From Paragordius varius (taxonomy: Eukaryota; Animalia; Nematomorpha): 64,000 bases of DNA. The notes beneath the pieces are model-generated. The model was given only the letters and a program-made list of their open reading frames with translations, did no database searches and was not told the DNA's origin. Shown one piece after another: positions 1-64,000 of this stretch (position 1 is its first letter; every line of letters starts with the position of its first letter). The stretch spans positions 1,984,001-2,048,000 of the forward strand of contig OZ176052.1 of NCBI GenBank assembly GCA_964247055.1, given 5' to 3'. Both the position numbers and the translations under genes were made by a program.

Positions 1-2455
1 TGAATATGGATATAATATCAAAATCAATTGCGATTTCGCGCATACGACTTTACCATAAATAAGCAATATATTCAAAAATGAACTACAGACATGTTAAATT
101 GACAAAAATAAATTCAAGAATACAAAGTCATTAAATTAATTCATAAATCTGTAATACCTAATTTATTGATTATTTATACAGTGTCTACAAAAAAATATCC
201 TGATTCTGATAAAATGTATCAGGATTATCATAATTCTTTCGGTTTTGGTCCTTATGAGTGATTAAAATAGTTATAAAAACTTTTGCGGCAAATGCTCAAT
301 ATTAGAAAATTGCAAATTTGCCCATTTTTAAAAAAATTGGTGGAAGCCAAATGCCACATTTTAAAATATATGAATAAGAAATATAAAAACTAATTATGAA
401 AACCAGACTAATATTTTATTACAACATTTTTTTTAATAATGGGTTTCGAAAGTCCTGCTATAAAATGGGCTTCTTTTTTTAATAAACTCAAAAATGCAGT
501 TGTGGGATAAAAATAAATATATGCTAAATTTTGATATTATCTAAAAATATTTTTAAAAGCATACTTTTTTCAAAATTTAAATTTTAATCAATGAAGGGTA
601 CTTCATATTATTGCATGGTGGAAACGGTAAAAAAAGCTTTTTATACCTAAAACCCTTTTTTTGATAATGTTAAACATTTCTAAGGCCTCAAAATTTAATT
701 TAAAAATTACTTTGCTTTCTAATTTGTTTGAATTTCTATAAAACACGATTTATTAACATAAATTTGAAGGCGAACTAATTTTTCAATCAAGATACTAATG
801 GAAATGTTCAGTATCATTGCCTTATATAGAAAAACTGTTTTTATAATAACATGCATTTTTATTCCGTTTAATGAAGTTTTGTTTAACAAAATTTTGGTGA
901 AAATTAAATTTTCAATAAAATGTGTTAAAAATATTTAAAATTTTTATCGCGCGATCTCGCGGCATTTTTATGTAAGAGCCCTTGTTTTTTCCATTCTTTA
1001 CCAAATATATATACCCATTTAACGAGAGAAAATAAATTGATAAAATAAAGGATACATGACTGTATTGCAAAAGAACAGCCAATATTAGACAAGCGAATTT
1101 GACTCTTTCGGAGCTAACATCTAAAAATTAAATTTTTTTAATATTGTTTTTTCTTTTCTTATGTAGTTAATGATATATTTATTAAAATTTTTCGAATGCA
1201 TTAAGCATTTTAATAAAAAAACAACAAATTTTGTTATTTTCTGATAATGAAGCAGCTACCAAAAGTTTTTCTAAAATCACTTGTAAAAGCCATAACCAAA
1301 AGCACCATGATAAACCATACATTTTCCTATCAAAATATTATAATATTTTTCGTTAACACTGTGTGTTAAACATTAAGGATATTATATTCTAAATTTAAGT
1401 AAAGGAGGTTACTCCAAAGGAATCTATATTAAAAATAATACCTGATTTATGTAATCCAAAAAATTGATATATATAACAATTTTCTTAAGAATTTGTTTGA
1501 AAATTGGTCTATTACAGAAAAGGATTGAGAAGAGGACTCCTAATTTTACATTAAAAAACGTGTCAAAAAGTCATTAAATGCATTTTAGAAATCTACTTTG
1601 TATTGGAATGACTGCTCTACAGGAAATATGGAATAAACGGCGTCGTCGTATTTATCACCAAATTTATAATTTTACAAATTGCTGCTAAAGCTTCTTGAAG
1701 AACATTTCATATTGCATCAAGGTTAGTTGTTTTCCAATACCTACAATTTTTAACCAAACACTAATTGTTGTACTACTATTTTCGTCGAGTTCCCCATTCA
1801 CATTGTTAATACATGATCTATCTGGCAGGATAGGATCACAACTATAGGTCAATACATAAATCTTGGATATTTTATTCAATTTTAGCATAACTGACAAAAC
1901 TTTTTACTTTTAATGATTTTTAAGGGCTATATTTATAAATATTGGAGAAAAGAAGATTTTTTTCATTCTGAAATTAATATTTACCTACCATATTCATTAC
2001 TGTTTTACCACTATAATCTTATGACCTTTGGTTATATAAATTCAAAATTTCACATCATAGTTATGCACAATCTTTGTATAACCTTAATTTAACGGAAATT
2101 TTATTCTTTTCTTACCAAACGTACTTAAAACCTCACAATCCGTTACCGACGTTGCCCGACGACCAATTGAGTAAGTTTTTGATAATTCTTTTTAACGGTT
2201 TTACTTAATTAGATAAAACTTTAGCATTTAATTGTTGCAAATATCACCATCAGCTTGATAGTAACGGAACACGTTAATTCCACACTACTTAAAACCCTGA
2301 CGGCCCCATTCAACTCAAAGTATGATTGCAAAGAGTACTTTATCTCTTTTTGACTTAAATTTTTGGCAAATATGGTGATAACGTGGAGATATGTGGTTGG
2401 ACTTTTTAGTGGCATCGTGCGGCTTAGAGTGAGACTGTATTTGGCCCAAACATAA

Positions 2456-5013
2456 TCTATATTCTATATATTTAAAAAAATGGAAAATGCTGGCTTTGTC
2501 TGTTTCTGGAAAACTGGTAGACCCATTCAAATCCTAATGTCAAAAAATATAATCATTAATGAATGCCCTGCCAGTAGCTTCGCCCTTTTTTTGGGTTAGG
2601 CCCCAGGTTCGGGCCCACCCCGTGTAAAAAATGGTTTTTATTGAAAGTCCACAACAATCGTGACTTTGAGACAATTTTTCGGAAAAGATGTTTAACCATT
2701 CGATTTCAAATACGATTTTCTTTTACCTTTTTTCAATTGCGCCGAACATAATCGGCTCGCTTTTTTAGTTTAGGCCCTCTTTCTCCCCACTCCCCCCGTA
2801 AAATGCCATATTTTTCACTAAAAACAGTCCACAAAAATAATTTTTTAAATCTATTTTTCGCCCAAGGTATGAGACCGTAAAAAATTAAGGACTATTCTGT
2901 CAAAAGCTAAATTTTTAGCTGTGTAAACAGCTCTAAAAACTGCCTAATCATATCGAAATACCGTGCCCATGGGGCTAAATTTCAGAAAACCTATCAGGCC
3001 ATATAAGTTCAAGAGCTGTTTAAGATATCCGTAACTAGGCAAAAAATTAGGTCGTGCTATTTTTTATTAACCGTTAATTAGGCCCTTCAAGCTCTGAAAA
3101 ATGTGCCACCATAGAATGATTTTTTAATTTTGAAGCAATTTTTCCAAACACTAACGGCATATGGAATCAATCATGATTCCACGTATTCTCTGTAAAAAGA
3201 AATAATTTTAATTAAATTTACTATGTATGGGGCTACCCGCCTCTAACTGCACCATATCGATATACCGTGACTTTGGTGTAAAATTTAAGAAAACTTAGGC
3301 CATATGAGTTCAATAAGGGCTTGAAATATTACTTGTAAAAAGGCAAAACTTTAAGTAGAGCGGTTATATATACTACCCCTCAATTGGGCCTTTGCCCTAA
3401 AAAATGCGCCACCTTAGAATGACTTTTTGGTTTGAGGCAATTTTTTGAAAATTCCAAGATATGGAATCAATCATGTTTCCAGGTATTACCCGAATAAGGC
3501 AAAAAATTTAACGATTTTTTTGTTTTTCCCCTGGTTAGGGGAATACCCGCGTAAAACTGCGTCACCATATCATACAGCATGTCTTTGGTTAAAACCTATG
3601 AGACTTGATAGTTCAATAAGAGCCTAAAATCTTTACCCCCTGAAAACAAATATTTTATAGGGGTTGTTTCATGTGTAAAGTTTCACGCCCTAAAAAATGC
3701 GCCGCCATAGGACCATTTTTTAGTTTTGAAGCATTATTTCCAAGAACTTAAAGGAACATATGGAATCCATCATTCCAGATATTCCCCATATAAAAGCAAA
3801 AATTTTGCCCAGCGCTTTTTTACCTGCCCCTAAGTGAGGGGCTGCCCGCCAAAATTGGTTTCATATGTTTATTAAAGAATCGTAATCTATATCTTTATAA
3901 AAATGGAAAATGCTGTTGGGATCCGTTTCCGGAAAACCGGTAGACCCATTCAAATCCAAAATATTTATTAATGAATGCCCCGACAATAGCTTCGTTCTTT
4001 TTTTAATTAGGCCCCCAGTTCGGGCCCACCCCGTGTAAAAAACGGGTTTTTTTGAAAACAGAAGTCCAAAAAAATCGTGTCTTGAGACAGTTTTCCGGAA
4101 AACGAGTTGGACCATTCGATTTCAAATATGTTTTTTTTACTTATTATCAGTTTTGCCGAACATGGGCTCGCTTTTTTAATTTAGGCCCTCTTTTTACCCG
4201 CTCCTCCCGTAAAATGCCATTTTTTTAAAAAAACTAAGCCCACAAAAATAATTTTTTGAATCTATTTTTTGCCCAGGGTGAGACCGTAAAAGTTTAATAA
4301 GGATTCCCGATATTCCCTGTTGAAAAGCAAAAGTTTTGCACGCTTTTTTATACCTGCCCTGGGTTAGGAGCTGCCCGCGCGTTGTTTCGAAGCTAATTTA
4401 CAGAAAAATTATGAAGCCATATGAGCTCATTGAAAGTGATATATTACCCGTACTAGGTAAAAAAGGTCAGGCGTTTTTTATTAGCCGTTTATTTGGGGTT
4501 ATGCCTTAAAATACGCCATATATAACAATTATTTAGTGTTGATGTATTTTTCGAATAGCCCATGAGACGATGATATCAGAGATGATTCCAAATATTTACC
4601 CTATAAAGGCAAAGAATTTAACTCAGCGCTTTTTGATATACTTCTATGGGTAGGAGTCTATCGGTTTAAAACTGAGAAGCCATACAGAAATAAGCGTGGT
4701 TTTAGCTAATAAAGAAGCCATACGTGTTCAATAAAGGCTTTAAATAATACCCATAAAAAGGTAAAAATTATAGTATAGAGGTTTTTCCGCTAGCCGACAA
4801 TTTGGGGCCACACCAGTAACCAATATATTAGTATAAATGCATTGAAAATTATATGAAGCACTGTTTTGAAAATCCTATGAGATCATAACTATTAAATAAT
4901 GCTTCGAAATAATCAACATATATGGATCAAAATTTTGTGAATACTTTTTTCTAATAGAGCCCCCCTCTTCAAGAATTCCGAAGGACTTCCTCGCAGCTCG
5001 AGATTTACACTAG
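2456..5013 (+). mobile_element. Non-autonomous Helitron-like element, two head-to-tail copies (5' ends at 2456 and 3886) with internal ~300-bp subrepeats
   Basis: Both heads start A|TCTATAT...AAAATGGAAAATGC and share ~430 bp. The 3' end reads CTCG-cagct-CGAG ATTTACA CTAG|T (CTAG at 5010-5013). A third copy at 22883-23426 has the same two termini. There are no TIRs. Confidence 0.7.
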
Positions 5014-6015
5014 TAAAAATAAATATTTATTGAAATATTAATATGCGACCTCTCTTGTAATTTATCCATTACTATATGGAAAAATCATGGAAATGTTTTT
5101 AGCATTAACTACGTGACAATAATACGTAGAGAGGATAGAAAAAAATATTGTTTATCTACCCACATTCTACCATATATATATAAGAATAATTTTTTTATTA
5201 CAGTTATTCCCGTGAAAATCAACGATTGTTTTCTACCTAGACCTCTTTTAACTCCTTAAAGCTACTTCAATACTTTAATTTTGAACTATGCAGCATGGCA
5301 TCGACTTTATTCGGATAATTGTTAATTGCTATTAAATTGAATAACAAAAGTGGGAAAATGGTTCTACTTATTAATAGTAAAAATATAAATTTCCGAGTCA
5401 AATATTGTTAGACAAACCTTAGCTGCTTATCTTATTAACTTATCGAGAGAAACAACCTATAGAAAATCTAATCAGAAGAATATCGGTTTGAAATATATAT
5501 TTAATAGATATGGCAAACAAACACTTTTTTGGATTTATTAATCAAATTGTTGTTTTTTATGGATAAAAAGTTAAGTTTTTTTGCAACAATGGAATTCGGG
5601 ATTTTCTGTCAAATTGAAACCAAATTTTAATTTCTTTAAATAAAATATACGCTTTAGGTGAGTTTACTTAGCGCTTTTGTGGCATTTTTCTAAACATTGG
5701 CAAATTAAGGGTCTAATGGATGTGTGCATTTTATGTTAATTAAGTATTAATAATTCAAATTTATATGCGAAATCAATAAAATTAAATATATAATATATTG
5801 AATATTAGATGAAATTATATTCGTTACTTTTTATTATCCTTAGGCAAGGTTCAATTTAACCAATATACATAAATTATTCATTATGTTATAATATCTTATA
5901 TTCCCAACCGCATCATCACAGGTGCAAAAAATTAATAATGTGCTTTATCATTATTTTTTGCGTTAGTTAAATTATATATTTTTTTATTTTATTTTCTTTT
6001 TTTGTCGTAATAACT

Positions 6016-6963
6016 ATGTCAACTAAAGATATATACGGTTACACGGTAAAGGACATTTATGGGAAAACGGTTTGTATGGAAAAATACAGGTACAATATTT
6101 TTTGATAACGAAAAAATATTTTAAAAATATTACATATAACATTATTATGTATTGTAAAATAGGGGTAGAGTATTGCTTATTGCAAATGTTGCGTGTTTCT
6201 GAAAGTTCACTGATCAAAATTATCGTGAACTTGAAGCTCTTTATCTCAAATATAGGGATCAAGGCTTATCTATCCTAGCTTTTCCTTGTAATCAGTTTGG
6301 ACAACAGGTAAAACCTTATTTTTTTCTTAATTCCAAAAAAATATATATTATTATAAGTTTTGCATTCGAAATAGGAACCGGGCACTAATCAAGAAATTCT
6401 AAAGTTTATTGCAAAGTATAATGTCGATTTTGATATGTTTGACAAAATTGAGGTCAATGGTGATAATAGTTGCCCGCTTTTCAAATTCCTTAAAACTGAT
6501 AAAAATGGGAAAGTTGAGTAAGTTATGCATTTATGATAACACTAAATCTTAATTATAAATATGGGTTACTTTTTTTAAAATTATAATTTATTTTATTAAT
6601 AATTTAAACATATAAAATATTTTTTATAGGGATATAACGTGGAATTTTGCCAAATTTTTGGTCAATCGAAAAGGACACGTCGTTAAGCGTTATTTGCCCA
6701 AAATTTGTCCATTCGTAAGTTTTTGATTGCCTTTCTTTTAATTTATGTTATATATTTTAATTTGGTCATTTTTTTTATTAAAGGTCAATAAATTTAGTTT
6801 TTTTTATTTTAAAATGTAATTTCAAATAAATATTTAAAAGTTAATGGAAAATTTAAGCACTTTCTATGTAAAGGTAGAGAACTATTAAATTCATATATAA
6901 TACTGTTGTTATATCTAGGATATCGAAAAGGATATTATTCCACTGCTTGAAGAAAGCCCATAA
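6016..6963 (+). CDS. GPX4: Glutathione peroxidase, GPx4/PHGPx-like selenoprotein (163 aa, Sec encoded by TGA 6200-6202)
   Basis: Exons 6016-6089, 6163-6307, 6375-6517, 6630-6714 and 6919-6963 are all GT-AG and total 492 nt. Translation: [45 protein letters not shown]...[14 protein letters not shown]...[14 protein letters not shown]...[14 protein letters not shown]. The GPx motifs FPCNQFG..E and WNF.KFLV are intact, and the TGA aligns with the catalytic U/C. Confidence 0.93.
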
Positions 6964-6994
6964 TTAATTGTTACGTTGAATTAATGTCCATATT

Positions 6995-7060
6995 GTACAT
7001 AATACTTAATGAAGAATTATTTGTAAATTTTGATAAATATTCTGGAACCCTTATTTGTAC
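6995..7060 (+). promoter_or_regulatory. SECIS element in the 3' UTR of the Sec-GPx
   Basis: ATGA (7009-7012), then 12 nt, AAA (7025-7027), then GGAA (7044-7047). Helix II pairs GAATTATTTGT with ATAAATATTCT. Helix I pairs GTACA(T)AATA with TATTTGTAC. It begins ~32 nt after the stop codon. Folded by eye only. Confidence 0.8.
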
Positions 7061-8450
7061 TTTATGTGCATTAATACAATTTTTTACAATATGTTAATTA
7101 TTATCCTAAAATAATTAAATTATTAGCACATCGAAAATTAATTGCGGAGAAATAAATATTTTTGAATCATTATTACATTTGATTAATTTCTAATATAGGT
7201 TTTTGTAAAAAATATTTCATGGTTTAATGCAAATTCGTCTCTATTTAGCACGATTTAGTACAAATTCGAGCCTTTACCTTACATTTGACATCTTTTTAAA
7301 ATATAACACTTTTGATAAAGTTACAAATTATATCTTGGTTTTTATCAATTAAAATATGGACTTTATTACCAGAATGTCGCAAATTTACATCTTACCCTTG
7401 TTTGCTGTTATTGTCAGGTTATCTCAAACCAATACATGATTTTATTGGCATATGGACAAAATATTTTCTTAGACCTAGTTTGCAAAATATATAAAAACGT
7501 GGCAAAATATTGATGAGGTTTAATATCGGATAGCTTGAAACAACAGGTATGTGTATACCCGCCAAACACATTTAGTGACAAAAATATTTTTGTGTTAAAG
7601 CGAATTACTTTTCCGTTTACCGCTACCTAACATTCATTAATTTGTAGATCATTAATGTCGGGGTTACTGTATCCCATACCTTTAATTAACACATCATTTT
7701 ACCTTTTTACTTTTTTGTCCTAGTTTTTATATTGAGGCGGCCCTGTTCTAGAGTCTATAACAACTCTAAAACACGATTTACCTTAACAGCCGATTTTAAA
7801 AACAAATATCTTTGCTGGCAAAATAAAATCTAAAAAGTCATTAAAGCTAATCATTTACATTTGCTAACCATAATAACCATAGCAATTTAAAAAAATTAAA
7901 AAAAGCGGCCAAAATGTTTGAGAAGAGGATTTTTTAACAATTTTACATTTTTTAAATGAAAATTTTTTATAATGCGCCTAAAAGGCTAAAAGAGCATATT
8001 TTTTAATTTGGCTTACTACCTTAAATACATTTAAGATATTCAAATTTTGAATCATTCTGAGATGTAAAACTACCTCAAAAGGTCATGAAGCGTTAAAATT
8101 AATTTAGCATTAATATTAACAGAATATATGGCTTCTTTTGCAGTATTTTTCTATTTAGTTAATGGAACATATCATATTGGTTAACTTTTATGTTTCTCCA
8201 TAAAATAAGTATTATCATTTTTTTGTACTTCCGGTTTTTCAATTTTTGTAAGTGCAAACTTACGCAATGGTTTTATATTTTTCCATATTTTTTTAAAAAA
8301 CGTGATTTTAAAAAGGCTTAGATCCAATTTTCAAAATATTGAAATAAATTTGTTGGATCCAAGTTTAAAAAAAATGGTAGAAAAAGTTTGAAATGGTGAT
8401 TTTGTACAATTTTACATCTTTTAAAACATATTTTTTATCATGCGTCTTAA

Positions 8451-8546
8451 AGGGTGTCCAACACGCAAACCGCAGGCCGCATGTGGCCCGCCGGATTATT
8501 TGAGTTGAACATGCGACAGATGCCGCAGTCTGTGTTGGACACCCCA
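8451..8546. mobile_element. Tiny hAT-like MITE remnant
   Basis: Inverted ends GGGTGTCCAACAC...GTGTTGGACACCC enclose a GC-rich 'ccgcaggccgcatgtggcccg' core. It resembles the element at 61921. Confidence 0.5.
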
Positions 8547-8643
8547 GGCCTGAAAGGTTAAAAGCATAATTAAAAATGTATAGCCTTGGGGTATACAACT
8601 ACCCTAGGTCATAGACTGTATATTTATAAATCTCAAGTTTGAT

Positions 8644-9233
8644 TTAACACTTGGATACAACACACTCATTTTAGTCCTTCGATTCAAATTGGGGTAGTTG
8701 GATACCCCAGGCCTGTTTAAAATCAAATACTTTAGAAAGTATGGAAGCAATCGAAACCATGGCAAAATTTTGCACTTATATAACATTAATAAACCGAAAT
8801 ATATAAAAAATTTTATTCAAAAATACTTGATCTTACTTATTTTGAGCTAAAACTGAAAGGTAAAAATTTAGTCAACGTGACATGTGTCAAATTGTAAAAT
8901 TAAAAAATAATACAAAATAAACCGCTTTTTCTATTTCTATCAATGTTAATTGTAATTTATATATAAAAAAAACTTTAGCTTTACCCTTAAAATTAAATGA
9001 AGACTATATTTTGCAAAATTTTTGTAAAATAAAAATGGCGTCGAAGTAGCTTGAGATGGAACTTTTTTTTCAAAACAAAATTTTATCAGGATATTTTGGC
9101 ATATTTATATAATATTTATCAGGATAGAAGCATAAATTCAAATTGAGACCGTTTCCTTCAGTAGTTTTTTAAAAATTTTATTTTAAATTTAGTCTGGGGT
9201 ATTTAGATACCCCAAATTGAATCGAAGTGTTAA
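8644..9233. mobile_element. MITE flanked by TTAA (piggyBac-like termini)
   Basis: TTAA-CACTT...AAGTG-TTAA, with subterminal inverted GGGGTA..GATACCCCAG blocks. Related copies lie at ~42100-43103. Confidence 0.55.
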
Positions 9234-9564
9234 CAAAATGCCATAAAAGGGGGCAAATTTGATTGCAGATTTAATATTTCTTCAAATAATGAGCCATTTA
9301 ATGTCTATTTTAAATTTATCAATATCATAATTTTGGATTAAATTTGTAAATGAAGAAAATTATCCAAAAATAAAGATAAATTAGCTTTTACAATCCGAAT
9401 TTTTTCCAAAGGTAAGAGCTTTTTAGCTATGTTTATCAATTCAATAAATAACTAGCGAAAATATACATCATGTGATATCTATATTGTTAAGCTTAAAATT
9501 TGCAACATTTTTATAATATTTATAATTTACAACCTTCAAACGCAAATAAATAAATCGTCACCTG

Positions 9565-10204
9565 ATGTACAAAGTCTTGCGAAATTTAAATACCCTACCG
9601 ACTGTGTTTTGTGCCATGTCTTCAGAAAGTATCTATAATTTTACGGTAAAAAATATTGACGGTGAAAATGTTTCATTAGAAAAATATAGGTTTTACTTAT
9701 ATACATAAAATTTAGAGGTAAAGTGTTATTAATAACTAATGTCGCTTCCAAATGTGGCTTTACTGATTCAAATTATAAACAATTCCAAGAATTATATGAT
9801 AAATATAAGGACCAAGGTTTTGAAATTTTAGCTTTTCCTTGTAATCAATTTGGTAGCCAGGTTTTATTAACAATTATATTTACAGGAATCCGGTGACGAA
9901 TGTCAGATAAAGAAATTTGCTACTAACTATAAAGTCACTTTTGACATGTTTTCAAAGATTGATGTCAATGGTGAAAAGGCTGATCCTCTATTTAAATTTT
10001 TGAAAACCAAATTAAGTGGTTTAGTTTTTGAGTAATCATATAATGTTATAAATTAGTGCAATAAAATGGAATTTTACAAAATTTTTGGTTGATAGAAATG
10101 GTATCCCCTATAAAAGATATGCCCCAAAGGATGAACCCAAAGTATAGAAAATTTTAATTTTTTAGACTATGGAAAAGGATATACAGGAACTTTTGAGCAA
10201 ATAA
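9565..10204 (+). CDS. GPX4: Glutathione peroxidase, Cys-containing GPx4/PHGPx-like paralog (179 aa from ATG 9565; second in-frame ATG at 9616)
   Basis: Exons 9565-9689, 9716-9860, 9886-10031, 10057-10141 and 10166-10204 total 540 nt. The GT-AG introns are 26, 25, 25 and 24 nt. Translation: ...[15 protein letters not shown]...[12 protein letters not shown]...[15 protein letters not shown]...[12 protein letters not shown]. Confidence 0.93.
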
Positions 10205-11214
10205 GTTTCAAAAAATAAAAATTATTAGTATTTATATATAGTTAAAATATATTACATTTCATGTTATAATTATTCAATAAGTATTATAAAACATAAAATT
10301 TTTCAAAATTCATGTACATGATTAAGCATATTAAATTTTTATATATTATTGATTGTTAGATATAAATATCATAAAAAATATATCTTAAATATTAAGTATA
10401 TGTAGCCTGTTTTGTGAATGTCCACCATTCATATAAATGCTTATGTAAAATTAGATTTGCCATATATATACATGTAAATATCAAATATCCAACATTAAAT
10501 AAGCTGTATTATTATATTTATTAAACCTTTTTTTTAATTATCTACAATATAAAATAAAATTGTTTTTTTTAAACGAAATTGTTGTTTTTGATGTCTAGAA
10601 GTGAAATAATTTGCCATTCTAAAGTGGACAATAAATACTAAAAACAATTATTAATAATTCTACATATAATAACATTTAATTAGAGGCGTAGCTTGCACTG
10701 GTCCGTAATGGCCCCACATCTTTCATAAAACCCTTTGCATTTTTTTAAAAAAATTGAAATTTAAACCGTGAGGGGGACGAAATGGGCCCATCTTTAACAG
10801 AAACACACGAAAAAAAGCATAATTGAACCCCCTTTCTTTGAACAAGACGGCTTGCTTAGTAACAAATGTATCAGTAATTGATAAATAATAATCTTAATTT
10901 CTGTGCGAAATGTTCAACTTAGTTAAATATAAATGTTGTGGAAAAGCAGTATTCAGACTGCATTCGAATGCATGGCCCAACTAAAAATTTTTTTTTGGAA
11001 AATGGATTGCGTCCGAAAAAGAGTGGCAATCCTTGATAAAAAAAAATTGGGCGCAAAAGTTTACTATAAATTTTCATGCTGCATCGTTAGTATATAGCAT
11101 ATTACATATATAATCCACATTTATTTATAAGGCAAACATATATACATTAATTTCTGCATTTCTTTCCCATAATATCAATTTAAAGAATTTAATATAGGTA
11201 GCATTAAAGAAGCA

Positions 11215-11484
11215 TACCATTTACAGTTCAAATTCACGTTTAAACAATTCAAATTCACCATTGAACAATTCAAATTCACCCTTAAACTATTCAAATTCAT
11301 CCTAAAATAAATTATATATTACCTATATTTTTTTATATTTTTAAAAAATGAATTTTCGTTTAAAATTAATATAATACTGAAAAAATAATAAACTATGCCA
11401 TAAGAATATATTTTTTATTAATGATGACTTATATTAGCCCGAAAACACATATTGTTTGAGGGTGAATTTGAATTGTAAATGGTA
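11215..11484. mobile_element. Foldback MITE family A (TA-CCATTTAC...GTAAATGG-TA, subterminal ~21-bp repeats)
   Basis: TIR plus tandem AATTCACCCTTGAACAATTCA units in opposite orientation at the two ends. The same family occurs at 18751, 20983, 37360, 52502, 54656 and 55694. Confidence 0.8.
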
Positions 11485-12685
11485 TATATAATTTTTAAAG
11501 AAATTTATCATAAAATTAAGGTTGGTATTATTTTTATATCCGACACTTTGGTATTTAAAGCAAATATTTAAAGATAGATTCCATGAATGATCTGAACAGG
11601 CTAAGGTTATGAAATGTAGGCGCTTGAAGATAAAGCGGTGAGATATAATATATTAGGATTTGAAACAGTTGGTTAGATTAGTAAGATTAAAGGTGAATTT
11701 GATCAAGATTAAAGGTTTTGACCACCCATAAATATGTGATCTTTTAATGTATTATTTCCAATAACTTTTAAATACCTGTTTTTTGAAATATAATTAAATA
11801 TTTTAAGATCCTGCGCCCCTTCAACTATGGCGCCGGGTGCCTTAGCCCCCCAGTTAGGCCATTGTATTAAAACCCAATTTTACGTAAAAGTAGTAAGATA
11901 ATATTAAATTTTTATAAATATTTGTGTGACTGAGGTATTTGATATTGAATAATACATTAAATTATAAACGTATATAATATTTAAATTTAGCGAACAAAGA
12001 AAGCACTGGAACGGGAAGACATTTTATTTGCATTACTCCAATACGAAAACCTTTATTATTGTTTTTGGAAAATAGGTATCGTTTCCAACCCTTTTCTACC
12101 AAATTATTTTTAACGAAATATTTAGTTGCGTATTTTTTCGTAATATATTTACTAAAATTGTCATAAAAAATAGTTAAAGCTATTTATCTCACTATAACTC
12201 ATCCATTTTTAAATCTCTTGCCTTCAGGATAAACCATATAATCAAAAATTATTAATAATTTTTTGCTACTTATATAAACCATTCATAATCTTCGATTAAA
12301 CCCCAATATACTCTTTGAATTAATGAGATTATCACACATTAATTTACAATTTTTAAAAAAATTCAAGAAGCCTTTTACATCCATGTTTTCCACTATTACA
12401 AAAGAAGCTGTCATATTTATTAATAAATATTAAGGTATTCTGATCATTTTATATATCTAATCAAAAAATATTTTTAAAATTTTAACTTGGCACCGCTAAA
12501 ATTTCACTCTTAAACGATTAAAAATCGGTTAAGTTTCGAGTTAGGTAGAATTTTTATAATAACAAGAAAGCACCAAGATAAAAAATTAAAGGGGTTGTAT
12601 TCATTAACAAGGCTTAAATATTTTTAGTCATAAAAAACGTAGATTTTAATAATAATTTAAGCTTTGATAAAAATTGTAAATAAAA

Positions 12686-14255
12686 TCATTTATTAACACA
12701 TATATTATTATCAGTTTGTGATGATTGAGTCAGAGGCAAAAAGTCAAAGTTTTGGTTGAGTAATCCATCGGTAATACTTGTTCTATCTAACATATGTATC
12801 TAATGATATATAATAACATTAATTTAAATAAATTATTTAAATAATATGATTAAATTTTACCATATAATATTGAAAAACTTTGAATTTTAAAATTTCTATT
12901 AATAATAATAAAAAAAGCAAAAAATTAATAGCACACTAATTATAATAATTAAAGTGTTGCCATGTAAGATTAAAAGCTAATAATAATTCTTATACGATCA
13001 GAATGCCACTGATAAATTATTATTACATAACATGAAATTTTGATTGGGTTATAATATTCTACATGATGAAATAATATAAAAGTTTGGTATGTAAGCGTTA
13101 AAATAAGAATAGTTAAAATCTTTCGGACATAACTTAATATCATACGCATGAAATTACAAATTCAATAAAGAAAACTAGTGTGATTAAAACCAATAGATTT
13201 TAGTTTTAACAGATAAATAATAACTTAATTAAAACGCTTCAAAACTGTCTGTGAATTTTTTTGTTATTGTGGTACCGGTTTATAACCCCGGAAAATTTTA
13301 TAAACAATTTAAAATAACTGTTACTCGACATAATCACTAAACCATTAGAGTTTCTCTCATGAGTGAGCGTTTCTAATATAGTTTTCAGTAAACACAAGAA
13401 ACTAAAGTTAATCAATTTTATGGGAAAAAATAAAATTTAAATGGGTTTAAAATAAATTAAACTAACATTTTTTCGTATGTATTCAATTAGCAGTATGTAT
13501 CTGTGCAACGGATTATGTTGGTCTAAAAATATTGAAAATAAAAATATTTAATTATAAAAATTATGGTAAGAAAATATTATGTGTATTTTATAAAAATTAT
13601 AAAATATATATTGGTGATTTCGATTATTTTAAAAACATAAAATTTGAAAAACGAAGGATTGTTAAAAATATTTTTTAACAGAATGATATAAAATTAACCT
13701 TCGGTGCCTAAATTGCCATTTTCAATGTTTGTGCTTTGATTGAAAAAAGAGCGGTAAAGCGAACCGGCTAAATCCTTGTCATTATTGCCGAGCAAGCCGA
13801 AATCATAATCAAAGTGTGACATTTGATAATGATTCCAAATTTCGTTTAAGCCTTCACGTTTTCGACGTCCTCTAACATGTAACTTACTTATTTTCTCATC
13901 AATATCCGTCATATACAGGAAAGATAAATTATATTTTATGTCTTTAATGGCACGTTCGGAAAGATCGGCATCTAGCGGCATTAGATCTTTGTTAGAGAGT
14001 CTCACATTCAGCATCCATAAATGCAAACCCACAATACTGGACCATGAGAATAAGGTGTCGGCCAGATATAGCTCTAAAATTTTATTTTAATTTTTTACCT
14101 TTAATGAATGTTTTATATGGCAAACTGCGAGTTACATGATTATATAAATTTTGGGATTGATTAGCCTAAAGTTAGTAATAAATTTATAAATAAACCTTTC
14201 CGAGCGAATTGGCAAAAAATGTCTTAATTTTTGGTAAAACATTATTTAAACTCAT
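12686..14255 (-). CDS. UQCC1: Ubiquinol-cytochrome c reductase complex assembly factor 1 (Cbp3 family), 223 aa
   Basis: Exons 14255-14196, 14165-14099, 14073-13699, 13522-13467 and 12799-12686 are phase-consistent and total 672 nt. Motifs ADTLFSW...LHLWML, DYDFGL...[11 protein letters not shown] and IEYIRKNIHMLD...FDFLPL match the Cbp3/UQCC1 pattern. Confidence 0.82.
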
Positions 14256-14297
14256 AGCTATAAACCATGTGCTTGGCACATTTGTTTTTATGAGAGA

Positions 14298-17200
14298 ATG
14301 TGGAAGAAAGTCACACGAACCGATTTCGAATGGGTTTATACGGATGAACCACATGCATCACGTAGGAAAGAAATATTAAGTATTTTTGATTTTTTCTTAC
14401 TTTTTTAGAAAAATATCCCGAAATCAAATCTTTGATGGGGAGTGATCCAATGTTAAAATATACGGCATTTGCCCTAATGATAGTGCAATTTATTTCATGT
14501 TTTGTGATAAGAGATTTACCATGGCCCTATGTTGTGGTGTTGGCATATTTTATTGGTGGGGTAATGCTATTTTATATTTTACTCTATTTTAAAGTTGATA
14601 TCAGGGCAAAAAATAAAACCGCTTTTAAGCGGTACAAAAAAATATCCGATTTGTTTTGATTTTCCTATATTTTTATGCTTTGAAAACCGGTTTAAAATTA
14701 ATTTTTGATCTTGGACTGTTGCCATAAAATGCTATCTCCGATAATATTTATACCATTACACTTCAAATTTACCCTTTAAATTCATAAAAATAAATTGTGT
14801 TTTCATTCATATTTGGTGATTATAAAGAACATTTTTCAAATCATTAAATAATACGTGTAATTTTTTTAACGCCATATTTTTGGACTCACAACAAAAACTT
14901 ATATTTAACATTAACACTGAAAAATTAACCAGACAAAATGATAAACAAAGGGTAATTTGTTCTAAAAGATTTTGAAATGAATGTTTATATATTATATTTA
15001 GACAATTAACCATTCATTAACGCTGGCAATCCATGAAATTTCTCATAATCTTGCATTTGGTCATGTAAAGCCTTGGAAGAATAGAATCTTTGAAATTTTT
15101 GTCAATTTGCCCATTATTATTCCCTATTCGGCCGCTTTCAAAAAATATCACATGGATCATCATAGATATCAGGTATACTTTTAATCATTGAAAAATTTTG
15201 GTTTTTTTATTTTATATGGATAATAACCTTATTAATCATACATTATTTAACAGTTTGACTTAATAGATATTGTAGTTAAATACATAAATAAACATTGATA
15301 AAAATAAAAAATGGATGTTTGATATAAAAATGAACAAAAAGATGAGAGAGGCAACGGTAAATTTGTAGATATTTTATTTAATTAACTTATTTTTTGCGAA
15401 AATGTCTAATAATCAAAAATATATTTATTTATAAACAATTTCTTTTTTATTATCAATCATTCTTTAATTTTATTTTTTTCAAGGGTGACGATTTGTTGGA
15501 CGTTGACATTCCATGTTATCTCGAAGCCAAATTATTTGATAGAACTGCCACGAAAGCTATTTGGTTGTTGTTTCAACCATTCTTTTATGCCCTTAGACCG
15601 GTTATAACCCGCCCCAAACCCATTACCCCGTTAGAATGGATTAATTTGTTTGTTCAGTTATCGTTTGATATTGGCGTTTATGCATGGTTTGGTCCTAAAG
15701 CCATGTTTTACTTGCTGGGAGGAAGTTTAATGTCTATGGGTATTCACCCAGTTGCTGGACACTTTATCAGTGAACATTATATGTTTGCCAAAGGGTATGA
15801 AACATACTCATACTATGGACCCCTGAATTGGATAACGTTTAATGTGGGGTAATAAAGAGTGTTTTAGTTGCAATTTTTTTGATCATAATTTTTTAGAATT
15901 TTAGTTTATAGGGGTAAATTGTCAAAAACAGTAAAAGAAAAACATGTTTTTTTGTGAAGCACATTTTTACAACTTGATATTATAAAATAACCTATTGTTT
16001 TGGGTTTCTTACAAAGGAGAGATGTAAATTGGTATCATACTCAATTATGTATTTGATGATTAACTTGTATAAGTTAGATAAAAAACCAGTTTATATAATA
16101 TATGGTTTTGTTAATTCATTTACTTTTTCCTGTTTTTAAAACTATTTTGTAATAAAAAATTTATAAGTTTCGCCATGTATTGCATTAATTATCATGTTTA
16201 TATATGAGTAAATGATGTGTAAAACTTTATTAATTATTAATCTTTTGTTTTAATTGTTGTGTGTTCATGTAAACATTGTCGTCTACCTTAGTTTGTTTTG
16301 TAAGGTCACAAAAAAATTGACTTGTATAAAATATGTAGAGATGTAATCTTTGTTTTGAGTTAATCTCTATAATAATTATTAAAATTATAAAATAACTGTT
16401 TAATCACAATCGTTAATAAATATTAAAATAAAATTATTTATTTTATTTGCAAAAATTAATTAGATATCATATGGAACACCATGATTTCCCCAGTGTTCCT
16501 GGCTCAAAATTACCAAAGGTTTTATTTTATTTTGAGTTTTTTGCTGAAATACGATAGATATTTTTTTGTTGAGTTAACAATGAAAGGTTGAAACTTTGCG
16601 CTTGTTTTAAAAATAGGGTATACGGACAAAAAAATTGTAATTATACAGACAAAAAGTAAAAATATAAAGAAAAATTTTTTTCTCAAAAGACAACCATATT
16701 TTTTTAAACCTAAATTTATCCTATAAAAATAATAACAATCGTAAAATATATACATTGATAGTAAAACAATGAGTTATATTTAAAAAAAATCAATATGTTA
16801 AAAGTATGGTTGTCTTTTAAAATTTTATATTTTTACATTTTGCCCGTATAATTTCAATTTTTACTGTAAAAATTGTTAAAAAATAGTTTTTAGGTTTAAT
16901 TCTTACCTCTATTATATTTTTTTCCTATAATATGTCAAAATTTTAAAAACGTCGCATGCATGCTCTTTTTCAATAATAATTGAATAAAACTATTTGTATA
17001 TACCATTTGCACTTCAAGAGTGTCTTGAACATTTCAATTTCCTTGAACGCTTCAAGCTGCTTGAAAACATTTCAAGTTGGTCCTTGAACACTTCAAGTTG
17101 GTCCCGCGACTTTTTTGTTTTTAACTTTTAGCAATCAAATCGTAAAATATTCATCTATTTTATCGTTTTAACCTATTTTCTATTAATTAACATGAATTTT

Positions 17201-18086
17201 ATATCAATAACAACTTTTAATCATTGAGAAACCGTATATCTTCTTTAATTTTTTTAAATAATTTTGGATATTAATAAGATATTAACACCTAATTAAAAAG
17301 TATATAAGTTTTCTGTATTATTTACAATTTTTCATTAAAAACATTTAAAAGGTAATAATTTTGTAAAATAGCAAAAAAATTAGTTTAAAATAAAAAAGGA
17401 TTTTTGAATAAAAATTTTTAAATAAATAAATATAGAAAAGTAGGTTAAAAAATAATAAAATAAAAAAATACATGCAAAAATTATGGTTAAATCAAAATTT
17501 AAAAACTTTAAGGACCTTGAAATGTCCAAGGACGAACTTGAAGTGTTCAAGGACACTTTCCAAGTGCAAATGGTATAGTAAAAAATTGTACAAAATTAAT
17601 TGTTTGTATCTTTAGGTCAAAGAAATAGCCAAAGAATATTATGACAATTTACCATGTCACACTTCATGGTGCAAAGTATTGTATGATTTTGTATTTGATC
17701 CCGATATTGGCCCATATGCAAGGGTAAGAAGGCCAACAGTTTTAAACAAAAAAACCACAACAAACAACGTTAGTTTTTGTGAACAGCCAATAACTCAAAA
17801 TGGAGATTTAGAATATTTTTTGCCAGCATCATCAGTACCATCCGATACCAAAGAAATCTGTAATGGAATTAATGTTGATGAAAATGACTTGAAATTGACA
17901 ACTTTAACACAAGCGCGGGTAGAAAATATTACCAAAAATCTTGCAACCCAAAAAACTGAAAATGAGCATATTAAAAATATTTCCAATGAACATTTGGATA
18001 AATTTGTAACTTTAACCAAAGAGAATATAGAAACCATAGCTAAATACGTAAATGTTTTAGCCCATGAGAAAAACAAGACTGAATAA
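14298..18086 (+). CDS. DEGS1: Sphingolipid delta(4)-desaturase DES1
   Basis: Exons 14298-14379, 14409-14560, 15002-15172, 15484-15848, 16464-16518 and 17616-18086. N-terminus [20 protein letters not shown]. The three His boxes HEISH, HMDHH and HMEHH are present, plus [15 protein letters not shown] and GPYARV. Confidence 0.93.
17001..17575. mobile_element. Foldback MITE family B in DEGS1 intron 5
   Basis: TA-CCATTTGCACTT...AAGTGCAAATGG-TA, with subterminal TCCTTGAACACTTCAAG repeats. Confidence 0.75.
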
Positions 18087-18279
18087 TATACACGTATTTG
18101 ATATTTGGTTATACGGTGGTACATTCTAAAATCTTATTTATTTAAACAATCCCCAAAAAGCAACTTGTTTTTATACACTAATTTTTCATATTTTTTTATA
18201 AATGTAAAATTTTGATACTTTCATTGTCTAGTGATATATACAATACCAAAAGCAATTATATGAAAAAATGTTTTTCTTG

Positions 18280-18317
<38 letters not shown>

Positions 18318-18547
18318 TATATTTTCAATATTATATTTAGTTATATTTGAATGCTTTTTATTATATGTTTCAATAGATAATTTGCATTGCACGCCTCGAA
18401 ACTATTTATAAAACAACTCTCAACCTTATTATTTTTGTCTCAAATATCCGGATGTAAATATATAAATATATAAAACATTATTTTGTGATTTATTTATAAA
18501 CACCAAAAAGAAACGATATTGCTTTTGTGATAATATTTTTGTCTGTC

Positions 18548-18592
<45 letters not shown>

Positions 18593-18750
18593 TTGTTTCT
18601 CAATAAATGTTTTTATATGTATAAAATCTTCCATCAAATTAATTATCTCGTTGTCGGATATAAATTTAACCTTCAAAAATATAAATTAATACGGTCTTAC
18701 AGCTTTTTTATTTTGAACGGACTGTTTTACAAAAACATTGATAAGTATTA

Positions 18751-19021
18751 TACCATTAACAGATCTAATTCACAGTTGAACAATTCATATTCACCCTATT
18801 ATATAGTTATGAGTTTTTTAAGATTAATTACATATATTTTTTTATTGTTAAAAATGAAATTTTGTTTGTGATTTAAGTAATACTAAAAAATAATTAACTA
18901 TGCCATAAAGGTATATTTCATATTAATAATTAGTTATATAAACCCAAAAACACATTTCATTTGATTTGAATTATTAGAGGGTGATTTTGAATTGTTCGAG
19001 GGCGAATTATTGTAAATGGTA
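18751..19021. mobile_element. Foldback MITE family A copy (degenerate)
   Basis: TACCATTAAC...TGTAAATGGTA; internal sequence is similar to 11215-11484. Confidence 0.65.
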
Positions 19022-19811
19022 TATTAAAAAATTTTTTAAATTAATTTTCTGAGTTAATCGCTATTTTAAGATATTAGGTAAATGTTTGGAAAGATAAAAA
19101 GTTAATTCGTTTTTAAGACATAAGAACAAGTATTTATAAAATATACTGTTAATTTACTTCAATTCGTTCATAACTGCGGAATCAATGGGTCAAATTATAA
19201 ATATTATTGTTATTAATTTCTAAAAATCCAATATTTAAATTTTAAAAATATCTATCATTTCTCAGTGTAAATCACTTTTCAAAATTATCCTTTATATATC
19301 TCAAATATTTATACAGTGCATATTGGCATAAATATTTAAAGTAATGTAAAATATGACATAATAATTAAAATAGGTATATTCATCATGATAATATTACATA
19401 AATCACATATTGCAATGTACTGAGTTTTATTAAATCTTTAACCCGACACATTGTTTGGTTCAAAAACACAAAATCACCTTGAAAGATGTCCAGTAAATGA
19501 AATTATACCGACAAAACGTGTAATTTAGCAGACAAATATTTTTTTTGAAAAATGCAACCATGTTTTTAAACCTTATTTTTTATTAATATAACATAGAGTT
19601 TTGGATTGCAATATAAAAAATAGATATGTAAATTGATATAACAAACTATATTTAGCTATTTCAAAGTTATAATATCATAAATGATTTTCTATAAACAAAG
19701 ATGTCTTTATATATGATATATGTAAAAAATGTTTATCATTATTTAGTTTTACGTTGTTTTGACTTTATAATTTCAATTTAAACTCCCGATAAATAAAAAA
19801 AATCCTCCAAA

Positions 19812-40819
<21,008 letters not shown>

Positions 40820-42099
40820 CTCGACAAACCATTAATTTCAAGTGATATCAAAACACGTTTGAAACGAATGTTTTATTTTCATATGATAATCGTATGAAGA
40901 TTTTATATACAATGATTAAGCTTTAACAGATTGTATAAGGGCACATTAATTGAAATCAACGGAATCAAAAACATCTAAATTAGCCCAAAAAAGACTATTA
41001 CCATATATTATTTCATACAGCTTGCAATAGTTTTCATGGAGTCCACTTAAATCACTCTAAATTTTACTGGAATGGGATTAAAAAAATTTATTATTGCTAA
41101 GCTCAATACACAAAATTGAGTGTATAAAAATATACTGATGAATTTATTTTGATTGATAAAGTAGGATTATCATGGTATAGGTTTTAAGAATTATGAGTAA
41201 TAAAAAGCTTTCAAAACTTTTAACTGCTCCAGATAAGAAACCAAAATTTGCTCACATTACAAATAATTTTTTTTTGCAGAAAGATAAATATTTGATTCGA
41301 AATTCCTTAAATTTATCATACATTCTCTGTGATAGCGGAACAATATTTCTATAAAATTTTTAATTCTAAATGTAGGCGATAGTCTCAAATTTTTTAATCC
41401 GATGGGCATGATTTTTTAAAATTAACGCAAAAAGGACGAGACTGTGTGCACTCTGTAAATATAGCAGAGAAATTAAAAATTGTTTATAAGTTCAGTTTAG
41501 TAATATGGATTTCAAAAAGCGACATCGCATGACATTGAGATGTGTTGTGTGCGACCCATGAAAAATATGGGAATCTCTCAAATAAGAAAATTCCAAATTT
41601 TTCAAAGATATTGTAATTAAAAAATAAATCTCTTTATATTCATATTTTTATAATTTCTGTATGTCGTTCTCATTTTGGCAATGATTTAGAAAAAATTGGC
41701 TAAATAATTGAAATAAAGCGCCCCTATTTTTTATAGTTTTATATTTAATATCTAATAAAATATCTATGGCCCATGTGTTTTTAATGCGCCCCTAAAAGCC
41801 ATTTTTTAGGACACACCTGTTTTAATATAGAATAATGTCATTAATTTGAAAACCTATACTGCTTTCAAAATATTTTGGAAAATTTTTTTGTTTATTTAAG
41901 CGTTTGAAATACACTTTTTATAAATCAATGCCGCTGTCATTAAAGATGTCCATCAATATAATATAGTATTAAACAAGATAAAAGCATTGGTATCTAGTAA
42001 TATAGTACAAAATCGAGGGTATAAATAAGTATATTGATGAAATATATAATAGAAATTTATAAGGATTACTATTTTGTTATTGGTTTTGGCACTTATTTG

Positions 42100-43103
42100 T
42101 GAAACACTTAAATAAACACCTTCATTTCAGTCCTTCAATTCTTGTGGTGGTCTGACCTGTTTAAAATTATATACTTCAAAATATATGAAAAAACTTAAAT
42201 GGCAAAAGTTGGCACCTATATAACATTAATGAACCGAAATTTAAATAAAATCATATAAATACTTGATATTATTTATTTTAATGTTTATATCAATGTTAGA
42301 GATCATTCAAATAAAAATTAGTTTTAATATTAAAAACACCTGATATTTTGATAATTGTAAAATAAATGGCGTCCAAGTAGTATGATATAAAACTTTTTTT
42401 TAAAGTAAATTTTATTTAGATTTGGCTTATTTATATATTCATTAGGATAGAAGCATAATTGGGACTGTTTTCAGTATTTTTTAAAAAATACTAACTTGAA
42501 CACTTGGACAACATATTCATTTCAGTCCTTAGATTAAAATTGGGGTAGGTGGATACGCAAGGCCTGTTTAATAAATATTTTAATTATGGAAGGAATCAAA
42601 ACCATGGCAAAATTTTGCTTATATAACATTAAAAAACCTAAATATATCAAAAATTATATTCAAAAATACTTGATATCACTTATTTTGAGGTAAAACCGAA
42701 AGGTAAAAATTTCGTCAACCTGACATGTTTGAAATGGTAAAATTAATAAATTATACAAAATAAACTGCTTTTTCTATTTCTATCTATGTTCGAAGTAATT
42801 TAAATAAAAAATTAGCTTTTATTAAACCCCTTAAAATTAAATAAAGACGATTTTTTGCAAAATAAAAATGGCCTCGAAGTAGATTGACATGGAACTTTTT
42901 TTAAAATTTTATTTAGATATTTTGGCATATTTATATAATTTTTATTAGGGTAGAAGCATAAATATAAATTAGGACGGTTCCTTTCAGTAGTTTTTTTAAA
43001 ATCCTAGCTTAAATTTAGTCTGGTGTATTTAGATACCCAAATTTGAATCGAATTGTTAAATAAGTCTGGGGTTAATAGATACCCTAATTTTAATCGAAGT
43101 GTC
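42100..43103. mobile_element. Tandem degenerate copies of the TTAA-flanked MITE seen at 8644-9233
   Basis: Long colinear similarity (e.g. aaccgaaatatat, aaaatggcgtcgaagtag, gatagaagcataaat). A partial copy lies at ~42100-42490, a near-full copy at 42496-43059, and the right end is duplicated to ~43103. Confidence 0.7.
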
Positions 43104-43209
43104 AAACCACTTATATATATTTTTCGTTTTAACAAAAAAATATTTTTCTTTTATTTGATACGCAATTTATTAGCTAGAAATATATATACTTTTCAAGCCA
43201 TTTCTAAAA

Positions 43210-43378
43210 CTTTTTATTCAATGTAGTTAGAAGAAAATTATACGATAGGTAAAAATTTGTCCCGAATTAGCTCCATGTTTCCGTATGTCTGTTGAAACTG
43301 AAAATGGCTAACAGACCACAACCTCGGCTTCAGATACGGAACCGAAAAATAGCGCTGGAAAAGGTTCTGAAAGGACAA
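43210..43378 (+). pseudogene. Inverted duplicate fragment of a P4-ATPase exon with its acceptor
   Basis: About 90% identical over ~127 nt to exon 59632-59506 (-) plus upstream intron sequence. In-frame TAA at 43309-43311. Confidence 0.9.
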
Positions 43379-46300
43379 CCAGTTTTCCTTAAAACCCAAA
43401 AATGCCAATATTAAACCATAAAAAGTTTGATTAAAAAGTAAACTTTGGTATAAATTAGTCTTATTTAAAATGAATGTTTTTAAAAAAATTTTAGCAAAGT
43501 TTGGTTTACACGTACTTCATACTATTTTGAGGCATCGTGGATCAAAAGGCTTCAAAATATTATAGAAACAAGTTTTCTACATATCCATAATGCCGAACAT
43601 TTTCATCGCTATTTAATTTAAAGGTTTACTGGCTTTCAAATTTTGGTGATTTTTGTAAAAAAACACTTTTAACATACATTTGAAGAAGAACAGATTTTTT
43701 AATCAAAATTCTGAGGTGATAGATATGTTCACATTATATTACGTAGAAAAGGGTTATATCTTAAAATATTTTTATACTGTTTCCATCATGCCTTAGTGTA
43801 TCGCTTCCACAATTTGTTAAAAATTAAGTATTAAAAAAAGTATGCATTTTTGTAAAATTATTTAGTTGATCTATTTAGCATATATTTATGATTTTTATCA
43901 CGAAATATGGGCATTTTTGCGATTTTTGAAGAGAAGTAGCCCATTATAGAAGTGCAAAATTTGTGACTTTCGGATACCTGATCTAATTAAAATTTTTTAA
44001 AAAAAATATTTTGCTTTTTATGTGTTATTTATGATATTTTTAGCTTCCTTCAAAATAATAGTTAAAAAAAATGAGCGCAAATTTTGCCATTTTTAGATAT
44101 AGGGTACTTACCACAAAAGTGTAAATAACTTGCTAAAATACTTAAAAGCGCCAGAACCTAAAACATTATGATAATATACATTACCCTATCAAATATATTA
44201 TATCATCAGAATTTTTTTTGTAAATACTGAGATTTGGTAACATATATAATAATTGAATTTATAAGAAAAACAATTTGCCATTTAATTTTCTCAACTTGCT
44301 TTAATTATAATTATTTTACTTCAAGCATGGTTATAACATTTGGCTTGTTTTATAAGCCAAGTTGAAGTTCATAATTAAGATTATAAAAACCGTAATTTAT
44401 CCATTAATTTTTAATAAATGGCAAGCCTCAAAATAATAAAAAAGAAAGCTAGTATACTTATAAATTTCCTAAAACTGGCATTATCAGCTCAATTTCGGAT
44501 CCGAAAATTTAAAAATAGGGAATATATTATTAAATTTGTAAAAAACGTCATTGAGGAGGCTTTATTAACTCCGCAAAATAGTAAGGGTTTATATGACGTA
44601 GTTTTGATTTCGAAACCATATAGGATACATTTATAAAGCTTCCCACATTAACAAATATTTAAAATTGTGATTATAACATTTTAGACAGAAATTTTTTCCC
44701 ATAACTTGGTCGTTTAATAATATAAAAAGCGGATTTAAATATTTTAGGATTCGAATGGTAAGCCACTAATTTGGTTTTGATTAGATCATAACTGTTTAAA
44801 ACACGGATCTAAGTGTTAACATTTAGATCTGTCCTATCATGTTCATTATATATATTAAATGGCAATTATATTTTACAAAAAAAATTTTTTCACAACAACA
44901 ATCAAAAGCGTATTAAAAAGTCTCTAGTATGTGTGGCATGCAAAAGCATATTTATTATAAGGTAGAGAACAGTAGTAGATTACCACAGACCTTATGGGGT
45001 CTTAGACAGATTCAACCAGATTTGCCTGTTTGGTTGGAGATTTTAAACTCAATACCATATATTCCTAGGGCTCCCCCTCTACCACTTCTCAGAAGCTATA
45101 CTTCAAGAAATCAGTAATGGAATTAACATAACTTGTAAATATATATGGTGTATTAATATTAAATAATGGTTTGTAGTCAAAATATAGACATTTAATATTA
45201 ATTTTTCAATCAATTTTTTAATAAAAGTATCGTTTTTGTTTAAAAATCAAAATGATTAAATAAAATCAAAAAATAAATTAAATTTATTAAAATATATTAT
45301 AATTCGGATCACGATGATCCTTTTGTAATTTTAAATCACATTATACAAGTTATATATCTATTTTAGTTATAAATTAAAATATGTCCCCTTGTAAATCATA
45401 TAAATCTGAAATAGGAAGCACAAAAAGGTTAATTTATGTCCAATTTTATAACTAGAAATACGGCAAAAATTATAAAGATTTTCATTTAATATTATTTTTT
45501 ATATGTAAATTCTAAATTTAATCATATGTTTATTTGTTAAGTTAATACTAAAATTTTTAGCCAAATATATTCCTCATATCATGGATTCTGCTTTACTTTA
45601 TATTAACTTATTTTAGGATTTATACAATTTTTTTATTTCCAATCCTAGCTGTATGGAATTTGTATTTTTCAGAGAAATGACATCAGATATAATCGATAGT
45701 TTAATAAATATCTACAGTTGACTAAAATTATTGAATTAATTAGCTTTGAGAGTTTTGCTCCTTAATCTATATTTCTTCACATCAGTATAATTAAGTACTC
45801 TTCTTTCTAAATATATTGTGGAAAAATTAATTGAATTTTTTTACAATGACCCTTTTTGGAAAAAATTCATATTTTTAAATGGAATTGAACTAATATTCAT
45901 TTTTTCCCAACATTGTATAATATTATTCTACAAATATTATAATTTTATTATTATTTTTGATTGGTTTCCAAGGCACTAAAACACCCACAAAGGGTTGATA
46001 ATAAAATGTAAATGATTAAAACCTACAACACTATTTAAAAATAAAAAAAAGGCGCTGTTTATTATAAAAAATTAAGAAATTTATATAGAAGGGAAGGGGT
46101 CATTTTTATATTATAGGTCCAGCTCAACACTAGCAAACGCTTACAAATAATATAACTTTCCCACTTAATTAGTTTATAATCTTATTATTGTTTAGTTACA
46201 ATATAAACATCTATTTTGAATTTAACATATACTAACTGGTTTTATGTTTTATAAACCGGTAAACACCCAAAAGAGTTATATAGTAATAAGCATGTACTAG

Positions 46301-47302
46301 GTCTTGATATTAAACTATCCTGCATTTTTTATCTTAAATATGGAAAACATTCGTTATGTTTAAATTATCACGGCAAAGTTATATTTTAATGAAATAGTCG
46401 TAAAAATAGATAAAGTCTGAAAAAAATCAACATGAAGCAATATTTTTTATGATAGTGAAAATTTCTGAAAAAATTAGTGCATTGAACTATCCAAATTTTT
46501 ACAAACATAATTAAAAATTCACTAAAAATTGGGACAAAATAAAGCCGATACCCTGAAACCGATTTTCTGCTCCAATCTTTATAGCTAGGAAATGATATAA
46601 TGCATGAAAATCAAATATTAAAAATTTATTTTTAATCATTCAAATATAATACTTAAAATATGGCCCAATAAAAATTGTATTAATAATGATAATAATGATA
46701 TACAGACACATTTATCATTGCGCATATCTTTAACAAATTATATTTGATGGCTTTGTTGCGTTATATTATTTTTGATATTGGATAAATATAGATACAAATT
46801 TCGCTTTATAAACTTTAGTTTTTATCGTAAAAATTTCGGGAGATTAAAAATATAAAATCCATATATGGTATGTATATAAGGTATTCAATAATAGTACATA
46901 AAATAATTATATATCATTAATATTTATAAACTCAAAACATTCTTAAAGCATATTGTATTCAAAATCCTGAGATACACATTCAATCGATTTATATTTAAAA
47001 ATGGCTAAAATTATATATGGTTGTTGTAATAATAAAAAGTAAATTGCATAATATATAAAAATCATTGGAATATATATATATATATAAAAGAAGAGTATTT
47101 TTCAAGTTTTAATAACATATGCGCCAAAATTATTCCTTGGATAAAAAAACTCACGTAAATGTTTCAATATGAGTATCGCTAAAAAAATATATCTTGATTT
47201 TTATTTAAAAAAATTTAAAACGCAAACATTACGAATTTAGATACTGATGACATATAGATTAAAAGACTATTCTTACTTAGTTGAGTTTAGGAAAACCAAA
47301 TT

Positions 47303-48046
47303 TTATAACCGATTATTTTCTTTTAATTCATATTCTTCTTCGTTATTTTCCTTATTAGACGTAGTTGTTGTTTTTGACTGTTCATTTGTGTTATTAGGTG
47401 AATCAGGTTTTTTCCCATTTTTGGCATTTACTGTGGGTTGATTTTGTTCCTAATATACATGGAGTATATAATGCCAAAATCTTAAAAAAAGTAACCCATT
47501 TTCCACCATTAATAAATACGATAAACCATGGATGTCCAAAAACTATTTTGATACGCGAAAGAAACTTTAAAAAATGCATAAAAAAATAAAAAAATTGGAT
47601 TTCAATCAAAAATTTTAGTTTATTTAAACGATGTATCATCCAAAATTGGGCATAATGTAAAAAAATAAACAAAAATTATCAAAGCGGCTGCGAAAATATC
47701 TTTGTTGGACACCCATGTTAATTTTGTCAAAAAAATCCGTAAAAACGCTACAGTCATAAACAAATTGATTAATTAACTTTGTAAAGTAAATGCGTTCATA
47801 CTTTAGCTATATTGCTATTATTTAGTTCAGAACCAGGTTTACTAGATTGATTCAGTAAAGTGTTATCAGTACCACCAAAGGTAAAAATATTTCCATTTTT
47901 CCCATTTTTATTTGTCTCTGTGCCATTATTATTGCTACCCGATTGTTGAGTGACATCCCCGTTTTTAAGATTGGCCGATTTACCAGGAACCGGAGTTTCA
48001 AGTAACATTTGATCAAAAGTTTTTTGGGGTTTACCATTTTTCTGTA

Positions 48047-48081
<35 letters not shown>

Positions 48082-51000
48082 AGATGTTTGACAATATAAA
48101 ACAAATTAGTATTAAGATATATAAAATTCTAAATTTCCCTGGATATGCAGAAAAACAATTTGTATAATTGCAAGTATATAATCATAAAATACTTTAACAA
48201 ATGTTAAGTTATCAGGCCCTATTTTATTCGACGATTTTAAATAATAAAATAAAGTTTTGCACCATATAATGTTTGTGTTTATTACAGTTTATTGTCTGCT
48301 ATTTTATATACATGACTAATATTGCTAGTTTCGTATTTAGTATTTCCTGATACCATTTATAGCAAAATGATCTATTGGGAAAAGGAAAATAGATGCGTTT
48401 TTAAACAAAATTTTAGCATTTATATTCATATTTTGTAAATACTATCTGGCAAAATTTTTTAAAAAAAGCTAGTAAAGTGTATATATATTCATAAATAAAA
48501 ATATATAATTTTTGAAGAAATTAATTTAAAATATTTCATACCTTAGAATCCAGTTCATTTAGGTCGGGGAGTAAACCATCCGGTAAAGCCGTTATAATTG
48601 AAGGTAAGGGAGGTGGTTTATCACCTTTTTTAACATTAATAGCGATAGCTTCATTTTCCACATTTTTGTCAATGTTATTATTGGGCAAAATTGTCGAAAC
48701 ATTATTATTATTCATGATATTACCATTTGATTGAGGTAAAATGGTTTTGCTTTCCACGATTGGTTGTTCGCCTATTTTTCCAATATTATTGTTTTTGTTA
48801 ATTTTGGATAAATTTTCATCAGCAGTTAAAGTATTAGGTAACGGAGATGTCAATAATAGATTCGGACTACTGATTAAACTTTGTTTGTTGGTGATATCCT
48901 TATTTTTACCATTAAGAGTGACTCCTGGAAGGGCCTAATATGATATAAAAATGGAAATTGATACCAAAAATTTAAAATATATACAGGGATAAGAGTATGA
49001 AAATCTAAACTTTTTAATTTATAATTTGGACTTTGTATTCGCCCTATTACGTTTAACTTAATCATCCATCCATGATTTTAAGTTAGTCCTTAAATAATTC
49101 AAGTAGCTGCCTTTACAAAAAAAGTTATAATTGATTTAAAAATGGATGAATTCAAGATGATGTAAAAGGATCTAGATATGAAAATGTTGTCGTTTAAAAA
49201 TTTTATTGGTAAATATATTACACAACCCTATTGTTCTAATTTCAATTGTTACCAATATTTCTTTGAATTTAGGGCTTTTCAAAACAGTTAGTTGTATACC
49301 TGTTTAAATATATTCAATAAATTAACAAGAATAATTTATCACTTCGCCGACACAAATTTAAACTACTCCCCTAAAATACGGACATTTTAAAACAAAAGTG
49401 TATGATTTTAAAATATTTGCAAAAAACTTTAGGGTCAGGGGGTGGTGGCGTTCTATGTTTCTGATACAATTTCCTCAAATGATTTTGCAGGGAGAGTGGA
49501 AGTCCCGCTAAACGCATAGAATACGTCGTTCCAATCGGCTTTCCTAATCTTTTATCCTCCTGATCATCCAGTACTGAGAGTGTGGACATAAAAGTACTCA
49601 AAATCCAATAAATACTAAAGAACAAAAAAAAGATATAATTTTTATTTTAGAGAAAATTAAAAATATATACTAAATGGTAAATCAAATTAATCACTTAATT
49701 CTTTGTAAATTATAATAAAACTGCTGACAGCTAAATTCGTTTTTAAATATTTAAAATGTAAAAAGAGAAAGAAAAAAATATTTTTTTAATTTAATCACCC
49801 CATCTAAATTATCCCTTTCTTAAAATTATTGCTAATATTCTGGATAAATTTTTTTAACGAAATATATATATGCCAGAGTATTTAAAAAATGGTTATTGTT
49901 AGTATTGTTTTTAAGTATTAGTACGTTTTCTTAGTGGCTTTCGTGATTAAATCAGTTGGATCCTGATGTGCAATTTCGTATTCCCTAACTTTTTCAATCA
50001 AACTTGGACAGAGTGTTCTTTGAAATCTAATTGTGGTTGAAATTGAATATATTTTTGGTGGTGTAAAATTAAAAGAAAAAGGGCGTAAATATGTAAAACA
50101 CTTGATTCTATTTTAACGATGCAACTTATTTAGTTTTATTACGTTAACCATATATTTTTAGATCCTTAGTTTATATAACCTATACAATAGTTGTTTAAAA
50201 TAGGATTAAGAGATCCACATTTCTATATTTAACAACCATAATTGTATTGCCACATAAAATTATGATAAATCAAAGGTTGTCATAAAAATAACGTTTAATT
50301 AAGCTGTAAGCCAAGGCTCAATATAAAAAACCTAGATAAGTTTATGCTCCAAAATTTACTGTCAAATATATATGTTTTTCAATTAGTAGAGTAAATAAAA
50401 TTACATTTTGGTAACCAGATCGGGAAATAGGGTCATGAATGGAATTATAATGATTCCTAACCAAAAGACTGATGAGGAATATATTAGGGTTACCTAAGAG
50501 TAAAAAATAAAATCAAAAAATGATTTTATAAAATTGATTTGATAAAAAAATTAAGAATGTTTTTAGAACTAATAAAAATAAATTATACTTGACCACACAT
50601 TTCAGGTGCAATGGGTATTTTCGGCCAAAGAAAACTGTAAGGAATAAGGAATATCATCCATACTAAAATACTACCCCATATAGCTAGTTGAGTCATCTAA
50701 TTTATTCAAAACAAAGAAAGGAAAGATATCAATGGGATTTAGTAGGAAAAAAAAGTTTTTTTTAATCATATTAATCCAATTACATCAATATGGTTACAAA
50801 AATATTGGTTTAAGCAATTTTTTACTATATTTATCCAATTATTTTTATTGAGGTTATAATATTTTTTGTAAAATAATATTTTCATGCAAAATTTAATATT
50901 TCAAAACAGGAAAAATTAATTACATGCGAATTCGAAATTTTCGATTATAAAACAATTAGATTTATGTTTTTTATGTTTGAATTTGGGTTAGGATATTTTT

Positions 51001-54000
51001 ACAAAAACTTGGTGTGTTAACAAAAGCAGCATTTTAAATATACATTGACACTATTGAAACATCCTTGTGTAAAATTAAATTTTTAAATTGAAAAAATTTA
51101 GTGAGAAAAGAATGTATCGACATTAATACGAACAATTTTCAATCAAAAACTTAAAAAATTATATATATACAGTAAAAACTAAAATTATACGGACAAAACG
51201 AAGCAAATATTTTTTTCTCAAAGAGAGTTAGCCATACTTTTTAAATCTTGATTTATTTCATGATAACTCATTGTTTCAAATGGCAAAGTTTGAAAAATAG
51301 AGATATATATTACTAATACAATCAAATCTATATTTCACAATTGTAACTAAGTAGCTTATATGGGAAACATTAAGGTTTTAGAAAGCATGGTTGACTTTTA
51401 GAAAAAATATTTGTCTTTATATTTTTACGTTTTGTCCACAGTATAATTTTAATTTTCACTGTATATATGTGATATTACATAGAATTATAAATTTTCTCTC
51501 AATTACAAATTTAACTGCAAATAAAACAATTTTTTACTATGGTCCAAGAATAGGTAACGAGTCCAGACTTTAAACAAACCACAATAACAACGTAGGTATA
51601 AATGAAATTTCCCAAAACTAAGTAATCTCCGGTGCGACCATTGTGCCAAACCACATCTAAATATTTGCAAAAATAAAAAATTAAAATTAAAAAATATTCA
51701 ATATTTTACATAAAAATATTGTATTAACGTCTTTAAAAATTATTAAAATTTATATAATACAATTAGTAATATATTTTTTTAAAAAATATCTAAATTTTTA
51801 AATGGAAATAAAAAATAAAATTTTAAACCGTTTCTTTGCATAAGGAAAGTGAGCCAAAATATGCATAGTGAATGAAAAACGGCATTCCCAATCCATAACC
51901 AAAACACCTATCCACATATAACCAGAATCACATAAAATTTGTATTATTAAATAATTAAAATTTATCAATATTTACGCATTTTTAAAAGAAAAATAATTAG
52001 TCAAAAAACTATGATGAAATTTATACGTGTGTAAAATTTTAATAATTTTCGTATTTTCTCTAATAAGATTAAGTATTATGTTAATCAAAATAAATTTTTC
52101 ATTTCAACAAAATTAGTATTATGAAAATTAGCAATGTCAACCAATATATATGCTTATTATAAGCCCATAATTACATTTTAAGGGCAAATAATCCAAATTT
52201 GACTCAAAAATTTATAATAATGTAACCAAAAATTTTATAAAACAACATTTTTTGGAAATATATATGTATATTATCATACCCTAACATCAAAGACTTCACC
52301 CTTTTGTGCCTCGGTATAAAGAACTGGAAATTTTAAACAAGATTCCGCACTAACTGTTCGATCAAAAAGCCCAATCGCTGCGGGTGGGAGGACGGTAAAT
52401 GCCTTTCAAAAATTATTTTTTTAAAAAGGTAAGAAATAATTTTTTTTGAAAAAAAAGGTTAAAAGTAAAAATTTATTAAAGAATCAAAATATATATATAT
52501 ATACCATTTGCACTTCAAGAGTGTCCTTGAACACTTCAAATTCACCCGTGAACAATTTAAATTCACCTTTGAACAATTAAATTCACCCTAAAAATAAATT
52601 TTGTGTTTTCGAACTAATAAAACTCATTATTAATATGAAATATATGTTTATGGTACAGTATTATTTTATAAAACAAAATTTTTATTTGTTAAAAATATAT
52701 AAAGGTAATTTTCAATCTAAAAAAACATATATTTTATTTGATGGTGAATTTGAATTGTTCGAGGGTGAATTTGAATTGTGCAAGGGTGAATTTGAATTGT
52801 TCAAGGGTGAAATTTGTAAATGGTATATATATATATTGATTATTTGTAATTAAATACATAATATATTACAGAAAATATATAATTTATTTTATTAGACAAG
52901 GTTTTGTTTTAAGCGATGTAATAAAAAATGTATCAATTTAAAATTGCTTAATATAGTTTCGGTAACATGTATTTTCGAAAAAATAATGTTTAATTTTCCA
53001 TTCAATGATAAAATATTTGTATCGAGAGGAAAAATAAAAATAATTAAAAGGATTAAATATTTTTTAATACTGAATAAAATTATAGGTTAAGTAAAAATAT
53101 TTACCACATTGTATAAACCCAAGGTCCAACGTTCAAACAATGGTTGTCCCGAAAAATAACTTACCATGGCAAACCAAAGCTGCATAAAAAAATTAAAAAA
53201 AATAATTAAAAATTGAATTTTTTTCTACAATTATTTTATTTTTTAATCAAAATATAAAATATTTAAAAAAATATTAACCTCCATAATGTACATGCAAATA
53301 TTTTTGTAGAATTGATAGAGAATAAGTTTGCACATCCGCGAATGATTCCAAGCACCATGGACCAATAGTAATTTTGTCAAAAATCGAAACTAATTTGGCA
53401 TAAATATAAGAAATTTACATTTTTTAAAATAAAATTTTATATTAAATCCAAAATAAAATTGAATTAAATACTTGTGAAATGGAAAAATCTGATGAATTTG
53501 CAGCTTGTAGACCCTCTTTTCCACTTATTCCAACGCCCACATGAGCGGCCTAAAATATAAAAGTTTGTTTACTAATTTCAATAATAAAAATTTAACCAAA
53601 TGCAATTATTTTGTGCAAAAATTTACTACAAATACAATAAAAATTAGTTATTTAAATTTATAAAATGTGCATACAATAAAAATTAAAAATATTCACAGTA
53701 AAAAATGTTAAATCTCATTTATATTAAAGACAATCTAAATTTTTGATCCTAAATTATTTTTACGTAACTTATATGATTTACAGTTATAAAATAAGGAATA
53801 AAGATGTACCCTCTAAATTTTATAGCGGAAATGTTAAATATATTTTAAGGAATATGTTTTTTTATATATGTTTAGCTTCTTTCTGTATATTTTGATATAC
53901 TATATATAGAGACTTGAGTTTATTAAAAAATAAATAAATTAAATATTTTTCAAAAACCTTTTTTTACCGCAAAATAACACATATAAATGGGACTAAAAAC

Positions 54001-56825
54001 AAAATTCATACTTTAAATATTTGGCCAAAAAAATTAAAATATTTTACATGAATCATAGCTACATCATTAGAGCCATCGCCAATCGCTAACGTAGAATAAG
54101 GCGTATGACTCCTAATTAATTGTACAACTTCAGATTTTTGCAAAGGGGTCGTTCTATAAAAAATAAAATATATATTTTTAAATAATTATAATGACAAAAC
54201 TATTCTAATTCCAATATGTCATTTTATTTAATTTTTATTAAAGAGTGTATTCAATTTATTTAAAATAATGTTTAAAATAAAATAGAAAATTTAGAATGTT
54301 AAATATTATTCTTGTGGTTATCATTTAATATATATATTTTTTATACCGAAAAGAGTTAATAATATATGATTAAAACTTATTCCTAATACACAAACAAATT
54401 CTATAAAGATATTAATTAAAATTTATGATTAAGGTGAATTTAGAGAAAAATTATAATATATAATAAACACACCTGCAACATATAATGGTTTGACAAGATA
54501 ATATAACATCCAAAAAATCTTGTTGTACAGCGCTTCCCAAAGCAAATTTCAAGGACTGTTTAAAATATAAAAAAAGAGTTAACAATAAATACCCAAATTA
54601 AATTAAATTATATAAAATCTAAAATATACCGAGTTCAACCAATTTGATCAATTAAAATTCACCCTTGAACAATTCATAGTTACCCTTAAATAAATTAGGT
54701 GTTTTTTAAGATTAAAAATTATCTTTATTTTATAATATTTTTAAAATATATAATTCTGTTTATAATCAATATAATGCTGAAAAAATAATACACCATGTCG
54801 TAAAAATATATTTCTTATTAATGATGAGTTATATTAGCCCGAAAACAGATAATTTATTTTTAGGGTGAATTTGAATTGTTCAAGGGTGGATTTGAATTGT
54901 AAATGGTAAATTAAATGTTAAAAAAACCATACCTTGCCATCAATGATTAAAGCTAGGCGATTATCTTTCCGAACGCGATCTCCAAGCTGTTCCTTATACA
55001 TACGAAGCGCATTTCCAATCGCCTATATTATGTGTTTAAAAAATGGTTTATGCAAAAAAAATTTAGATATATTTTTATTCAAAACTTTCAATAAAAATCA
55101 AAATTAGTACAATAAAACATAAAAACTAAAAGAAAAATATTTTTGTATTAAAAATAATTATAATTATTAATTTTTTAAATATCTATATAATTATGATTGT
55201 GAAATATAAATTGTGATATCATTTTACATATCTATTTCATATTTCGCAACCCAAAACAATGTGACGTATAATTAATCATGTTTTAAAAAATAAGATTCTA
55301 ATTTAAAAATTTTTGTCTTTTTTAATTTAAATATTTAAAATATTTAAACTAAATAGATTTATAGGTAAAAAACCTCTTCATTGTTTTCATTAATGACTAG
55401 GAGTGGGGTATCTTGCGTTAACAAAGCACAGGAATACCCTATAAATTAAAATGGAAGAATAAATATAAAAAAATATTTTAGAAGTAAAATATTTAATTAT
55501 AAAAATTAATGGGTATATTTCAAATAATTATTACATTTTGAGCAAAATAAATTGTATATATATCTTTAAGTTAAAACCTATGTTTTGATAAAACACAAAA
55601 TTTAAATAATTTTACTGGAAGATACTTTTATTTATCAAAATTATTTAATGTAAAAAAACCATATAATAAAAAAGTTTTTCCAAAAGTCAAATATACCATT
55701 TACAATTCGAATTCACCCTTAAACAATTCAAAATCACCCTTGAACGATACAAATTCACCCTAAAGATAAATTATGTGATTTCGGTCTAATATAACCCATC
55801 ATTTATATTAAATATATCTTAATGGCATAGTTTATTATTTTTTCAGTATTATTTAAATTTTAAACAAAATTTTTATTTCAAAAATATATCAATCTTAAAA
55901 ACACTAAATTTATTTTTGGGGTGAATTTGAATTGTTCAAGGGTGAATTAGAATCGTTCAAGGGTAAATTTGAATTGTTCAAGGGTGAATTTGAATTGTAG
56001 GGTAAATTTGAATAGTTTAAGGGTGAATTTGAATTGCTCAAGGGTGTGAATTCGAACTGCAAATGGTATATTAACCTATATTTATTGCAGTGGCTTGTTT
56101 ATCACCAGTGAGGACCCATGTTTTTATACCAGCTTGAGCCAATTTCGTTAAACATTCTGGGACACCCTTGATATTACAAATAAATCATTTAATACATTAT
56201 TTTTTATCTATATATATTAATGATTTAAAATGCTAATCTAACAAATTATATCAATTTTATAATGTTTAAATCCATAAATTGTGAAATTAAATCTCTATCT
56301 TGATAATTTCAGCAAATAATCCCAATCAAAAATATAGATCCAAAAATATTTCAAAATTTAACTATAGTATTATATTTCGAAATAATTGGGATTATGTCTC
56401 TATAATCGAATGTAATTATTAAAAATTTTCGATTACAACAAGTAATCTTTGTCAAACTTAAAATTAAAATATAAATTAAAAATTGAAATATAAACTAATT
56501 ACATATATATATAATAAACATTCATACCTCTTGTAATTTATCTTCAATGGCTGTTGAACCGATTAAAATGAAATCCTAAAAGGTGTTTAAAACAATAATT
56601 GTGACATCAATTCGAAAACGGATTAAAATTTATTTTTAATAATTTGCAATATTTTGATAAAAAAAAACCTTTTCAATCTTGGCAAAAACTTCATCGATAC
56701 GTTTTTCTCGATCTTTTATGGCAAGTTTGGCTTCTTGATATTCCTTATGCCACCCCTAAAATCAGCAATAAAAATTAGTATTACACTCTTTCACACACAC
56801 ACACACACTTTAACACTACTTGATA

Positions 56826-56880
<55 letters not shown>

Positions 56881-57641
56881 CAAATAATTATATTAATATT
56901 TAATGATTTCATGATGTATATATATGCAGTTCTTATTTAGCAAAAAAACCGAAAAAATAATTGTTATAAATATACAAGTATAAAACGAAAAAATACCCTT
57001 ACCCTTGGTTTCTAAAAATAAAATTTTAGATTCCACGAACAAGGCAAATCATTTACAACTCCAGATTAACATAATAGCATTAAAATATAAAATAACAAAA
57101 AACTACCTACCCTTCATTTATAAAATTAATAATTTTTCCCCTAAAAACACCCATATAAATCGAAAAAAATAAAATTCTTTTTGTTGAAATAAAAAATTCA
57201 AAGACTTCAAATGATTTCAATAAATACCGTTTCAATACAACACATTGTAAAAATTAGTTCATAAACAAAACAAAGACTTTAATATATCATAAAACACCCA
57301 GATAACCGATATTCTGAAACATAAATCAAAACTAAAAATTTGAAATTCTAGAAAGAAAATCAAAAAATTATCAGTAAATACCTCAAAAAAGGTTTCATCA
57401 ATCGGCGCTACTGCAATACACAGGGTCCGGAGTCCTTGAAGGGCAAAAATTTCCAAGTCTTGCATAGTTTGATCCTTATATTTGCTACATTCGGGTGAGG
57501 TGCCAACTCGATTATAAACTTCAGAATCCGCGCCTTTACACATTAAAAGCAGTTGGCCTTTCCCTCCATTTTTTGGAGTGTTTTGTCCATTTGATTTTGA
57601 ATTATCTAAAAATTTTATTATAAAAAATGAAAATAAAAAAG

Positions 57642-57702
<61 letters not shown>

Positions 57703-60700
57703 AATTAAATATGTAAAAAAATATCGTAAATATAATAAAACTGGATCTGTTTATTACAATAGTTAAACTAGCCATGATTTAAGCACTGTAAATAATATAG
57801 CGAATTCAAAATTTAACTCAGGTTACATATTTTTACTGTAAGAAATTGGTTAATATATGTAAAAATAAGTTATTTATGCTTTTAATTACCTAATCTAATT
57901 TATCAAAAAAATATATGTTAATTATGACATAGTAAGCATAAAAAAAATTAAATTTATAAACCTTGTTTTTGAACATTCGAATTAGTAGACTGTGAATTGG
58001 ACGGATCATTTTGTGGCATATTATTTGATTTCAATTGGTCATTTTTTTGCATAGATAAATCTAAAAAATATCAAAATTTATGTCATAACTTATATATTAA
58101 TTAATAAACATGTAATTTTTTATTCTTTAAGGGTAAAATATTTTTCACATAAATTTGTAAAAACTAAGAAAAAATTTCAAAAAATATTCTATTCGTAATT
58201 TTACCTGTAATATTTTTCCCATTTTTGTCAGAATTCTCCAAATTTTCATTTTCATCATTTTTATTGTTATTATTCGTATTTTGTGCGCCATAAAAATTTT
58301 CAATTTGTGGTTGTTGAGAATTGGAATTATTATTATTTTCTACAGGAAATTTAAATAAGATAAATAAAGAAATATGATTTTAAACAAATCTTATCATAAT
58401 AAGATACTTAAATATTTAATAATTTAATTTTAAACTATAAAACTATTTAAAAATAACAGTCAAATAATTCATTCAATTTATACTATAAACACCTGGAGGT
58501 AGTATATTAATTATTTTTCCGTCAAAATCTTTCAAGTTATTAAAAAATAAGGTAGTTTTCAGTATAATAACGGAAATAAATTATTTCTTAGTGCCCTCTT
58601 AAGTGATAAAATAAAAAATTAACATTTTTTCCTTATTCTTTACCAAGTAAACTATCAACTACTCTCAAAACATTTACAAATTTAATCATTTATCAAACAG
58701 ATAATTCTAAACCCTACCTTTATTCAAAGGTATATTTTGAATCCCATTTTTCGGTTCAACACTATTCTTCTTTTCCATACCAGAGGGTGTAGAAACCGCC
58801 TTAATTTCTTTCGGGATTATATCGAGATAATTTTGCGGACAACGCACAACCACATCCATACGTTTCCGATCCGAATTGAAATCTAGCACAGCCAAGATTT
58901 CGAAATCCAACATTTGATCCCCGACATTTATAGTGACTTTATGGGGTCCTTCTCTGTGGACTAGGGAATACCCAAGCTTGTTAGCACCATCAACCATTGC
59001 ACATTCATCTAAGATTGTGAATGTAAAATAATCAATTATATATTTAATAAATGTAATCATATAGTTCATATTATATTAAAAGCATCATAGGTTATAAAAC
59101 ATAGGGATGATGTTTTTGAAAACAACTATATTTTATGTTTATATATAATATATACAGTAAAAGTAACCATATATTGCTTTATCATATATTTTCCAAAATC
59201 ATATGCAGTAAAGATTATTATTATTTGTGAACAAGAAAAAAAATAATATATAGCCATTAATATTTTCCTTTTTGTAGTTGATTCTATCTGGCATTACTTA
59301 AAAATTGGCAATTCTTATACTGTGATGATTTCTTATACTATATATATATATATATATATGTATGTATACGTACCAGGCGATGAACCCTGGTATAATTCAT
59401 CTCTTTTAGCTTTTCCGCCATTCGTCGTCGTCGTCGTCGCTGCTGCAGACGACAAAATGGCGCGCCCATCACTACTGGTCGTCTGTTTTTGCCCGCCATT
59501 TTTTGTCTTTTCAGAACCTTTTCCAGCGCTATTTTCCGGTTCCGTATCTGAAGCCGAGGTTGTGGTCTGTCCACCGTTTTCGGTTTCTACGGACATACGG
59601 AAACATGGGGCTAATTCCGGACAAATGTTTACCTATCGTATAATTTTTTTAGCAATTACATTTAAAGAAAACTCTTATAAAAAGCCTTAAAAGGTGAATA
59701 TAAATATTGATACTTTCGAATAAAAATTTGTATATAAAATAAAATTCATTTTTTTGTTAAAACGAAAAATATATGTGGTTCGGATGTAATTTCTTATTCA
59801 TTGATCTTTCAGTGCGCAATAAATTGGTTTGTAAATTATATGTAAGATTTTTTCCGAACAGTATTAAATGTCTAAATAAATGCATATATGATTTAGTTAT
59901 TATTGAGTCGAGTATGTAAAAAATTTGTGAGTTCTCAAATATTTTATATTTACAGTGGTAAGTATTAAATAAAAAATAATCATACATTTATTTATAATAA
60001 TTAACAATAGGTCACACGCGATAATACCCAAGTTTAAAATTGGCGGTTTATGTTTAACACAACCTTATAAATATGTGGTCTAATCAAGAATACCATACGG
60101 TATATAACTTTCATATCTAATTTTTAAACTTTGTTAATATATTTTTTGCAACTCTTTTTGTAGATACATTTTCCCACGAGATATTTCAATAAAATAGAAT
60201 AAATCTTGACTTTAAAGGTAAATTCATCTTAATTTTTTAGTTTCAAAACAAACTTCAAAAAAAGTTTTTTTTATAAATTTTTTATACCAAATCTTTCGAA
60301 GAGGTGGGTAAACACCCACAAGCCTTTTTGCGTTTCTTTTTAGCCCTTTTATGGGTTTGGTTTCCATCAACATCATCATTTTCGTTAGTTGTATCAGTTT
60401 GATCGCCTCCCAAACCAGCTGTCGGGTCTTGCATAGATGGCGTCTTACTTTTGGACTACAAATTATTAAAAACAAACTATTTGGCAAAATTTATTCGTAA
60501 AAAGATATAAATAATGATTAAAAATTAATTATTTTGTATATATATATATATATATATATTATTTATTTTATATAAATTTTTGTTGTAATTTTTTAAATTG
60601 TATATATTTATAAGGGCGCATAAATTAAAGTATTATTAGTTGATATAAATAAGATGTTAAATTTTATTGTATATTTTGTATATAAAAATTAACAATATAT

Positions 60701-63425
60701 ACATTCAAATCATTTTTAAACTTTTTATTAAAAAAACTATGGGTACTATTTCTTATAAATCTTTTCAATAACGGCAAAAAATTAAGGTTTTAAACAATTT
60801 TTTTATATATTTTATACATGACAAATGGATTAACAAAAATTTTAACATAAAATTATTTAAAGTTAAGACAAACATATACTTTTAATGGGATAACTGTATT
60901 ACAGACGGCTAAAACTGTCAAAAACTGGCGCATTAATTTTGATTGTTCATTCGAATTCCGCAAGTCTTCAGCAAATTTTGGATCCTCATATACGGTGTCT
61001 TTTTCGTTTTGATTACTAAAACATTAATGATTAATAATTAATTTATGAAAATAATATTTAATGTTGTAATAAATTGACAAAAAAACTGCTAAGCTGCGAT
61101 TAAATTTAGATAGGGAGGGTCTAATATCAATATTAGAATATAATATTATATCAAAGAAAATTAATGACATATTTTGGTTTCAACAAATTATTTTGATTAA
61201 AAAAATATAAAATTTATATAAAAAATTAATTATACTATTTACCTTACCATTTCATTAAAAAATTTTATGTTAACATCTTGAAATTTGACACATATATTTT
61301 TTATAATTTTATTTTTATACTAAATATTAATGGGTTACTCTACCCATTATTCCTATAACCATATATAACAATTTTAAATATTAGAGAATAAAAAATTACC
61401 CATATATAATTCCACCGATGGTACATTTTTTAAACTCCATTTCATTGCGTGTTAATGTTCCCGTTTTGTCAGAAAACACATATTTTATCTGATGAATAAA
61501 AGGAAAATATATATATTAAGTTTAATTATTAATTTAACCGTAAAAATGAAAAAAAATTAATATTCAAAATTTAAATTTATTAAAATAACTGAAAAAGATT
61601 TAAATTTTATAGATTTATAAAAAAATTAAAATACCTCGCCTAATTCCTCGTTAAGACTAGACGTTCGTGCGGTTGCATACATTTTCGTTTCTTTATCATA
61701 CATATCACTATCCTAAATGTGTACATTTCAAAAATTTAGGTATAATAATTCAATCGGATTCCAAAAATATTATTAAATAAAGATAATTTTTATTGACATA
61801 AAATATATATTGCTAATTTTTTATTAGATATGTTAGATAGTAATTACATTAAAAAGAGCCATCGTTAATAATTTTTAACCTATACAAAAAATGTATTTTT
61901 CCCTCTTTATTGCATTATATCAGAGGTGTCCAACACGTCCCTCCAAGGATCTATATGAGGCCCGCAAAAATATTTGAAAATCCATTATAATTTCCAAAAA
62001 TATGCTCACACAATATTAATAAAATTAATATTTTTAACAAATTATTAGTTAAAGTCTAAAACAAAACACTTAAAAAAATTTTTTATATCGTGTTTGCATT
62101 TTACAGTTTTTTATGTTTGAAATCTATTAAAATAATAATTAACGTCCATCCATATTTCGAATACAGCTCGTCGGAATGTATTGTACACGCCTGGTCCAAT
62201 AAATAAATTTTAGCTTTTACGATTTGTCTTAAGAATTTCAATTTTAACCGTAAATTTCAAGGATTTAGCCAGAAAAACCCAATATAAATCCATAAAAATA
62301 TATAAAAAATATTTTAATTTAAGTTATAAAAATCTAAAACATACCACATTAATAAAATAGGCTTGGAAAAATCGTATAACTTCCACGGTAACTTGCAGGC
62401 TTATAGGTATAAGATTGTTGTATAAAATGACAAAAGTCAAAAATATGTATCCAAAATTACTCGTCACCATTTCTATAAATAGCAAATAAAAAACGGTTAA
62501 TAAATTTATTTAAAAAATGCATTAAAATAATTTTATATAAAACCTACAACTTGATTGCATTTTTAAATACACTGCTAATATAATATTTGCGCATTTTTAA
62601 TTAAAATTAAATAAAAAGATATCTGACCAATATCACTCATTACAAATAGTTTAAACGTCATCATTAAAATTGTCGCCTATATCTCTTTAAAATATTACAG
62701 CAAAACAGAATGATCTTACGTTAAAATCAAGCTAATAAAACCGACCCATTTAAATATCGCTCCAAAAAACATGAATTCTTTAATAGTATGAATTCTCAAA
62801 TGAATATGATCATTAGGTTCATAACTATATAAGTTATATGTAATATTAAACTATCTCGTAAAAAACATCAATCCATGATTTAGGCTATATAAATAAGCTC
62901 ATAAATGCCCATATCTTTGTGATTCAGAACACACCAGTTAACAATCTTTTTATGCTCAAAATATAGGTTCAACGCAAAAAGTGCGGTCAATATCTAGGAA
63001 ACTTTACTGAAAAAACCGAATAATCTTAAGTTTTTGAAAATCACATCTCTCTACAAGAGTAAAATATTTCTTTGAAAAACACAACAATGCTTTATTAAAA
63101 CACCAATTTTCCCTAGTATAAACTATACCCGAATAAAAACGATCCTTTATATGTCCAATCCTTTCTGCCGTAATATTTCCGTCGTGTTGAAGGGTATCCT
63201 CCCATTCCCCAACCCCACCCATATATTCAGCCTCCTCGGGTTTATGATCGTAATAATGGTAAGGATCAAAACTGCCATTAAAGAATTGTGGACCAATAGA
63301 AGTTTGACCCGGTGAGGGTATAAACTTATTGGCTATTGTTGATGTCGACGTTTCAGCCTGTATTTTCTCAAGTTTTCGTCGAATAAATCGTGGCACTTTG
63401 TTGGGATTTGCCGTGTACCAGGATG
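47303..63425 (-). CDS. ATP8A: P4-type ATPase phospholipid flippase, ATP8A-like; 5' exons lie beyond the window
   Basis: Exons encode [14 protein letters not shown] (62472-62345), [24 protein letters not shown] (phospho-Asp codon 61470-61468), [68 protein letters not shown] and the final TM exons. Last exon 47449-47303 ends in TAA. Confidence 0.92.
51170..51461. mobile_element. Palindromic Tc1/mariner-type MITE
   Basis: TA-CAGTAAAAACTAAAATTATAC...GTATAATTTTAATTTTCACTG-TA. Confidence 0.7.
52502..52825. mobile_element. Chimeric foldback MITE (family B left tip, family A body)
   Basis: Starts TACCATTTGCACTTCAAGAGTGTCCTTGAACACTTCAA as at 17001, then continues with family A repeats and ends GTAAATGGTA. 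It sits within (TA)n. Confidence 0.75.
54656..54908. mobile_element. Foldback MITE family A copy, left tip missing
   Basis: AATTCACCCTTGAACAATTCA...TTGAATTGTAAATGGTA. Confidence 0.7.
55694..56068. mobile_element. Foldback MITE family A copy with expanded right-arm repeats
   Basis: TATACCATTTACAATTCGAA...TTCGAACTGCAAATGGTATA; about 7 right-arm units versus 3 on the left. Confidence 0.8.
56830..56878. repeat. (TA)n microsatellite
   Basis: Pure TA run. Similar runs lie at ~18285-18312, 18550-18590, 23445-23468, 48047-48078, 57644-57698 and 60537-60558. Confidence 0.95.
61921..62193. mobile_element. hAT-like MITE remnant
   Basis: CAGAGGTGTCCAAC at the left end and TTGTACACGCCTG at the right end form an imperfect TIR. 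No matching TSD. Confidence 0.45.
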
Positions 63426-63465
63426 CTATGCATTAAAATAAAAAAGTGAAAAAAAATTTTTAACA

Positions 63466-63656
63466 TACCATTTTTTTCAGTCAAAACGCAACATTTTTGT
63501 TCAAGCAAAAGCAACATTTTTGTTCAAGCAAATGCAAAATTTTAATTGCCTTTGCTTGAAAAAATGTTGCGTTTGCTTGATAAAAAATGTTGCTTTTAGA
63601 CAAAAAAATGTTGAGTTTCGTTGAACAAATGTTGCGTTTCGTTGAAAAATATGGTA
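63466..63656. mobile_element. Foldback MITE family C
   Basis: TACCATTTTTTTC...GAAAAATATGGTA, with inverted tandem GCAACATTTTTGTTCAAGCAAAA units. Confidence 0.7.
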
Positions 63657-64000
63657 TATATGTATATTTAATCAATTTTTTAATGGTTTAATGTTATTAA
63701 ATTCGTAAAATATGGAGAAATTGATAGCTATCAATTTATTTTTGTCGTTATGTAATGTGTAATTTGCCAAATATATAATACATGAATGGTAATTATACAT
63801 ATTTTTTGTATTTAATAACACTTTTTTTTATGGGAAAATATTATAATTCATTTGTGGTTGATTATGTATAAAAGATGTAAAAATATATATACCATTTTAA
63901 TAATAATTATGTGTAAGGCATATAGCTTTTTATAAAAACGGGTTAATTTATCGTGCAAACCTTTTCAGGATATTTTTTCCAAATAAAACTTTTTTTTCAC

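Follow-up and report, generated by a model that had tools for sequence, protein, structure and literature searches.

The window, i.e. the whole 64-kb stretch of DNA analysed here, carries two tandem genes of the glutathione peroxidase (GPx) family on its forward strand. The first (6016-6963) displays an in-frame TGA at its catalytic position and is called Sec-GPx here, after its predicted selenocysteine (Sec). The second (9616-10204) is a paralog with a cysteine codon at that position. The region is of eukaryotic character, with a G+C content of ~26 %, close to the 26.9 % of Gordionus montsenyensis, and genes interrupted by GT-AG introns. Sec-GPx was found to be composed of five exons, as read from the sequence and from the translation of each exon, and every one of its introns is bounded by GT and AG. 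The coding sequence measures 492 nt (163 codons and the stop).

Exon 1 of Sec-GPx (6016-6089, +) starts with the ATG at 6016-6018, ends in a phase-2 donor (two nucleotides left over) and corresponds collinearly to the first exon of the paralog. Exon 2 (6163-6307, +) harbors both the active-site loop NVACF-TGA-KFT, whose TGA at 6200-6202 (+) is the predicted Sec codon, and the FPCNQFGQQ motif. It is followed by exon 3 (6375-6517, +), by exon 4 (6630-6714, +), which includes the TWNF motif, and by exon 5 (6919-6963, +), whose translation ends in the TAA stop at 6961-6963. The four introns are 73, 67, 112 and 204 nt long. Downstream of the stop lies a SECIS-like hairpin (6980-7075, +). Some 75 nt past it, an AATAAA (7151-7156, +) was read from the sequence as a possible poly(A) signal; this is weak evidence, since the motif is frequent in AT-rich DNA.

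A preliminary description of this DNA had placed the TGA exactly where the neighboring paralog has its catalytic TGT, and had held the rest of the GPx frame to be intact. Both statements stood. The TGA of Sec-GPx and the TGT of the paralog (9753-9755) are each located 36 nt past the first full codon of exon 2. Counting from the TGA, residues 3-35 pair one to one with positions 49-81 of human GPX4 (chain 6hkq) in an ungapped alignment. The TGA thereby falls at residue 46, the Sec46 of that enzyme, as does the paralog cysteine. The exon model, the shared introns and the equal offset of TGA and TGT show that the coordinates and alignment of the preliminary description were correct. As to the frame, the ~125 codons distributed over four exons past the TGA were free of frameshifts and additional stops, and all their splice sites were intact; at this base composition, an estimated ~9 % of random codons would be stops.

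Homology searches were carried out with single exons or exon pieces rather than with a joined protein. Against the Pfam family GSHPx (PF00255), the post-TGA piece of exon 2 scored 46.3 bits (3.5e-12) and exon 3 scored 39.2 bits (5.5e-10), each separately exceeding the family cut-off of 27 bits. In a profile search of the genome, exon 2 read across the TGA reached 61.2 bits. In GPx enzymes, catalysis relies on a tetrad consisting of Sec or Cys, Gln, Trp and Asn. This tetrad appears complete in Sec-GPx, with the TGA at the Sec/Cys position, Gln in FPCNQFGQQ, and Trp and Asn in the TWNF motif of exon 4.

The active-site loop is unusual in two respects. The PROSITE-type GPx signature has Gly or Ala immediately past the Sec/Cys. 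Neither residue was found there in Sec-GPx, which displays Lys instead (U-K-F-T) of the usually conserved Gly, while the remaining positions of the signature fit. In addition, a Cys is present two residues ahead of the Sec codon (NVACF-U-KFT). The Lys is a deviation at a single signature position and would offer no ground for excluding the gene from the GPx family.

Within that family, exon 3 pointed to the GPX4 type. Its best natural PDB matches were mammalian GPX4 structures, including human ones (6hkq, 6hn3, 2obi, 5h5q), with E-values from 2.4e-13 to 8e-12; three de novo designed proteins based on GPX4 also appeared on top. GPX6 (7fc2), the only classical tetrameric-type GPx among the matches listed, gave 1.8e-3. 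The link between the FLK and WNF motifs is short (12 residues) and is devoid of the long oligomer-interface loop, as in the monomeric GPx4 type. These features of its predicted protein place Sec-GPx in the monomeric GPx4/PHGPx subfamily.

The tandem paralog (9616-10204, +; loop NVASKCGFT) displays four introns at positions and phases identical to those of Sec-GPx. These introns are 26, 25, 25 and 24 nt long (9690-9715, 9861-9885, 10032-10056 and 10142-10165, respectively). An in-frame ATG upstream, at 9565, would add 17 N-terminal residues, possibly a targeting peptide. Identity between the two copies amounts to 68 % for exon 2 past the TGA, 55 % for exon 3 and 62 % for exon 4; the duplication is therefore old. 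When compared with human GPX4 (6hkq), the Sec and Cys copies scored 47.6 versus 39.8 bits in exon 3 and 33.3 versus 33.7 bits in exon 2b. The Sec copy has thus not decayed, and it resembles human GPX4 no less than its Cys paralog does. Its intact downstream exons and preserved GPX4 scores exclude an old nonsense mutation; on the intactness of the gene alone, a very recent one would be compatible with the data.

A third GPx gene was located at contig C3:9572234-9575518 (minus strand). It displays very short introns, a longer N-terminal region and a Cys form of the active site (NVASKCGYT...AFPCNQFWEQ). This locus had been considered as a candidate Sec gene and was rejected: its reported internal TGA is intronic, and the catalytic codon encodes Cys.

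The SECIS-like hairpin begins on the sense strand 46 nt past the TAA stop of Sec-GPx. ATGA (7009-7012) is followed by 12 nt, by AAA (7025-7027) and, facing the ATGA, by GGAA (7044-7047). The fold comprises helix I, an internal loop holding ATGA, helix II, and an apical loop of 8 nt opened by AAA; as modelled, this arrangement has the layout of a type-1 SECIS. The minimum free energy (MFE) of 6980-7075 is -22.4 kcal/mol (z = -4.4), and none of 200 shuffled sequences folded equally well. Read in the canonical register, helix II is imperfect in its lower portion: the fourth pair of the quartet is A.G, and it is succeeded by G.U, an A/C mismatch, A-U, a U/U mismatch and then seven pairs. The MFE fold shifts by one base and thereby avoids these mismatches.

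The Rfam SECIS covariance models (release 15) remained silent on positions 5500-11000 and on the 500-nt slice 6950-7450 (E <= 10). They also missed the SECIS elements of two other selenoprotein genes of this genome described below, SPS2 and Sep15; the TrxR element lay outside that search. MAFFT did not align these AT-rich sequences in register, so that no covariance model of our own could be built and a scripted scanner combining motif search and constrained folding was used instead. The scanner demands ATGA, 10-13 nt, AA and GA; it tolerates no more than two non-pairs in a helix II kept in register, and requires a helix I duplex whose internal loops do not exceed 9 nt. It recovered all four elements (GPx, SPS2, Sep15 and TrxR). 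For the GPx element it counted nine of 11 helix II pairs in register and a helix I of -17.9 kcal/mol.

On both strands of the window (128 kb in total), the strict scanner returned the GPx element as its sole match. Two positions, 63244 and 50435 (+), were flagged by the loose scanner only; they fold into branched structures unlike a SECIS and are rejected under the strict settings. Across 100 dinucleotide-shuffled versions of the window, the mean number of matches per 128 kb was 0.37 at the loose threshold of -9 kcal/mol and fell to 0.05 at -12 kcal/mol, where the weakest real SECIS scores, and to 0.01 at -17.5 kcal/mol (approximately the level of the GPx element itself). The chance that such an element turns up in the first 300 nt past a stop, on the sense strand, is estimated at ~1e-4 to 1e-3. 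Weak strict matches in two other slices of the genome (L036 and L037) were unrelated sequences near the loose threshold. In the 1 kb past the tandem Cys paralog, and likewise past the third GPx gene, the scanner detected no SECIS-like element.

The preliminary description had announced a SECIS of the form AUGA-N12-AAA...GGAA with two helices past the stop. The motif proved exact, both helices were recovered, and the structure is rare in shuffled sequence. The same description had named failure of a SECIS covariance model as grounds for abandoning its reading. Formally, this failure occurred, but the silence of Rfam speaks neither for nor against the element in so AT-rich a genome, because the same models miss the SPS2 and Sep15 elements. 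The Rfam models are insensitive to the AT-rich SECIS elements of this genome, which constitutes a blind spot for automated screens.

The genome (110.6 Mb, 44 contigs) was searched for further genes of this kind, and three were found to display an in-frame TGA at a known Sec site together with a SECIS-like hairpin in 3' position. SPS2 (C4:8403868-8408570, at 8.405 Mb) reads LKG-TGA-GCKVPQ and has its SECIS in slice L016:2300-2400. Sep15 (at 1.062 Mb of C10; slice C10:1060602-1063832, ~1490-1900) reads VVCG-TGA-KLKAYPQ. Its SECIS is textbook-like, with ATGA at 1826, a perfect helix II of 10 bp and TGAA at 1863, and lies 55 nt past the stop. The last exon of TrxR (at 0.88 Mb of C4; slice C4:878454-881591, 2016-2381) ends in KKGGC-TGA-GGT-TAA, corresponding to the GCUG motif, and its SECIS (ATGA at 2311, GGAA at 2357) displays 11 of 11 helix II pairs. 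Globally, the three hairpins lie 55-226 nt past their stops and share AUGA-A/C, 12-13 nt, AAA(A) and an opposing K-GA-A. They have 9 to 11 clean helix II pairs, unlike the GPx element. Genome searches with the Pfam families Rdx (SelT/W/H) and SelK returned nothing; short exons weaken such searches, and absence is not implied.

The preliminary description had also supposed that the lineage retains its Sec recoding machinery, and most of the components that it named for a genome check were indeed encountered. A tRNA-Sec at C3:5179227-5179312 scored 76.8 bits against RF01852 (cut-off 47), and ARAGORN identified the same interval as tRNA-SeC with anticodon TCA. SepSecS (the SecS of that description) extends over six exons at C2:14282497-14286015. 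An exon of eEFSec matched human eEFSec (5izk) at 2.4e-16, versus 7e-9 for archaeal SelB and 6e-5 for EF-1A. The SPS2 described above is itself a Sec-containing form (LKG-U-GCKVPQ).

The two remaining components of that check gave a different outcome. Only a single locus of the KTI12 family was found in the genome (C3:10196539-10197256), and it could represent either KTI12 or PSTK, the two being indistinguishable here. A second match to TIGR03574 was considered as PSTK and discarded, being a NUBP-type ParA ATPase. Animals that use Sec normally carry both KTI12 and PSTK; with one locus found where two are normally present, one of them is absent or has diverged beyond the reach of these searches. 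SBP2 was not found in a genome search for L7Ae domains, which yielded only RPS12, RPL30, RPL7A, NHP2 and SNU13. Nematode SBP2 proteins are diverged and comprise as few as 152-228 residues (PMC4114682), which is why this result is not read as absence. RPL7A exons occur in three near-identical copies (C10:3062040-3065446, C10:3088544-3088663 and C11:1273596-1278471).

Taken as a whole, the locus very probably represents a functional selenoprotein gene, predicted to encode a monomeric glutathione peroxidase of GPx4 (phospholipid-hydroperoxide) type of 163 residues. Genes for Sec-containing GPx4-type enzymes form a textbook class. We infer that Sec-GPx is transcribed and spliced, that Sec is inserted at its TGA and that the product is enzymatically active. 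According to the proposed mechanism, the spliced mRNA would carry UGA at codon 38 and, ~420 nt downstream of it, the type-1 SECIS of its 3' UTR. Through a SECIS-binding protein, this element would recruit eEFSec loaded with Sec-tRNA(Sec), and the ribosome would insert selenocysteine at the UGA rather than terminating. Hydroperoxides would then be reduced by the selenol acting with the conserved Gln of FPCNQFGQQ and the Trp-Asn pair of TWNF.

The strongest competing explanation, which we nevertheless consider improbable, is that of a Cys-GPx inactivated so recently by a TGT- or TGC-to-TGA nonsense mutation that its downstream exons have had no time to decay, the hairpin being a chance structure of AT-rich DNA. 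A single base change would suffice, two Cys paralogs could cover the function, the loop is atypical with its Lys past the TGA, and the hairpin combines an imperfect helix II in the canonical register with silence from Rfam. However, a hairpin of the right geometry is expected at most 0.05 times per 128 kb of shuffled sequence and yet was found on the sense strand 46 nt past the stop. Its type is that of the SECIS elements in the three other Sec genes, whereas the Cys paralogs are devoid of one, and the gene displays no second defect.

An error of sequencing or assembly, the true codon being TGT or TGC in an ordinary Cys-GPx, is less probable still. The base at 6202 is taken as called in the assembly. 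Such an error would have had to strike the third base of the sole catalytic codon, in a gene with a SECIS-like 3' UTR; moreover, the assembly is highly contiguous and three other genes display TGA at Sec sites. Least credible of all is that the UGA is decoded through near-cognate Cys or Trp read-through, or terminates translation to leave a 37-residue peptide, with the hairpin serving another role such as mRNA stability: this could appeal to Sec insertion being something we infer and to SBP2 not having been found in the L7Ae search, but the genome retains tRNA-Sec, SepSecS, eEFSec and Sec-SPS2, the hallmark of an organism that uses Sec, and a product of 37 residues would be without a fold whereas the downstream exons are conserved.

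If Sec-GPx is accepted as a selenoprotein gene of GPx4 type, its nearest known counterpart is mammalian GPX4. Besides the short FLK-WNF link, both lack a resolving Cys in the FIAKYN block and pair the Sec codon with a SECIS in the 3' UTR. The active-site loop of GPX4 is NVASQ-U-GKT, in contrast to NVACF-U-KFT here, and the SECIS of Sec-GPx is distinguished by its extreme AT-richness and by having been missed by Rfam. Furthermore, no alternative first exon of mitochondrial or nuclear type was seen for Sec-GPx.

Sec-containing PHGPx/GPx4 genes with a SECIS of the ATGA_AA_GA class are classical in vertebrates and platyhelminths. The platyhelminth genes are of the invertebrate PHGPx type, encode ~169 residues and carry an in-frame TGA together with a SECIS of that class (PMC2679728). 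The Sec-GPx of Schistosoma mansoni (2v1m, 2wgr) matched both exon 2 and exon 3, with moderate similarity only. It belongs to another phylum and, unlike the gene described here, the platyhelminth form keeps the Gly past Sec. Within Ecdysozoa, the tick Boophilus microplus displayed the only Sec-PHGPx of a published survey (PMC2679728). It provides a precedent, likened here by its description, although it comes from an arthropod and not from a nematoid.

Nematodes are probably the nearest sequenced phylum. Their PHGPx-like genes belong to the same PHGPx-type family and, in contrast to Sec-GPx, use Cys and are devoid of a SECIS (PMC2679728, PMC4114682). Caenorhabditis retains one Sec codon in its entire genome, in trxr-1; its homologues of GPx, Sel15 and SPS are without Sec, SPS2 being a Cys form (PMC4114682). 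In the present genome, GPx, SPS2, Sep15 and TrxR all display TGA and a SECIS. In the literature library searched, no paper on nematomorph selenoproteins was found.

These observations allow a broader proposal, for and against which we see the balance as even. Nematomorpha would have kept a working machinery and a selenoproteome of several members, comprising at least a GPx4-type enzyme, SPS2, Sep15 and TrxR, each encoded with a TGA and followed by one common kind of AT-rich SECIS. The loss of all but one Sec codon, which left GPx, Sep15 and SPS2 as Cys forms, would then have taken place inside Nematoda after the split. The same proposal holds that Sec-GPx may have derived a C-x-U-K loop allowing an internal selenenylsulfide, and that SBP2 is perhaps too diverged or too short to be detected. 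If the genome is that of a nematomorph, it would serve as an outgroup for the reduction of Sec usage in nematodes: GPx, Sep15 and SPS2 have Sec here and Cys there (PMC4114682, PMC2679728), which would date the Sec-to-Cys replacements to the nematode stem or later.

Standard gene callers stop at TGA, and the GPx, SPS2, Sep15 and TrxR genes will probably be annotated as truncated or missing wherever no selenoprotein-aware tool is used. The preliminary description had expected automated annotation to truncate Sec-GPx, which is plausible. Screens for SECIS elements based on Rfam will not rescue such genes in AT-rich genomes like this one. The tandem Sec/Cys pair, with its identical intron positions, represents a clean natural case for the study of Sec/Cys exchange. 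The understanding of Sec recoding and of GPx catalysis is left unchanged by these results: the gene type is well known, and what is new is a member from a probable nematomorph.

The mitochondrial contig of the same assembly (C44:1-15693, 15.7 kb) is densely packed with perfect palindromes or inverted repeats; they number in the dozens, and their arms measure 31-208 nt. It also contained an array with a 72-nt period, built from a palindromic unit of 49-52 nt and extending from ~6750 to 7450, just upstream of COX1 (7480-8820). Perfect inverted repeats of this kind are reported as a peculiarity of nematomorph mitochondrial genomes (PMC6649704).
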